64,000 bases of DNA from Alphaproteobacteria bacterium (GTDB taxonomy: Bacteria; Pseudomonadota; Alphaproteobacteria; Rhizobiales; CAJQND01), in the NCBI GenBank assembly GCA_024227565.1, contig JAAEUE010000303.1, positions 5,292-69,291 on the forward strand, given 5' to 3'. The first letter of the stretch is position 1, and each line of letters opens with the position of its first letter. A program made the position numbers and the translations under genes. The notes below the pieces were generated by a model. That model was given only the letters and a program-made list of their open reading frames with translations, was not told where the DNA came from and ran no database searches. Of this stretch, positions 1 through 64,000 are shown one piece after another.

Positions 1-314
1 TGCTGGTCCTTCCAGTTGGCGAACGGATGGGTTGAGGCGGCAATCGGCGCCAGGCCGAACCTGCCGGCCACATCGGCAATCGACGAGCGCAGCATGGTCA
101 GTTCAGACCGCGCCTCAGCGAGGGTTTTGCACACCCGGGTGCCCACCTCGATTTGGCATTGCAGGAATTCCGGCGAGACCTGATCTTCCAGCGCGTCGGA
201 GCAGGCCTCCATCAGGCCCTCGGGCGTTTCGCGCACCAGATCGCGGGTTTCCTTGTTGACCAGAAGGTACTCTTCCTCGATGCCGAGGGTGAATGATGGT
301 TCGCTATAGGCCAT
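1..314 (-). CDS. carboxylate-amine ligase, YbdK / glutamate-cysteine ligase family 2 (N-terminal part only; gene runs off the window start)
   Basis: Absent from the ORF track because it has no stop in the window. Reverse translation from ATG (complement of 312-314) gives [27 protein letters not shown]...[13 protein letters not shown]..., a typical GCS2 N-terminus. Confidence 0.7.
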
Positions 315-652
315 GATGGTTGAGGCCTCCCGCTCTTGTGATTGTGTCTGCACCAGAGTGTGCAACGCTCCGCTCACGGACGCAAGGCGGTGGACACGTG
401 GTTTAACGGTCTGCTATGGCCCGATCGATAGCGTGTGCCCAACTCGTTAGGTGGCACATGGATGACTACATTGATCGCCTGAAAAGCGGCGACGCGGAAA
501 GCCTGCTTCTTGCTTTTGCCGTTTACTCTCGCCTGGTGGGCGCGGACGGGAGAGTGGCCTCGCCGCCACAAAGAGACAAACATTGAAAGATGATGCATAA
601 GGCAAGTGCTGGCACGCACCGTCCGTTAAACCTCTGAGGCACCCGCGTCTTC

Positions 653-1113
653 ATGTCGGAAACAGCCATAGTCATTCTTGCCATCGCCGGATTTGCGATT
701 GTGTTTCCGCTGTTTTGGATGGCGATCGTCTATCTCATCTCGCGGATCGGTGGCTGGTCTGATCTGGCGAAGCGGTTCGGGTCCGACGATCCACCGCAAG
801 GCGAGCTGTTCACCTGGTGCAGCGCCCGCCTCAGGATGCTGTGCAACTACAGCAACTGCCTGCGGGTGACAGTGTCCGATACAGGCATTCATCTGCGCAC
901 CCCGGTGTTTTTCAAGTTGGGCCACCGTCCCCTCTTCATTTCATTCCGTGGACGGCGGTTCGCGATCTCAGAGTTCGCCACTTCTGGCGCTATTCATCCG
1001 CAAGGCTCACCGTGGAAGACCAATCAGGGACCTGGTCGGCCTCCATCGTGCTCTACGGCTGGGGACTGGCCGACCGCCTGGAGCAAGAGTTCAACCGGTC
1101 ACGAACAGCTTGA
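653..1113 (+). pseudogene. small membrane protein of unknown function, frameshifted by a 5-bp tandem duplication at 936-945
   Basis: The frame starting at 653 encodes a TM segment (MSETAIVILAIAGFAIVFPLFWMAIVYLISRIGGW...) up to ...GHRPLFI. The sensible continuation PWTAVRDLRVRHFWRYSSARLTVEDQSG...EQEFNRSRTA* (stop at 1113) lies in the frame of ORF 817..1113. Deleting one TCATT copy joins the two frames. Confidence 0.55.
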
Positions 1114-1186
1114 GCCGGTCGCGCTCTTGCAAACACCCGTGCTGCTAGGGCAGTTTTGGTGCACGCGGCGATTAGGGAAAACCGGC

Positions 1187-2343
1187 ATGGCACGCATCGT
1201 TCTGCTTTTTATGGCCCTGTGGACCCTGCTTGGCTTTGCCTCGGGTCTCGCCCTGGCGGACGATCCCAATGTTTCGCCTGTAGCCCGCAATGATGGCTGG
1301 GAAGTTGCTGCCGCCCCCGAGCATGCCCGCGCCGGGTTGGCGGCTCTTGCCCGTGATCTCAAGAACGACGTGCTCGCCAATATCCATGCGGTTGTTGTGG
1401 AGCAGGACGGCAAGCTGATTTACGAACAATACCTGAGCGCCCCGGATGAACGGTGGGGACGCCCCTTGGGCGAGACCACCTACAACGCGGGCAAGGAGCA
1501 CGATCTTAGATCCATCTCAAAATCTGTCACAAGCCTGCTGCTCGGCATTGCGCTGAAGGACCGGTTTGCTGAACACCTGAAGCGGCCGGTGTTGGAGTTC
1601 TTTTCCGATTGGCCCGGCACGCCCGACCCCAAGATGCGCGGCGTCACCCTTGAGCATGTGCTCACAATGACGGCGGGGCTTGAATGGAACGAAATGGATG
1701 TGCCGTACTCGCGCAGCCACAATGACGAGATCATGATCTACTACAACACCAACCCGTTCGCCCACGTGCTGTCCCGCCCCATGCGCGAGGCGCCCGGAGA
1801 GCGCTGGTACTACAATGGCGGTCTCACCATGCTGATTGCCGGTGCGGTGGCAAAGATCACCGGGGAACCCTTCACGAAGTTTGCACGCCGGGTGCTGTTT
1901 GAGCCGCTCGGCATTCACAACAGCCGCTGGTTGGGCCCAGGGCGCTGGCCGGACGGCATGCCAAGCGCTGCGTCCGGATTGCGGCTCACAACCCGCGACC
2001 TTGCCCGCATCGGCTCGCTGGTGCTGCACAACGGGCGCTGGCAGGGCAAGCAGATCGTGCCGGCAGAATGGATCCACCTGTCCTCACGCCGCCTGCGCGA
2101 AGACCTGGGCGCTTGGGGCGACAACGAACCTATGGTTATGGCTTTCAATGGTGGCACGGCCGTTTCGCCTCCAAGAAGGGCGAGATTGAAGCGGTCACCG
2201 GCGTCGGACACGGTGGTCAGCGCCTTTTCGTCATTCCCAAGGACCGTTTGGCGGTGACCGTTTTTGCAGGCAATTACCGCAGCAAGGACTGGACGATTTC
2301 CGAACGCACCATGAAGCGCATTGTGGAAGCCATCCGTAAATAG
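1187..2343 (+). pseudogene. beta-lactamase-family serine hydrolase with signal peptide, disrupted by a 1-nt frameshift near 2126-2128
   Basis: MARIVLLFMALWTLLGFASGLALA signal peptide and an SxxK motif (SISK). The N-terminal 313 codons lie in the frame of ORF 653..2257. The conserved C-terminus TYGYGFQWWHG...GVGHGGQRLFVIPKDRLAVTVFAGN lies in the frame of ORF 2068..2343. Confidence 0.65.
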
Positions 2344-2384
2344 CCGCCCCCCATGTGTCGTGGCCGAATGCTGATGATGAGCCT

Positions 2385-3980
2385 CTAGGCCGTCGCCCCG
2401 TCGCGGATCAGCTTCCAGTTGATGGAATCGATCAAGGCCTGGAACGAGGCATCCACAATGTTGCCGGACACCCCAACCGTGAACCAACGGTTCCCGTCCC
2501 CGTCGCAACTTTCCACCAGCACCCGGGTGGTGGCCTCGGTGCCGCCGTCCAGAATGCGCACCTTGTAGTCCACTAGCTCCAGGTCTTCCAGAAACTCCGA
2601 ATAGCGGCCCAAATCCTTGCGCAGAGCATTGTCGAGCGCGTTCACCGGGCCATTGCCCTCACCCACCGACATCATGCGCTCGCCGTCCACCGTGATCTTC
2701 ACTGTGGCCTCGGACATGGTGACCAACTCACCGTTGGCATTGTGGCGGCGCTCCACCATCACGCGGAAACTGTCCACGTCAAAATAGTTCGGCACGCCTC
2801 CAAGAATACGCCGCGCCAGCATGGCAAACGAGGCATCGGCCGCATCATAGGCATAGCCTTGGGCTTCGCGTTCTTTGACCTCGCGCAGGAGGGCATCGAC
2901 CCGGGTGTCGGATTTGTCCACCTCTATGCCGATGCGCTCCAGCTCTGAAAACAGATTGGACTTGCCCGCCTGGTCAGACACCAGCACCTTGCGCTGGTTC
3001 CCCACCACCGCAGGCGCAATGTGTTCGTAGGTTTCCGGCGCCTTCAAAATTGCAGAAGCGTGGATGCCCGCCTTGGTGGCAAAGGCGCTTTCGCCCACAT
3101 AGGGCGCCTGGCGGTCCGGCGCCCGGTTGAGCAGCTCGTCAAAGGCGCGCGACACATGGGTGAGGTCTTTCACCTGGGCCTTACTCAGGCCAATCTCGTA
3201 GTGCTCGGAAAAACTGTCTTTAAGCGCCAGTGTGGGGATGATGGACACCAAATTGGCATTGCCGCAGCGCTCGCCGATGCCGTTGAGGGTCCCTTGAATC
3301 TGGCGCACGCCGGCCTTCACCGCCATCAGAGAGTTGGCCACCGCGTTGCCGGTGTCATCGTGGGCATGAATGCCCAGATGGTCGCCCGGAACCACCTTGG
3401 CCACATCTTGCACGATCTCACCAATCTCACCCGGCAAGGTGCCGCCATTGGTGTCACACAACACCACCCAGCGGGCGCCGGCTTCAAAGGCTTGCTTGGC
3501 GCACGCCAAGGCATACTCCCGGTTCGACTTGAAGCCGTCAAAAAAGTGCTCGCAGTCCACCAGCGCCTCTTTGCCGGCATCGCGGGCCGCCACAACGGAA
3601 TCGCGAATGGATTCCAAGTTTTCCTCGTTGCTGCACCCAAGGGCCACACGCACGTGATAGTCCGACGCCTTGGCCACGTAACAGATCGCCTCGGCCTCGG
3701 CGCGCAGGATCTCCTGGAGACCTGGATCATTGGAGACCGAGCGCCCTGCCCGCTTGGTCATGCCGAATGCCGTGAAGGTGGCCTTTTTGGTGCGGTTTTT
3801 CTCGAAGAACTCGGTGTCGGTGGGATTGGCGCCGGGATATCCGCCTTCCACATAATCCAGCCCCAACTCATCCAGAAGTCCGGCAATGTGGCGTTTTTCC
3901 TCTAGGGAGAAATCCACGCCCGGGGTTTGCGCCCCGTCTCTCAAGGTGGTGTCGAACAGATAGATGCGCTCGCGGCTCAT
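2385..3980 (-). CDS. cimA: citramalate synthase (2-isopropylmalate synthase family)
   Basis: 531 aa. [25 protein letters not shown]-terminus, [13 protein letters not shown] metal site, and a LeuA-type C-terminal dimerisation region. Confidence 0.8.
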
Positions 3981-5317
3981 CGCACCAGCTCCCAGGTTGT
4001 GCCTTCGGGCCCGTCCTTAAGGGCGATGCCTTGTGCGGCCAATTCATCGCGAATACGGTCGGCCTCGGCAAAATCCTTCGCCGCCCTGGCCGCAAGGCGC
4101 TGGTCGATCCGCTGTTGGATGGCCGCCTCGTCAACACCGCTTGCGCGCGGGTCGGTGAGGTCGCCGGCAAAGCCCAACGCCCTGAGGCTCGACACCAGGG
4201 CCGGCCGGTCATCTGAATGGGCAAGCTGATGCAGTGCCGTCATCACGGCGGGCGTGTTCATGTCGTCGCTCAGCGCTTCAAGAACAGGCGGCGCAAAGCT
4301 CTTTTCGGCTTTGGAGAAATCCTCTCCGCCATAAAACCCCGCCAGGGTCTTGGCGCTTTCCTCCAGTCCTTTCACGGTCCAGTCGATGGGCTGGCGGTAG
4401 TGGCTGCGCAGCATGTTGTAGCGCAGCACCTCGCCGGGCCAGTCGGCCAATAGCTCGTTGATCGTGACGAAGTTGCCCAGGCTTTTGGACATCTTGTCGC
4501 CTTCCACCTGCAGGAAGCCGTTGTGCATCCACACATTGGCCATCACGTCGGTGTCGTGGGCGCAGCGCGACTGGGCCAGCTCATTCTCGTGGTGCGGGAA
4601 TGTCAGGTCGATGCCGCCGCCATGAATGTCGAAAACCTCGCCCAGATGCTCCTTGGCCATGGCCGAGCACTCTATGTGCCATCCCGGCCGGCCCCGGCCC
4701 CAAGGCGAGGGCCATCCTGGCAGGCTGTCGTCAGACGGCTTCCACATCACACTGTCGGAGGGATTGCGTTTATAGGGGGCCACTTCAACCCGCGCCCCGG
4801 CAATCATCTCATCCAGAGAACGCCCGGAAAGACTGCCGTAGTCTGGAACGCTTGCAGTATCCAGCAGCACATGGCCTTCGGCCTCATAGGCGTTGCCCTT
4901 GGCGATCAGCACCTTGATCATCTCCACCATCTGCGGAATGTGACTGGTGCAGGTAGGCTCCACATCCGGCGGCAGAACGCCTAGTGCGGCAATGTCCTCG
5001 TGGAACTGCTTGGTGGTCTTCGCTGTAACCTCGGCCACCGCAGCGTTCAGTTCAAGGTCTGGATACTCCTCTGCGGCCCGCGCATTGATCTTGTCGTCCA
5101 CGTCCGTGATGTTGCGCACATATTTGACGTGCCCGACACCGTAGATGTGCCGCAACAACCGGTACAGCACATCGAACACGATCACCGGTCGGGCATTGCC
5201 GATATGGGCAAAATCATAGACCGTTGGCCCGCAGGCATACATGCGCACGTTGTTCGCATCGATCGGCACAAACGGCGCTTTTTTGCGCGTTAGGGTGTTG
5301 TAGAGCTTCAGTTCCAT
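3977..5317 (-). CDS. cysS: cysteine--tRNA ligase
   Basis: 446 aa. [32 protein letters not shown] (HIGH-type) and KMSKSLGN (KMSKS). Its stop overlaps the cimA start by 4 bp. Confidence 0.95.
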
Positions 5318-5508
5318 CTGATCTGTTCCAAATCTATCCCGCCTTCAACGGGCCATTCCTGCCGCTGGCTGGTTCGTTCAATCGGAAATTTGAAAATAGA
5401 ACGGCCTGGCCAGCGTGTGAGCGCTAGCTGATAATAATGCCGCAGCAAGTGTTGCGGTTCGGTGTAACCGGGGCCGTTTTCATGGGTGAGGTCTTACGCC
5501 TCCAGAAT

Positions 5509-5527
5509 GCGGGGCGTCAAGCCCCGC
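5509..5527 (-). terminator. GC-rich hairpin 13 nt downstream of the DAHP synthase stop
   Basis: GCGGGGC-GTCAA-GCCCCGC, a perfect 7-bp stem. The flanking T tract is weak on both strands. Confidence 0.35.
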
Positions 5528-5539
5528 TTCTGAAGGGGT

Positions 5540-6928
5540 CTATTCTGCTGCATCCACCTGCCAGTCAGGGGTGTCGTCCCGGCGCGCCTTCTTCAGCTCT
5601 TCGGCCACCAGAAACGCCAATTCAAGCGACTGACTGGCGTTCAACCGCGGATCACAGTGGGTGTGGTAGCGGTCTGACAGATCTTCCTCAGACACTTCCC
5701 GCGCCCCGCCGATGCACTCGGTCACATTGGCGCCTGTCATCTCCACGTGGATACCGCCAGGGTGCGTGCCTTCGGCCTGGTGCACCGCCATGAAGCGTTT
5801 CACCTCATCCAGAACCCGGTCGAAGGGCCGGGTCTTGTAGCCGCTGGAGGCCTTTACGGTGTTGCCGTGCATGGGATCGCACGACCAGACAACCGACTTG
5901 CCTTCCCGCTCCACCGCACGGATGAGCGCAGGCAGATATTGCTCCACCTTGTCGTTGCCGAACCGGGCAATCAGCGTAATGCGGCCTGGTTCATTGTCCG
6001 GGCTCAGTGTGTCGATCAATCTGAGCATCTCATCAGGGTCAATTGATGGCCCACACTTCATACCGAGGGGATTTTGGATGCCCCGGCAAAATTCCACATG
6101 GGCGTGGTCAGGCTGACGCGTGCGGTCGCCAATCCACACCATGTGGCCGGAGGTGGCGTACCAGTCGCCGGAGGTGGAATCCACCCGTGTCAGCGCCTGC
6201 TCATAACCCAGCAGCAACGCCTCATGGGAGGTGAAGAAATCGGTCTGGCGAAGTTGAGGCACCGTGTCTGCGTTGATGCCGCAGGCCCTCATGAAGTCCA
6301 TGGTTTCGGTGATATGATCAGCCAATTCCTGGTACTTTTCATATTGCGGCGTGTCGGCCAGAAAGCCCAGGGTCCAGCGGTGCACATGCTCCAGGTTGGC
6401 ATAACCGCCTTGCGCGAACGCCCGGATCAGGTTGAGTGTTGCCGCAGACTGGCGGTAGGCCAAGAGCTGGCGCTCAGGGTCCGGTTTGCGCGAGTTTGAG
6501 TTGAACTCGATATCGTTGATGATATCGCCGCGATAGCTCGGCAGCTCCACATTGTCCACGGTTTCCATGTCAGACGAGCGCGGCTTGGCGAACTGGCCGG
6601 CAATGCGCCCGACCTTCACCACCGGCGAGGAGGCCGCATAGGTGAGCACCACCGACATCTGCAGGAACAGGCGGAAGGTGTCGCGAATGTTGTCGGCAGA
6701 GTGTTCTGCAAAGCTCTCCGCGCAGTCCCCTCCTTGCAGGAGGAAGCCTTTTCCGGCGGCAACTTTGGCGAGTTTGCGTTTCAGCTTGCGAGCTTCACCT
6801 GCAAATACAAGAGGGGGAAACGACGCCAGCTCAGCCTCAACTGCAGTCAGTTTGTCTTGATCTTCGTAAGCCGGCATTTGCACACCTGGCTTGCCGCGCC
6901 AACTCTCAGGAGACCATTGCTGGGCCAT
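5540..6928 (-). CDS. 3-deoxy-7-phosphoheptulonate (DAHP) synthase, class II
   Basis: [27 protein letters not shown]... is a typical class II DAHPS N-terminus. Length is about 462 aa from the internal Met. The track ORF starts 7 codons earlier, at 6949. Confidence 0.9.
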
Positions 6929-7201
6929 TTTCTCGAACCTTTCACTCAACTACGATTTCACACCGTTCCGGTCCCGCACTATAGCGCATATTCAAGCTTT
7001 AGGCACGTTTGGAAGGGTGCAGATTGGGGCAGGCTTATAGCTCGCCCCGCGGGCCTTGGCCAGCACCTTGGCTCATCGTCTGCATTAAGTATTCTCTAAC
7101 CACAAAACCAACTAAACCCGTCAACACCATAATCTAGGGCCTCTAATGGTTTATACTTAGTATCAAAATTACTGGATTTATGTTTCAGGTTGAGGATCAT
7201 T

Positions 7202-7483
7202 ATGACTTGGATTATCGATACAGTTGGTTGGGCCTATCATGACGTGATATACCCATATCTGAACATTAGCTTCATGACGGGATGGCTTTTAGGCGGTAAA
7301 ATACCGCTTATTGTTTCTATACTTGTCATGAACTCGCTATTCCTGATGAACCGCCTGTTTAACAGCGCAGGCGCAGGCAACAGCGATTGGAACTCTGCTC
7401 CGTCCTTGGTGTTTCAGGGCGGGCTCATTGCCGGCAACATCGTGATCATCGCGGTCGATGCGGCAGCGCGCGGTTGGCTCTAG
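7202..7483 (+). CDS. hypothetical small membrane protein in an AT-rich patch
   Basis: MTWIIDTVGWAYHDVIYPYLNISFMTGWLLGGKIPLIVSILVMNSLFLM... has 2-3 hydrophobic segments. GAGGA lies 5 nt upstream of the ATG at 7202. I recognise no family. Confidence 0.4.
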   Translation: MTWIIDTVGWAYHDVIYPYLNISFMTGWLLGGKIPLIVSILVMNSLFLMNRLFNSAGAGNSDWNSAPSLVFQGGLIAGNIVIIAVDAAARGWL

Positions 7484-7530
7484 GAATGACCGGTTCAACG
7501 ACTGGGTCCGTTCTGCTCCTGCGGTGCGCA

Positions 7531-8352
7531 CTACCAGTTGCAGGATCCTCGCACAGGCTGGATTGCATTGCTTAGGCCTTGAATTGCAAACCCTGCCTTT
7601 ACGGGGCGGGTAAAGTAAGGCGCGCCTTCCACGGTGAGCTTTGAACCATCAAGCAACGTTTTGATGACGGGAATGGCCTCCTCGCCGCTCCACAGGCCAA
7701 CCGATTTGAAATCGCTCGATATCGAAAACAGATAATCTTCCGCCGGACGCTCATCCACGGAAAACCGCACTCGCGCCGTATCCAGCGCGGAAGCAACAAT
7801 GTTTCCGCCAAATTTCAGCTGCAGAGACGTCGTGTTGTCCTTGCAGACGATCTCAAGGCTAAGCCTCGATTTCCGCCCCACGATATTGCGATGCATCTGT
7901 TGGGAACTCGAAACCACCAGCTTGGCATTGTCCTCATCACGGATCCCCCAGCTTGGCTTAACCTGCTTGGGTGGTTTGAGGTTTTGCTGCGGTTTGGGCT
8001 TCATCTGCGGCTGGGGTTGGTCGCGATCTTGAAACTTCGTGGACTTGTTGATGGAATTGGTGACCAGATCAGTCTTGAGCACTTCCTGGTTTGCAGCGGC
8101 AATCGGCGGTTGCGCCTGAGGCGGGGCAGCCATCGCCGGAAGTTGCGTCTTCGGCGGCGCAACGGGTTTCAGGTCCATCTTGGTCTCAACCGGGGCCACC
8201 AGGTTGCCGCGGAACAGCCTGTCGTAGCAATCAAGCCTTTGAAGGCTCGATTGCATCTGAACACAAGCGGCCACGTTCTGCCCCTGGGCCGGCACGGCGT
8301 TAAGCGCGACACATATGACCGCACCTGATATGCCCAGTGGAGTTTGCATCAA
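7531..8352 (-). CDS. secreted protein resembling the VasI / VC_A0118 T6SS-associated family
   Basis: Signal peptide, an N-terminal C..LQRLDCYDRLF motif and a Pro/Gln-rich linker. The C-terminal domain runs ...LSLEIVCKDNTTSLQLKFGG...GLWSGEEAIPVIKTLLDGSKLTV...AIQPVRGSCNW. The family call is from memory. Confidence 0.45.
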   Translation of the reverse strand: MMQTPLGISGAVICVALNAVPAQGQNVAACVQMQSSLQRLDCYDRLFRGNLVAPVETKMDLKPVAPPKTQLPAMAAPPQAQPPIAAANQEVLKTDLVTNSINKSTKFQDRDQPQPQMKPKPQQNLKPPKQVKPSWGIRDEDNAKLVVSSSQQMHRNIVGRKSRLSLEIVCKDNTTSLQLKFGGNIVASALDTARVRFSVDERPAEDYLFSISSDFKSVGLWSGEEAIPVIKTLLDGSKLTVEGAPYFTRPVKAGFAIQGLSNAIQPVRGSCNW

Positions 8353-8458
8353 ACGATATTCCGGTTCCGCTTTTTAAGGGCCATCACCAGAGCTCCTGTC
8401 CGCGTGGTGTCCATGGCCGCATCGTTCAACATATGTAATGGTCTAATGGAGACAATCT

Positions 8459-9013
8459 TTAGGCCAATCTTGCTTCGATGGTCGTCAATATGTCCTCCGG
8501 CCTGTTCACCACATCCATGTGCACCTCAAGATTGGCTCTTATGAATTCCTGCGAGCGCATATGGTTGAGCAGATCAAGCAATGGGTCCCAAAAACCTGCA
8601 ACATTTGCCAGGATGATGGGCTTGGTATGCCGTCCCAACTGGCGCCATGTGCTCATTTCGATGAGCTCTTCCAGGGTCCCGACCCCGCCCGGCAGGGCAA
8701 CGAATGCGTCGGAGCGCTCGAACATCGCCATTTTTCGTTCATGCATGTTTTCTGTGATGATGACGTCTTGCACGTCTTCAAGCATCATTTCCCGTTTGAC
8801 CAAAAAGTCTGGAATAATGCCTGTGACGTAGCCGCCATGATCAAGCACCGCCTTTGCGGTGATCCCCATCAGGCCCAAGCTGCCGCCGCCATAGACCAGG
8901 CCCACATCCCCCTCAGCAAGCAGCCGCCCAAGCGTGTGGGCCGCGCTGGCATATATCGGATCGATCCCGGGACCTGAACCGCAATAGACACAAATGTTGC
9001 GAGATTTGCTCAT
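8459..9013 (-). CDS. LOG family protein (cytokinin riboside 5'-monophosphate phosphoribohydrolase-like, TIGR00730)
   Basis: 184 aa. CVYCGS, GLVYGGGSLGLMG and PGGVGTLEE motifs. Confidence 0.85.
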   Translation of the reverse strand: MSKSRNICVYCGSGPGIDPIYASAAHTLGRLLAEGDVGLVYGGGSLGLMGITAKAVLDHGGYVTGIIPDFLVKREMMLEDVQDVIITENMHERKMAMFERSDAFVALPGGVGTLEELIEMSTWRQLGRHTKPIILANVAGFWDPLLDLLNHMRSQEFIRANLEVHMDVVNRPEDILTTIEARLA

Positions 9014-9056
9014 GAAGTGACCAGATAGCCAGCGGCGATTCAGGTCAAGATGAAAC

Positions 9057-9084
9057 GGGCCGATTCGGTATTACCGACCGGCCC
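9057..9084 (-). terminator. imperfect hairpin downstream of the small secreted-protein gene
   Basis: GGGCCGATTCGGT-ATT-ACCGACCGGCCC. On the minus strand it is followed by GTTTCATCTTG. Confidence 0.4.
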
Positions 9085-9110
9085 GAAATTTCAGCGATTT
9101 GCGCCTAGCT

Positions 9111-9386
9111 TCAGTTTTTCTTCTTTGTCAGCGCTTGTTGCGCGCAGACCACGCTGCCGCCGCCTGGGATCATGCAAGCCGGCGAGAAGAAGAAGAACGG
9201 TGAGTTCGACTGCGGCTTCTGACGCCGTCTAACCACCCGTTTTCCGGGCTTTTGCGGCTTGTTGAAGTTGTAAACCGTCGCCGCTTGTGCGCCGGAAACC
9301 GGCAGCGCCGGGGTAAGAGCAAGAGCCAGCCCAAAGGCACCTGCCATGCCAATCGCTGCCCCGCATCCGAGTTTACGCAATGTCAT
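9111..9386 (-). CDS. small secreted basic protein, unknown function
   Basis: Start MTLRKLGCGAAIGMAGAFGLALALTPALPVSGAQA (signal peptide) is preceded by AAGAGGAGA. The mature part is Lys/Arg-rich with an FFFF run and two Cys. Confidence 0.5.
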   Translation of the reverse strand: MTLRKLGCGAAIGMAGAFGLALALTPALPVSGAQAATVYNFNKPQKPGKRVVRRRQKPQSNSPFFFFSPACMIPGGGSVVCAQQALTKKKN

Positions 9387-9501
9387 TGTTGTCTCCTCTT
9401 CTTTCTCTGCCGAATATCGGCCCCAACCATCAATGACACATTCAAGCATGCCAGGCGGCAACCACAAAATGGTTTATCCAAACAAGCATCACAGCTCCGG
9501 G

Positions 9502-10872
9502 TTAGCCTGCCGGCGCCGTCCATTTTTCGCGCATTGTCACCAGTTCCTCAGCAGCAGTGGGGTGAACTGCAACAGTGGCATCGAAATCAGCTTTTGTGGC
9601 ACCCATTTTCACAGCAATGCCAAGCAGTTGCGCCATTTCGCCGGCATCGGGCCCGAGAATGTGGCAGCCAACCACCTTGTCTGAGGCCGCATCGACAATC
9701 AGCTTCATCATCATTTTCTCTTCGCGGCCGGGCAGAATGAATTTCATCGGCCGGAAACTCGATTTGTAAATGTCCAATTCGGCAAATTGCTCACGCGCTT
9801 CAGCTTCGGTCAGCCCCACGGTGCCGATCTCCGGCTGCGAAAACACAGCCGTTGCTATGTTGGAATGGTCAACGGCTGTGGGCGTATCGTTGTACACGGT
9901 TTCCGCAAACGCGGCCCCTTCGCGAATGGCCACCGGCGTTAAGTTCATGCGGTCGGTCACATCGCCCACGGCATAAATGTTGGGCACAGTGGTTTGCGAA
10001 TAGGCATCGACCTTGACCTCGCCCTTGCCGGCCAGTTCCACACCTGCCTCTTCCAAGCCCAGCCCCGCAGTGTGCGGCACCCGGCCGGTGGCATACATAA
10101 CCAATCCGGTCTCCAACGTTTCACCCGACTTGAGCGTTGCGGAAAGGCCGGACGCCGTCTTTTCAAGCTCTGCAATGTCACTTTCGGTTTTGACGTTTAT
10201 GCCCTTGCTGCGCATTTCCAGCGCAAGCGCATCGCGCAAGTCGTCATCAAAGCCCCGCAAGATCTGCGGGCCCCGATAAAGCAGAGTGGTCTCAACACCC
10301 AAGCCGTTGAAAATGCCGGCAAACTCAACCGCAATGTAACCGCCGCCCACAACCATGATTTTCTCAGGCAAGGCTTCCAGGTGGAACGCTTCGTTGGACG
10401 TGATCGCAAGATCGGAGCCGGGGAACTCCGGAACGAACGGCGTTGCCCCGGTGGCAATCAGAACATGCTTGGCGGTAACGCTGGAGCCATCTGGCGCCAG
10501 GTTCACAGTATGCGCATCCTGCAAGGTGGCCCGTGACTGAATGATCTTGACGCCGGAAGCTTCCAGGTTGCGGATGTAGATGCTGTTCAGCCGGTCGATC
10601 TCTTTGTCCTTGTTGGCGATCAGGGTCGCCCAATCGAAGGATCCAGGCTCGATCGACCAGCCATAACCGCCTGCGTCTTCAACATATTCAGGAAAGTGGC
10701 TGGCATAGACGAACAGCTTCTTGGGCACACAGCCTCTGATCACACAAGTGCCGCCAACCCGGTATTCTTCGGCCACCGCCACCTTCGCGCCATGGCTTGC
10801 CGCCATGCGCGCAGCCCGAACCCCGCCTGAACCTGCACCAATGACGAACAGGTCGTAATCATACTCAGCCAT
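9502..10872 (-). CDS. gor: glutathione-disulfide reductase
   Basis: MAEYDYDLFVIGAGSGGVRAAR...GGTCVIRGCVPKK redox-active disulfide. Length about 456 aa from the internal Met. Confidence 0.9.
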   Translation of the reverse strand: MAEYDYDLFVIGAGSGGVRAARMAASHGAKVAVAEEYRVGGTCVIRGCVPKKLFVYASHFPEYVEDAGGYGWSIEPGSFDWATLIANKDKEIDRLNSIYIRNLEASGVKIIQSRATLQDAHTVNLAPDGSSVTAKHVLIATGATPFVPEFPGSDLAITSNEAFHLEALPEKIMVVGGGYIAVEFAGIFNGLGVETTLLYRGPQILRGFDDDLRDALALEMRSKGINVKTESDIAELEKTASGLSATLKSGETLETGLVMYATGRVPHTAGLGLEEAGVELAGKGEVKVDAYSQTTVPNIYAVGDVTDRMNLTPVAIREGAAFAETVYNDTPTAVDHSNIATAVFSQPEIGTVGLTEAEAREQFAELDIYKSSFRPMKFILPGREEKMMMKLIVDAASDKVVGCHILGPDAGEMAQLLGIAVKMGATKADFDATVAVHPTAAEELVTMREKWTAPAG

Positions 10873-10992
10873 TTTCAAATCTTTCTGTGAAGTCCCGAAG
10901 GATGCTGCCGGAACCAGCATCGCATCCATGTGTTGGCGCCGTGCGCCGTTTCAAATCAACTCTTCGTCACGCGCAGACACGCCAGCGTGCCC

Positions 10993-12123
10993 CTACCCCG
11001 CCGCCTCAACCGTTTGATGCCCATCGTTCTCCGCAAACGCCTCCTCGCGGTAAAACCCAAGCTTCTCCATCACCGGGAAATCGTTGAAGGAGAACAAGCA
11101 GGCCTCCTCACCGTCAGCGCCATTGGCATGTTCATGCCACATCCATGCCGGCACGCAGAAGATGTCTTTCTCAGCCCACTCAAACTTGATGCCGTTGATC
11201 ACTGAGTGCCCGTTGCCCTTGGCAACGTGATAGATCACGTTGCCGGTATGCCGGTGCGCCTTGGTGGCCTCGCCCGGCCGCAACATTTGCATATGGGCGC
11301 CCATGGTTTGCATCACATGCCCGCCGGTTTGGGGGTTGGTGTAGCGCATGATGATGCCGTCATAGGGTGAGCCGTCGGAAACCTTTGCGTAGTTCTGCAA
11401 GCCCTCGTAAGTCTCGTTCCAGCCAAACTTCATCAATGGCGAATATGCATGATCCCAGGTTTCGTTGGCTGGCAACAGACCAGGCGCTCCATACGAGCCG
11501 GGTGAATCATTTTCCGGGTAATTGGGCTTTTGATAAAGATCCGGATGCACGGCGTAGAAGTTGGCTTCGAGTGCATTTGTCAGCGGGATATCCAGCCCGT
11601 CCTGCCACATGGAAATCTCACCGTCCTCCAAAACACCATGATCGTGCCAGGTGCCGTTGGGGGTAATAACGAAATCCCTGGCGCTGAAAGTGATCTTGTG
11701 CCCGTCAACCACGGTGTAGCCGCCGGACCCTTCCATGATGAAGCGCAAGGCAGATGCTGCATGCTTGTGGGCAGAGGTCTTCTCGCCGGGCCACATCACC
11801 TGGATGCCGCTGAACAACCAGCCGCAACAGGCGCTCACGTCCTTGCGCTTTGGGTTGCGCAGGTAGACCACTCGGCGCCCCGCCTTCTCAGGCGACACAA
11901 GGTCGAGCGAGCGCATCACTTGGGGCCGCAACGCCTTGTTACGCCATATGGTGGGAGCTGATGACGGTGTTGGTTCCCACGGCTCAATGTCGTTGGCAAC
12001 GGTCCAGAGCGCCGCCGTATCGAGAGAGGCCAGATCGCCGTAATAGCTTTCCAACTCCGCATTATCTTCAACAATGGCGCGGCCAACTTGGCTATCGCGT
12101 TCGTCCGGTAGGGTCTCGGTCAT
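10993..12123 (-). CDS. gentisate 1,2-dioxygenase-like bicupin
   Basis: About 376 aa with two cupin His clusters (SAHKHAASALRF; KAHRHTGNVIYH). N-terminus LESYYGDLASLDTAALW is typical of the family. Confidence 0.7.
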   Translation of the reverse strand: MTETLPDERDSQVGRAIVEDNAELESYYGDLASLDTAALWTVANDIEPWEPTPSSAPTIWRNKALRPQVMRSLDLVSPEKAGRRVVYLRNPKRKDVSACCGWLFSGIQVMWPGEKTSAHKHAASALRFIMEGSGGYTVVDGHKITFSARDFVITPNGTWHDHGVLEDGEISMWQDGLDIPLTNALEANFYAVHPDLYQKPNYPENDSPGSYGAPGLLPANETWDHAYSPLMKFGWNETYEGLQNYAKVSDGSPYDGIIMRYTNPQTGGHVMQTMGAHMQMLRPGEATKAHRHTGNVIYHVAKGNGHSVINGIKFEWAEKDIFCVPAWMWHEHANGADGEEACLFSFNDFPVMEKLGFYREEAFAENDGHQTVEAAG

Positions 12124-12182
12124 CAGCGCCCTCTCCTTGCTTGCGAGCCTGGGTTGCACTCTAACACGACGGCAAGACTAAG

Positions 12183-12680
12183 CTAAAACTTGAGGCCTTC
12201 CGCTTTCATTTGCAGGACCACCTTTTTGCCAATGATCGAGCCCACGTTTTGACCCCATTCAATCCCGATTTTCAGGGCCCTCTGGCCCATCTCAGGTTTA
12301 ATTTTGATCATCTTGCGGCCAACCGGGCTTTTGTAGAATGCGGAGATCTCATTGAGTTCGTCCTCGCTCAATGCTTCGGCATAAGCCGCAGCCACTTTGT
12401 CCATCGCTTGATCAATGCCTTTTTGCGCTTCGGTCAAAAACAAGATCTCAAACCGACGGGCGACTTCATTCGTGACATTCGAGTACGACTTCTCCAACAC
12501 ACCAATTTCCTGTTTCAGGAGAACCGGCAGCACGCCATTGAACATCTTATCAGCTTGCGTGAGCGCCAGCATCTCGCGGGCCGCCTTCACGTGTGATGGC
12601 GTCGGGTCAGCGGCCATGGCCGGGTGTGACACCACGAGGACGAACAATGCCGCAAAGGCTCCAAATACAATGGCTCTCAT
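12183..12680 (-). CDS. DUF2059 domain periplasmic protein
   Basis: Signal peptide ending HPAMAADP, plus ...LSEDELNEISAFYKSPVGRKMI... typical of DUF2059. Confidence 0.65.
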   Translation of the reverse strand: MRAIVFGAFAALFVLVVSHPAMAADPTPSHVKAAREMLALTQADKMFNGVLPVLLKQEIGVLEKSYSNVTNEVARRFEILFLTEAQKGIDQAMDKVAAAYAEALSEDELNEISAFYKSPVGRKMIKIKPEMGQRALKIGIEWGQNVGSIIGKKVVLQMKAEGLKF

Positions 12681-12695
12681 CTCAATTTCCTCTCT

Positions 12696-13388
12696 TTACG
12701 CAACAAGTTCTTCAACGCCTTCAGCACTGGCTACATAGGCCCGTGCCGCAAGGCCAATAAACAATCCGTGCTCCACCACACCGGTTTGGGCCTGGAGCGC
12801 AAGGGCAAGCTCTTCTGGGTTGGGCAGCTGTTCCAAATGGCAATCATATATGAAATTCCCACCATCTGTAATGAACGGCCCGCTGGCGCCCTGACGTTGG
12901 CGAACGTCCGGCCGCAAGCTCAACTCGTTCAAAATTCCAACCACCTTGCCCGCCGTGACCTGAGCACCGAATTGCACCACCTCAATAGGCAGCGCGAACG
13001 CGCCCAGCATATCCACCCGCTTTGAGCTGTCAGCAATCACCACCATCTCCGCAGATGCGCTGGCAACAATCTTCTCGCGCAACAGCGCGCCGCCGCCGCC
13101 TTTGATGAGGCGCAGCTGGCTGTCGAGCTCGTCTGCACCATCCACCGTCACATCCAGATGCGGCGTTTCATCGAGCGTTGAGAGCGGGATGTTCAACCCG
13201 CGCGCCTGTTCAGCGGTGGCTTCAGATGTGGGCACACACACCACATTCAACCCCTCCGCCACCAGCCGGCCAACAGCATCCACAAATGGCCGCGCGGTTG
13301 AGCCGGTTCCAAGCCCAAGCCGCATGCCGTCGCGCACATGCACCAATGCAGCCTCGGCGGCTGCTTTTTTCAGATCATCTTGTGACAT
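12696..13388 (-). CDS. rpiA: ribose-5-phosphate isomerase A
   Basis: MSQDDLKKAAAEAALVHVRDGMRLGLGTGSTARPFV...VDGADE...KGGGGALLREK. Confidence 0.9.
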   Translation of the reverse strand: MSQDDLKKAAAEAALVHVRDGMRLGLGTGSTARPFVDAVGRLVAEGLNVVCVPTSEATAEQARGLNIPLSTLDETPHLDVTVDGADELDSQLRLIKGGGGALLREKIVASASAEMVVIADSSKRVDMLGAFALPIEVVQFGAQVTAGKVVGILNELSLRPDVRQRQGASGPFITDGGNFIYDCHLEQLPNPEELALALQAQTGVVEHGLFIGLAARAYVASAEGVEELVA

Positions 13389-13413
13389 CAGGCACGTCCA
13401 ATCACTGAGCGGG

Positions 13414-14868
13414 TCAAGTGTCCAACCCACCCATCAGCATGTACTTGATTTCGGTGAACTCGGTGATGCCATGGTGCGAGCCTTCGCGCCCGAGGCCCGA
13501 CTGCTTCACACCGCCGAACGGGGCCACCTCGGTTGAGATGATGCCTTCGTTGATCCCAACAATCCCCGTCTCCAGTGCCTCGGCCACCCGCCAGCAGCGG
13601 CCAATGTCGCGGCTGTAGAAATAGGAGGCCAGACCGAACTCGGTGTCATTGGCAAGATCGATGGCTTCCTGCTCGGTCTTGAAACGGAACAGCGGCGCTA
13701 CGGGCCCGAAAGTTTCCTCATTGGTCACCAGCATCTTGGTGGTGACATTCTTCAGAACCGTCGGCTGGTAGAAATTGCCGCCGAGCGCGTGGGCTGAACC
13801 GCCCACCACGATTTCAGCACCATTGGCAACAGCGTCCTGCACATGCTCTTCGACCTTCTCGATCGCAGCCGCATTGATCAGCGGGCCCGTGGTGACGCCC
13901 ACTTCGGTGCCTTGTCCCACTTTCAGATCCATGACCGCCTTGGCGAGCTTCTCTGAGAAGGTGTCGTAGACACCGTCTTGAACCAATATCCGGTTGGCGC
14001 ATACGCAGGTTTGTCCGGCGTTGCGATATTTGGAGGCCATGGCGCCCACAACGGCAGCATCCAGATCCGCGTCATCAAACACGATGAAGGGCGCGTTGCC
14101 ACCAAGCTCCAGATCCACCTTCTTGATGGTGGCCGCACACTGTTCCATCAGAACCCGGCCAATTTCCGTTGAGCCTGTGAAGGTCAACGCTTTCACCGTG
14201 TCGCTTGCCGTCAGGGCTCCGCCAATCGCGGTGGCGCTGCCGGTGATGACGCTGAACAGGCCTTCAGGCAATCCGGCCCGGTTGGCCAGCTCGGCAATTG
14301 CCAAAGCGGTTAGCGGCGTATCGCTCGCCGGCTTGCACACCACGCCGCACCCGGCCGCCAGAGCGGGCGACACCTTGCGGGTGATCATGGCCATCGGGAA
14401 ATTCCACGGCGTGATCGCCGCCACAACACCAATCGGCTGGCGCTGCACGACAATGCGCGCATCGGGCTTGTGGCTCGGGATGGTCTCACCGTAAATCCGT
14501 TTGGCTTCCTCGGCATAGAATTCGGTGAACGAGGCGCCATACACAACCTCGCCTTTGGCTTCTGCCAGGGGCTTGCCCTGCTCGGCGGTCATGATGGCAG
14601 CAAGATCGTCCTGGTTCTCCATCATCAGGTCATACCAGCGCCGAAGAACTATTGAGCGCTCCTTGGCGGTGCGCTTGGACCAGCCTTTCATGGCTTCGGC
14701 CGCAGCGGCAATGGCCTCTTCGGTCTCTTTTGCGCCAAGCCTGGGCACCGTGGTGATCACTTCACCAGTTGCTGGATTGGTCACTTCGGCGGTGTCGGAC
14801 CCGCCAACCCATTTGCCGGCAATAAGGCATTTGTCTTTGATGAGAGATTTGTCGTTCAACGTGTCCAT
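13414..14868 (-). CDS. gabD: NAD(P)-dependent succinate-semialdehyde dehydrogenase
   Basis: About 484 aa aldehyde dehydrogenase. ELGGNAPFIVFDDADLD, catalytic Cys in GQTCVCANR, and EETFGPVAPLFRF. Confidence 0.8.
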   Translation of the reverse strand: MDTLNDKSLIKDKCLIAGKWVGGSDTAEVTNPATGEVITTVPRLGAKETEEAIAAAAEAMKGWSKRTAKERSIVLRRWYDLMMENQDDLAAIMTAEQGKPLAEAKGEVVYGASFTEFYAEEAKRIYGETIPSHKPDARIVVQRQPIGVVAAITPWNFPMAMITRKVSPALAAGCGVVCKPASDTPLTALAIAELANRAGLPEGLFSVITGSATAIGGALTASDTVKALTFTGSTEIGRVLMEQCAATIKKVDLELGGNAPFIVFDDADLDAAVVGAMASKYRNAGQTCVCANRILVQDGVYDTFSEKLAKAVMDLKVGQGTEVGVTTGPLINAAAIEKVEEHVQDAVANGAEIVVGGSAHALGGNFYQPTVLKNVTTKMLVTNEETFGPVAPLFRFKTEQEAIDLANDTEFGLASYFYSRDIGRCWRVAEALETGIVGINEGIISTEVAPFGGVKQSGLGREGSHHGITEFTEIKYMLMGGLDT

Positions 14869-14957
14869 TTTAAGCGCGACCTCCTGTTGACCGCCCAAGC
14901 GCGGCGTGCTCTTTGGCGCCTTCATTAGCACGGACAAAGCCTCGCAAGAAAGCACCC

Positions 14958-15629
14958 ATGACGAAACCTCTCTGCATCATTTTCGACCTGGACGGCACCC
15001 TGGTGGACAGCGCCCCGGACCTGGCAGCAACCGGCAACGAATTGTTGCGCCGCCGCGGCCGCGGCCAGGTTTCGTTTGACGCGGTGCGGTCCATGGTGGG
15101 CAAGGGTGCCCTGGTTCTCATGGACGAGATGATGGCGGCCACCGGCAGCCCCGCCTCGCAGGAAGAGCTGAAGGCGATGCTGCCGGAGTTTATCGAATAC
15201 TACGGTGCAAACATTGCTGCCAACACGGTTCCCTTCCCCGGCGTACACAAGGCGCTCGCCGGCCTGGCCGAGCGCGAGGCGCTGATGGCTGTGTGCACCA
15301 ACAAGTTTGAGCAATTGTCCCACACCCTGCTGGAGCAGATGGAGCTTTCCCATCATTTCAGCGCTGTGCTGGGCGGCGACAGCTTGCCTATCCGCAAACC
15401 GGATGGAGGCCATGTGCTGGGAACGATCGAGCGCGTTGGCGGCGATCCGGCGCGCTCCATCATGGTGGGCGACAGTCACAACGACATTGATGCAGCGCTG
15501 GATGCGGGCGTGAAGTCCATTGCCGTAAGCTTTGGTTACACGGACATTCCGCCACGCGAACTTGGCGCGGACCATGTCATCGATCATTTTGACGAACTGC
15601 TCCCGGCCATTGATGTCCTGATGGATTAG
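14958..15629 (+). CDS. gph: HAD-family phosphoglycolate phosphatase
   Basis: MTKPLCIIFDLDGTLVDS (DxDGT), CTNK and MVGDSHNDIDAA motifs. Stop codons overlap convergently with the next gene. Confidence 0.75.
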   Translation: MTKPLCIIFDLDGTLVDSAPDLAATGNELLRRRGRGQVSFDAVRSMVGKGALVLMDEMMAATGSPASQEELKAMLPEFIEYYGANIAANTVPFPGVHKALAGLAEREALMAVCTNKFEQLSHTLLEQMELSHHFSAVLGGDSLPIRKPDGGHVLGTIERVGGDPARSIMVGDSHNDIDAALDAGVKSIAVSFGYTDIPPRELGADHVIDHFDELLPAIDVLMD

Positions 15630-17176
15630 GGACCGGGGCGGCGGAACACGTTTTCCTGAAACGCCATATAGTCTGCAATCTGCGCCGACGTTTCTTCAGT
15701 TGACCAGTTCAAGTGCGGCCCCACGATCTGCGCGGCCTGCTCGACCTCGCGTCGTGTGAGTTCACGACGCCAAGCCAGACCCGTTCGCCGCAACAGCACA
15801 TCTATCAGCGACTGTGCATGCTCCCCTGTGACACCAAACTCAATGTCGGCGACACGAACATCGGGCTCATCGGCGAGGAACGGAGGAGAATTGTCGCTGT
15901 TGGAGAACGCAAACGGCGAGGTATCGACCCGCCCGGCTCGCCCTGAGGGCTCAAGCTTTGAGGCCACCGCATCAAGCGCCAGCCGCCCGGCGCTGCGATG
16001 GGTCATAATCGGTCCGCCGGTCAAGGCAAAGACTCCTGAAAGCCCACGTTCTGTCAGATCATGCAAGGCCCGCGCACGGCTGCCCTTGGGATGAGATTTG
16101 CTGAAGGTCAGCGGCCTGACGCCGGCCCATGATCGCAACACATCAGCCCGCCGCAACTGGCGGCCTGGGATAAGAGCGTTGGTCTCGTTGATCAGGAAAT
16201 CGATTTCCTCATCGCTTGCCGAGATATCGGTGGCATCACCCTCAAACAGAGTTTCCGTGACGCCGATGGAGTAGAAGTTCTTGTGCAGCGGCAAAACATA
16301 ATAGGGCTCGCCCACACTGTTGAGCGAGGCAACGCCAAAGCCCTGATAGGTGTCCGGCATCTCAACCACAATGTGGATGCCCTTGGTGGCCTGGATGAGC
16401 CTGCCTTTATGCTGATTTGGCGGCAGCACATCGTCGATCCAGGTTCCCGCCATGTTCAAGACCACCGGGGCTTGAACCTCAGCGGGGGCAAGCGCGGGAA
16501 CAGATGAGCTTGTGAGCGTCACGGTCCAGTCGCCGGCCGCACTTTGCCGGCCAAGGCGCGCGGTGCAATAGTTCACCAGAGTGGCGCCGTTGCGCTCAGC
16601 ATCCAGCGCCATGTCCACACAGAACCGCTCCGGCCAGTCGAACTTGAACTCGTTGTAGCAAGCAATTGCTTCGAGGCTGTGCCCGTCACGAAAGTCTTCA
16701 AAGAACGGAATCTTCGCAGAATAGTCACGGTCGACCATTTCAAAGTCGAACGGCACGGTGCCATCGCCCAAAAGCTCAAGCAGCTTGATCCCAGCACTCA
16801 CATGCCAGCTCTTGAACACATCGCCTTTGTAGATGGGAAAGCACATCCTGTAGGGCCAGACACGGTCTCCGGCATCTTTCAAATGTTCGCTGACGCTTTG
16901 CATGGCCTGGCGGGCACCGCGCAGCGCATCAATGAACCGGCCAGGATGCGCACCAAAATGAAACAGCGGATTTCGGGCCTCGAAATATCGCAAGCCAGGA
17001 TGAAGCATGCGCGCCGAGCGGCCGCTGGCGCCGGAGCCAAAATCGCCCTTGTCCACCACTAGGCAATTGTATCCACCCGCCGCCAGGTTCTGCGCGGCGC
17101 TGGACCCATTGATGCCGCCGCCAATGACGATCACATCAAAGCGACGGTCGTGGAGCTCTGAGAAGGCACGCTTCAT
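15626..17176 (-). CDS. FAD-dependent glycerol-3-phosphate dehydrogenase/oxidase family protein
   Basis: 516 aa. FDVIVIGGGINGSSAAQNLAAGG dinucleotide fold and GlpD-like length. Confidence 0.75.
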   Translation of the reverse strand: MKRAFSELHDRRFDVIVIGGGINGSSAAQNLAAGGYNCLVVDKGDFGSGASGRSARMLHPGLRYFEARNPLFHFGAHPGRFIDALRGARQAMQSVSEHLKDAGDRVWPYRMCFPIYKGDVFKSWHVSAGIKLLELLGDGTVPFDFEMVDRDYSAKIPFFEDFRDGHSLEAIACYNEFKFDWPERFCVDMALDAERNGATLVNYCTARLGRQSAAGDWTVTLTSSSVPALAPAEVQAPVVLNMAGTWIDDVLPPNQHKGRLIQATKGIHIVVEMPDTYQGFGVASLNSVGEPYYVLPLHKNFYSIGVTETLFEGDATDISASDEEIDFLINETNALIPGRQLRRADVLRSWAGVRPLTFSKSHPKGSRARALHDLTERGLSGVFALTGGPIMTHRSAGRLALDAVASKLEPSGRAGRVDTSPFAFSNSDNSPPFLADEPDVRVADIEFGVTGEHAQSLIDVLLRRTGLAWRRELTRREVEQAAQIVGPHLNWSTEETSAQIADYMAFQENVFRRPGP

Positions 17177-17242
17177 CTTCAGATGATAATCTTACGCGCC
17201 GGAAATTACGACGCCTAGTGCGGCAGAGTCTGTGGCGTGGCC

Positions 17243-18025
17243 TTAAATGGCCAAATAGTCGTGCCGGAGTTGCTCGTTATCGAGCACTTCCTTGGCAGAC
17301 CCATCAAAAACGATTTCGCCAGTGTCGAGGATCGCAGCACGGTCTGCCAGCTTGAGGGCAGCCACCGCATTTTGCTCCACAATGATGGTTGTGATGCCAG
17401 CGTTGCGGACTTCGATGAGGGCCTTTTCGATGTCGTGCCGGACAACAGGCGCCAGACCTTCGTAGGGCTCATCGAGCAAAAGTAATTTCAGGTCGCGGGC
17501 AAGGGCCCGGCCGATTGCGAGCATCTGCTGTTCGCCGCCAGAAAGCGTCGTGCCTTCTTGCTTGCGGCGTTCCTTCAAGCGCGGGAACAGATCAAAGATC
17601 CGTTCAAACTCCCACCCCGGATCCCCCGCAATGCGCACCAAATCCAAATTTTCCTGAACTGTGAGCCCCTGGATGATGCGACGGTCTTCAGGAACCAGTT
17701 GAATGCCGGCCAGCGCGGCTTCATGGGTTGCAGCACCGTGCAACGGCACACCTTGCAACCAAACTTCACCGTGTCTCAGCACAGGAGCTTCTGCGCGGGC
17801 TATGGCCCGCAAAGTTGACGTTTTGCCGGCGCCATTGCGGCCAAGCAGCGCCAAGATCTCGCCCTCATTAATCTGGAATGAGACATCCTGCACGATATAG
17901 CTGTCGCCATAAAAGGCCTGCAGGCCCTTAACAGCAAAATAAGCGTCAGCCGGGTTTGCGTCGAAACTTTCAGCTCCTGGGGAGTTATCCGGCGACACGT
18001 CTGCTGTTTCTCCGTCGAGCGTCAT
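17243..18025 (-). CDS. ABC transporter ATP-binding protein, LivF-like
   Basis: Walker A GRNGAGKTS, signature LSGGEQQML, Walker B LLLLDEP. Confidence 0.85.
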   Translation of the reverse strand: MTLDGETADVSPDNSPGAESFDANPADAYFAVKGLQAFYGDSYIVQDVSFQINEGEILALLGRNGAGKTSTLRAIARAEAPVLRHGEVWLQGVPLHGAATHEAALAGIQLVPEDRRIIQGLTVQENLDLVRIAGDPGWEFERIFDLFPRLKERRKQEGTTLSGGEQQMLAIGRALARDLKLLLLDEPYEGLAPVVRHDIEKALIEVRNAGITTIIVEQNAVAALKLADRAAILDTGEIVFDGSAKEVLDNEQLRHDYLAI

Positions 18026-18840
18026 ACCTGCTCCTCTCCGAGATAGGCTTCTTTCACTTTGGGGTCGTTTTTCACTTCATCAGGCGTGCCCTGTGCAATG
18101 ATTCTGCCGCCGGCCAGAACACTGATCCGGTCCGCCAAGGAAAACACCACATGCATGTCATGCTCAATGATCACCTTCGTCATGCCGCCTTCCTTGATCT
18201 TTTTCAAAAGATCAATAGTGGCGTTGGTGTCATGCCGGGCCATGCCGGCCGTTGGCTCGTCAAGCAGAAGCAGGCGCGGATGCTGGATGAGGCCCATGGC
18301 CAGCTCCAGGCGGCGCTTGTCTCCGCGGGACATGCTTGAGGCTTGAGCCGTGAGCTGCGCTTGCAGGCCCACGCTCTCGGCCGTGGCAACAGCTTCATCA
18401 CGAAGCGAGGCCTCGCGCTCGAAATCCTTAAACGGGTTTACCCGGAAATGACCATCCCGCTTTGAGAGTGCGGGCACCATAATGTTTTCCAAAACGGTCA
18501 GATCGGGGAACACCTCAGGCGTCTGAAACACTCGGGCCACACCGAGCTGATTGATCTCGTGCGGTTGCTTGCCGGTGAGAACCTCACCATCAAACACAAC
18601 GGCACCACGGTCTGGCTTCAGGCGACCGACGCAAACATTGAGAAGTGTGGATTTTCCGGCACCGTTCGGGCCGATAATGGCATGGGTTTCGCCCTCAAGC
18701 ACCTCAAGGTCCACGTCGCTCAGGGCATGCAGTCCGGAAAAGCTTTTGTGGACGTCATCGATGTGCAAGACCGAATTTGGCGTGCCACGTTGGAATTCGC
18801 GGCTTTCGTCGTCTGCGGTTTTTTCGGCAGTTGCTAACAT
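18022..18840 (-). CDS. ABC transporter ATP-binding protein, LivG-like
   Basis: GPNGAGKSTL, MSRGDKRRLELA, LLLLDEPTAGM. 4-bp overlap with the LivF-like gene. Confidence 0.85.
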   Translation of the reverse strand: MLATAEKTADDESREFQRGTPNSVLHIDDVHKSFSGLHALSDVDLEVLEGETHAIIGPNGAGKSTLLNVCVGRLKPDRGAVVFDGEVLTGKQPHEINQLGVARVFQTPEVFPDLTVLENIMVPALSKRDGHFRVNPFKDFEREASLRDEAVATAESVGLQAQLTAQASSMSRGDKRRLELAMGLIQHPRLLLLDEPTAGMARHDTNATIDLLKKIKEGGMTKVIIEHDMHVVFSLADRISVLAGGRIIAQGTPDEVKNDPKVKEAYLGEEQV

Positions 18841-18852
18841 GATCCGCGCGCC

Positions 18853-20028
18853 CTATTCGGCTGCTTGCTGGGCGCCATCAGGCGCGACGGTTTCATCTGG
18901 CTTCTTCTGGAACCTGGCCATTATTCGTCTGAAGCCTTCCATCAATCCACCCGGCAAGAAGATCACAATGACCATGAACATCAGACCCAAAGTCAGATGC
19001 CAACCTTCACCCACAAACAAGGAGACCACATCGACAACGAAATGTTGGAGCGATTCCGGCAGAAACGAGAAGAAGGAATTGAGAATGCCTTCGTTCCATG
19101 AAGAAACTTTCTGTTCGGCAAATTTGATGAGGCCCGCGCCAAGAACCGGTCCAACCAGAGTTCCCACACCGCCAAGGATTGTCATCAGGACAACCTCACC
19201 GCTTGCGGTCCACTGCATGCGCTCAGCACCGGCGATTGGGTCCGTGACGGCCATCAGGGACCCGGCAAGGCCGGCATACATGCCGGAGATCACAAACGCT
19301 GCAATCAGATAGGGCCGGGTGTGAATGCCTGTGTAATTCAGCCGGTTCTGATTTGACTTAATCGCTTTTAACATCACCCCGAAGTTGGACCGCGTCAGGC
19401 GCTGCGCCAGGTAGAAGCAGATGATCAACAGCACAGCACAGAAATAGAAGCCTGGGTAACCGCTCATCTTCATCCCGAACAAGTTCGTAATCGGCACGCC
19501 CACTTCCTGAATGCCCAGCGCCTGATCAATGACGCGAACGTCTCCGTCGCGCAGGCTCAGTTCCGCGTTGGTGCGGATGGCGCGGACCTGAAGTCCGGTT
19601 TCACCATTTGTGATCGGCGTGAGAACGGAATAGGCCAGATTGTAGGACATCTGGGCGAAAGCCAGCGTTAGGATCGAGAAATAGATCCCCGATCTGCGCA
19701 GAGATACATACCCGATGGCCGCCGCGAACAAACCCGCCATAAGCACCGACAGCGCTACAGCCGGGATGATATTCATCGTCAACAGCTTGAAACACCAGAC
19801 GCTGACATAGGAGCCAACGCCAATAAACACGGCGTGACCAAACGAGAGATAACCGGTGAGCCCAAACAGAATGTTGAAGCCAATCGCAAAGATGCCGAAG
19901 ATGCAGAACTTCTGCAAAAGATCCGGGTAGGCTGCGCCAATCGGTGCAAGCAGCCAGGGTGCCAGCAGAGTGAAACCGGCGATACCGGCAAGAAGCAGAA
20001 GGTCGTTTCGTGATTGTGTGTTGCCCAT
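18853..20028 (-). CDS. branched-chain-amino-acid-type ABC permease, LivM-like
   Basis: 391 aa polytopic membrane protein with [16 protein letters not shown]. Confidence 0.85.
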
Positions 20029-20032
20029 TGCT

Positions 20033-21061
20033 CTACTCCTCCATCACGCCTTTGCGGCCGAGGAGACCTCGGGGCAGGGTTAGCAGAACAATCACAGCAA
20101 TAAGATAGACGATGATCTGGTCGATGCCGGGAAGGATGGACTTAACTTCATTCATGGACGCAAAGCTCTGGAGCACACCCAAAAGGAATCCGGCAAGAAC
20201 GGCGCCGCCGAGAGAGCCCATGCCCCCAACCACGACGACCACGAAGGACAACACCAGGAAGTCCATTCCGATATGGTAGTCGGGAGGCAATGTCGGCGTG
20301 TACATCGCGCCGGCAACCCCAGCCACCACGGCGGCCAGGCCGAACACAATAGTGAACCGCCGTTGGATGTTGATACCCAACATGCTCACCATCTCGCGGT
20401 CTTGCATCCCCGCCCGCACCACCATGCCGAAGTTGGTAAACTGCAGGAAGGCGAACACCCCAAAAATTACTGCCGCAGAAAAACCAAAATAAACCAGCCG
20501 CCACCAAGGATAGACGACGTTTTCGCCAAGCCCAACCCAGGCTCCAACATTCGCAGCTCCTGCAACGATATCGGGTGCAGGCTGCGGAATTGGGTTTGCG
20601 CCGAAATAATGTTTGATGATCTCCTGCACGACGATCGCCAGGCCGAACGTTACGAGGATCTGGTCAGCATGCGGCCGGTTATAGAAGTGTTTGATCAGGC
20701 CGCGCTCCATGATGACGCCGATGAGAGCCATAACGGGTACGGCCAACAGGATCGACATGGGCACCGACCAATCCATGAGGAATGCAGCCACATCCGGACC
20801 GAACCAGTCTTGGATGTAGGGCACATCCTCTTTTAATGGATTGCCGAGAAAGTCTTTTTTGGTTTCGCTCACCGCTTGGTAAGACGTGGCAAAAATGCGT
20901 TGCAAGGCAACGGCACAGAAGGCGCCAAGCATAAACAAGGCGCCATGGGCGAAATTGACCACACCCAACGTGCCGAACACCAGTGTCAGCCCGAGGGCGA
21001 TCAGCGCATACGCTCCGCCCTTGTCGAGACCGTTCAAAATCTGAAGAAACAAGCCATCCAT
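20033..21061 (-). CDS. branched-chain-amino-acid-type ABC permease, LivH-like
   Basis: 342 aa. [40 protein letters not shown]. Confidence 0.85.
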
Positions 21062-21199
21062 ACTAATTAGCCCACCAGCTAAGCCACATCATTCCGCATT
21101 ACATCCAATTCATACCCGAAGCAGATGCGCGGAGCCAGATGCTAGAAAGCGCATCTAATAATTTTTGCCGAGGTTGCCTGCCCTCAAGAGGGCTGAAGT

Positions 21200-21235
21200 G
21201 ACCAGCCGCGAAACCTGTTTGCCGCGCGGCTGGTC
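21200..21235 (-). promoter_or_regulatory. intercistronic stem-loop between the binding-protein gene and the permease genes
   Basis: Perfect 11-bp inverted repeat GACCAGCCGCG / CGCGGCTGGTC with a 14-nt loop. Two smaller hairpins sit nearby in the 193-bp spacer. Confidence 0.45.
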
Positions 21236-21254
21236 TGATCATTTCCAGATTGGG

Positions 21255-22598
21255 TTAGCCGTTGTTGTACGGACCCAATTCGCCGCCCAACAGGCTGGCA
21301 GGATACTCAACCTTCGCACGAGGCGTAACTTCCACGACTTCCAGAACGTCGAACTTGGAGGATGGGTTCTCTTTACCCTTCACAACAAGCACATCCTTGA
21401 AGCACTGGTGGTCATCTGCGCGATATTCGGTCGGGCCGTTGCCAAGACCGTCGAACTTGAAGCCTTCCAGGGACTTGCCCACTTCGCTCGGCTTGAAGGT
21501 GCCGGCACGCTGGCAGGCATCCGCATAAAGGATGGCCTGACAGTATGTTGTGTGGGCAGCCTGTGATGGCGGGAAGCCATACTTTTCACCAAAGGATTTC
21601 ACAAAGGCCTTGGAGCCTTCATCAGCCAGTGACCAGTGCCAGTTGGTTGAACCAAAGATGCCTTTAACGTTCTCACCGGCACCTTGCGCCATCAGACGCG
21701 AGTAGAGCGGCACAACAATGGCGAAGTCTTTGCCGTTCACCTGCTTGTCGCGGAGACCGAACTGAACAGCGTTGGTCAGAGAGTTGACCATGTCTTTGCC
21801 GTAGTGGTTCAGCACCAGAACGTCAGCGCCGGAGTTCAGAACCGGTGTGATGTACTGGGAGAAGTCACCAGCGCCGAGAGGCGTGCGTACAGCTGCTGCT
21901 GTCTGCCAACCAAGCTGTTCGGTGTACTTTTTGATCGAGCCTTCCTGCGACCAGCCCCAGGTGTAGTCGGCTGTCAGGTGGTAAGCGCGGCGATCAGAGC
22001 CAAATGCGTTTTTCAGCACCGGACCCAGAGCAGCACCGGTCATTTCCGTGTTGAAGAAGTGACGGAAACCGTTGGCGCGTTTGTCCTTGCCTGTGGTATC
22101 GTTGGAGTGCGTCAGGCCGGCCATGAAGATAACGCCGGCTTCCTGGCAGAGACCCTGCACAGCGATAGCCACACCAGAAGACGAGCCGCCGGTGATCATG
22201 ATAGCGCCGTCGTTTTCGATCATGCGCTTGGCAGATGCACGGGCTGCATCAGACTTGGTCTGCGTGTCGCCAGTAACGAATTTTACTTTTTTGCCGTTCA
22301 CGCCGCCTTTGAGGGCTTTGGAGGAAAAGGTGTCCAGCATACCGCCGCCGCCAGCATTGATATGCTCAACAGCGAGTTCGTATGCGCGCAGTTCGTCCTT
22401 GCCTTCTTCTGAATAAGCACCCGTCTGCGGGACGTTGAAGCCGAACGTCACCGAGTCACCTGTTGGGGCATTCCGATACGCATGGCTATCAGCCAGGGCA
22501 CCGCGGGTGAAGAAATACGGTGCTGCTGTAGCTGCCGTTGCGGCTGCAGCACTGGTTTTTAACAGTCGACGCCGTGTTAATTGTTTTTGATCGCTCAT
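21255..22598 (-). CDS. ABC transporter periplasmic substrate-binding protein (Liv/amide type) with Tat-like signal
   Basis: 447 aa. MSDQKQLTRRRLLKTSAAAATAATAAP twin-arginine signal. It is the first gene of the five-gene transporter operon. Confidence 0.8.
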   Translation of the reverse strand: MSDQKQLTRRRLLKTSAAAATAATAAPYFFTRGALADSHAYRNAPTGDSVTFGFNVPQTGAYSEEGKDELRAYELAVEHINAGGGGMLDTFSSKALKGGVNGKKVKFVTGDTQTKSDAARASAKRMIENDGAIMITGGSSSGVAIAVQGLCQEAGVIFMAGLTHSNDTTGKDKRANGFRHFFNTEMTGAALGPVLKNAFGSDRRAYHLTADYTWGWSQEGSIKKYTEQLGWQTAAAVRTPLGAGDFSQYITPVLNSGADVLVLNHYGKDMVNSLTNAVQFGLRDKQVNGKDFAIVVPLYSRLMAQGAGENVKGIFGSTNWHWSLADEGSKAFVKSFGEKYGFPPSQAAHTTYCQAILYADACQRAGTFKPSEVGKSLEGFKFDGLGNGPTEYRADDHQCFKDVLVVKGKENPSSKFDVLEVVEVTPRAKVEYPASLLGGELGPYNNG

Positions 22599-22738
22599 GC
22601 GATACCTCCCAAATCGAATTGATACTGAGCATCAGTCCCGGGTTCTCCCGGTTCTGCTCATGAGTTTGCTAGCCGGGTTCGGGCCAACTGGCAATGCGTC
22701 AAACTACTATAAGACTTTAGGCTAATAGGCCCGGAGTG

Positions 22739-24778
22739 CTAGCCCAGCCACCCGCCCTTGCGCTGAAACGCGCCGGCCTCGGCGACCGGGTCAACGGCGA
22801 GCTCCCGCACCACGTCCATGACCGTTTCGGAGAGTTGCGGAAACAATTCCAACGTCCGCTTGTTTTGCTTGGAAGGCAGAGCCAGCCCCTCGTCCGGCAG
22901 ATTAAACCCGAGCGCCGTCATAAGGGTCTCTGCCCCCGGCACACTTGAAAGCTCTGACAGCTCAACCACGTGGAAATGTAAATTCGGCACCCCAGCCAGC
23001 CGCTGCCGGTAGAATTCACCGCGGGCAAACATCTCAACCACATACCAATAGGCCCGGCCAACCATGCCATACTGCTGAAACGGGCCCGGATCCACCACCC
23101 GCCGGGGATAGTTCCAGTCGAGTAAGAATGCCCAGGCGAGACCTGTGTTGATAAAATCACCCCGCGCAATGAAGCTCTGAACCGTTTGAGCGATGTCGCG
23201 CCGCAAAAGCACAATGTCCACGCGGGCAGTCTGGCAAATCAGGCCAACGTTTTCCATCAGACCGGCTTTCGCCAACAGATGGGAGATCTCCGCATACACT
23301 GGCCCGCCGCCTGAGGCGATCAGAGCAGCCTTGCGGCGCCAGAACTCATGGATGTGGTGCACATTCCCCTCGGTGTTAAACCGCATCATGTGGGAAATGT
23401 CCGGCGAATGAAGCCCGAACTGACCCAAGCCCATTCGCTCATGATGCACCTCGGCCCGCGGCACGTTGCTGCGCAGCAACTCGGCCAGAAATGCTGTGCC
23501 CGTCCGTCCCGGCGCAATCGTGAAGATACACTGTTTGCGCGCCTCCAAGGGTTTGCCTGCCAGCTTGCCGGACATGCCCCGCGCCGGCGCAGATTTGAGC
23601 ACATGCGCGTTGCTGCCGATGTGGCTGAGATGATGCTCATCGCGCGACACCATGCCGGACTGCGGGTAGGGTTTGGCACCGAGCACAACAAACTTGCTGT
23701 CATGGATCACCACGCTTGTCCGCGCGATGGGCCACACCTGTTCGCGCAGAAATTTCTGATCTGCGTTGGCAGTCTTTGCCGGGTCGTCAAAGTAGCGCTG
23801 CATCCGGCCGTTTAGGGCCGCCGGCACGCTGCCCCGCACCCCACCCCAAAGCCCGGCCAGCATGGGATCGGTGTGGGTATAAAAATCGCGCAAAACATGG
23901 AAATGCTGCGGAGAGGAAATCCAGTCCTCAACCGCCAAGCGTTCGCGCACGGAGATGAGCGAATCTGCGTCCCGCACAATGTACCGGTCCAGGCTATCAT
24001 CAAAGGCCACCGCAAAGCGCCAAAACAATCCCTCATAGAGCCGGGATTGCGGCGGCATCAAGTTTACTTCAGCACCTGCGGCCGCAAATGCCGCCAGGGC
24101 CCGCTGGGGCACGGTCTCATCGCAATAAAAGCGGCAGACCCATCCAGGATAGATATGGGCCGCCAGCTCGGCATTTTTGATGGCCCCTTGCACATATCGC
24201 TCATTGTCACCCCAGAGCGAAAAGGCAATCACGTTGCGCTCAGGCCGCGTGGCATCGAAGGACGGCACGGGCACAGCAGCAAGTTCATGGGCAGAAACAT
24301 CGACCTTCGCTGCCTCTTCATCCTTCAGCACCAGCGACTTCGAACCGTGCTCAATAGATCGATCAAGCTGGCCCAAATCAAAAAACAAGCGGGCCGCAGC
24401 GTCGTGCAACAAAGGGGAAGTGGGATCTTTTTCTAGCGCGCGCTCCAGATAAGGTTCTGCACGTTTCGGCTGACCGCCGCGCAGGAAGCCCACCACCGCA
24501 TTGTTCAGAAAATCGCTGGAATCGGGGAAGCGCTCCAAGGCCTCTTCCATAATCTCAGCACAGCGCAACTCAGCACCAGCAGCAAAGTAATAGAGCCCCA
24601 GAAACGCCCAATCGTTTTTGGCGGCTTGATCTCCGGCCAGTTCAACCAACCTTTGCTGCGCCTTGATGGCCGACTTTGTGCGGCCCGCCTTATAAAGCGC
24701 GGCTGCTTGCTCGCGAAGCTTCGCCAGCTTGTCGCCATCTGCTTGTATTTGAGCGCTGTTCTGTGCAGTCTGTCCCAT
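22739..24778 (-). CDS. three-part protein: TPR repeats, DXD glycosyltransferase-like region, sulfotransferase-like region
   Basis: 679 aa. Residues 1-150 are helical TPR-like repeats. Residues 181-395 read NVIAFSLWGDNERYVQGAIKNAELAAHIYPGWVCRFYCD...YIVRDADS...AGLWGG. Residues 416-679 start CIFTIAPGRTGTAFLAELL (PAPS-loop-like). Confidence 0.55.
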   Translation of the reverse strand: MGQTAQNSAQIQADGDKLAKLREQAAALYKAGRTKSAIKAQQRLVELAGDQAAKNDWAFLGLYYFAAGAELRCAEIMEEALERFPDSSDFLNNAVVGFLRGGQPKRAEPYLERALEKDPTSPLLHDAAARLFFDLGQLDRSIEHGSKSLVLKDEEAAKVDVSAHELAAVPVPSFDATRPERNVIAFSLWGDNERYVQGAIKNAELAAHIYPGWVCRFYCDETVPQRALAAFAAAGAEVNLMPPQSRLYEGLFWRFAVAFDDSLDRYIVRDADSLISVRERLAVEDWISSPQHFHVLRDFYTHTDPMLAGLWGGVRGSVPAALNGRMQRYFDDPAKTANADQKFLREQVWPIARTSVVIHDSKFVVLGAKPYPQSGMVSRDEHHLSHIGSNAHVLKSAPARGMSGKLAGKPLEARKQCIFTIAPGRTGTAFLAELLRSNVPRAEVHHERMGLGQFGLHSPDISHMMRFNTEGNVHHIHEFWRRKAALIASGGGPVYAEISHLLAKAGLMENVGLICQTARVDIVLLRRDIAQTVQSFIARGDFINTGLAWAFLLDWNYPRRVVDPGPFQQYGMVGRAYWYVVEMFARGEFYRQRLAGVPNLHFHVVELSELSSVPGAETLMTALGFNLPDEGLALPSKQNKRTLELFPQLSETVMDVVRELAVDPVAEAGAFQRKGGWLG

Positions 24779-24907
24779 AGCGGCGCACGCTATTCACAAT
24801 TTCTTAAGACGGAATGAAGCTTGCCCGCTGGGAGCGCATTAATTACCGGGGATTTCTGCGCCCTGCCCCGCTGGCAATCCCGGCCCGGAACTTGCTGTTT
24901 GGAGCTT

Positions 24908-25345
24908 ATGCAAATGAACCGCATGGGACATGATATGGGCTATCGCCGAAGCAGAACCGTTGGTTGGACAGACATCGCGGCACTGTGTGCCGGTTTGGCC
25001 ATCGTGGCACTGTCGTTTATCCCTTGGCTCATCCCGCATTCCTTGCTCAGCTTCATAGGCGGAGACAAGGCGGGGCATTTTGCCGGGTATGCCGTGGTTG
25101 GCGTGCTGGCTCTCTATCGCCGCCGCCGTTTGGCGTCCGCCCTTCTCACTGCGGGGATCATCCTCTATCTGGGTGGGGTCATTGAGTTGCTTCAAGGCCA
25201 TTTCAACCGCAACACAGATATCGCAGACTTCGCCGCAAATGGGCTTGGTCTGGCGCTCGCTGGTGTCATCGTCAGCGGGTTGCGCAGTATGCGGCGCTCA
25301 CGGCGCAGAACCTCTGCACATCTGCAGTCTTCGGCCGTGCGTTGA
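24908..25345 (+). CDS. VanZ-like family membrane protein
   Basis: GGDKAGHFAGYAVVG and IELLQGHFNRNTDIADFAANGLG motifs with 4 hydrophobic segments. The start is uncertain (24908 or 24914; the track ORF starts at 24821). Confidence 0.6.
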   Translation: MQMNRMGHDMGYRRSRTVGWTDIAALCAGLAIVALSFIPWLIPHSLLSFIGGDKAGHFAGYAVVGVLALYRRRRLASALLTAGIILYLGGVIELLQGHFNRNTDIADFAANGLGLALAGVIVSGLRSMRRSRRRTSAHLQSSAVR

Positions 25346-25685
25346 ACTGCCTATAAAACAGCCGGCCAATTTCATTTGCCCATAGTTTAGGCGAATCTCG
25401 CTTTCATTGCCGCCTCAAAGATTCGTAGAAATCACGACAATTCAATAGCTTATCTATTCTCCAGAAATTGGCACAGCCCTTGAAACGGTTAACACCGAAC
25501 GTAAGGGGCCTCACTTCTGCGCTCGCCTGCTGACGAGCAATTGAGGCCATCTCGGAGGCTGCGCAAACCGGGCAATTCGGTGACGGCATGGTGGGCACCA
25601 AGAACGTGGCCGGGGCAGTCCTGCTGCAAGCTCCAGATCAACCCCATCACGTGATCCGCCGGTTTGCTGCAAGATCCTGGGCCCA

Positions 25686-25713
25686 GAAGCCCGGCGTGCC
25701 CGCGCCGGGCTTC
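25686..25713 (-). terminator. hairpin immediately downstream of the AraC-family gene
   Basis: GAAGCCCGGCG-TGCCCG-CGCCGGGCTTC, a perfect 11-bp stem 12 nt after the stop at 25725. T-richer flank (GTTCGTTTGG) on the plus side. Confidence 0.5.
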
Positions 25714-25724
25714 GTTCGTTTGGG

Positions 25725-26726
25725 TTAGCCCGATGAATAGCGAAGGGTTTGGGACGGCTTGCAACCAAACTTTTCCGCATAGAGTTTGGAAAAACGCCCC
25801 GGATTGCTGAAGCCCCATTTGAAGACGATGTCGGTGATCGTGTTATCTCCCGACCTCAGGTCGTCATGCGCACTCTCAAGACGGATACCGCGCAAAACAG
25901 TCATGGGCGTCTTTTGCCGAAACGCCTTGAAAGCATGGTGCAAAGCGCGTTCGCTGCACCCTGCATGAGAGGCAAGCACCTTAACGGTCACAGGCTGGTC
26001 GGCAAAAGCCCGCATATACTCCTCAGCGCGGCGCACAGATTTCGGCACCGCACAATCAATGACACAGCTCTGAGCTTCTTTGTAATTATGCGGCAACATT
26101 TCAAAGACGGCTGAAATGATGTGCTCTTTCAAATTGGTCGTCACAAGCGGGTTTTTCATCGATGCCGCATCATAGACTGCAAGCGTTTTTATGTGCTCGA
26201 TGAGATTGACGATCAGCAGGCCAGCCGGGCTGTTGAGATCCAACACAGGAGAAAACTGCAGCCGCCCTTGCAGTTCGTTCTGATGGAAACTGCGCGCCCG
26301 GTCCTCAAGGGTCTTGAGGGGCAAGACCAGGTCCATCACCTTCCGCGGGCCCAAACCAACCAGGCTCACCCCATCGCCGGCACTAAATAATCGGGCCTCA
26401 GAGGGCTTGGTCCTGATTCTGCCAAATTTAGGGTCAATCAGCTCAGTTACACCTGATATTGGCAGACCAATGGAAAGTGTCCCCCTATCCGCCAGCGCGG
26501 TTCCTATCATCGGCGCCCCCCAATGTGAGCACACCAGCTCCACATCGCCGATAGGGAAATAGGACATGGACGTCCCTGAATTGTGCACACTCTTTCCCGT
26601 CGGCGTCACCTCATAGGGCGCGACATACTTCCCGAAGGTCTCTTCGACCTCCTCGATGGACAGGTTATCAATCTGCTTGTACCGCTCCATAAAGGCCGCG
26701 GTTGTAGTGGATGAAAAATGGCGCAT
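25725..26726 (-). CDS. AraC family transcriptional regulator
   Basis: C-terminal HTH: VKVLASHAGCSERALHHAFKAFRQKTPMTVLRGIRLESAHDDL...ITDIVFKWGFSNPGRFSKLYAEKFG. Confidence 0.85.
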   Translation of the reverse strand: MRHFSSTTTAAFMERYKQIDNLSIEEVEETFGKYVAPYEVTPTGKSVHNSGTSMSYFPIGDVELVCSHWGAPMIGTALADRGTLSIGLPISGVTELIDPKFGRIRTKPSEARLFSAGDGVSLVGLGPRKVMDLVLPLKTLEDRARSFHQNELQGRLQFSPVLDLNSPAGLLIVNLIEHIKTLAVYDAASMKNPLVTTNLKEHIISAVFEMLPHNYKEAQSCVIDCAVPKSVRRAEEYMRAFADQPVTVKVLASHAGCSERALHHAFKAFRQKTPMTVLRGIRLESAHDDLRSGDNTITDIVFKWGFSNPGRFSKLYAEKFGCKPSQTLRYSSG

Positions 26727-26951
26727 AAACAATCTTCACTCTCTAAGCGTGTATTATGCATCTAATACGACAGGATTATCTGTAGAACACGTAAAAATAG
26801 AGCTAAAAAGAAAAATGTGAACAACCAAAGCCAGCAACTGCTCTGCAATCACAGCAGGTGACCGCATTTTACTCAACACTGGAACACCGTTTCACAAACG
26901 ACTATTGGAGACAGCACCGCAAAACTCCTGTTACGGAATTGGACAGTTGGA

Positions 26952-27887
26952 ATGATGCGATGCGCGTCGGCAGGATTGGCGAACACTCAACCAGCCAGAA
27001 GAATGGCTCCGGTGTTTGTGTGTGTTTTGCTCCTTGCCAGTGTTGCAGTTCGTGCAGAGCCCGGCGATGAGGAAACCACATCTGAGGGGCAAACAGCCAA
27101 ACCAACTAAGGAAACCTTCATCGCCGATGTTTGCCAGCGCATAGAGCGCGCAGCCGAGACGTCGGCGTTGCCGCCAGCCTTTTTTGCCCGGTTACTATGG
27201 AAAGAAAGCCGTTTCAACCCAAACGTCGTGAGCCCGAAAGGCGCCATGGGCATCGCCCAATTTATGCCCGGCACTGCCAAACTGAGAGGATTGGAAGATC
27301 CCTTCGACCTGACAACCGCAATCCCTGCTTCAGCGCAGTATCTTGCCAAGCTGCGTGATGAGTTCGGCAACCTGGGTTTGGCCGCCGCCGCCTATAATGC
27401 CGGTGAGAACCGGGTGGCGCGCTGGCGTGCCGGCTGCTCAGGCTTGCCGGGCGAAACGCAGGACTTTGTGGTCTCCATCACCGGCTATCCTGCTGCAGAC
27501 TGGTCTGCTGCCAAGCCGCCTAAAGCCAAGTTCGCTCTTGACCCCAAACGGCCGTTTCAAGCCGCCTGCCGCCGCTTGCCGGTGAAGCGCCACAAACTGC
27601 AGCAAAGGTACGCTAGTGCCCCCTGGCAGCCGTGGGGTGTCCACCTGGCCGCCAACTGGTCCTTGAGCCGGGCGCTCGGCCAATACCGGCAAATTCAGCG
27701 CAAATTCCCGAAGGTTCTGGGCAACCTGAAACCAATGGTGCTGCGCCAGGTCAACTACAGTTTCGGCGCTGCCAGACGGTATGAAATCCGCATCGGCCAA
27801 TCTGACCGTGCCAAAGCCAACAAATTCTGCGGTCGTTTGCGACAGGCTGGTGGGGTTTGCATCGTCTACAAGACCAAGAAGCGGTAA
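26952..27887 (+). CDS. lytic murein transglycosylase (SLT domain) with C-terminal SPOR-like domain
   Basis: LLWKESRFNPNVVSPKGAMGIAQFMPGTA...AAAYNAGENRV, with a catalytic Glu in the ES motif. The C-terminus WGVHLAANWSLSRALGQYRQIQRKF...YEIRIGQSDRAKANKFCGRL is SPOR-like. The start may instead be 27003. Confidence 0.75.
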   Translation: MMRCASAGLANTQPARRMAPVFVCVLLLASVAVRAEPGDEETTSEGQTAKPTKETFIADVCQRIERAAETSALPPAFFARLLWKESRFNPNVVSPKGAMGIAQFMPGTAKLRGLEDPFDLTTAIPASAQYLAKLRDEFGNLGLAAAAYNAGENRVARWRAGCSGLPGETQDFVVSITGYPAADWSAAKPPKAKFALDPKRPFQAACRRLPVKRHKLQQRYASAPWQPWGVHLAANWSLSRALGQYRQIQRKFPKVLGNLKPMVLRQVNYSFGAARRYEIRIGQSDRAKANKFCGRLRQAGGVCIVYKTKKR

Positions 27888-27973
27888 TCCGTGCACGAAG
27901 TTGGCTGCCTTTACTTCGCCTTGACCCTCGCGCACAATTGGGCAAAACAGGCTGGCCCAAACAGGAAAACCCC

Positions 27974-29164
27974 ATGGACGACATCGCTCAAGCCCATAGT
28001 CATGGCGCAATTGACGCTGAAACCATGGGCCAGCTCGTCGAAACGGTGCGCCGTTTTGTGCGCGAAGAGCTGGTGCCCTTGGAAGCCAAGGTGGACGAAG
28101 ACGACCTGGTTCCCGACGAAATCGTTGAAAAGATGCGCGATTTGGGCCTTTTCGGGCTCTCCATACCGCAAGCCTACGGCGGTCTGGGCCTCTCGGCCGC
28201 ACAGGAAATGGCCCTTGCCAGGGAGCTGGGATGGACCTCGCCAGCCTTTCGCTCGGTGGTGGGCACCAATGTCGGCATCGGCTCTCAAGGCATCCTGATG
28301 GATGGCACCGAGGCACAAAAGCAGAGCTATTTGCCGCGCCTGGCCTCTGGCGAGCTCATCGGCTCGTTCTGCCTCACCGAACCTGAGGCAGGGTCTGATG
28401 CAGCATCGGTTCGCACCAAGGCCACCAAAGATGGCGACCATTACATTCTGAACGGCACCAAGCGCTACATCACCAACGCCCGGCGTGCCGGCATTTTCAC
28501 CGTCATGGCGCGCAGCGAGCCGGACATTCCAGGCGCCCGGGGCATTTCCTCGTTCATTGTGGAAGCCGGCACCCCCGGCGTGAGCGTGGGCGCGGCGGAG
28601 AAGAAAATGGGCCAGCGTGGCGCCCACATTTCCGACGTTGTGTTCGACAATGCCAGGGTGCCTGCCTCAGCAATCATCGGCGGCGAGCCTGGCCAGGGCT
28701 TCATCACTGCCATGAAGGTTTTGGACCGCGGGCGCCTGCACATTTCATCTGTGTGCATCGGCGCTGCCCAGCGCCTGATCCACGATGCCTTGGCCTATTC
28801 CGCCGAGCGCAAGCAGTTCGGCAAGCCGATCGGAGAGTTCCAGCTGATCCAGGCCATGCTGGCGGACAGCCACACCGAATGCTACGCCGCTGAAACCATG
28901 GTGGCCGACAGTGCCGCCAAGTTCGACCGGGGCGACAGCCTGACCCTGGAAGCGGCCTGCTGTAAGATGTATGCCTCTGAAATGGTTGGCCGGGTAGCCG
29001 ACCGGGTGGTTCAGATTTATGGCGGCTCAGGATACATTGCCGACTATGGCATTGAACGCTTTTACCGGGATGTGCGCCTCTTCAGGCTCTATGAAGGCAC
29101 CACCCAAATCCAACAACTGATCATTGCCCGCGAACTGCGCAAAGCCCATGCGCAAGGTCGATAA
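27974..29164 (+). CDS. acyl-CoA dehydrogenase
   Basis: About 396 aa from the ATG at 27974. GSFCLTEPEAGSDAAS, YITNA, and IYGGSGYIADYGIERFYRDVRLFRLYEGTTQIQ. Confidence 0.9.
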   Translation: MDDIAQAHSHGAIDAETMGQLVETVRRFVREELVPLEAKVDEDDLVPDEIVEKMRDLGLFGLSIPQAYGGLGLSAAQEMALARELGWTSPAFRSVVGTNVGIGSQGILMDGTEAQKQSYLPRLASGELIGSFCLTEPEAGSDAASVRTKATKDGDHYILNGTKRYITNARRAGIFTVMARSEPDIPGARGISSFIVEAGTPGVSVGAAEKKMGQRGAHISDVVFDNARVPASAIIGGEPGQGFITAMKVLDRGRLHISSVCIGAAQRLIHDALAYSAERKQFGKPIGEFQLIQAMLADSHTECYAAETMVADSAAKFDRGDSLTLEAACCKMYASEMVGRVADRVVQIYGGSGYIADYGIERFYRDVRLFRLYEGTTQIQQLIIARELRKAHAQGR

Positions 29165-29176
29165 GAAGGATTGAAT

Positions 29177-31186
29177 ATGGCTGTTTCAACTAAACCTCTG
29201 TCCCTCCTGCTTGCCGTTGCTGCAGCAACCTTTGTTGCGGCCCCGGCGGCCCAAGCCCAGTCCACGAAGTTTCCGGTTGAAGCCGGCTCGTGGGGCGGCA
29301 AGGTGCGCACCGGACCTGGCTCCAGCTTCAAGCAAGTGGCAGGTTTGAAGGAAGGCGACACCGTCACCATTCTCGAAGACACCGGGGTCAAGATGAACGG
29401 CTTTCCCTGGTTTAAGATCGAGTTCGGCGACGGCAAAACCGGTTACAAATGGGGCGGGGTCTTATGTTCGCGCCAAACCGCGGTGAAGGGGACCTTCCGG
29501 CAGTGCGAGGGCTTTGTGGCCGTCGAGCAGGCGGAACCCGCTGAGGCAGAGCCTGCAAAAAAAGCCGAGCCTGCAGAAGAACCCAAAGTCGCTGCAGACG
29601 ATACGGCAGCTGCGGAAGCTAAGGATGAAGATCAGCCCAGAGTGATCACTGTGGTGCCTGATGCGACGGAAGAAGCCAAACCGGACGACCAGACCCAGGT
29701 TGCCGCGGACAACACACCTCCGGCCAAACCTGAAGCCGAACCCGAGCAAAAGGCAAACGATGACCAGGGAATGAAATGGGCCTACGCCAAATTCAAAGAC
29801 GACAACAACAAAGGCCGGACCGCGTCCACCCTCACATTCGGCGTGCCGGAAACCGACAATGTGCTGCTGCAGGGCTACTGTGCGGAAGGCTTTAAGGGGA
29901 ACGTCTCGGTTCTGCGGCTTGGGTCTGAAACCGGAGATCTGGCAGATTCCACCGAGGTCAAGGTGGTGTTCTCAGCCGACAATAAATCACACCCGTTTGA
30001 CGGCACGGTGATCAGCCCGTCGTCAGAAGAATCCATCACCGGTGCACGCATCACCGTGAAGAACGATGACAGTCTTTGGGAAACTCTCCAGGAAGTCTCC
30101 GACGTCGACTACCAGGTGAACCAGTTCAAGTCCGTCTCCGTCTCGCTCGCCGACGCCAACGAAGCGGTCGGCAGTTTTCTCGCAGATTGCGCCAGCTACG
30201 CCGGCAAGTTCGATGAGGAGCCCAGCGCGGCGACCGTTGCTGAAGATCCACCGGCCACGCCCAAGCCACTGAACGACAAGGAAGCCTTTGACAGCGCCAA
30301 AGAACTCGACACCCTGGAAGCCTGGCAGGCGTACCTGCGGAACTTCCCGGAAGGCTTCAGATCAGATCTCGCCCGCGCCTATGTAAAGCGCCTTAAAGGC
30401 GGAGACACCGCTGAGGCAGAGCCAACAGAGGAAACCGTCAACCTGGGCCCAGGCAGGGCAAGCTGGCGCCCCTTCAAGTATAAGCAGGACGAAGGTAATG
30501 CATCGTCGCCTGCAGCAGCCGTCGAAGCAAACGGCCTTGAGTTCCTGGCCTATTGCGGCGCCAACAAGCGCGTCTCCACAATTTTGCGGGAGAAGAAACA
30601 GGGCGTCTACCCAGACTTCAGCGGGCGCGTAGAACGCGGCCTCAAGGCAATTGAGGCAAACGGATCTTCCGTGCCCCTTAGCTTCGACACCGGCAGCAAC
30701 CATTCGGTTCCTGCAACCGTCTTTGGCCTTACCGGCGAAGTGGCGATTGGCGACACTGCCAAGGGCTTTTCGGGCAAAGGCCGTTTCGTCCGAGACCTTA
30801 TGAGTGCCAACCAGTTCACCGTTTCTGCGCCACCGTTCGCAGCTTCATTCCAGCTGAAGGGGTCACGCCGCGCATTGTGCAGCATGCTCAAGAGCTGCGA
30901 CGTGAAGTCGGCCGACTGCGCGCGTTATGAGGCGCCCAAAACGGTCAACATCAAGCCGCGGGTAAGAGAGCAACCGCCACGCCGGGAACGGCGCCGGTCG
31001 CGGTGTCCACGCCGCTATGTGTGGTTGGAAGGCGAATGCGTCCACCGCCGTTTCGTTGCCGAGTATTGCGGGCCAGGATACCACCGCCGAGGCAGCCGTT
31101 GCGTACGGCGGCGCTACAGAGCGCCCAGCTACGATGCGTGCCCACCAGGGTTCTTCCTGGAATTCGGGCGATGCGTGCCGTTCTAA
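29177..31186 (+). CDS. secreted protein: SH3b domain, acidic linker, unknown central region, Arg/Cys-rich C-terminal repeats
   Basis: AAGGA RBS 6 nt before the ATG at 29177. Signal peptide ...AAPAAQAQ. SH3b-like GGKVRTGPGSSFKQVAGLKEGDTVTILEDTG..WFKIEF. Linker AEPAEAEPAKKAEPAEEPK. The tail has three C-x2-G/R-[YF]-x4-5-G-x-C-V units. Confidence 0.6.
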   Translation: MAVSTKPLSLLLAVAAATFVAAPAAQAQSTKFPVEAGSWGGKVRTGPGSSFKQVAGLKEGDTVTILEDTGVKMNGFPWFKIEFGDGKTGYKWGGVLCSRQTAVKGTFRQCEGFVAVEQAEPAEAEPAKKAEPAEEPKVAADDTAAAEAKDEDQPRVITVVPDATEEAKPDDQTQVAADNTPPAKPEAEPEQKANDDQGMKWAYAKFKDDNNKGRTASTLTFGVPETDNVLLQGYCAEGFKGNVSVLRLGSETGDLADSTEVKVVFSADNKSHPFDGTVISPSSEESITGARITVKNDDSLWETLQEVSDVDYQVNQFKSVSVSLADANEAVGSFLADCASYAGKFDEEPSAATVAEDPPATPKPLNDKEAFDSAKELDTLEAWQAYLRNFPEGFRSDLARAYVKRLKGGDTAEAEPTEETVNLGPGRASWRPFKYKQDEGNASSPAAAVEANGLEFLAYCGANKRVSTILREKKQGVYPDFSGRVERGLKAIEANGSSVPLSFDTGSNHSVPATVFGLTGEVAIGDTAKGFSGKGRFVRDLMSANQFTVSAPPFAASFQLKGSRRALCSMLKSCDVKSADCARYEAPKTVNIKPRVREQPPRRERRRSRCPRRYVWLEGECVHRRFVAEYCGPGYHRRGSRCVRRRYRAPSYDACPPGFFLEFGRCVPF

Positions 31187-31228
31187 CGGGCGACCGGTTG
31201 GAGCTAAACCTCTCTCAAAGCCCTCATG

Positions 31229-31269
31229 CCGGGTACCGAACAAAGATAAAGCCCCACAGCGGTACCCGG
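31229..31269. repeat. perfect 10-bp inverted repeat between convergent genes
   Basis: CCGGGTACCG (31229-31238) and CGGTACCCGG (31260-31269) with a 21-nt spacer and no T tract. Possible weak terminator or protein-binding site. Confidence 0.5.
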
Positions 31270-31425
31270 CAGTTGTCCCGCTTCAGCGCGCCAATAATCC
31301 AACGCTTACGTTCCGGAAGCGTAACGTTATAAGTTCAGCAAAATCAAAACTTTGCAACGAGTTGGGTTCGTTTGGCAGTTTTTTGCACGAAACACAAATA
31401 CAACCTGATGCACGAAACACGTGCA

Positions 31426-32517
31426 TTACCCGCCAAGCGCTTCCTTCACCTTGCCGGTGACCTCTCGCAGGCCGGCATTTCCGCCCATTTCATGCGGGAT
31501 CAAATCGCCCCCGGAAAAGGCCGTGCGTACCGCCTTGTCGAGCACTTGCCCAGCCTCGACCAGCTTTTCAGAGCTGTGCCGCTCACCCAGCCAGTCCAGC
31601 ATCATGGCGGCAGACAGGATCATCGCCGTGGGATTGGCCTTGCCGGTTCCCATGATGTCCGGCGCGGTGCCGTGACAGGGCTGGAACACCGCGTGCTTGT
31701 CGCCAATGTCGGCCGACGGAGCCAGGCCCATGCCGCCCATCAGGGCTGCACCGGCATCCGACAGAATGTCGCCGAACATGTTCTCGGTCACCAGCACATC
31801 ATTGTCCCAAGGGTTGCGGATAAGCTTCAGCGCCATGGCGTCCACATAGCAATAGTCCGCCGTGATATCGCTGTAGCCCTCGGCACAACCGTCGAACACT
31901 TCACGGAAAAACGCCATGCTGCCCAGAACATTTGCCTTGTCGACGCACGTGACGCGCCCTTCATGGCCTTGCGCCTTGCGGCGCTTGGCAAGATCGAAGG
32001 CAAACTTGCAGACCCGCTCGGTGCCCATCCGGGTGATCACCATCTTGTCGTGGGCTTCATCTTTGTCGATGAAAGACTTTCCTCGGCCCCAGAACAGGCC
32101 TTCGGTGGATTCGCGGATCAACACCAGATCAAGATTGTGGGCCCGCTCATCCGCCAACGGCAGGGGCATGCCTGGGAAGGTTTTGACCGGCCTGACGCCG
32201 GCATAAAGATCAAGGATCTCACGGATATCGATTTGCGGAACGATTTCCCGGCCGTCGGGATAGCGCACATCCGGCAGGCCCATGGCCGCCAGCAATATCG
32301 CATCGGCATCAGTGGCCCGCTTTATGGCCGCGTCCGGAAGAGCCTCCCCGGTCCTGGCATAGAGCCCCGCCCCTGCTTCAACCCAATCATACCCAAGCGC
32401 AAATCCGCCCACCTTGGAGCGCACCATCTCCAACAGCTCAAGGCACGGAGCCATGATTTCCTCGCCAATGCCGTCTCCAGGCATAACGGCGATACGCAGT
32501 TCATTCGAAATGGCCAT
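31426..32517 (-). CDS. isocitrate/isopropylmalate dehydrogenase family oxidoreductase (tartrate/D-malate dehydrogenase-like)
   Basis: 363 aa. RIAVMPGDGIGEEI, LYAGVRPVK, LIRESTEGLF, NMFGDILSD. Confidence 0.8.
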   Translation of the reverse strand: MAISNELRIAVMPGDGIGEEIMAPCLELLEMVRSKVGGFALGYDWVEAGAGLYARTGEALPDAAIKRATDADAILLAAMGLPDVRYPDGREIVPQIDIREILDLYAGVRPVKTFPGMPLPLADERAHNLDLVLIRESTEGLFWGRGKSFIDKDEAHDKMVITRMGTERVCKFAFDLAKRRKAQGHEGRVTCVDKANVLGSMAFFREVFDGCAEGYSDITADYCYVDAMALKLIRNPWDNDVLVTENMFGDILSDAGAALMGGMGLAPSADIGDKHAVFQPCHGTAPDIMGTGKANPTAMILSAAMMLDWLGERHSSEKLVEAGQVLDKAVRTAFSGGDLIPHEMGGNAGLREVTGKVKEALGG

Positions 32518-32525
32518 ACAAAACC

Positions 32526-32819
32526 TCAGGAAGGATAAGAACGGTGATAGCAGGCAACCTGTTTAGCCGTCACAAGATCGATCACGTCCGCATCGAACTG
32601 CTTGAAATGATCCGACGCCAGGTGCCCCTTGAAGGCCGCCTCGTCGCTGTAAAGCTCATAGAGGAAGACGATGGCCGCGTCCTCCGGGTCCTGACACACG
32701 TCGAACTGATGGCAACCTGGCTCCAGCGCAACGGAGTTCTTTGCTTGGGCCTGCATCAGCGGCATAAAGGCCTCGGCTGCACCCGCTGCCAGGGTGAATT
32801 TCACGGTCACGACAAACAT
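32526..32819 (-). CDS. antibiotic-biosynthesis-monooxygenase (ABM) fold protein, YgiN-like
   Basis: 97 aa. MFVVTVKFTL...EPGCHQFDVCQDPEDAAIVFLYELYSDEAAFKGHLASDHFKQF. Confidence 0.7.
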   Translation of the reverse strand: MFVVTVKFTLAAGAAEAFMPLMQAQAKNSVALEPGCHQFDVCQDPEDAAIVFLYELYSDEAAFKGHLASDHFKQFDADVIDLVTAKQVACYHRSYPS

Positions 32820-32837
32820 TTATCGACGATATCTCAT

Positions 32838-33470
32838 TCAGGTGGGAAAGGCTTGGTGCAGGTCTGCGATTTGCTCATGATTGAGTGGCCGAAACTCTCG
32901 TCCATCCAACAGAAGATAGAGCTTGGCGGTTTCCTCAAGCTCTTCGGCTGAATAGACCGCAGCGTCAAGGGCCTTTGCGGAAACTATAGGCCCATGGTTA
33001 GCCAAAAGCATCGCATGGTGCTCCCGGGCATACTTACGCACCGCATCGGCTAGCGCTTTATCCCCGGGACGGAAATACGGCACCAGCGGCAGCTTGCCGA
33101 TTCGCATCACGTAATAGGCTGTGATCGGCGGCAGAACGTTCTCCCGATCAATCCCCTCAAGGCAGGAAACGGCAACCGAATGGGTTGAGTGCAGATGAAC
33201 GATGGAGCGGTCGTCTCTCCGCTCTTCGTACATGGCAAGGTGAAAGAACGTTTCCTTGGACGGCGCATCCCCAGACAGGTGCGTGCCATCAAACGCTACT
33301 TTGGAGATGCGTTCCGGGTCCAAGAACCCCATGCACGAGTTGGTGGGCGTCACCAGAATGCCGTCATCCACCTTAACGGAAATGTTGCCGGACGCCCCGC
33401 AACCATAGCCCCGCATGAACAAGGAGCGGCCAAACTGGGCGATCTGATCTCGCAGCTTCGTCTCGCTCAT
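32838..33470 (-). CDS. otnC: class II aldolase/adducin family protein, 3-oxo-tetronate 4-phosphate decarboxylase-like
   Basis: 210 aa. GASGNISVKV..ILVTPTNS, SKETFFHLAMY and IVHLHSTHSVAVS His cluster. Adjacent to, and overlapped by, a DUF1537 kinase gene. Confidence 0.7.
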   Translation of the reverse strand: MSETKLRDQIAQFGRSLFMRGYGCGASGNISVKVDDGILVTPTNSCMGFLDPERISKVAFDGTHLSGDAPSKETFFHLAMYEERRDDRSIVHLHSTHSVAVSCLEGIDRENVLPPITAYYVMRIGKLPLVPYFRPGDKALADAVRKYAREHHAMLLANHGPIVSAKALDAAVYSAEELEETAKLYLLLDGREFRPLNHEQIADLHQAFPT

Positions 33471-34789
33471 GCCGCGTCCGCCGTTTGGGTCAACACATCA
33501 AAGGCCTTGGCAAAAAAATTTGGGCCGCCAAAATTGCCCGATTTCAGTGCCAGCGCCAGGTTGGGCTCCCCCAGCGCAAGCGTCCACGGAACGCCAGGGT
33601 CAATTTCCGGGCCAATGGCCAGCGTGTCCAGGCCCAGCGCAGTCACAACAGCGCCGGAGGTTTCGCCGCCGGCCACCACCAACCGGTTCACACCGCCCGC
33701 CACAAGCTGGCGGGCAATTTCACCCATGGCGCCTTCGATCACCTGGCTTGCCTTGTCCTGGCCAAGCCGGGCCTGAACTGCCGCCAGTTCATCCGGCGGT
33801 GCGGTTGAGTAAATCAAAGCAGGGCCGTTTGAGCGGTGCGACACCACGAACGCAACGGCCTTCTCAATTTCCTTTTCTGCATTCTCGGCCAATGCGGCCG
33901 GGCTCAATGCATGAACAGGGTTGGATTTTGCCATCTCGGCCACCTGCCCGTTCGTGGCTTGCGAACAGCTTCCGGAGATCACCACGCCATAGCCGGCTTG
34001 CGGCCAGGCCAGCGGCGCACGCGAGGCAACCAACTGTCCGTTCCGCCGGAAAAGGTCCGGCAAACCCACGGCGAGACCTGAACCGCCGGTTATCAGTGGC
34101 AGGCGCGCTGAGCCTTGGGCCAGAGTGTGCAGATCAGCCTCTGCAATCGCATCGGCAATGGCAAGATGAAGCCCCTCTGCACGCAGTTCGTCGATGCGCT
34201 GGGCAACGGCTTGTCCGCCAGCATGCACATGAGCTGCACTGATCAGCCCCACGTCAGCAACGGTTTGCCGGCCGAGCACTTGCACCAGATTGGCATCCGT
34301 CATCGGTGTGATCGGATGGTTGCGCATGCCCGTTTCAGACAGCAGCACGCCGTTCATAAACAAATGGCCCTGATACACCGTGCGGCCATTCTCCGGCGCC
34401 GCTGGACAGGCAATCGTGAAATCTGCCCCCAAGGCCGCCATCATCGCTTCTGCCACAGGGCCGATGTTGCCCGCGTCGGTGGAATCGAAGGTGGAGCAAT
34501 ATTTGAAAAAGAACTTTCGGCAGTCCTGAGCCTGCAGCCAGGCGAGCGCCTGCAAGGATTGCGCAACCGCATCGGCGACCGGAATCGATCTGCTTTTCAA
34601 GGCCACGACAACCGCATCTGCGCCCGCAACATGCTCTACTGCCTCATTGGTGAGCGCGCCAAGACCATTGAGCTGCACACACGACATACCGCCGCGCGTC
34701 AGCACGTTGGCGAGATCGGTCGCCCCGGTGAAATCGTCGGCAACACAGCCCAAAAGCAAAGTTTTCCCCTCCACACTTGAGCGGCGCAT
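33467..34789 (-). CDS. otnK: four-carbon acid sugar kinase (DUF1537), 3-oxo-tetronate kinase-like
   Basis: 440 aa from the ATG at 34787-34789. LLGCVADDFTGATDLANVL N-terminus. ATGA overlap with the otnC-like gene. The track ORF extends a further 150 codons upstream, which I do not believe. Confidence 0.7.
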   Translation of the reverse strand: MRRSSVEGKTLLLGCVADDFTGATDLANVLTRGGMSCVQLNGLGALTNEAVEHVAGADAVVVALKSRSIPVADAVAQSLQALAWLQAQDCRKFFFKYCSTFDSTDAGNIGPVAEAMMAALGADFTIACPAAPENGRTVYQGHLFMNGVLLSETGMRNHPITPMTDANLVQVLGRQTVADVGLISAAHVHAGGQAVAQRIDELRAEGLHLAIADAIAEADLHTLAQGSARLPLITGGSGLAVGLPDLFRRNGQLVASRAPLAWPQAGYGVVISGSCSQATNGQVAEMAKSNPVHALSPAALAENAEKEIEKAVAFVVSHRSNGPALIYSTAPPDELAAVQARLGQDKASQVIEGAMGEIARQLVAGGVNRLVVAGGETSGAVVTALGLDTLAIGPEIDPGVPWTLALGEPNLALALKSGNFGGPNFFAKAFDVLTQTADAA

Positions 34790-34894
34790 GCTAAGTCGTG
34801 CACATGATTGGCGCAAGCGTGGCTCTGGCCTTTCCGCGGGTATTTCACACAACGGGCCGGCAACAACCAAAACGAACAAAAACAGGATGTGCTG

Positions 34895-35851
34895 ATGATC
34901 CCTCTTGATGCTCTGTCTTTCGTGGGCGAGGGGCTGCAGCGGCCCGAATGCGTGCTGACCCTGCCGGACGGAAGCCTGCATGTTGCCGACTGGCGCGGCG
35001 GCGTGACCATCATCCAGCCCGACGGAACCCAGCGCTCGATCTTGGCCAAAGGCGACTTCACGCCTAAGCCCAATGGCATCGCGCTTCATCCAGACGGCGG
35101 CTGGCTGCTCGCCCACCTTGGGGCTGTCGATGGCGGGGTCTACCACATGGCGGCAGACGGCACGATCAAGCCTTATCTGCTGGAGGTGGACGGCACGCCT
35201 CTGCCCCCGACGAACTATGTGCACGTGGATGCAAGCCACCGGGTGTGGATCACGGTCTCAACGCGCATACAGCCGCGCGGGGACGATTACCGGCCAACCG
35301 CCTCCACAGGCTTCATCGTGTTGGTGGACGCCGCGGGCGCCCGCACCGTTGCCGATGGCCTGGGCTACACCAACGAGTGCCTGATCCATCCTGAGACCGG
35401 GCACCTCTACGTCAACGAAACCTTCACCCGGCGCTCGGTCCGGTTTGATGTGGCCGCCGACGGTGCGCTCTCAAACAAACAGGCCATCACCAAGTATGGC
35501 GCAGGCACATTTCCCGACGGTCTGACGTTCGATGCTGACGGCGGGTTCTGGATCACCTCCATCGTCTCCAACCGGGTGATACGTGTCGACCGCGACGGCA
35601 ACCAGGAACTGATGATGCAGGATTGCGACTTCGCCTTTCTCGATTGGGTGGAGGAGGCCTTCCAGGCCTGCACCATGGGGCGGCCCCATCTGGACGACAA
35701 CAAGGGCAAGGTGCTGCGCAACATCTCCAGCCTGGCCTTTGGCGGCTCTGATCTGCGCACGGCTTATCTGGGGTGTCTTCTGGGCGACCAGATCGCCAAG
35801 TTCGACGCCCCGTGTGCCGGCCTTACCCCCAGCCATTGGAGCTTCTCATGA
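34895..35851 (+). CDS. SMP-30/gluconolactonase/LRE family protein
   Basis: About 318 aa. GEGLQRPECVLTLPDGSLHVADW, PNGIALHPDG, YTNECLIHPETGHLYVNET, FPDGLTFDADGGFWITS. Confidence 0.75.
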   Translation: MIPLDALSFVGEGLQRPECVLTLPDGSLHVADWRGGVTIIQPDGTQRSILAKGDFTPKPNGIALHPDGGWLLAHLGAVDGGVYHMAADGTIKPYLLEVDGTPLPPTNYVHVDASHRVWITVSTRIQPRGDDYRPTASTGFIVLVDAAGARTVADGLGYTNECLIHPETGHLYVNETFTRRSVRFDVAADGALSNKQAITKYGAGTFPDGLTFDADGGFWITSIVSNRVIRVDRDGNQELMMQDCDFAFLDWVEEAFQACTMGRPHLDDNKGKVLRNISSLAFGGSDLRTAYLGCLLGDQIAKFDAPCAGLTPSHWSFS

Positions 35852-36870
35852 GCCAGCTCAAAGTTGCCTGCGCTGGAACAGGCTATTTCGCTCAGTTTCA
35901 TTACGATGGCTGGTCGCGTCTGCCGGTGGATCTTGTGGGCTGCTGCTCCCTGGACGATGCGGCGCGCGCCGAGGTGGCGGGCACATATCAGATCCCAGGA
36001 TCGTACAGCGACTTTGAGATCATGCTGGACGAGACCAAGCCTGATCTGGTTGACATCATAACCCCGCCGCCCACCCACAAGGCCTTCGTCACCGCTGCCA
36101 TGGCACGGGGCATCCCGGTGATTTGCCAGAAGCCCCTCTGCACTTCCCTGGCAGAAGCTGAAGCGCTGGCCGCTGACATCGCCAAGGCCGGTGCCACCGT
36201 CATTGTTCACGAGAATTTCCGCTTCCAACCTTGGCATTTGGAACTGAAGCGCCTGATCGACCAAGGCCTCGTTGGCGAAATTTACCAGGTCTCCTTCCGT
36301 CTGCGCCCAGGTGACGGGCAAGGCCCGGATGCCTACCTCAGCCGCCAGCCCTATTTCCAGAAGATGCCGCGCTTTCTGGTGCACGAAACCGCCATCCACC
36401 TGATTGACGTGTTCCGCTACTTCCTGGGCGAGGTGACCCAGGTGACCGCCGAATTGCGCCAGCTAAATCCGGTCATATCCGGTGAGGATGCCGGCATCAT
36501 CATCTTCGATTTTGAAGACGGCCGCCGCGGTCTGTTCGACGGCAACCGGTTGTCGGACCATGTGGCTGAGAACCGGCGGCTAACCATTGGCGAAATGCTG
36601 ATCGAGGGCGCGCAAGGCACGCTGAACCTGAACGGTGATGGGGAAATCCAATTCCGCAAGCACGGAGAGAATGTTTGGCAACCCCATGCCTATTCGTGGG
36701 AAAACGCTGGCTTTGCCGGCGACAGCGTCTACCGATTGCAAGCCCATGTGTTGGACCACCTGATCGCGGGGACACAGGTTCACAATACGGCTGCCGATTA
36801 TCTGATAAACCTGCAAATCGAAGATGCAGTTTACCGGTCGTCGGACCAGGGCCGGCGCATCTTGTTGTAG
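35848..36870 (+). CDS. Gfo/Idh/MocA family oxidoreductase
   Basis: MSQLKVACAGTGYFAQFH Rossmann N-terminus, VDIITPPPTHKAF, VICQKPL. ATGA overlap with the lactonase-family gene. Confidence 0.8.
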   Translation: MSQLKVACAGTGYFAQFHYDGWSRLPVDLVGCCSLDDAARAEVAGTYQIPGSYSDFEIMLDETKPDLVDIITPPPTHKAFVTAAMARGIPVICQKPLCTSLAEAEALAADIAKAGATVIVHENFRFQPWHLELKRLIDQGLVGEIYQVSFRLRPGDGQGPDAYLSRQPYFQKMPRFLVHETAIHLIDVFRYFLGEVTQVTAELRQLNPVISGEDAGIIIFDFEDGRRGLFDGNRLSDHVAENRRLTIGEMLIEGAQGTLNLNGDGEIQFRKHGENVWQPHAYSWENAGFAGDSVYRLQAHVLDHLIAGTQVHNTAADYLINLQIEDAVYRSSDQGRRILL

Positions 36871-36904
36871 CCGGCGATGCCGATATCCAGATGAGCGATT
36901 GAAC

Positions 36905-37639
36905 GTGACCAAGACATCATCACATGGACCCAAGCGGGTCGGTTTCATCGAAATGATGGGCGTGCCAGGCAGTTATGATGCCACGGTCTATGATCACTTG
37001 GAGGACAAAGATAAAGAAGGCGTCTGGTTCCAGAAGCGGTTTGGACACGTTGATGGGATCGCCATCAATACGCACAACGTGTGTATTGGCGAGCGGCTGC
37101 CGGAGGTGGAAGACGTTGATGGTTTGGTGCTGGCTGGCAGTTACAACTCGGTACACGACCACACGCCCTGGCAGCACCAGGTGCGCGCCTGGCTGCCGGT
37201 CATGCGCACTTCCAAAGTTCCTATCCTGGCAATTTGCGGATCCCATCAATTGCTTGCGAACATGCTGGGAACTGATGTGGAGGTTTTGGCTGACGGTCCC
37301 TACGCCGGAACGTTCCCGGTCCGCCTCACCGAAGCCGGCAAGGTCTCCCCGCTCACCGCGTCAATCGCCGACGGGGCGTGCTTCCAATTTGCCAACACTG
37401 AGCACGTGGTCACGGTGCCGCAAGGTTCAGTGCTGCTGGCTGACAGCGGCAGGGTTCCGGTCGCGGCGCTCGATTTTGGAGATCACTGCTATTCTGTGCA
37501 GTTTCACCCCGAAGGGACCTACGAAACTCTAGGCACCGTATGGAAAAACAAGGCGCCGGACCTGATGAACAACTATCACGACCGTGAAGCTGGCGATCAG
37601 CTGGTTGAAAACTTCCTGCACCTGGTGGCAAAACGCTGA
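36905..37639 (+). CDS. class I glutamine amidotransferase-like protein
   Basis: Nucleophile elbow ILAICGSHQLL and YSVQFHPE His/Glu. The start is uncertain (GTG at 36905 or the Met pair near 36953; the track ORF starts at 36824). Confidence 0.6.
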   Translation: MTKTSSHGPKRVGFIEMMGVPGSYDATVYDHLEDKDKEGVWFQKRFGHVDGIAINTHNVCIGERLPEVEDVDGLVLAGSYNSVHDHTPWQHQVRAWLPVMRTSKVPILAICGSHQLLANMLGTDVEVLADGPYAGTFPVRLTEAGKVSPLTASIADGACFQFANTEHVVTVPQGSVLLADSGRVPVAALDFGDHCYSVQFHPEGTYETLGTVWKNKAPDLMNNYHDREAGDQLVENFLHLVAKR

Positions 37640-37652
37640 ACCGGAGATTGCT

Positions 37653-38837
37653 CTAGTGAACCGCCTCTATCGCCAGGGCGATGCCCTGACCGCCGCCGAT
37701 GCACATGGTCACAAGACCATAGCGACCGCCCGAGCGATGCAGCTCTGAAATGGCCTTGACCGCCAAGATCGCGCCGGTCGCGCCCACCGGGTGACCCAGT
37801 GCAATGGCACCGCCGTTGGGGTTCACCTTCTCTCCGTCAAGGCCCAGCTCCTTGGATACGGCACAAGCCTGAGCGGCGAAAGCTTCGTTGGATTCAATCA
37901 CGTCGAAATCTTCCCGTTTCAGTCCGGTGCGCTCCATCAGGTTCTTCACGGCTGGGATCGGGCCTACGCCCATTTCAGACGGCTCAACACCGGCGTGGGC
38001 ATAGCCAACCAACTTGGCCACGGGCTTGCGCCCGGCTTTGTCGGCAGCCTCGGCCTCCATCAGCACCAGCGCCGCGGCGCCATCATTAATGCCAGACGCG
38101 TTGCCGGCCGTCACCGAACCTTCCTTGTCGAACACAGCACGCAAGCTGCTGAGCGAGGCCAAGTCTGCATCGTGGCGCACGTGCTCATCTGTGTCGAAGG
38201 GCACCATCTCACGTTTAACCTTCACCTCAATAGGCAGGATCTGGTCCTTGAACCGACCCTCGGTGATGGCACGCACGGCCCGTTGTTGGCTTTGCAAAGC
38301 GAAATTGTCCTGGTCTTCCCGGCTGATCTGCCATTTGCGGGCAACGTTCTCAGCGGTGTTGCCCATGTGGCCATGGCCGAACGGGTCATGCAAAGCGGCC
38401 AACATCATGTCGACCACCTTGGCATCGCCCATCTTCACACCAAAGCGCGAATTGAGCGAGGCGTATGGCGCCCGCGACATGGATTCTGCACCGCCGGCAA
38501 CAGCCACATCCGCATCGCCCAGCATGACGGTCTGAGCGGCCGAGACGATGGCCTGGGCGCCCGAACCGCACAGACGGTTGCACGTGAGCGCCGGCGTTTC
38601 AACCGGCAGTCCGGCATCGATCATCGCCACCCGTGACAGATACATATCGCGCGGTTCGGTGTGGATCACATTGCCCAAAACCACATGTCCCACCTCTTCA
38701 GGGGCCGTCTCTGCACGGTTCAGCGCTTCTGTAATCACCGCAGCACCCATGGCGGTTGGTGCCGTGTCCTTCAGGGCCCCACCAAATGTTCCAATGGCAG
38801 TGCGGACACCAGAGAGAAAGACGACTTCGCGCGGCAT
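37653..38837 (-). CDS. acetyl-CoA C-acetyltransferase (thiolase II)
   Basis: 394 aa. NRLCGSGAQA active-site Cys, NEAFAAQ, GGAIALGHPVGATG, CIGGGQG. Confidence 0.9.
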   Translation of the reverse strand: MPREVVFLSGVRTAIGTFGGALKDTAPTAMGAAVITEALNRAETAPEEVGHVVLGNVIHTEPRDMYLSRVAMIDAGLPVETPALTCNRLCGSGAQAIVSAAQTVMLGDADVAVAGGAESMSRAPYASLNSRFGVKMGDAKVVDMMLAALHDPFGHGHMGNTAENVARKWQISREDQDNFALQSQQRAVRAITEGRFKDQILPIEVKVKREMVPFDTDEHVRHDADLASLSSLRAVFDKEGSVTAGNASGINDGAAALVLMEAEAADKAGRKPVAKLVGYAHAGVEPSEMGVGPIPAVKNLMERTGLKREDFDVIESNEAFAAQACAVSKELGLDGEKVNPNGGAIALGHPVGATGAILAVKAISELHRSGGRYGLVTMCIGGGQGIALAIEAVH

Positions 38838-38855
38838 GACAGAGCTCCTTGATCT

Positions 38856-38894
38856 TGCAAAAGAAGGACACGCCGCTGATCGCGGGCGTGTCCG
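38856..38894 (-). terminator. rho-independent terminator of the cytochrome c / 715-aa gene pair
   Basis: On the minus strand, GGACACGCC-loop-GGCGTGTCC (9-bp stem) is followed by TTCTTTTG, 54 nt after the stop at 38948. Confidence 0.7.
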
Positions 38895-38947
38895 AAAACC
38901 GATGGTTCACAATGGTGTACCAGCCCGGGCCCCAAACTCAAGTGGTC

Positions 38948-41095
38948 TTATGGTTCAACCGGCAAGCGCAGCGCCGTATAGGCCAGGCGCTTCTTGCGTT
39001 TCTTGGAGCTCTTGCTGATCCACGATTCCAGCAGCTCGCGCACATTCTTGATCTTGGTGAAGGCTTCCTTTTGGAAATTGTGGCGGATGCCGGTGCGGCG
39101 GTTGGAGCCGTCGCACAGAGCCACAACGGTTTCCTCGCCCGCATTCTCCAAGGTCAGCTGATACGGCGCTGAACCGCTTGGCACTAGCACCTCTTTGTCC
39201 CCATTGATGGTGGGGTGGGCGCGGAACTTGTTCGGGAATACCACGGTGCCCGAGCCATCGCGGTTGGTCAGGATAAGGGTGAGCGTGCACTCGTTGAACG
39301 TCTGGATGGCAAACGAGGCTTGGTCGCCGCGCTTGTAGCGCGATTTGTCGGAGACCAACGACAGGTTGAACGCGCCAGTTTTAGGTGCGGGCTTGGAGGG
39401 CAACCTGGGCACGCCGCTGCGGAAGCCGATGAGCCGGCCAACAGATTTGGCCCGAAGCGGACTATAGTCGGTCGCAATTTTCACAATGGCGGCATACTTG
39501 GCCTCAAAGGCAATGCGAGGCAGGCCTCTTTGGGCAATCAAGCGGCCGGTGTTGAACGACTTGGTGCCCTTGTCGGCGAGGGTCTGGTTAAACACCTCTG
39601 GGGTGACCCCCACATCGGCAGCAGCGGTTTGCAGGTCCACCCCTCGGGCCTGATAGAAATCGGCAAGTGCCTTGATAGGTTCAGGCCCTTTGCCCGCCCC
39701 GCCAGCGCTGATCAATCCGGCACGCTCATAGGCTTCAGCATAGCCCTCCTCGTCGCGCCCGCGCAGGAAGTCCATATAGTCACGGCGCGGATAAAGTTTG
39801 CGCACCAGATCTTGAAGTTCCGGGGAGAACGCAGCGTTGCCGTCAACATGCACCCTGATCCGGTCGGGCACAAACTGCAGCGGCGCAAAGTTGCAGGCGG
39901 CACAATAAAACCCGTTTGAAAGGCGCCAATCATCTGCGCTCGTGTATTTCTTCAAAGGCACACCATTGATCCGGCCGCCGCTGCGATTGTAGATGAACCA
40001 GGCCCGCAAACCGTTTGGCAAGCTGAACTGGATGGTGCCGCCGTTGGACCCAAAGCGATTCTTACCGCCCGGTCCAAGAGGAAAGTCGAACAGGTTGCTC
40101 CGCTTCTCCAAACCGGTGAATTCATAAGACTGCCAATAGGCCCCATTTTCGCGGGCATGGCGCTCCAAGAGCCGGCTGGCGCTGTAAACACCATAGAGTT
40201 GAAACCCGGAACGGCTGACTTTCGCGTCCTTTTGCGCACCCATGCCAAGTTTCTTGCGCAATCCGGCAACAGATTTCGGCAAACCCAAAATGTTATAGTA
40301 AAGAGGCGGGCGAGAGGCTGCAAAGGCGAACCAATCGGCCCGCACATACGGCATTATGCTGCGCGAGGTGTTCCAGATGACCTTGTGCCGTGGCACATCC
40401 GTTTGCACTGCGTAAGGGTAAGACAGCAGGATCTTGCCCCAGGTCTTGTCGGTCCACCCCAGATCGTTCTGATGGAACCGCATGATCAGATTCTGCGGCC
40501 CGATGAGCGCCGGCGATACGGTGTTGGTGGACCAGGTCAGGCTGTTCAAAAGTTTTACCGCCGCATTCTTGTGAGCAGCAAGGTCTGCCTCGCCAACGCA
40601 GGCATTGTAAAGGTTTGCAAACGTGAGGTAACGGGTGCCATCGGCCTGTTTGCGCGGCATGGCGCTCAAGTCGGCCTTGATGGCTTCGGCAACTGCCCCA
40701 AGGTCTATGAGCTCGCGCCCACAGGTTTTGGGCGCGGCCAGGAGTTTCTGAAGAGGGATCAGCCCCTTAATCGGATCTGGCGCCGCGGCGGTTTCCACCT
40801 CGGCCTCAACAGCCGGCACCTTGGCCGCAACATCCTTCAGGGACGGTGTTTCGATCTCCTCCTGCTTGGCCGCATCTTCCGTGGGCAGGGTCGTTACCAC
40901 CTTTGCAGGCGCCGTGCTCGCAGCGGCCTTTTCCCTGAGGGCTTCGGTATTGTCGCCGGCAATTGCGCCAAACTTCACGGTGATTCTCGAGATCTCGTCT
41001 TGAGCGGCCAACAAGGTGGCCCCACTGGCACAGAAATACCCAAGCAGCACAGCCCAACGGCCTGCATTGCCCACCCGCGATCTAAAAAACTTCAT
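38948..41095 (-). CDS. large secreted protein of unknown function with a DUF4384-like C-terminal domain
   Basis: 715 aa. N-terminal hydrophobic signal/anchor, then an Ala/Glu-rich linker. The central ~450-aa region (RYLTFANLYNA...KLLNSLTW...SYPYAV...FSLPNGLRAWFIYN...NGFYCAACNF) is not recognised. Residues 575-665 read YKRGDQASFAIQTFNECTLTLILTNRDGSGTVVFPN...GEETVVAL. Confidence 0.6.
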   Translation of the reverse strand: MKFFRSRVGNAGRWAVLLGYFCASGATLLAAQDEISRITVKFGAIAGDNTEALREKAAASTAPAKVVTTLPTEDAAKQEEIETPSLKDVAAKVPAVEAEVETAAAPDPIKGLIPLQKLLAAPKTCGRELIDLGAVAEAIKADLSAMPRKQADGTRYLTFANLYNACVGEADLAAHKNAAVKLLNSLTWSTNTVSPALIGPQNLIMRFHQNDLGWTDKTWGKILLSYPYAVQTDVPRHKVIWNTSRSIMPYVRADWFAFAASRPPLYYNILGLPKSVAGLRKKLGMGAQKDAKVSRSGFQLYGVYSASRLLERHARENGAYWQSYEFTGLEKRSNLFDFPLGPGGKNRFGSNGGTIQFSLPNGLRAWFIYNRSGGRINGVPLKKYTSADDWRLSNGFYCAACNFAPLQFVPDRIRVHVDGNAAFSPELQDLVRKLYPRRDYMDFLRGRDEEGYAEAYERAGLISAGGAGKGPEPIKALADFYQARGVDLQTAAADVGVTPEVFNQTLADKGTKSFNTGRLIAQRGLPRIAFEAKYAAIVKIATDYSPLRAKSVGRLIGFRSGVPRLPSKPAPKTGAFNLSLVSDKSRYKRGDQASFAIQTFNECTLTLILTNRDGSGTVVFPNKFRAHPTINGDKEVLVPSGSAPYQLTLENAGEETVVALCDGSNRRTGIRHNFQKEAFTKIKNVRELLESWISKSSKKRKKRLAYTALRLPVEP

Positions 41096-41153
41096 TCTGC
41101 ACCGGCTCCGGCATTTGTGGTCGTCGTTTCAGGCGGAAATCTCACCACAATGA

Positions 41154-42086
41154 TCACTTGGTTTTCTTCTTCTTCCACGTGCTGGCATGCGCCGGGATTG
41201 TTTTCAGATACCCGGCAATGGCTTCACGATCCTCTTTGGTCAGCTTTGCGGTGTTCTCCTGAACGGCCACCATCGAGCCACCAAAACTGTCATAGTCAGG
41301 CATAAAGCCTGATTCCAAGGAGTAAGCAATATCCGCATCACTCCAGCTCTTCAAACCGTCAGCGTGCGGTGTCAAGTTCGGAATGACACCATCGCCTTCC
41401 GGTGCTGGACCACCAGCAAGAAGCAGGCCGGAATTGGGTCCGCCGATGAAATTTCTCGGCGTATGGCACTCGCCGCAATGGGCCGGTCCGTTAACCAGAT
41501 AGGCCCCCCGGTTGAGCTGTTCGCTCGCGTTCGGATCGGCTTTGAACGGCTGGTAGTCCATAAACAGGAATTTCCACAATCCAAGACCACGCCGCAGCCG
41601 GAAAGGCAGCGGCAGGTCATGGTCCGGAGCGTCGCCGGTAACCTTGGGAACGGTGTTCATGAAGGCCTTCAGATCGACCACATCGCTCACCTTCATGCGC
41701 TGGTAGGACATGAACGGAAACGAGGGATAATAGTGGCTGCCGTCAGGCGAGACACCGCGCATTACCGCATTCACGAACTGTAGGTCGGTCCATCCGCCGA
41801 TACCATGTTTTGGATCCGGCGAAATGTTGGGGGCGTAGAACGTCCCAAAGGGTGTTTTGAACTTATGCCCCCCGGCAAGTTTGAGCTTTTCGTCTCCTTT
41901 GGCGCCTGGGGCCGCATGGCACGACGCGCAGCCGGAGGCATAGAACATGTATTTGCCGCGCTCCACGTCTCCGCTCATGCCGGAAAGCGCGGCCTCGGCA
42001 ATGGTTTTCGGCTGTGTCAGGAAGAGGAATACGGCCAATCCGGCGACCCACAAGATTCCGCAAGCAATTATGAGACGGCGCAACAT
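41154..42086 (-). CDS. membrane-anchored diheme c-type cytochrome
   Basis: 310 aa with an N-terminal TM helix and two CxxCH motifs (CASCH, CGECH). Confidence 0.85.
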   Translation of the reverse strand: MLRRLIIACGILWVAGLAVFLFLTQPKTIAEAALSGMSGDVERGKYMFYASGCASCHAAPGAKGDEKLKLAGGHKFKTPFGTFYAPNISPDPKHGIGGWTDLQFVNAVMRGVSPDGSHYYPSFPFMSYQRMKVSDVVDLKAFMNTVPKVTGDAPDHDLPLPFRLRRGLGLWKFLFMDYQPFKADPNASEQLNRGAYLVNGPAHCGECHTPRNFIGGPNSGLLLAGGPAPEGDGVIPNLTPHADGLKSWSDADIAYSLESGFMPDYDSFGGSMVAVQENTAKLTKEDREAIAGYLKTIPAHASTWKKKKTK

Positions 42087-42284
42087 GTTCTGTCCTTTTT
42101 GGCCCCACCAGAAGTGTCACTAATAGCAAAGCACGCAGTTCCATCAAGTCAGAAGCTGCGGAGCTTGGGAAAGCTGACCACTTCGTACGCCAACGATGAG
42201 AATTTCTCCCATTTACAGATCACAAAGATTGCCTCAAGAAGCGCGCCTGAATAGTCATCAAGAGGCCTGGGAGGGGTTCAGACA

Positions 42285-43364
42285 ATGAAAGCTGCTGTTT
42301 GCCACGCGTTTGGCACGCCACTGAAGATCGAAGACGTCACATTGTCGAACCCGGGCGAAGGTGCGGTCCGTGTCAAAATCGCCGCCTGCGCCATCTGCCA
42401 TTCCGACATCATCTATATGGACGGCGCCTGGGGCGGCACCTTGCCGGCAGTCTATGGCCATGAAGCGGCCGGCGTCGTGGAAGAGGTCGGCCCCGGGGTC
42501 AACCATGTTGAGGTTGGCGATCATGTGGTGGTCACCCTCATCCGCTCATGCGGCGAGTGTCACTACTGCGCCCAAGGCCATCACGTGATTTGCGAAGGAT
42601 CAGTGCCCATCGATGCAACGCCGCCGCTCACTGCCGATGACGGTTCGGCCTTGGTCCAGGGGCTAAGATGCGGCGCGTTTGCTGAGTATGTGGTGGTGGA
42701 CGGCTCGCAAATTTGCGCCATTCCCAAGGATATTCCACTGGATTCAGCCTCCCTCCTCGCCTGCGGTGTCATGACCGGCCTCGGCGCCGTGTGGAACACC
42801 GCTCAGGTGCCGTCGGGCAGCAATGTTGTGGTGATAGGCACTGGCGGTGTCGGCCTCAACTCCGTCCAAGGTGCGGCCCTGTGCGGTGCCAAGACCGTCA
42901 TCGCGATGGACCTGGCCGAGGACAAGATGAAAGCGGCCAAAACCTTCGGCGCCACCCACACCGTCAATGCCGGGGCAAATGATGCCGCCGAGCAAGTGCG
43001 CAAGATAACCGACGGGCGCGGGGCAGACTATGTTTTCGTCACCGTGGGCGCCCTGCCCGCCATTGAACAGAGCGTTGGCCTGTTGGCCAAGGCCGGCACC
43101 GCTGTGCTTGTGGGCATGCCAGGGGATGGCGCCATTGCCAAGATCGAGCCGGACGCCATTGCCAATGCGGCCCAGCGCATCATTGGCTCAAAGATGGGCT
43201 CGTCCAAGGTGCGCGTCGACATTCCCCGGCTTGTGGACATGTATCAGCAAGGCCGCTTGAAGCTCGACGAGCTGATCACCGGCCGCTACCCGCTCAGCGA
43301 AATCAACGAAGCCATCGACAGCGTGCGCCGGGGCGAAGCCTTGCGCAATGTCATCGTCTTCTAG
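42285..43364 (+). CDS. zinc-dependent alcohol dehydrogenase family protein
   Basis: 359 aa. MKAAVCHAFG, CAICHSD, GHEAAGVVEEVG, structural Zn Cys cluster CGECHYC, VIGTGGVGL. Confidence 0.85.
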   Translation: MKAAVCHAFGTPLKIEDVTLSNPGEGAVRVKIAACAICHSDIIYMDGAWGGTLPAVYGHEAAGVVEEVGPGVNHVEVGDHVVVTLIRSCGECHYCAQGHHVICEGSVPIDATPPLTADDGSALVQGLRCGAFAEYVVVDGSQICAIPKDIPLDSASLLACGVMTGLGAVWNTAQVPSGSNVVVIGTGGVGLNSVQGAALCGAKTVIAMDLAEDKMKAAKTFGATHTVNAGANDAAEQVRKITDGRGADYVFVTVGALPAIEQSVGLLAKAGTAVLVGMPGDGAIAKIEPDAIANAAQRIIGSKMGSSKVRVDIPRLVDMYQQGRLKLDELITGRYPLSEINEAIDSVRRGEALRNVIVF

Positions 43365-43379
43365 ACAGGATCCAATCCC

Positions 43380-44582
43380 ATGAAGATTGCAGACGTCAAA
43401 ACCTGGGTTGTCGGCAATCCGCCGCCGCATTTCGGTGGGCGCTACTTCATCTTCGTCAAGCTCACCGCCGACAACGGCATTGTAGGCTACGGCGAGGTGT
43501 ATGCCGCCACCTTCAGCCCCCATGTGATCACCCAGATGGTGCACGATGTGTGCGAGCGTCATGTGATCGGCCAAGATCCGTTTCACATTGAAAAGATGTG
43601 GCGCCGGGTCTACGGCAGCGGCTATACCCTGCGCCCAGATGTTTCGCTCATGGGCGTGCTGTCAGGCATCGAGACGGCCTGCTGGGACATTGTGGGCAAG
43701 GCGGTGGACAAGCCGGTTTACGAGCTGCTCGGCGGCAAGGTTCACGAGCGCCTGAGGTCCTACACCTACCTCTATCCCAAGCATGGTACCGATGGAGCCA
43801 TTGGCACCAAGGAGGTCTACTCCAACCCAGATTTGGCCGCAGAGCGGGCCATAGAGTATGTGAACCAGGGCTTCACAGCGGTGAAGTTTGATCCGGCAGG
43901 CCCCTACACGGTCTACGACGGCGGAATGCCGACCCTTGAAGAGCTGGACCGCTCGGAACGCTTCGTGCGGCAGATCCGCGAGGCGGTTGGCAACAAGGCC
44001 GACATGCTGTTCGGCACCCATGGCCAGTTCACCGCCGCCGGCGCCATCCGCCTGGCCAAGCGGCTTGAGCCCTATGACCCGCTCTGGTTCGAAGAGCCCA
44101 CCCCGCCGGAGAACCCGAAGGAAATGGCAAGGGTGGCCAGCCAGACCTCCATTCCTGTGGCCACCGGCGAGCGCCTGTGCACCAAATGGGAGTTTGCCCG
44201 GGTGCTCGAACACCAGGCCGCCTCTATCCTGCAAATGGCCTTGGGCCGGGTGGGCGGCCTGCTGGAGGGCAAGAAGATCGCGGGCATGGCTGAAACCTAC
44301 TACGCCCAGCTTGCACCTCATCTCTATTGCGGCCCGATAGAAGGCGCCGCCAATGCTCAACTGGCAACCTGCACCCCCAATTTCCTCATTCTGGAAAGCA
44401 TCGAACAATGGGGCGGCTTCCACGCTGAGATCCTGAAAAACCCAATGAAGTGGGAGGACGGATACGTGATCCCCTCCACCGAGCCCGGTATTGGCGTGGA
44501 ACTGAACGAAGACGTGGCGGACGCGCATCCCTACGAGGGCACCGCGCTGCATCTTGAAATGGGGCCAGATCCCGTTCGCTAG
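43380..44582 (+). CDS. enolase-superfamily acid-sugar dehydratase (mandelate racemase/muconate lactonizing enzyme family)
   Basis: 400 aa. MKIADVKTWVVGN....YFIFVKLTADNGIVGYGE, FEEP metal ligand region, HLYCGP. Confidence 0.8.
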   Translation: MKIADVKTWVVGNPPPHFGGRYFIFVKLTADNGIVGYGEVYAATFSPHVITQMVHDVCERHVIGQDPFHIEKMWRRVYGSGYTLRPDVSLMGVLSGIETACWDIVGKAVDKPVYELLGGKVHERLRSYTYLYPKHGTDGAIGTKEVYSNPDLAAERAIEYVNQGFTAVKFDPAGPYTVYDGGMPTLEELDRSERFVRQIREAVGNKADMLFGTHGQFTAAGAIRLAKRLEPYDPLWFEEPTPPENPKEMARVASQTSIPVATGERLCTKWEFARVLEHQAASILQMALGRVGGLLEGKKIAGMAETYYAQLAPHLYCGPIEGAANAQLATCTPNFLILESIEQWGGFHAEILKNPMKWEDGYVIPSTEPGIGVELNEDVADAHPYEGTALHLEMGPDPVR

Positions 44583-44595
44583 GAGAGATACCAAA

Positions 44596-45552
44596 ATGAA
44601 AGTTGGATTTATCGGCCTCGGCAATGTGGGCGGCAAACTGGCCGGCAGCCTGTTGCGCAATGGCTTCGACCTCACCGTACGCGACCTCGACAAGGATGCC
44701 GCGCAAAGCTTCCTGGACGGCGGCGCCCACTGGGCGGACAGTCCCAAGGAGATGGCGGAAACTTGTGATCTCATTATCACGTGCCTGCCCTCACCAGCTG
44801 CCAGCGCCGCGGTGATGGAGGCCGTCGATGGCATTCTGGCGGGCCTCAGCGCAGGCAAGATCTGGGCGGAGATGAGCACAACCGATGAGGCGGAGGTCAA
44901 ACGGCTGGGTGAGAAGGTGAAGGCCAGGGGCGCAGAACCGGTCGATTGCCCTGTCTCCGGCGGCTGCCACCGGGCGGCCACGGGTAACATCGCCATTTTT
45001 GCAGGCTGCGAGCGTGAAACCTTTGACCGCATGTTGCCAGCCCTCACGGCCATGGGCCGCCGCGTGCTGCACACCGGCGAACTTGGGTCGGCTTCAGTCT
45101 TGAAGGTTGTGACCAACTTCCTGGCCACCGCAAACCTTGTGACCTGCTGTGAAGCGCTCATGGTCTCAAAGCAGGCCGGCATGGACCTGAACGTTGCGTT
45201 CGAGGCCATCCGCATCTCATCGGGCAACTCGTTCGTGCATGAAACCGAAAGCCAGGTGATCCTCAACGGCAGCCGCGACATCAATTTCACCATGGACCTG
45301 GTGTGCAAGGATATCGGGCTCTTCCAGGCCGTTGCCGATCGCGCCAACGTTCCCTTGGATGTATCGCCCGTGCTCGTCGACGTCTTCAAAGACGGAATGG
45401 AGCGCTATGGTGCCCGTGAATGGTCGCCCAACATCATCAAACGACTTGAAGAAGCCTGCGGCGCGAAAATTCTGGCGCCAGGATTCCCGGCCGAAATCAC
45501 CGACGATGAGCCGGAAGAAGCAGGCTACGAGATTCAGATCAAGCGCGCCTGA
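44596..45552 (+). CDS. beta-hydroxyacid (3-hydroxyisobutyrate-type) dehydrogenase family protein
   Basis: MKVGFIGLGNVGGKLAGSLLRNGFDLTVRDLD and the GSASVLKVVTN signature. About 318 aa from the internal Met. Confidence 0.8.
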   Translation: MKVGFIGLGNVGGKLAGSLLRNGFDLTVRDLDKDAAQSFLDGGAHWADSPKEMAETCDLIITCLPSPAASAAVMEAVDGILAGLSAGKIWAEMSTTDEAEVKRLGEKVKARGAEPVDCPVSGGCHRAATGNIAIFAGCERETFDRMLPALTAMGRRVLHTGELGSASVLKVVTNFLATANLVTCCEALMVSKQAGMDLNVAFEAIRISSGNSFVHETESQVILNGSRDINFTMDLVCKDIGLFQAVADRANVPLDVSPVLVDVFKDGMERYGAREWSPNIIKRLEEACGAKILAPGFPAEITDDEPEEAGYEIQIKRA

Positions 45553-45646
45553 CGCCTCGCCACAGCTTGTTGATATCTGGTGCAAAACAACAAATGTTCA
45601 CGTTTTGATCTTTACCTGACGGCGAATCGGTCTATGCTGGGCGGTT

Positions 45647-46816
45647 ATGGATATGTCCCAGCCCTTCTTGACCATCGGTCATATGATCATCACCGTCAGC
45701 GAAGCCTTGCTGCTGGGCGCCTCTGTGTTTGCGCTATTGCTCATCACCATCGTCATCATGCTTATGCGGGCGGGCGGAACGCGCCGGGTGGGCGAAGCTG
45801 AAACCCAGCGCCGCGAGGCAGAGCTGCAGAACCAGCTCGCCGAAATGACGGGCCGTCTCCACACCTTCATGCAAGCCACCGCAAACCGTGATGCGCACAT
45901 GACCCAGAATTTGAACGAGCGCCTTGATGGGGTGACCTTCAAACTGGGCCAGAACCTGCATGAAAACAATGAACGCACAGGCCAGCATTTGCAGGTCCTG
46001 CACGAGCGCCTGGCGGTGATTGACACCGCGCAGAAGAACCTCACAGAGCTTTCAACCCAAATGGTTGGGCTGCAGGATATTCTGGCGAACAAACAAACCC
46101 GCGGAGCCTTTGGTCAGGCTCAGATGGAGGCCGTGATCGCCGACCGGCTGCCTGCAAGCGCCTATGCCTTCCAGCCCACCTTGTCGAACGGCACCCGGCC
46201 GGACTGCATCGTCAAAATGCCTGACGGCGGCCTGGACATCGTGATCGACGCCAAGTTTCCCTTAGAAGCGTTCACGGCCTTCCGTGAGGCCTCCGAAACG
46301 CCCGAGATAAAGGCCGCCAGCCAGCAACTGCGCGGCGATATGGGCAAGCACATCAAGGATATCTCGGAGAAATATCTGATCCCTGGCGAAACCCAGGAGA
46401 CGGCGCTGATGTTTGTGCCGTCTGAATCCATTTACGCTGACTTGCATGAAAAGTTCGACGATGTGGTTCAGAAGGCCTACCGGGCACGCGTGATGATCGT
46501 CTCCCCCACCATGCTGATGCTGGCCGTGCAAACCCTGCAGACCTTGTTCCGCGACAGCCAGATGCGTGAGCAAGCCGGTTTGATCCAACAGGAAGTGGGC
46601 CGCATGATGGGTGACGTGCACCGGCTCCGCGATCGCGTATTGGCCCTGCAGAAGCATTTCGGCATGGCTAACAAAGATATCGATCTGATCCTCACCTCGT
46701 CCGACAAGGTGACCAAACGCGCCTTGAAAATTGGGCAGGTAGAGCTTGAGGACGGCGATGAGCCGGCAGTTGAAGACGACCAGGGCCCCAAACTCGTCTC
46801 TGGCGGCTTGAGCTAA
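45647..46816 (+). CDS. rmuC: DNA recombination protein RmuC
   Basis: 389 aa. N-terminal TM and coiled coil, then RGAFGQAQMEAVI...PDCIVKMPDGGLDIVIDAKFPLEAF...ALMFVPSESIYA. Confidence 0.85.
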   Translation: MDMSQPFLTIGHMIITVSEALLLGASVFALLLITIVIMLMRAGGTRRVGEAETQRREAELQNQLAEMTGRLHTFMQATANRDAHMTQNLNERLDGVTFKLGQNLHENNERTGQHLQVLHERLAVIDTAQKNLTELSTQMVGLQDILANKQTRGAFGQAQMEAVIADRLPASAYAFQPTLSNGTRPDCIVKMPDGGLDIVIDAKFPLEAFTAFREASETPEIKAASQQLRGDMGKHIKDISEKYLIPGETQETALMFVPSESIYADLHEKFDDVVQKAYRARVMIVSPTMLMLAVQTLQTLFRDSQMREQAGLIQQEVGRMMGDVHRLRDRVLALQKHFGMANKDIDLILTSSDKVTKRALKIGQVELEDGDEPAVEDDQGPKLVSGGLS

Positions 46817-47319
46817 AAGCCGAACTGATCCTCGGCGCCGCCCACTTCACGAAGCACCCGTTCGATCTTGTTCAATACAAGATAGAGCTCCCGTTTGGAC
46901 GACAGACTGCCTGGTACAATCAGCCTCTCATAAGACAACCAGATTTTGTCTGCCCCGACGGTGACCGGCCGTGACTTCACCTGTTCGATAACCGGCTGGC
47001 GCGATTGCTTCACCTGCAAGTAGCCCAGGCTGTCGTGAACGGAATTCGCCGTGCCGGCCATATCGTTAACGAACTCGCTGCCAAACAGGCGCGCAAAATC
47101 GCTGTCCGGCCCCACGCACAAAACCGGCGGCGGCCAGTCGTGACCATTGTCTGCACAGATTTGCAACGACGGGAACAGCTCATTCAGCCGTTCGTCATGC
47201 CGGCAGATACGCCCGGCGCTGCGCTTCCACCACGTGAGCCCCGCGATCAAAAGGTCAGATCTGATCTGGTGCGGTTCGATGGGATGGATTTGTGTTGGGG
47301 AGTGCTTATGCATTGGCAT
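46813..47319 (-). CDS. hypothetical protein
   Basis: 168-aa ORF with coding-like composition. Stop codons overlap convergently with rmuC. No family recognised (a weak PAS-like impression only). Confidence 0.4.
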   Translation of the reverse strand: MPMHKHSPTQIHPIEPHQIRSDLLIAGLTWWKRSAGRICRHDERLNELFPSLQICADNGHDWPPPVLCVGPDSDFARLFGSEFVNDMAGTANSVHDSLGYLQVKQSRQPVIEQVKSRPVTVGADKIWLSYERLIVPGSLSSKRELYLVLNKIERVLREVGGAEDQFGF

Positions 47320-47648
47320 AAACCCCAGCTTTTGAACACATTTGAGGCGATTGACATACGGTGCCGACGAGGTTCAGTTGACGTGATAATCTGCCTCCGG
47401 CAACCGGCAAGGTTGCCTCCTTACGGTACTTACTACGCCACATACTCATTGCCTCACACGCTCCCGGCCGCGAAGAATTAGGTTCTATTGTGGGCAGTAT
47501 GGCGCAAGCATCTGGCGAAAATCACTCACCAAGACACCATGCGTTGTGTTCCATGGAGCAAGCCGCATACGAGATGCGTGCAATTTGAGAAAATCAATTA
47601 ACCATAAGCGCTTAAAGCGGGCCGGTTAGACTTTTTTGACCTGGCACC

Positions 47649-47678
47649 CTTGACATAAATGGGCTTTATCCCTACATC
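47649..47678 (+). promoter_or_regulatory. putative groESL promoter (sigma-70 TTGACA -35 overlapping an RpoH-like CTTG...CCTACAT)
   Basis: CTTGACA at 47649-47655. CCTACAT at 47671-47677 is a near match to the alphaproteobacterial RpoH -10 consensus CYTATNT at 18-nt spacing. CIRCE lies 12 nt downstream. Confidence 0.45.
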
Positions 47679-47689
47679 CCCGGCTGCTG

Positions 47690-47716
47690 TTAGCACTCAC
47701 AACGAGAGAGTGCTAA
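47690..47716 (+). promoter_or_regulatory. CIRCE operator (HrcA binding site)
   Basis: TTAGCACTC-ACAACGAGA-GAGTGCTAA is a perfect match to TTAGCACTC-N9-GAGTGCTAA, 98 nt upstream of groES. Confidence 0.92.
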
Positions 47717-47814
47717 CACTGTAATTGATGCGGACGGGGCGCTTGGGGCGCAACGCCCGCAACAGACCAAAACCAAAGAGAAAACAACCTAGCACTTCGA
47801 GGAGTAATCGAGAG

Positions 47815-48105
47815 ATGAAATTTCGTCCTCTCCATGATCGTGTGTTGGTTCGCCGTGTTGCAGAAGACACAAAAACGGCGGGCGGCATCATCATCCCAGA
47901 CACAGCGCAAGAAAAGCCTATGGAAGGTGAAATCATTTCCGCAGGCAGCGGCGCCAAGAGCGAAGACGGCACGGTAACCCCGCTTGACGTCAAAAAAGGC
48001 GACCGTGTCCTGTTCGGCAAATGGTCCGGCACGGAAGTCAAGGTCGACGGCAAAGATCTGTTGATCATGAAAGAATCCGACATCATGGGCATCATCGAAA
48101 AGTAA
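47815..48105 (+). CDS. groES: co-chaperonin GroES
   Basis: [35 protein letters not shown]..., 96 aa. Confidence 0.97.
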
Positions 48106-49824
<1,719 letters not shown>

Positions 49825-49852
49825 GCCACCCGGCCAAACCGGTTAAACTAAG

Positions 49853-49885
49853 AGCCGCCCGCAGGAAACTGTGGGCGGCTTTTTC
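49853..49885 (+). terminator. rho-independent terminator of groESL
   Basis: AGCCGCCC-GCAGGAAACTGT-GGGCGGCT followed by TTTTC. Confidence 0.8.
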
Positions 49886-49899
49886 GTGACTACCAGTGG

Positions 49900-50754
49900 T
49901 TAGGCCCGTTTTCTTTCAGCCAGAATTCGCTCGACCCTTGGTCCATAGATGCGGACATTGATCTCATCACAGGCGACGCGCCCGGGTTCTTCATCGTAGG
50001 TGAAGATGGCCGTGACTCTGGGCAGGCTGCCCTCAATCTCCGTCACCCCATGCAGAGAATACTCCCCGCGGAACAGGGTCAGCGCACCTGCGCTACGGCT
50101 GAATGTTTTTGCATTGCTCATGTCGCCGGAAAGAAATTGATCGACAACTTCGCGGTTCTCATCGTCCTTGGTGCGAACGTTGGGAAGGAAGGTGAACTCG
50201 CCTCCTTTTTCTGCTGCCTGCAGCAGAAGGGTCACCGTGCATTCATTGTAGTCATAATGCCAGCCATGCCAGCCGCCCGGTGGAAGCGCCACGATGTTTA
50301 GGGCTTGGAATTCATCGGCGTAGCGATAGAGCTCAGACTTGCCCTGCACACGCCTTACAAACTCCGTGAGCACCTCTGACCGGTAGAGCCGTTGGATCAA
50401 GGTACCTTCAGGCAGTTGGTCATCTGCCAGTTGCATTGCACGATGGGTGTACTCGCGCCGCCGCGGATCGCCTTCGGGAACAGAGCTGTCGACTTTTCCG
50501 CCATAGATGGTTCGTTTTATGGTCAGAAATTCCGCCGTCGGCATGAGTTCGTTTGCCTCGCCGCCAAGCGCTTCCAACCCTTCAGCCCGCACGAAACCAT
50601 CCAGGTTACACCACCCATGCGCCGCCATATGTTCGCAACATTGCTGGAGAAATTCCGAACCCTTTCCCTGGTCGAGATCAACGATCGGGTATCGATCCAG
50701 ATCAAGAAGATCGAGGATGTCGTCGCTTCGTTTCAACGGTTCGCGGCTTTCCAT
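49900..50754 (-). CDS. putative Fe(II)/2-oxoglutarate-dependent oxygenase
   Basis: 284 aa. Candidate facial triad H-x-D in GWHGWHYDYNECTV with a distal His in YSLHGVTEI. GAGGAGGA RBS. The family call is tentative. Confidence 0.5.
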   Translation of the reverse strand: MESREPLKRSDDILDLLDLDRYPIVDLDQGKGSEFLQQCCEHMAAHGWCNLDGFVRAEGLEALGGEANELMPTAEFLTIKRTIYGGKVDSSVPEGDPRRREYTHRAMQLADDQLPEGTLIQRLYRSEVLTEFVRRVQGKSELYRYADEFQALNIVALPPGGWHGWHYDYNECTVTLLLQAAEKGGEFTFLPNVRTKDDENREVVDQFLSGDMSNAKTFSRSAGALTLFRGEYSLHGVTEIEGSLPRVTAIFTYDEEPGRVACDEINVRIYGPRVERILAERKRA

Positions 50755-50860
50755 TGGCGTCCTCCTCTAGAAAAACCCGGTTACTGAACACAAATGGGAG
50801 TTCAACGGACCGCGGGTGTCAACATTAGAAAAAGTGATGGTGTCCGCCCCGAGAACCCGG

Positions 50861-51754
50861 TTAGCCCGCCCGGAACTCTTCGCTGCTCTTAAGCAACCAA
50901 TCGCGAAAGGCCCGCACGGCACGCTGCCGCAAGGTGCTCTTCAGATACACCAGATAATAGCCGCCAAAGTCCATCCCGGTTTCATGGAACCGCACCAGGC
51001 GCCCCTCTGCCAGGTCACGCGCCGCGAGGTCGTCAGAGATCAACGCAACCCCCTGCCCGGCCGCTGCCGCCTCAATGGCCAAAACAGTGCTGAGGGCCCC
51101 AGGGAACGGCGGCAAATGCACATCTGGCACGCCTGCAGCCGCAAACCAATGGCGCCACAGCCAGCCATCATCATCCTCGTGCAACAGCTTGAGCTTGCAC
51201 AGATCCAACGGGCTGTTGATGTCTCCTGCCTTCTGCAGGAGCTTCGGCGAACCAACCGGGTAAACCCGCGCCTTGCTCACCAAGTCGGCCTCCAGCCCAT
51301 CCCAACTGCCCTTGCCGAAGCGGATCGCCAGGTCAAATTCATGCCGTTTCAAATCGGCAAGGCCAGACGAGGAATTGATGCTGACCTCGATCGCCTCGTT
51401 CTGCTCTTGAAACTCACCAAGGCGCGGCATCAACCACTTCACCGCGAACGTGGGCTCGCAGGTGGTGTACACCACGCCTTCGGGCCAATCGGCCAAAGCC
51501 TCTGTCGCCTCCGCAATGGTATCCAACGCCGGAGAAACGGCCTTCAGATATTCGTGGCCGTCCTCGGTCAACTCCACCCCGCGCTTGGCGGTGCGGAAAA
51601 ACAACACGCCCAGCCGCTCTTCAAGCCCGCGCACATGCCGGCTGATGGCTGCATGGCTCACGTTCAGTTCCTCTGCCGCATTGGAGAAGCTCTGATGGCG
51701 GGCAGCGGCTTCAAAAGCACGAACAGCATTGAGGGGTGGCAATCGTCTGACCAT
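50861..51754 (-). CDS. LysR family transcriptional regulator (GcvA-like)
   Basis: MVRRLPPLNAVRAFEAAARHQSFSNAAEELNVSHAAISRHVRGLEERLG. About 297 aa from the internal Met. Confidence 0.85.
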   Translation of the reverse strand: MVRRLPPLNAVRAFEAAARHQSFSNAAEELNVSHAAISRHVRGLEERLGVLFFRTAKRGVELTEDGHEYLKAVSPALDTIAEATEALADWPEGVVYTTCEPTFAVKWLMPRLGEFQEQNEAIEVSINSSSGLADLKRHEFDLAIRFGKGSWDGLEADLVSKARVYPVGSPKLLQKAGDINSPLDLCKLKLLHEDDDGWLWRHWFAAAGVPDVHLPPFPGALSTVLAIEAAAAGQGVALISDDLAARDLAEGRLVRFHETGMDFGGYYLVYLKSTLRQRAVRAFRDWLLKSSEEFRAG

Positions 51755-51868
51755 CCGGACATGTGACTTTTTCTTACATGACGTGTCAAGCAAAGGCGTT
51801 TGTGGATTGTCCTGCCCAAGCCCATCTAGAGCTCAACGCAACTGCGAACACGCCGAAAGGAAAATAAA

Positions 51869-52123
51869 ATGGCATATGTAGACCAACTGTCTGGCGCCCA
51901 AATCGCGGCGCATGCGGCCTATTCACAAGCAACCGCAGGCAACCTGATTGCCGGCGCACTTTTGGATGGCTTCGCTCTTTTGCGCGGCTGGCTGAGTACC
52001 CGCAAGGCAACACGCGAATTGCGCTTGCTCGATGCCCACCTGTTGAACGATATTGGCCTCGACAAGTCAGATATTCCTGCGCAGGCTCCTGCAAGTTTCA
52101 TCGGGCTGAACCCACGCATCTAA
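51869..52123 (+). CDS. DUF1127 domain small protein
   Basis: 84 aa. RKATRELRLLDAHLLNDIGLDKSDI matches the DUF1127 core. Divergent from the LysR gene. Confidence 0.7.
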   Translation: MAYVDQLSGAQIAAHAAYSQATAGNLIAGALLDGFALLRGWLSTRKATRELRLLDAHLLNDIGLDKSDIPAQAPASFIGLNPRI

Positions 52124-52152
52124 CATGAAGCAAAAAGCCGCCGGGAGAGAAG

Positions 52153-52584
52153 GTGATGATCGACAGCGACGAACGACCCCTCACCGGCGGCTGCCAATGC
52201 GGTTCCGTGCGCTACGAAATCGGCGCCGAGCCGCTTAATCTTTACGCCTGCCACTGCAAGCAGTGCCGCAAGCAATCCGGCTCATCTTTCGGGATGTCCC
52301 TGGTCGTCCCCAGCGACAGCTTCAAGCTCACCTCAGGCACCCCCAAAAGCTGGCAACGGCTGACGGACCAAGGGTCTGAAATGACCTGCTGGTTTTGCCC
52401 CGGCTGCGGCAGCCGGATCTATCATCAATCCTCAAGCTGGCCAGATCAGTTGAGCGTCAAAGGCGGCACGGTCGATCAGCCCGTGGAAGCCGGCGCAGCC
52501 ATCCACATCTGGACCTCACACGGCCTGCCCTCAACGCCGATCCCCGTGGGCGCAACAACCTTCCCCTTTGAGCCTGACGACTAG
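52153..52584 (+). CDS. GFA (glutathione-dependent formaldehyde-activating / CENP-V) family protein
   Basis: GGCQCGSVRYEI, CHCKQCRKQSGSSF and CPGCGSRIYH zinc-binding Cys pattern. Confidence 0.8.
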   Translation: MMIDSDERPLTGGCQCGSVRYEIGAEPLNLYACHCKQCRKQSGSSFGMSLVVPSDSFKLTSGTPKSWQRLTDQGSEMTCWFCPGCGSRIYHQSSSWPDQLSVKGGTVDQPVEAGAAIHIWTSHGLPSTPIPVGATTFPFEPDD

Positions 52585-52618
52585 GGCAAGTTTTGCTCAA
52601 TCTGAGCAAAACTTGCCC
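52584..52618. terminator. perfect 16-bp hairpin between convergent genes (probable bidirectional terminator)
   Basis: GGGCAAGTTTTGCTCA-ATC-TGAGCAAAACTTGCCC. It starts at the last base of the GFA stop codon. Confidence 0.6.
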
Positions 52619-52683
52619 CAGATTATCGTTATGGGTGAGCAACTTATCCCCGCTCAGCCGTTTCCGTCTGATCGGGGGTTGCT

Positions 52684-54114
52684 CTAACGGGCGCAAGAGT
52701 TTGCGATCTTGCCGGCAAGGAACGAAGGAATGGACCCTGCCCCCCGATAGCCGCTGCACAGTTTCCCGACGCGGCCGGGATCCTTGGACGATCCTTTGAA
52801 GCAGTATAGTCCGGTGCCGTTCTTCTGGATTTGGAAGCGCATGCCCTCAGCGCCAGAGGGCAGCTTGCCGGCGAGATAGTTGAGCGCGTGGATCCTGTCA
52901 GCCGAGGCCCGGGCCGGCAGCCGTTCTGGGCGAATGTGCATCTTCGTAACGGGGATCACCTCAACCGCCCGGGTGAACAGCTTGCCGTTCTTGCCCTTGC
53001 GCAAGTGCACCCGCCCAACCACACCGAAATCGCGGCAAACGCCTTTCTTTCCCATGTTGGCTGTGCCGTGGTGGAGAAAATTGCCCAGCCCGTAGAAGAT
53101 TACCGAATTTCCCACCCGCTCCACGGCACGCGGAACGTGAGCGTGATGGCCGATCACCAGATCGACTTTCTTCTTCTGAGCCGCCAAACCGCGCCACTGC
53201 TTGATTTGCCGCGCATCAGCGCGCACCCGGCCTTCAACGCCATAGTGAATGGAAAGGATCTGATAATCGCTTTTGGTTTCGGCAAGCCGGTCAACCGACA
53301 AGCGGTAATCATCGTCGAACCGGTAGGCAATCTGGCCTGGTTTGCTTTTGCCGGCCCGGTGACGGGCCAGGTTGTTGGTGACAATGCCAATGGCGGAGAA
53401 CCCCACGGTGCTGCCCTTGACCTTGACCAGATGGGGCCGGCTCGCCTCTTCCCGGTTGGCACCGATGCCCGCGTAGGCTTTCAATCCATCGTTCTTCAAG
53501 GGTCTGATATGGCGCAGAGTTTCATTCAGGCCGGCCACCTTGTAGTCCATGGAATGGTTGTTGGCCAAAGACATCAGATTAAACCCGCGCTTCACAAGCT
53601 GGCGAATGCCATTGGGGTGGCTGCGGAAGTTGAAGGGCCCCTTTTGGCCTTTCAGGTCGCGCGAGAGCTTGTTGTGGTTCGTGACAACGGTCTCGATATT
53701 GGTGAAATTGAGATCGCCGTTGATCTCCTTGGCAATGCCGCTCATGGCCTCGTTCCACGGCTGTCGGCGGCCAAATTTGAGCACGCCCTTCGGGTGCACC
53801 GGCGAGTTATTTCGGCTGAAACCAGTATCACCGGTGACCACAATGGTGACCGTGTCTGGAGATAAGTCGGCAGCGGCTGGGGCTTCAACAGCCGTTGGTT
53901 TGGGAACCGGAATCGGTTTCGCCGCCGGTTCAGCGCCCAGTTTGTCTTGCTTGTTGATGCTTTTCGCCGGAGGACGTTTCAGAAAATCCCCAATGGGGTC
54001 ATTGTTTTCCGCAAACCCGGGGGTGGCCGCAATCGCGCCGATCACGATCACAGAAACACCGGTCAAAAAGCGGCTACGCACTGCATCAAGCATTACAGGT
54101 TCTTTCATGTTCAA
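52684..54114 (-). CDS. CapA-family (PGA_cap) metallophosphoesterase-like protein, secreted
   Basis: 476 aa. Signal/anchor VSVIVIGAIAATPGFA, Pro/Ala linker, then TIVVTGDTGF...DLNFTNIETV...NLMSLANNHSMDY...LVIGHHAHV. Confidence 0.7.
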   Translation of the reverse strand: MNMKEPVMLDAVRSRFLTGVSVIVIGAIAATPGFAENNDPIGDFLKRPPAKSINKQDKLGAEPAAKPIPVPKPTAVEAPAAADLSPDTVTIVVTGDTGFSRNNSPVHPKGVLKFGRRQPWNEAMSGIAKEINGDLNFTNIETVVTNHNKLSRDLKGQKGPFNFRSHPNGIRQLVKRGFNLMSLANNHSMDYKVAGLNETLRHIRPLKNDGLKAYAGIGANREEASRPHLVKVKGSTVGFSAIGIVTNNLARHRAGKSKPGQIAYRFDDDYRLSVDRLAETKSDYQILSIHYGVEGRVRADARQIKQWRGLAAQKKKVDLVIGHHAHVPRAVERVGNSVIFYGLGNFLHHGTANMGKKGVCRDFGVVGRVHLRKGKNGKLFTRAVEVIPVTKMHIRPERLPARASADRIHALNYLAGKLPSGAEGMRFQIQKNGTGLYCFKGSSKDPGRVGKLCSGYRGAGSIPSFLAGKIANSCAR

Positions 54115-54201
54115 CAGGACAGACCTTCCGGTTACCTGATTCGGACCACAATATCACTTGTCCGCAGTTCCCGGGGGCATTCTCGCAAAGGCCTGTCTTC
54201 C

Positions 54202-55377
54202 TCAGTCAAACGCGCAATCCTTGCCCCAGGCCTTGGCGCAGGCGGCGTTGGCGAAGAACACCTCAAGCTGCCCCTTGGCAAACGCCAGCCAATATTTATC
54301 GCGCTGGAAGGATGCCTCCATGCGCAAGACGTCGCCCTGGTTCTGGTAGCGCCAATAGCCGGCCAACATCTGCAACTCCATCGGCTTCAGCTCAGGCAAC
54401 GTGTTGTAGTCGGCCCCAGGGGGGCCGTTACGGCCCGGCAACGCGCGCAAGGCGCCAAGAAATCCCTTGAACGTATAGAACGCATCGGATGGCGCGAGAA
54501 AGGCGAGCTGATACTCAGGCTCCACCTCCGGGTCGGTGATGTCGTCCGCTGTAAAAAACGGACGGCGGCCGGTGCCCAGCATGTAGCGGAAGTTGGCTGG
54601 TGTCAGAAAAGGTACCGCGCGGTGGCTCGTTCGGCCCTCTGCGTAAGGATAGAGCTCGTTGGAGCCTTCAGCCACGGCGATCTGCGGGCGTCCATCTTGG
54701 GGCAGGTCAATCTGTTCGCCCACCAAATAGGTTCTGAGATAGTTGTGCTGCTGCAGCATGATTGCAAACGCACGGCCGGCTTGATCCAATATCACCGTCA
54801 CGCTGGTGTAGTGATCAAGCTGATGCCAGTCATCGAGATCCCCCAGAAGACCCAGCCCGATCTTCTGCCAGCCCAGCAGCCCACTTGTCAGGCCGGAATG
54901 GGCGAACACCGCATTGTAGGTGAGAAAGGTGAGCGCCTGGGGCGTGCCCAGCCAAACCAGGTTGGCGCGGGAAACACGTCCATAAATCTTCGGGGTTTGA
55001 GGGGCCGCGTGTGCCCGGGCCGCGGCCGGCTCATGGCTGAAAATAACACCTGGATCATTCTTGTGCACATTCAGCAGTTCTGCCGAAACGGTCTTGGAAA
55101 TCACCGCTCCAGATTCAGACACCAAGGCGCCGCGGGCAATGTAGGACCGGTAAAAGTCAATGAAACCAGTTTGCCCGGCGCGGAGAAAAAACCTCGGCCT
55201 ATGCTTGGCCAACAACGCCTGGTCACCAACAGAGGGCGGCTCATCGGATGGCGGATTTGCGGCATACCATGCAGCAAAGCCGGGATACTGAGAGAAGTTT
55301 TGTGACGCGGCCTGCGCAGTGCCCGCGGCAAAGATCAGCAACAAACACAGCAAAACCAAGCTGGTTCGCCGTGTCAT
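54202..55377 (-). CDS. hypothetical secreted protein
   Basis: 391 aa. Signal peptide MTRRTSLVLLCLLLIFAAGTAQA. No family recognised. It starts 6 nt after the hisG stop. Confidence 0.55.
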   Translation of the reverse strand: MTRRTSLVLLCLLLIFAAGTAQAASQNFSQYPGFAAWYAANPPSDEPPSVGDQALLAKHRPRFFLRAGQTGFIDFYRSYIARGALVSESGAVISKTVSAELLNVHKNDPGVIFSHEPAAARAHAAPQTPKIYGRVSRANLVWLGTPQALTFLTYNAVFAHSGLTSGLLGWQKIGLGLLGDLDDWHQLDHYTSVTVILDQAGRAFAIMLQQHNYLRTYLVGEQIDLPQDGRPQIAVAEGSNELYPYAEGRTSHRAVPFLTPANFRYMLGTGRRPFFTADDITDPEVEPEYQLAFLAPSDAFYTFKGFLGALRALPGRNGPPGADYNTLPELKPMELQMLAGYWRYQNQGDVLRMEASFQRDKYWLAFAKGQLEVFFANAACAKAWGKDCAFD

Positions 55378-55383
55378 AGCAGC

Positions 55384-56070
55384 CTAACTCAGCTTGGCAA
55401 GCACATCCCTTAACGGGCCAGCTTGCTGGTCTTCACCCTTCACCACGCTCAAACAGGCCTCCGACTTCAGAATGAGGCCGTCGTCCAGAATTTTCAGATT
55501 GTTGGCCTTCAATGTCGAGCCGGTGGAGGTGATGTCCACAATCAGTTCGGCAACACCGGCCGCCGGCGCACCTTCCGTGGCGCCCAGGCTGTCCACCGTG
55601 CGGTAGCCGGTCACCCCTTTGCGGTTGAAGAACCGCCGGGTCACGTTCAGATATTTCGTTGCCACGCGCATGCGCCGCTTATGGCGTTGGTAAAAGCGCT
55701 CCGACACCTCATCCAGGTCGGCCATGGTGTCCACATCAAACCAACATTCAGGCACCGCCACAACAACGTCCGCGTGCCCAAATTCCAGACGCCTCACCAG
55801 GTCAATCTGATCGTCCGTATCCGTGATGTGTTCACGCAGCAAATCGATCCCGGTCACGCCCATATGCACCGAACCGTCGCCAAGCTTATGGGCGATCTCG
55901 CCGGCTGAAAGGAATGCCACCTCAACACCTTCAACGCCGCTCAGACGACCGCGATATCCACGTGCGTCGCCGTTGCGCTCGATGGTGAGGCCGGCGCTGG
56001 CGAACATCTCCTCAGCCTTCTCCATAAGGCGGCCCTTGGACGGAATGGCGATAATGACAGGCTCAGTCAT
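55384..56070 (-). CDS. hisG: ATP phosphoribosyltransferase, short (HisZ-dependent) form
   Basis: MTEPVIIAIPSKGRLMEKAEEMF...GVTGIDLL...DITSTGSTLKAN. About 228 aa. Confidence 0.9.
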   Translation of the reverse strand: MTEPVIIAIPSKGRLMEKAEEMFASAGLTIERNGDARGYRGRLSGVEGVEVAFLSAGEIAHKLGDGSVHMGVTGIDLLREHITDTDDQIDLVRRLEFGHADVVVAVPECWFDVDTMADLDEVSERFYQRHKRRMRVATKYLNVTRRFFNRKGVTGYRTVDSLGATEGAPAAGVAELIVDITSTGSTLKANNLKILDDGLILKSEACLSVVKGEDQQAGPLRDVLAKLS

Positions 56071-57226
56071 CGCTGATCCCTCCTGTAATCGCCGCCAGGC
56101 GCTCGGTGTGAACAGCAAACCCTACCGCAGGAATGGTTTCAGCAGCCCCCAAATCCGACATCAGCCGGTCATAACGGCCACCGCCCACCACCTGCACCGG
56201 CCCGTTCTGACCTTGGGTGTCGATCTGGAAAACATGTCCGGTGTAGTATTCCAGATTGTAGCCAAACTCTGCGGAAAAGACGAACTGGCTGGTATCAACG
56301 CCAAGCTCTGAAAGCAGAACAAAACGCTTGGCGAACAGGTCGAGCGCGCGGTCGAGGGCTGCACCCGGCAGCTCCAACTTCGAAATATCTTCAAACACAT
56401 CAGAGGGCGCCCCGCGAATTGCCAGATAGGCCTCGATTTTCTCCGCCATTTCCGGTTTGAGCGGTTCGGCCACCCGGTCAGCTGCCTTTTCATGCAAACG
56501 TTCGGCAATTTCCTCAACCGTCCGCCCGCCCACCAGCGGAATGTTATCGGCTGTCAGAAGCTCGTCCACACGTGCTTGCGCCTCGGTCACATCGCGCCCA
56601 CTGAGCTCATCAGCCAGGCCATGCGTCGGGCCGCCGCCGGTGGTGAGCTGCTTCAACAGATCGCGGAATGCTTCTGGCCGCCAAAATTGGTGGTGCAGCC
56701 GCGCACGCCAGCGGTTCGGCATCTCAAAACCGGCAAGCACAGCGTCAAACAGGCCGAGATCACCTACCTGAACCGAGTAATCCTCAAGCCCCGCCGTCTC
56801 CACTGCGTCAATCGCCAGAGAGAGCGTTTCAGCCTCTGCACGTTCCCGGTCGCGCGCACCGAAGTTTTCAATGCCAACCTGCTCAAACTCCCGGGGCCGC
56901 AGCCTGCTCGCCCCGCCGCGCTGGAACCGGAAGGCCGGGCCCACATAGCAATATTTGGCCGGGTCGGTCGCCACATCCGCATGCTCCAAATGATAGCGGC
57001 AAGACGGCACCGTGAGATCCGGGCGCAGGCAAAGCTCATTGCCTGCAGGGTCGGTGAACACATAGGTGCGTTGCCGGATATCTTCGCCGGACCGGTCAAG
57101 AAACACATCGGCGGGCTGCAGAATGTCCGGCTCGATATAGCTGTAGCCAGACCCTTCAAACAGGCCGGACATGATGGCCGATTGGCTATCCAGCGCCAAG
57201 CGCTCGTCTGGAGACTTTCCTGTCAT
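56063..57226 (-). CDS. hisZ: ATP phosphoribosyltransferase regulatory subunit
   Basis: 387-aa HisRS paralogue lacking the anticodon domain. It lies between hisS and hisG and overlaps hisG by 8 bp. Confidence 0.85.
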   Translation of the reverse strand: MTGKSPDERLALDSQSAIMSGLFEGSGYSYIEPDILQPADVFLDRSGEDIRQRTYVFTDPAGNELCLRPDLTVPSCRYHLEHADVATDPAKYCYVGPAFRFQRGGASRLRPREFEQVGIENFGARDRERAEAETLSLAIDAVETAGLEDYSVQVGDLGLFDAVLAGFEMPNRWRARLHHQFWRPEAFRDLLKQLTTGGGPTHGLADELSGRDVTEAQARVDELLTADNIPLVGGRTVEEIAERLHEKAADRVAEPLKPEMAEKIEAYLAIRGAPSDVFEDISKLELPGAALDRALDLFAKRFVLLSELGVDTSQFVFSAEFGYNLEYYTGHVFQIDTQGQNGPVQVVGGGRYDRLMSDLGAAETIPAVGFAVHTERLAAITGGISDD

Positions 57227-57232
57227 GGGTCA

Positions 57233-58729
57233 TCAGCTCTCGTGGCGGGCCAGAACCGAGCGAACGGCTTCGACCAGGTCGGCCTCGGGCACGGAAAACT
57301 GTGCCGGCCGGCCTTCGCGCCAGGCCTTGTTGTCATCGATCTCTTCGGACAGTTTTGCCCCTTCAATCAGGTCTTTGATCTGCAGCTCGCCGGCGGCCAG
57401 CTCATCTTCACCCTGAATGACAACGCAAGGGGCGCCGCGCTTGTCGGCATATTTCATCTGCGCCCGCATGCCAGATCCACCCAAATACATCTCCGCCCGC
57501 ACACCTTCGTTCCGCAAGCTCTGCACCATGCGCTGATAGTCTGCTTTGCGTGACGGATCCATGACGAGAACAATCACCGGTGCGGACACAGCGTCGCTGT
57601 CCAGCTTGCCGAGATGATCCAGCGCCGTCATCAGGCGCGACACACCGATGGAAAAGCCGGTGGCCGGCACTTCGATGCCCTTGAAGCGCGCGACAAGATC
57701 ATCATAGCGGCCCCCGCCGCCCACTGAACCAAAGCGCGCGATTTCGCCGTCCTCGGTCTCCGCCTCGAAGGTCAGCTCACATTCAAACACTGGCCCGGTG
57801 TAGTAGCCAAGACCGCGCACAACGGCCGGGTCCAACATGATGCGATCGGCGCCATATCCCGCCGCATCGAACAGGCCCGCCATTTCTTCAAGCTCCGCCA
57901 CGCCTTGCAAGCCCGTTTCGCTTTGCCCGACCACGGCACGCAGGTTGTTCAAGACCCCTGCAGCCTCCGGCGCCCCGGCCTCCACAAAGGCTATCACTTG
58001 GGAAATCTGCGCGTCCTGCAGACCTGCGCCCTTGGTGTAGTCGCCACTCTCGTCCTTGCGGCCCTCTCCCAGCAACAATCTCACCGCATCCGGACCCAGC
58101 CGGTCCAGCTTGTCGATGGCTCTCAGCACCGTGAGGCGCTGCAGTTCGAAATCTGAGCCGTCCTGGGCAATTCCGATACTTTCCAGCACCCCGTCCAGAA
58201 CCTTGCGGTTGTTGACCTTCATAAGATAGGAGCCACGTGGGATGCCGAGGGCCTCCATCGTGTCTGCGGCGAGCATGCAGATCTCCGCATCCGCCGCCGG
58301 AGTGGGTGTGCCCACAGTATCGGCATCAAACTGCATGAACTGGCGATAACGGCCAGGCCCCGGCTTTTCGTTGCGGTAAACGTAGCCCACCCGGTAGCTG
58401 CGATAGGGCTTGGCAAGACCATCGTAGTTTTCGGCCACATAGCGCGCCAGCGGCGCCGTCAGGTCGTAGCGCAGCGAAAGCCACTGCTCGTCTTCATCCT
58501 GAAATGAGAACACACCCTCGTTGGGGCGGTCTTCGTCCGGCAGGAATTTACCCAGCGCGTCGGTATACTCCATGGCCGGGGTTTCCACCGGCTCAAAGCC
58601 ATAAAGCTCATAGACCTCTTCAATCGTGGCCAGCATGCGCTTCAGCGCACGCAGTTCGCGCGCATCCACATCGCGCAAGCCCTTGGGCAGCCGCGCTTTA
58701 GGCTTAACCGGTTTGTTTTTCTTTGCCAT
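57233..58729 (-). CDS. hisS: histidine--tRNA ligase
   Basis: [21 protein letters not shown]...[12 protein letters not shown]...GGGRYDDL. About 498 aa from the internal Met. Confidence 0.92.
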
Positions 58730-58828
58730 GGAACTGGTCTTTAATGAGCGGAGAAAAGGGTCTGCGCGGGTTCTATCTGATCGCCCGGACGGCGGCAAGG
58801 TGAACAGCGCAAATACCCTGCCTCCTAT

Positions 58829-59221
58829 TTAAGCTTTCAGCCAGCGCTCAATGTCGCGGCGTTCTTTCTTTGTGGGCCGCCCGGCACCACTTTCACGGTG
58901 GCCGGGATCGTTGGATCGGGCTTCGTCGCTGGATTTCTCTTCCGGCGGGCTGAGATCCTCATAGAGCGCCTGGGCTTCAGGTGCGGGGCCGCGGCGGGCA
59001 CCGATTGCGACGATCTGGATGACCCTGAGCCGCTGAAAGTGGGTGAAGGTCAAGACATCTCCAGCTTGCACCACGTGGCTGGGCTTTGAGACCTTAAGCT
59101 TGTTGACGCGCAGTTTGCCAGTTGAGACGAGTTCGCTGGCCCGGGTTCTGGTTTTCACAATCCGTGAGAACCAAAGCCATTTGTCCACCCGTTGCCGTTC
59201 AGACTGCCCTGCTTCGCTCAC
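58829..59221 (-). CDS. S4-domain RNA-binding protein (Hsp15/HslR-like)
   Basis: 130 aa. QRVDKWLWFSRIVKTRTRASELVSTGKLRVN. The GTG start overlaps the helicase stop (GTGA). Confidence 0.8.
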   Translation of the reverse strand: MSEAGQSERQRVDKWLWFSRIVKTRTRASELVSTGKLRVNKLKVSKPSHVVQAGDVLTFTHFQRLRVIQIVAIGARRGPAPEAQALYEDLSPPEEKSSDEARSNDPGHRESGAGRPTKKERRDIERWLKA

Positions 59222-62088
59222 CCGTTGCCTTTCTTCTCCAACTCAGCCTTAAGCGCACCAAGGGCGGCAAAGGGCGAATCCTTGTCGATCGGTTTCTCTG
59301 GAGCTTTCTTGGCGGGCCTGGTGTTGTTGTTCGCTGCCCGGCCCGGCTTGCCGCCCTGCTTTTTGTTGTGCTTCTGATGGGGTTTGCCAGACTTTTGCCG
59401 GCGTTGATCAGGTTTCTGACGACCGCCTTGCCGGTTGCCCTGGCGCTTGCCACCCGGCCACCAAATTTCAAGCATAACAGGCGGCTCATCAGCCTCTGGC
59501 GCCTTTTCAGCCGGTGGGTCGCTAGCGGCAACTTCGTCCGCGGCAGGGGCTTCACTCTCAACAGCCGCAGCGTCCTCGGATGCAGGGGCTTCGGCAGAGG
59601 CTTCTGCCGGCGCCTCTTCAGCCGGTTTTGGCTCCACCTTCACCGGGCGCCGCTCGAGACGATAGCCGAGACCCTTCAAGATGGAGGAAAAGTCTTCCCC
59701 CGAACACCCCACCAACGACATCATATCCGGTGTCACTGTGAAGCCGCCGCCCTGGATTGAGCCAACCGGACGCTCGTCGCCCTCTTTTTCCGGCTTCCAA
59801 TAGATGCACGGCCGGATCAAATCAGCCAGGCGCTCCAACATATCGATGCGCACAGCCCGCGAGCCGCAAATGCGGTAGCCGACGGAACGATAAAAACCGT
59901 TAGGGGTCGACCGGTCAAAAGCCACCGACGTGAGGCCCTGCCCGGGTGGTTCCGGCAACTTGTCGAGCGCGATCCGGGCGCTCGTATCCGGTTGGGCGGT
60001 TTGCCACAACGCCCACAGCAGAAGCTTCAACTCTGCAGCCGCCGGTTTAAGCAGCATGGGCATGAACACATGATAGGCGCCAAAGCGCACCCCGTAGGGG
60101 CGCAAGGTGCCGCGTGCGGCCTGATCAAGCGCCTTAACCTCGTCAGCCACCTCGTCGCGCACCAGAACGCCCAGGTTTTCGGTCAACTGAAAAGCCAGCC
60201 CGCGCGCCAGGCCCGCCACATCGTCTGCTGCGGCCAGCTTAACCAAAGGCTCCAGCACCGTTGCAATCCGGTCGGTCACGAAGGTCTCGACCCGGCCTTG
60301 AACCGCAAGTCTGTCCGGACCCTCCAACTGATCGATGGCCAAAAGCTGAGTTCTGGGCTTCAGAATGTCCGCGCCGGGTTCAAGCTGAGCGATCTTTGCG
60401 CCCAACCACTCTACGGCCCCGTCACGCTTCAGCAAAAACTCAGCGTCCGGCGCGCCGATGCAAGACTTCGCTCGGCTCGAAATCTCCGCAGCGATTGCCT
60501 TCAGCGAGGCCGCTTTCAGGGCCTTTGCCTGACTGTCTGTGGCGCTGTCATCGGGCACAAAACGGAATCCCGTCATTTGCCCGATAAATTCACCTTCAAC
60601 ATGAATGTCGCCGTCTGACGAAACCGACGCCATCAGCTGTTCCTTCTCACGCATCCGTTTCATCAGCACACTTGTGCGCCGGTCAATAAACCTCTGTGTC
60701 AACCGCTCGTGCAAAGCATCCGAAAGTCTGTCTTCGATTGCTTTGGTATGCTGTTGCCACCGGTATGGATCACCAAGCCAATCTGGTCTGTTCGCAATGA
60801 ACGTCCAGGTTCTGACATGGGCAATCCGTCCCGCGAGCGTGTCTATATCACCATCGGTGCTGTCCGCATATGACAATTGGCGTTGATACCAATCATCTGG
60901 CACTCGTCCGGCGGAGGACATTAACGAGCGAAAAACCTGTCCTACGATGCGGGCATGTTCGCCGCTGGTGATGTTCCGGTAGTCGGGGATCTGGCACACA
61001 TCCCACAGCATCTGCACATCAGCTTCCGACGTGACCATGTTGCGAATGTCAGGCTCGCGCATCATCATCTCAAGCGCCTGCACATCATCGCCGCCCATGG
61101 CGCGGGTCAGCCCCTTGGTCTTGGGCAAAATGAGCAACGAGCGCATCAAATCGTCCAGGGAAGAATGGTCCAGGATGCGGTTGCGCCACTGGATCACGCG
61201 CACAGGCTCAAACTTGTGGTCTTCAATCCGGCTCACAACCTCGCCTTCAGGCGGCTGGGCTTCACCGGTGATGCCGAAGGTGCCGTCTTCCATATAACGT
61301 CCGGCCCGCCCGGCGATCTGCGCCAATTCTGCCGGATTGAGGTCGCGGAACATGCGTCCGTCAAACTTCCTGGTGGCCGCAAAGGCCACATGGCTGACAT
61401 CCATGTTAAGGCCCATGCCGATAGCATCGGTGGCGACGATGAAATCCACATCACCGGATTCAAACAAGGCAACTTGCGCGTTGCGCGTGCGCGGGCTCAA
61501 CGCCCCCAGCACCACCGCAGCCCCGCCCCGCTGGCGGCGGATCAACTCGGCAATCGCGTAGACAGTCTCTGCGGAGAACGCCACAACGGCAGAGCGCGGC
61601 GGCAGGCGGGTGATTTTCTTGGTGCCCGCATAGGCAAGCTTGGAAAAGCGTGGCCTCGTGACGATGTTGAGCCCAGGCAGCAGATCGCTCAGAAGCCCCC
61701 GGACCGTGTCGGACCCCAGCAGCATGGTCTCTTGGGTACCGCGAGCGTGCAGAATCCGGTCTGTGAAGATGTGACCCCGGTCGAGATCTGCAGCGAGCTG
61801 CACCTCGTCAACGGCAAGAAAATCGACCTTCAGGTCCCGCGGCATCGCCTCAACAGTGCAAACATAGAAGCGCGGCTCAACCGGGACGATTTTTTCTTCC
61901 CCGGTGATCAGCGCCACGCTTTCAACGCCTGTGCGCTCACAGACCTTGTCATAAACCTCCCGGGCGAGCAGGCGCAAAGGCAGGCCGATCATCCCCGATT
62001 CATAGTCGAGCATGCGGGCCACCGCGAGGTGGGTCTTGCCGGTGTTGGTAGGTCCCAAAACGGCTGAAACATTTCGCGCGCTGTGCAT
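59218..62088 (-). CDS. Suv3-like ATP-dependent helicase (helicase-related protein) with a basic low-complexity C-terminal tail
   Basis: Walker A LGPTNTGKTH, DEVQL box, and a helicase C region. The last ~110 aa are Lys/Arg/Gln/Gly-rich. I prefer the ATG at 62088 over the TTG at 62121. Confidence 0.85.
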   Translation of the reverse strand: MHSARNVSAVLGPTNTGKTHLAVARMLDYESGMIGLPLRLLAREVYDKVCERTGVESVALITGEEKIVPVEPRFYVCTVEAMPRDLKVDFLAVDEVQLAADLDRGHIFTDRILHARGTQETMLLGSDTVRGLLSDLLPGLNIVTRPRFSKLAYAGTKKITRLPPRSAVVAFSAETVYAIAELIRRQRGGAAVVLGALSPRTRNAQVALFESGDVDFIVATDAIGMGLNMDVSHVAFAATRKFDGRMFRDLNPAELAQIAGRAGRYMEDGTFGITGEAQPPEGEVVSRIEDHKFEPVRVIQWRNRILDHSSLDDLMRSLLILPKTKGLTRAMGGDDVQALEMMMREPDIRNMVTSEADVQMLWDVCQIPDYRNITSGEHARIVGQVFRSLMSSAGRVPDDWYQRQLSYADSTDGDIDTLAGRIAHVRTWTFIANRPDWLGDPYRWQQHTKAIEDRLSDALHERLTQRFIDRRTSVLMKRMREKEQLMASVSSDGDIHVEGEFIGQMTGFRFVPDDSATDSQAKALKAASLKAIAAEISSRAKSCIGAPDAEFLLKRDGAVEWLGAKIAQLEPGADILKPRTQLLAIDQLEGPDRLAVQGRVETFVTDRIATVLEPLVKLAAADDVAGLARGLAFQLTENLGVLVRDEVADEVKALDQAARGTLRPYGVRFGAYHVFMPMLLKPAAAELKLLLWALWQTAQPDTSARIALDKLPEPPGQGLTSVAFDRSTPNGFYRSVGYRICGSRAVRIDMLERLADLIRPCIYWKPEKEGDERPVGSIQGGGFTVTPDMMSLVGCSGEDFSSILKGLGYRLERRPVKVEPKPAEEAPAEASAEAPASEDAAAVESEAPAADEVAASDPPAEKAPEADEPPVMLEIWWPGGKRQGNRQGGRQKPDQRRQKSGKPHQKHNKKQGGKPGRAANNNTRPAKKAPEKPIDKDSPFAALGALKAELEKKGNG

Positions 62089-62252
62089 TTCCCAAACCCT
62101 TTGTGGCGGATGATGTGTCAAAGCCGTTTCAGAGCACGATGAGTTAGGCGGTTCCAGGCGTCACTGCAAGGCCGCAGGCCTAATTTGCCCCCAATTTGAG
62201 CGTTCGCGGATGCAAATATGTGATTCACTCGTAGATTGTGTTTTAACAACCG

Positions 62253-62267
62253 GAACGAGTCTAGAAC
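62253..62267. promoter_or_regulatory. candidate alphaproteobacterial LexA (SOS) box
   Basis: GAACGAGTCTAGAAC fits the GAAC-N7-GAAC direct-repeat consensus exactly. It lies about 165 nt upstream of the helicase ATG. Confidence 0.3.
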
Positions 62268-62289
62268 AAACCAAGCCCGAATCGCTGAC
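62253..62289. repeat. direct repeat copy 1 (starts with GAAC-N7-GAAC)
   Basis: GAACGAGTCTAGAACAAACCAAGCCCGAATCGCTGAC. It aligns to copy 2 with 29 of 37 positions identical and one 1-nt gap. Confidence 0.6.
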
Positions 62290-62471
62290 TCTCACAGAAT
62301 CATCATTTGTTCACGCCACATCTTGGCCCTTTGCAAAAATTTATCTCAACTTATCCACCGATTGAGTGGCACCCGCGATAATCTGAAGATCATCTTGTTA
62401 ATTCAAATGAACAACCGATTAACGCCCTGCGTCAGCAGAACAGCGATTTTCCCTTATTTTATTAACACTTA

Positions 62472-62507
62472 GAACGAATGTGAACAAAGCTAGTCCGAAT
62501 CACTTAC
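62472..62507. repeat. direct repeat copy 2 (GAAC-N6-GAAC)
   Basis: GAACGAATGTGAACAAAGCTAGTCCGAATCACTTAC. Confidence 0.6.
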
Positions 62508-62656
62508 GTCCGGGTTTTCTTGGTTTGTTCGTATGATATTTTGTGCCGCACATATGCGCGGGCACCATATATGGACCGGCAATTTGGAGGGGGCGTCGGA
62601 GCCACCTGAAAAAGGTTAACCGCACGCTCCAAACTGAATCAAAAGTTCGGTTTTGC

Positions 62657-63568
62657 TCAGTTTGTGGCAAGCACGCGCTTCGAAATGGGCTTGCCTGAAA
62701 CTGAGCCTTGGCTCAGGCGCATGGTGAAAGCCTTGCCTGACACCTCACCGTTTGCAGCAATGGGGACGAAAAGATTGCGCCCCTGCCCTGCAATGGGCGC
62801 AAACCACACAGTGAACGAGGAGGGTGGTTTCTGATCCTGCACCTTCTGCTTTTTGGCAGACAAGCCGGCGATCGTGCGATATTTGAGCGAGCACTTAAAC
62901 GCCTTGCCGCGATAAACTCCGCCGGTGCTGCGGTTGAAGGTCGAAACTCCTTGAAGTGAGTAGCGGTATTCAGCCACCTGCCGGCCATTGTAAACCCGCT
63001 CTGTGCCGCCGCAGGGTTGCTTTGCCGACCGGGCAACCATCTTCATCAGATAGCTCAGCGGATCGAGCATGCCAGGACGCACAACCTTGGCCAAGCTCTT
63101 GGCCTTGTAGGGGTTCAGCTTGAAATTCCGCTTCACCTGGTGCTTGCCCTTGCCGGTCCAGTTCATACGAACTGAACGCTTCTTTCCTTTTGATTTGGAC
63201 TTGGTGGAAAAATTCAAGGGCACAATGGTTTTACTGTTGCGCCCGGCGGCACTCATATTGATCTTGGTTTTCGCAAACAGGCTGGCCACACCCTTGCTCT
63301 TAATATTGGTGTGAATGGCATAATCGGCGTCCCCAATTTCCATGCCCATGGAAATTTTGAAGATGCGCAGGCTACCTGCATAGACATCGAAAGAGAGCGC
63401 AACGTTATCCCTTGCGCCAGCGGCAAAGGCCGCACCAGCAGGTAGGCTCATGAGCGCCGCCAACGGCAGAACCCGGACAATAGAACCTAGACCTTTGGCC
63501 CTAACGTTGGTGTTTTTCGATGATATGGACATAGCAGTCATTCTTCCCAGCATTTGCGGCAATCTCAT
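62657..63568 (-). CDS. DUF3108-like secreted protein
   Basis: 303 aa. Signal peptide ...LPAGAAFAAG, then a beta-rich Lys-rich sequence (DVYAGSLRIFKISMGMEIGDADYAIHTNIKSKG...). Several candidate Met starts. The family call is from memory. Confidence 0.55.
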   Translation of the reverse strand: MRLPQMLGRMTAMSISSKNTNVRAKGLGSIVRVLPLAALMSLPAGAAFAAGARDNVALSFDVYAGSLRIFKISMGMEIGDADYAIHTNIKSKGVASLFAKTKINMSAAGRNSKTIVPLNFSTKSKSKGKKRSVRMNWTGKGKHQVKRNFKLNPYKAKSLAKVVRPGMLDPLSYLMKMVARSAKQPCGGTERVYNGRQVAEYRYSLQGVSTFNRSTGGVYRGKAFKCSLKYRTIAGLSAKKQKVQDQKPPSSFTVWFAPIAGQGRNLFVPIAANGEVSGKAFTMRLSQGSVSGKPISKRVLATN

Positions 63569-63694
63569 GCCTGCAGATATGGTGTGCCTCTCGAAAGGTC
63601 AATGGACTATAGTGTGAACGCAGATTGGGGCGAAAGTCCGGCTGCGTTCCTGACTGCAAATGCGCGAAATTCAGGAAAATCGCGCTGTTCAGGC

Positions 63695-63723
63695 TTGACG
63701 TTCGCGCTGTGAACCCATATAGG
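63695..63723 (+). promoter_or_regulatory. sigma-70-like promoter candidate upstream of rpmB
   Basis: TTGACG (63695-63700), 17-nt spacer, TATAGG (63718-63723). Confidence 0.3.
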
Positions 63724-63734
63724 AACCCGACTCT

Positions 63735-63766
63735 GGCAGAGCTTTGCGGCTCTGCCGTTATTTATT
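63735..63766 (+). terminator. intrinsic-terminator-like hairpin in the rpmB leader region
   Basis: GGCAGAGC-TTTGCG-GCTCTGCC followed by GTTATTTATT, 12 nt downstream of the candidate -10. Confidence 0.5.
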
Positions 63767-63838
63767 GGCGCGGGCCTTTCTGTTATTGGGTGTACCGCCG
63801 CCAGATGCAAACACACTGAGCACACTGGAGCTTCAGAT

Positions 63839-64000
63839 ATGGCCCGTCGTTGCGAGCTAACCGGAAAGGCCGTGCAGGCCGGAAACAACGTGAGCCACGC
63901 TCACAACAAAACACGGCGCAGGTTCCTTCCGAACCTTTGCGACGTTCACCTGTTGAGCGACACGCTCGGCCACTCTGTTGCCCTTAAGGTGAGCGCAGCT
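63839..64000 (+). CDS. rpmB: 50S ribosomal protein L28 (5' part; runs off the window end)
   Basis: [33 protein letters not shown]... GGAG RBS at 63826-63829. Confidence 0.9.

Follow-up and report, generated by a model that had tools for sequence, protein, structure and literature searches.

The minus-strand gene pair at 38948–42086 of the window (the whole 64-kb stretch of DNA that was analysed) encodes a diheme cytochrome c, CYT310, and a 715-aa secreted protein, BIG. Comparison with homologues showed BIG to be a Sec-exported paralogue of a widespread two-heme family, and in the clade to which it belongs both heme sites have been lost. As the best explanation of the whole, held at middling confidence, BIG would have been neofunctionalized into a kind of pseudo-cytochrome that binds or regulates CYT310 without carrying heme.

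The gene pair and its cytochrome

The features of the locus, with their strands, were as follows.

38859–38893 (-): intrinsic terminator 3' of the 715-aa gene, made up of a bulged GC-rich hairpin and a TTCTTTT tract
38948–41095 (-): open reading frame of the 715-aa gene (BIG)
41096–41153 (-): 58-nt spacer between both genes, with a GGAG ribosome-binding site ahead of the ATG
41154–42086 (-): open reading frame of the 310-aa cytochrome gene (CYT310)
41463–41477 (-): heme motif CGECH (C204-H208) of CYT310
41916–41930 (-): heme motif CASCH (C53-H57) of CYT310
42087–42284 (no strand): 198-nt divergent intergenic region between CYT310 and Zn-ADH, the presumed promoter region

An earlier note on this DNA had described an anchored diheme cytochrome and a 715-aa gene 58 nt apart on one strand, followed by a terminator and diverging from an ADH cluster; this layout was recovered at the positions above, with the divergent Zn-ADH gene starting at 42285(+). 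The hairpin at 38866–38893, GGACACGCC(C)GC-GATCA-GCGGCGTGTCC, has a bulged stem of 11 bp and adjoins the TTCTTTT tract at 38859–38865 (UUCUUUU in RNA). Its folding energy was -21.5 kcal/mol (z = -3.87), and 0 of 200 shuffles were equally stable. This combination of a GC-rich hairpin and a U-run is a predicted rho-independent terminator, which the consensus terminator scan missed because the stem is bulged. The 58-nt spacer showed no significant fold (z = 0.14), its inverted repeat was not significant, and the scan detected no minus-strand terminator-like site in it; the equivalent spacer in the heme-less clade measures about 26–88 nt. Since the spacer is unstructured and the pair ends at a strong predicted terminator, the two genes are probably co-transcribed. 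No Rfam match was found in the module or its flanks, including 42087–42284. The sole sigma-70-like match overlapped the cytochrome start codon at chance level and was rejected as a promoter candidate.

CYT310 carries an N-terminal hydrophobic transmembrane anchor, MLRRLIIACGILWVAGLAVFLFL (about residues 5–23), and matched Pfam PF00034 in two stretches with 49.1 bits (cut-off 21.3). Its sequence showed it to be an inner-membrane-anchored, periplasm-facing diheme class I cytochrome c. Among PDB sequences it matched the cytochrome c subunits of fructose dehydrogenase (FdhC, 7w2j_C, E = 1.4e-53), aldehyde dehydrogenase (8gy3_A, 1.6e-47) and alcohol dehydrogenase (quinone) (8gy2_B, 5.5e-47), and the beta subunit of FAD-glucose dehydrogenase (8hdd_B, 7.6e-46). 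Residues about 34–303 of CYT310 align with heme domains 1 and 2 of the dehydrogenase subunits (E 1e-46 to 1e-53). Triheme subunits of this type connect dehydrogenases of the periplasm with the quinone pool. The cytochrome subunits of membrane-bound quinone-reducing dehydrogenases are membrane-associated and periplasm-facing, as is CYT310; however, FdhC/AdhB-type subunits have three hemes in 440–486 aa, whereas CYT310 has only two CxxCH motifs in 310 aa and, unlike them, is anchored through an N-terminal helix. A flavoprotein or PQQ catalytic subunit is not encoded near it; the genes conserved beside this cytochrome are those for cytochrome c', C14 peptidases and members of the BIG family. The Zn-ADH cluster was rejected as its partner, because it consists of cytoplasmic NAD-type enzymes and because the occurrence of the cytochrome across genomes follows that of the BIG family.

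BIG and the loss of both heme sites

The 715-aa protein could be divided into the following parts, all on the minus strand.

38951–39373 (-): C-terminal all-beta domain, residues about 575–715, with beta strands in the model
39446–40735 (-): central domain of ~430 aa, residues 121–550, with a confident AF2 model
39890–39904 (-): CAACN (C398-A-A-C-N402), a heme-c motif with both Cys kept and the axial His replaced by Asn
40736–41005 (-): disordered Ala/Glu/Lys/Thr/Pro-rich linker, residues 31–120, pLDDT below 50
41006–41095 (-): Sec-type signal peptide, residues 1–30, cleavage context ...TLLAA/QDE, without a lipobox

The signal peptide and linker agreed with the earlier description, and the orthologue L012 has the cleavage context ...GALA/QEE. 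The tail, described before as DUF4384-like, scored above the cut-off of Pfam PF14326 (39.2 bits against 27, E = 7.3e-10) over residues 587–661, that is 39113–39337, at profile positions 2–77 of 81. Its Cys pair C603/C661 is invariant in alignment A2, and the domain showed weak Foldseek similarity to macroglobulin/Ig-like beta-sandwiches. DUF4384 is an accessory domain of orthocaspases and Proteo1 Ser/Thr kinases (PMC7475262; 10.1101/2025.01.12.632604). Unlike in those proteins, the domain of BIG is joined to a heme-less central domain, with protease and kinase absent from both protein and neighbourhood; in the kinase fusion P0110, DUF4384 follows the central domain.

The central domain was modelled with a pLDDT of 90.4 and a pTM of 0.91. 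The earlier reading had left this region unassigned, and so it stayed: it matched no characterized family in Pfam, NCBIfam or PDB sequences, and Foldseek of the model against the PDB gave no match (best E 0.56, TM ≤0.13). In the PDB the family profile reached only class I cytochromes and WD40 proteins, the former by way of the N-terminal domain of the relatives and the latter by way of their C-terminal parts; the central domain drew no match. A match of NF040606, 'di-heme cytochrome c peroxidase', to P0065 was dismissed as weak (E 0.08) and as covering the CxxCH segment only.

BIG itself had no exact match among recorded proteins. It recovered 144 homologues, the closest of which, from a Rhizobiales MAG, is 91% identical, and a search with the central domain alone reached 2,493 representatives of clusters at 50% identity (E ≤1e-3). 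By sequence, its ~430-aa central domain is homologous to that of an unnamed two-heme family, with which BIG shares 15 family-invariant columns. The family build is a class I cytochrome c domain, a ~430-aa heme-c domain and a variable C-terminal module, here DUF4384. The central domains of these two-heme 'cytochrome c - central domain - DUF4384/WD40/TPR' proteins are 33–38% identical to that of BIG (E down to 1e-110), and the relatives in Hyphomicrobiales and Verrucomicrobia have the DUF4384 tail in common with it. Their annotations go no further than 'DUF4384 domain-containing protein', 'c-type cytochrome domain-containing protein' or 'PSCyt1/WD40 protein', and no experimental characterization was found in the literature. 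The family is thus a large one of heme proteins, with a predicted fold not seen among solved structures.

At the motif column aligned with CAACN, the first search gave His in 107/121 and Asn in 12/121 sequences, with Cys at both positions in 119/121; all 145 of 145 further cluster representatives have the central CxxCH. The sequence C-x-x-C-N is restricted to BIG and its 11 closest relatives. The relatives outside this clade without an aligned CxxCH are P0063 (CMSCA) and P0095 and P0105, which did not align through the motif. Because homologues keep CxxCH at the aligned position, CAACN is a genuinely decayed heme-c site, as had been proposed, and no CxxCH occurs anywhere in the 715 aa of BIG. 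The related claim, that BIG had lost its own heme site, stood for the central motif and fell short in number, as two sites were lost rather than one. The second is an N-terminal class I cytochrome c domain (PSCyt1 / PF13442 type), which is present in 131/145 representatives and missing from the heme-less clade. The linker of BIG sits in its place, and the relatives' N-terminal cytochrome profile found no remnant in BIG residues 1–135 (best E 0.19). A mutated remnant was therefore rejected for want of profile signal; as no residual signal is left, the linker represents replacement or complete erosion of the cytochrome domain.

The changes fixed in the clade include H402N, G405P, S397Y, H350S, E354T, S301Y, D325E and Y366W, of which H402N, G405P and D325E affect family-invariant positions. 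The small-to-bulky changes S301Y, S397Y and Y366W would fit a filled heme cavity. These changes bear on whether BIG could still be a cytochrome, with heme held on CxxCN through the two Cys and a non-His or absent proximal ligand. Both thioether-forming Cys are kept, and natural heme-motif variants exist, such as CXXCK in NrfA. System I cytochrome c maturation depends on the His of the motif, and a dedicated lyase is required for CXXCK. The conserved neighbourhood holds no dedicated lyase gene, however, and residues conserved in the heme clade changed together (H350S, E354T, G405P and the small-to-bulky positions), which makes this reading very improbable.

The same Cys pair might instead form a thiol switch, in which the C398-C401 dithiol/disulfide replaces the heme and exchanges electrons with CYT310 or senses the periplasmic redox state. 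Both Cys are present in 12/12 clade members despite the loss of His, in a clade spanning about 50% identity; the motif starts a predicted helix (residues 399–403) with a geometry typical of redox-active CxxC, and a functional diheme partner is kept under strong selection. Neither Pfam nor Foldseek against the PDB, however, revealed a thioredoxin-like fold or other thiol-redox signature; periplasmic CxxC pairs are usually oxidized to stable disulfides, and direct heme-to-disulfide electron exchange is unusual. A thiol switch is thus considered rather unlikely, and if BIG is a non-heme partner, the retained pair would most likely be a periplasmic disulfide. As a separate observation, a purely structural role falls short of explaining the strict retention of both Cys.

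Selection and paralogy

Codon analysis indicated that both genes are under purifying selection. The dN/dS of CYT310 was 0.05–0.12 overall and 0.05–0.07 against 74–79% identical orthologues. For the whole BIG gene it was 0.10–0.23; against the same class of orthologues the central domain gave 0.09 and DUF4384 0.07–0.11, while the linker was the fastest-evolving part of the gene (0.17–0.45). A decaying gene, in which the 715-aa frame would be a remnant losing function, might have been suspected because both heme sites and the operon partners are gone and the N-terminal third is disordered. The frame is intact, however, in every complete clade sequence recovered, most family-invariant residues are kept, and the central and DUF4384 domains have a dN/dS of about 0.09. 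Because of this selection analysis, the idea is effectively refuted and retains next to no probability.

Where the cytochromes are 50–60% identical, heme-bearing central domains are 53–58% identical among themselves, and heme-less and heme-bearing ones about 35%. The comparison showed, at the sequence level, a burst of divergence of the heme-less clade relative to the partner cytochrome, now followed by purifying selection. Four MAGs hold the heme-less form together with a normal two-heme copy elsewhere, the second copies having two CxxCH. In a neighbour-joining tree a long branch carried the heme-less clade, with a Verrucomicrobium sequence next to it; this placement was set aside as probably due to long-branch attraction. 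Comparable cases are pseudo-enzymes and cofactor-less paralogues, for example pseudo-orthocaspases (PMC6426788), in which, as in BIG, the fold of a paralogue is kept under purifying selection after catalytic or cofactor residues are lost; in BIG the loss is the covalent heme attachment of a c-type cytochrome relative, whereas in pseudo-orthocaspases it is the protease dyad.

Gene partners in relatives and possible function

Related loci were surveyed with a profile from a 30-sequence subset of a 99-sequence alignment. A 47–61% identical CYT310 homologue lies upstream on the same strand in 29/58 distant heme-bearing loci, and upstream in every heme-less-clade locus having upstream sequence. The earlier expectation that homologues would be linked to cytochrome genes was thus borne out; the linkage to heme is also one of fusion, through the N-terminal cytochrome c domain of most homologues. 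Direct cytochrome–BIG pairs are mostly separated by 27–131 nt, and the cytochrome of locus L005 is 48% identical to CYT310 over its full length. The gene order typical of the distant loci is cytochrome c' - CYT310 - caspase-like C14 peptidase(s) - BIG - OmpA, and in Hyphomicrobiales a CYT310 homologue normally precedes the gene of the family member. The distant loci without a CYT310 homologue comprised 16 with an ECF sigma factor and S8 peptidase, 5 with C14 and 8 with none of these.

DUF4384 terminates both C14 proteins of the canonical operon, as it does BIG; one of them, C14b of L005, is a pseudo-caspase without the His/Cys dyad. The generic 'caspase' model of PADLOC was matched by the L005 C14 proteins only, and no PADLOC defence model matched BIG, CYT310 or P0038. 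In the window the diheme cytochrome gene still immediately precedes BIG in the same orientation, across the 58-nt gap, whereas cytochrome c', Peptidase_C14 and OmpA were absent by tblastn from the 64-kb window. The heme-less clade keeps only the cytochrome and the heme-less protein of the canonical operon; two-heme relatives often stand beside C14 peptidases, OmpA and cytochrome c', and BIG does not.

CYT310 as a replacement for the lost hemes was ruled out: it is equally the ancestral partner of heme-bearing members and hence no compensation for the lost sites. Neither is it an exclusive partner of BIG, because homologues in L094 and L095 stand with cytochrome c' and no BIG nearby; the survey from the cytochrome side covered four real loci, too few for statistics. 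These loci favour a reading in which the adjacency was inherited and the two proteins no longer cooperate, CYT310 serving other periplasmic redox partners, such as a two-heme paralogue encoded elsewhere or a cytochrome c', and BIG acting through DUF4384 as a structural or binding protein of the envelope. The two-heme copies in the same MAGs also lack an adjacent CYT310 in the sequence available. The neighbours of the pair in the window, a thiolase and the divergent Zn-type ADH (PF08240/PF00107), recur in orthologous loci, and clade synteny reaches unrelated metabolic genes; adjacency within the close clade could be plain inherited synteny, because ADH, thiolase and sulfotransferase are also syntenic. 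Against this, the tight same-strand spacing without a terminator is kept down to 52% protein identity, and the pair outlived the cytochrome c', C14 and OmpA genes. Because the pair survived while those genes were lost, selection on the pair itself is suggested, and independent functions appear unlikely.

If BIG is instead a non-heme partner of CYT310, it would no longer carry heme or relay electrons via heme, and its conserved central domain would still dock on CYT310. BIG may then act as a non-redox adaptor or regulator, with the DUF4384 beta-sandwich tethering or targeting the cytochrome.

A wider reading joins all parts in a cytochrome c–caspase axis, in which the heme-c family would link redox state to caspase-like proteases and cell-wall modules. 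Here the central domain would be an undescribed heme-c protein fold, and the redox signal would pass via cytochrome c' and the membrane diheme cytochrome. Cell-wall-binding or hydrolysing envelope modules would also be targets of the respiratory or periplasmic redox state, and the axis would span Alphaproteobacteria, Verrucomicrobia and Planctomycetes. BIG would then be a heme-less neofunctionalized paralogue, either a decoy or modulator of the axis or a member that has its heme swapped for a CxxC thiol switch and keeps the cytochrome partner. Taken jointly, these parts make a speculative proposal of low probability.

The family, at about 2,500 clusters at 50% identity, has an invariant covalent-heme motif and no domain-database entry, and its confidently predicted fold is without a solved relative. 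Its conserved partners form a coherent periplasmic system, apparently unstudied, of cytochrome c', a quinone-dehydrogenase-type diheme cytochrome, active and pseudo caspase-like peptidases, OmpA and ECF sigma factors, with further kinase, WD40 and TPR fusions. The heme-less clade is a natural experiment in which both hemes were lost and a divergence burst was followed by selection with only the diheme cytochrome remaining. Comparing heme-less and two-heme paralogues of one genome could separate the role of the fold from that of the heme. Cultured hosts of the canonical form, usable for genetics, include Labrys okinawensis DSM 18385, Afipia and Bradyrhizobium.

The gene pair and its flanks

The module consists of two co-oriented genes separated by a 58-nt spacer that contains a GGAG ribosome-binding site, and the coordinates that the earlier note had assigned to it were all correct on recheck.

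41154-42086, minus strand: ORF of 310 aa, the diheme cytochrome c (CYT310)
38948-41095, minus strand: ORF of 715 aa, the heme-less downstream protein (BIG, a name used also for its homologue family)
38866-38893, about 55 nt past the BIG stop codon: bulged, GC-rich, terminator-like hairpin followed by TTCTTTT

The hairpin had a free energy of -21.5 kcal/mol (z = -3.9), and 0 of 200 shuffles folded as well; the consensus terminator scan missed it because of the stem bulge. The spacer had no significant secondary structure (fold z = 0.14), and no Rfam family was matched across the whole module. On the upstream side, a 198-nt region parts CYT310 from a divergent Zn-type alcohol dehydrogenase (ADH) gene.

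The divergent genes (42285-45552, plus strand) encode Zn-ADH, an enolase-superfamily protein (MR_MLE) and a NAD-binding dehydrogenase, and a thiolase gene (37653-38837, minus strand) starts only about 20 nt beyond the T-run of the terminator. These flanking genes were syntenic with the pair throughout the window's clade, which comprises the window's BIG and its 11 closest relatives, as seen at loci L001, L004 and L092, and the layout of divergent ADH, cytochrome, BIG and thiolase was kept down to 52% BIG identity. All encode enzymes of cytoplasmic type and show no evident connection with the pair. A 382-aa ORF (40157-41305, plus strand) lies antisense over the 5' portion of the BIG gene and the spacer, and further long antisense ORFs are present in the region; as homologues strongly support the minus-strand genes, all of these look like shadow ORFs in GC-rich coding DNA.

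CYT310 carries an N-terminal hydrophobic anchor and the heme-c motifs CASCH (residues 53-57) and CGECH (204-208), and Pfam Cytochrom_C matched it in two stretches. Among PDB sequences, residues ~35-303 align with heme domains 1 and 2 of triheme cytochrome subunits, the best match being fructose dehydrogenase 7w2j_C (E 1.4e-53), along with aldehyde dehydrogenase 8gy3_A, alcohol dehydrogenase 8gy2_B and glucose dehydrogenase 8hdd_B. Although similar in sequence to these triheme subunits of membrane-bound quinone-reducing dehydrogenases, CYT310 has two hemes, not three, and unlike them has no catalytic dehydrogenase subunit encoded alongside; by heme number and partner genes, it is not a strict member of that family. 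Homology to the dehydrogenase cytochrome subunits and their established role suggest that CYT310 is a relay, tethered to the membrane, that connects the respiratory chain with redox proteins of the periplasm.

Heme loss and constraint in BIG

BIG comprises a Sec-type signal peptide (...TLLAA/QDE), a disordered linker rich in Ala, Glu, Lys and Thr (residues 31-120, pLDDT below 50), a central domain of ~430 aa and a C-terminal all-beta domain matching DUF4384 above threshold (residues 587-661, E 7e-10). It is a Pfam DUF4384 protein homologous to proteins whose sole annotation is "c-type cytochrome domain-containing"; the window's BIG itself is not a cytochrome.

The first homology search yielded 144 relatives, among which the 11 close ones (50-91% identical, 701-715 aa) had no CxxCH anywhere and nearly all others had two. 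The first of these motifs is part of an N-terminal domain of the class I cytochrome c type (PSCyt1/PF13442), whose profile also matches FoxE, CcoP and c6, and the second, within the central domain, aligns exactly onto C398-A-A-C-N402 of the query. Each Cys column of this central motif was Cys in 119 of 121 sequences; the fifth column was His in 107/121 and Asn in 12/121, the latter being the query and its 11 close relatives. An exhaustive phmmer search using the central domain alone, with hits counted as 50%-identity cluster representatives, gave 2,493 representatives at E ≤1e-3 and 907 at E ≤1e-30. CxxCH occupied the aligned column in all 145 new representatives listed (131 also had an upstream CxxCH), and the heme-less clade formed one single 50% cluster (P0010). 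CxxCN is therefore a derived state restricted to a small lineage, and the decayed CxxCH that had been proposed at this site is real.

The N-terminal cytochrome domain is absent from the heme-less clade, and no remnant of it was detected by running the relatives' domain profile on residues 1-135 of all clade members (best E 0.19). System I cytochrome c maturation attaches no heme to a motif lacking its His; with this residue gone, BIG should thus be unable to relay electrons through heme, and residual heme binding by the protein is given very little weight. The CxxC pair left in the motif could have turned into a thiol redox switch, a reading considered rather unlikely.

Among the invariant columns of a 99-sequence alignment, 15 in the central domain were kept in the clade. 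At residues conserved among heme-bearing members, swaps identical in 12/12 clade sequences could be observed (H402N, G405P, D325E, S397Y, S301Y, H350S, E354T, N307S, Y366W and D377N), several of them from small to bulky. We read this as bulky side chains that may now fill the vacated heme pocket. Elsewhere in the family, heme may have been lost a second time, independently, in P0063 (545 aa), whose central motif reads C-M-S-C-A and which has no CxxCH at the N-terminus; P0058 and P0061 lack the N-terminal CxxCH too, but their central one is intact.

Comparison with three orthologues (74-79% identity, synonymous sites near saturation) gave dN/dS values of ~0.09 for the central domain, 0.07-0.11 for DUF4384 and 0.17-0.22 for the linker; for CYT310 the value was 0.05-0.07, likewise with synonymous sites near saturation. 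The dN/dS analysis contradicts a decaying BIG gene, an explanation that is hardly credible. Cytochrome identity served as a clock for divergence of the central domain. At 50-60% cytochrome identity, heme-bearing central domains were 53-58% identical to one another (minimum 49%), whereas heme-less and heme-bearing ones were ~35% identical (maximum 40%). This identity below clock expectation, together with the low dN/dS, reveals a burst of divergence around heme loss followed by constraint, which is the signature of a new function and not of function loss. A rough NJ tree placed the heme-less clade on a long, unresolved branch.

Neighbours of BIG across genomes

Neighbours were scored by tblastn in 80 loci, one genome per species. 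Of the distant heme-bearing loci, 58 had 5 kb or more of upstream sequence; a same-strand CYT310 homologue (47-61% identical) preceded BIG in 29 of them, which bears out the linkage of homologues to cytochrome genes that the earlier note had anticipated. An ECF sigma - (zf-HC2 anti-sigma-like) - S8 peptidase context, never together with the cytochrome, was found in 16/58, C14 peptidases only in 5/58 and none of these in 8/58. Direct cytochrome-BIG pairs were mostly 27-131 nt apart, and the cytochrome of locus L005 matched CYT310 over its full length (48% identity, E 3e-101). CYT310 is an ancestral partner of the BIG family. Four MAGs hold the heme-less pair and a two-heme paralogue, the second copies carrying two CxxCH.

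The ECF sigma, weak zf-HC2 anti-sigma-like and S8 subtilase genes precede two-heme BIG (N-terminal cytochrome c domain plus central CxxCH) in Bradyrhizobium, Afipia and Pseudorhodoplanes (L037, L047, L049, L055, L065, L069, L072-L077, L079, L083, L086, L088 and L007:2765-8259). This context and the cytochrome-C14 context were mutually exclusive in the surveyed loci.

A cytochrome c' gene lay directly upstream of the CYT310 homologue in 21 loci. This adjacency and the neighbour scoring establish the canonical Hyphomicrobiales operon as cytochrome c' - CYT310 - C14 - (C14/DUF4384) - two-heme BIG - (OmpA), exemplified by L005:1852-9166 and L093:6500-14755. Three of its products together carry up to five c-type hemes, and their genes lie next to those for caspase-like peptidases of the periplasm. 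Signal peptides are present on the C14 peptidases and on the OmpA-like protein, and both C14 proteins end in DUF4384, as does BIG. The metacaspase His/Cys dyad is intact in the first C14 (L005:2861-4471; AGHG ... DSCHSG); the second (L005:4476-5945) is a pseudo-caspase, because both catalytic residues are lost (...GLGY..., DTGFSG). No cytochrome c', C14 or OmpA gene was found in the window by tblastn.

Pairs of cytochrome c' and diheme cytochrome genes also occur where the 2-7 kb of downstream sequence available contain neither BIG nor C14 (L094:6507-7882 and L095:6505-7861), so that the diheme cytochrome does not partner BIG exclusively. Such pairs favour the alternative that the two proteins of the window no longer cooperate, which is doubtful, though the likeliest of the rivals.

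Proposed role of the pair and distant relatives

BIG is exported, belongs to the family by homology and lacks both heme-attachment sites; purifying selection acts on it, and its gene is closely linked to that of a fully intact diheme cytochrome, relatives of which occur together with the family. In the preferred reading, BIG would probably still bind CYT310 via its conserved central domain and probably serve as a non-redox adaptor or regulator whose targeting module would be DUF4384, C398 and C401 probably pairing in a disulfide. Taken whole, with no heme relay, this reading has about an even chance of being right.

A widespread, though uncharacterized, heme-protein system of the periplasm is represented in the window by this module, a reduced and heme-less variant. 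The earlier observation of the module was confirmed, and its interpretation was supported and extended. Neither the central domain nor the cytochrome-caspase-OmpA operon was described in the literature searched, where the sole role given to DUF4384 was that of accessory domain in orthocaspases and Ser/Thr kinases; in a 2012 PVC-genome study, "PSCyt1/WD40" proteins are mentioned only among the uncharacterized members of clusters (PMC3542564). The chief value lies in the family exposed and in a natural heme-loss experiment.

In Planctomycete members, PSCyt1 and the central domain are fused to WD40 or TPR arrays, and other relatives carry FGE-sulfatase or an N-terminal Ser/Thr kinase. Locus L089:1-8463 (Verrucomicrobium sp. 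BvORR106) reads ECF sigma - two small ORFs - OmpA - C14+PG_binding_1 - C14+Amidase_3 - BIG, and these peptidoglycan-binding and amidase fusions connect the system with the cell wall. About 1.6 kb downstream, the opposite strand encodes a TIR-domain protein of 989 aa. The cluster L029:1073-11851, from marine MAG P01_G01_bin.44, which also has the heme-less pair (L011), starts with OmpA - C14 - C14+EF-hand+DUF4384; on its opposite strand are DUF928, a CHASE2-adenylate/guanylate cyclase and a CRP-like cNMP-binding regulator. Directly upstream of its two-heme BIG lies a 574-aa protein with C-terminal cytochrome c'. Similar 574-aa proteins precede BIG in L020 and L036, and a HEAT/cytochrome c'-like gene lies ahead of the Planctomycete member in L090.
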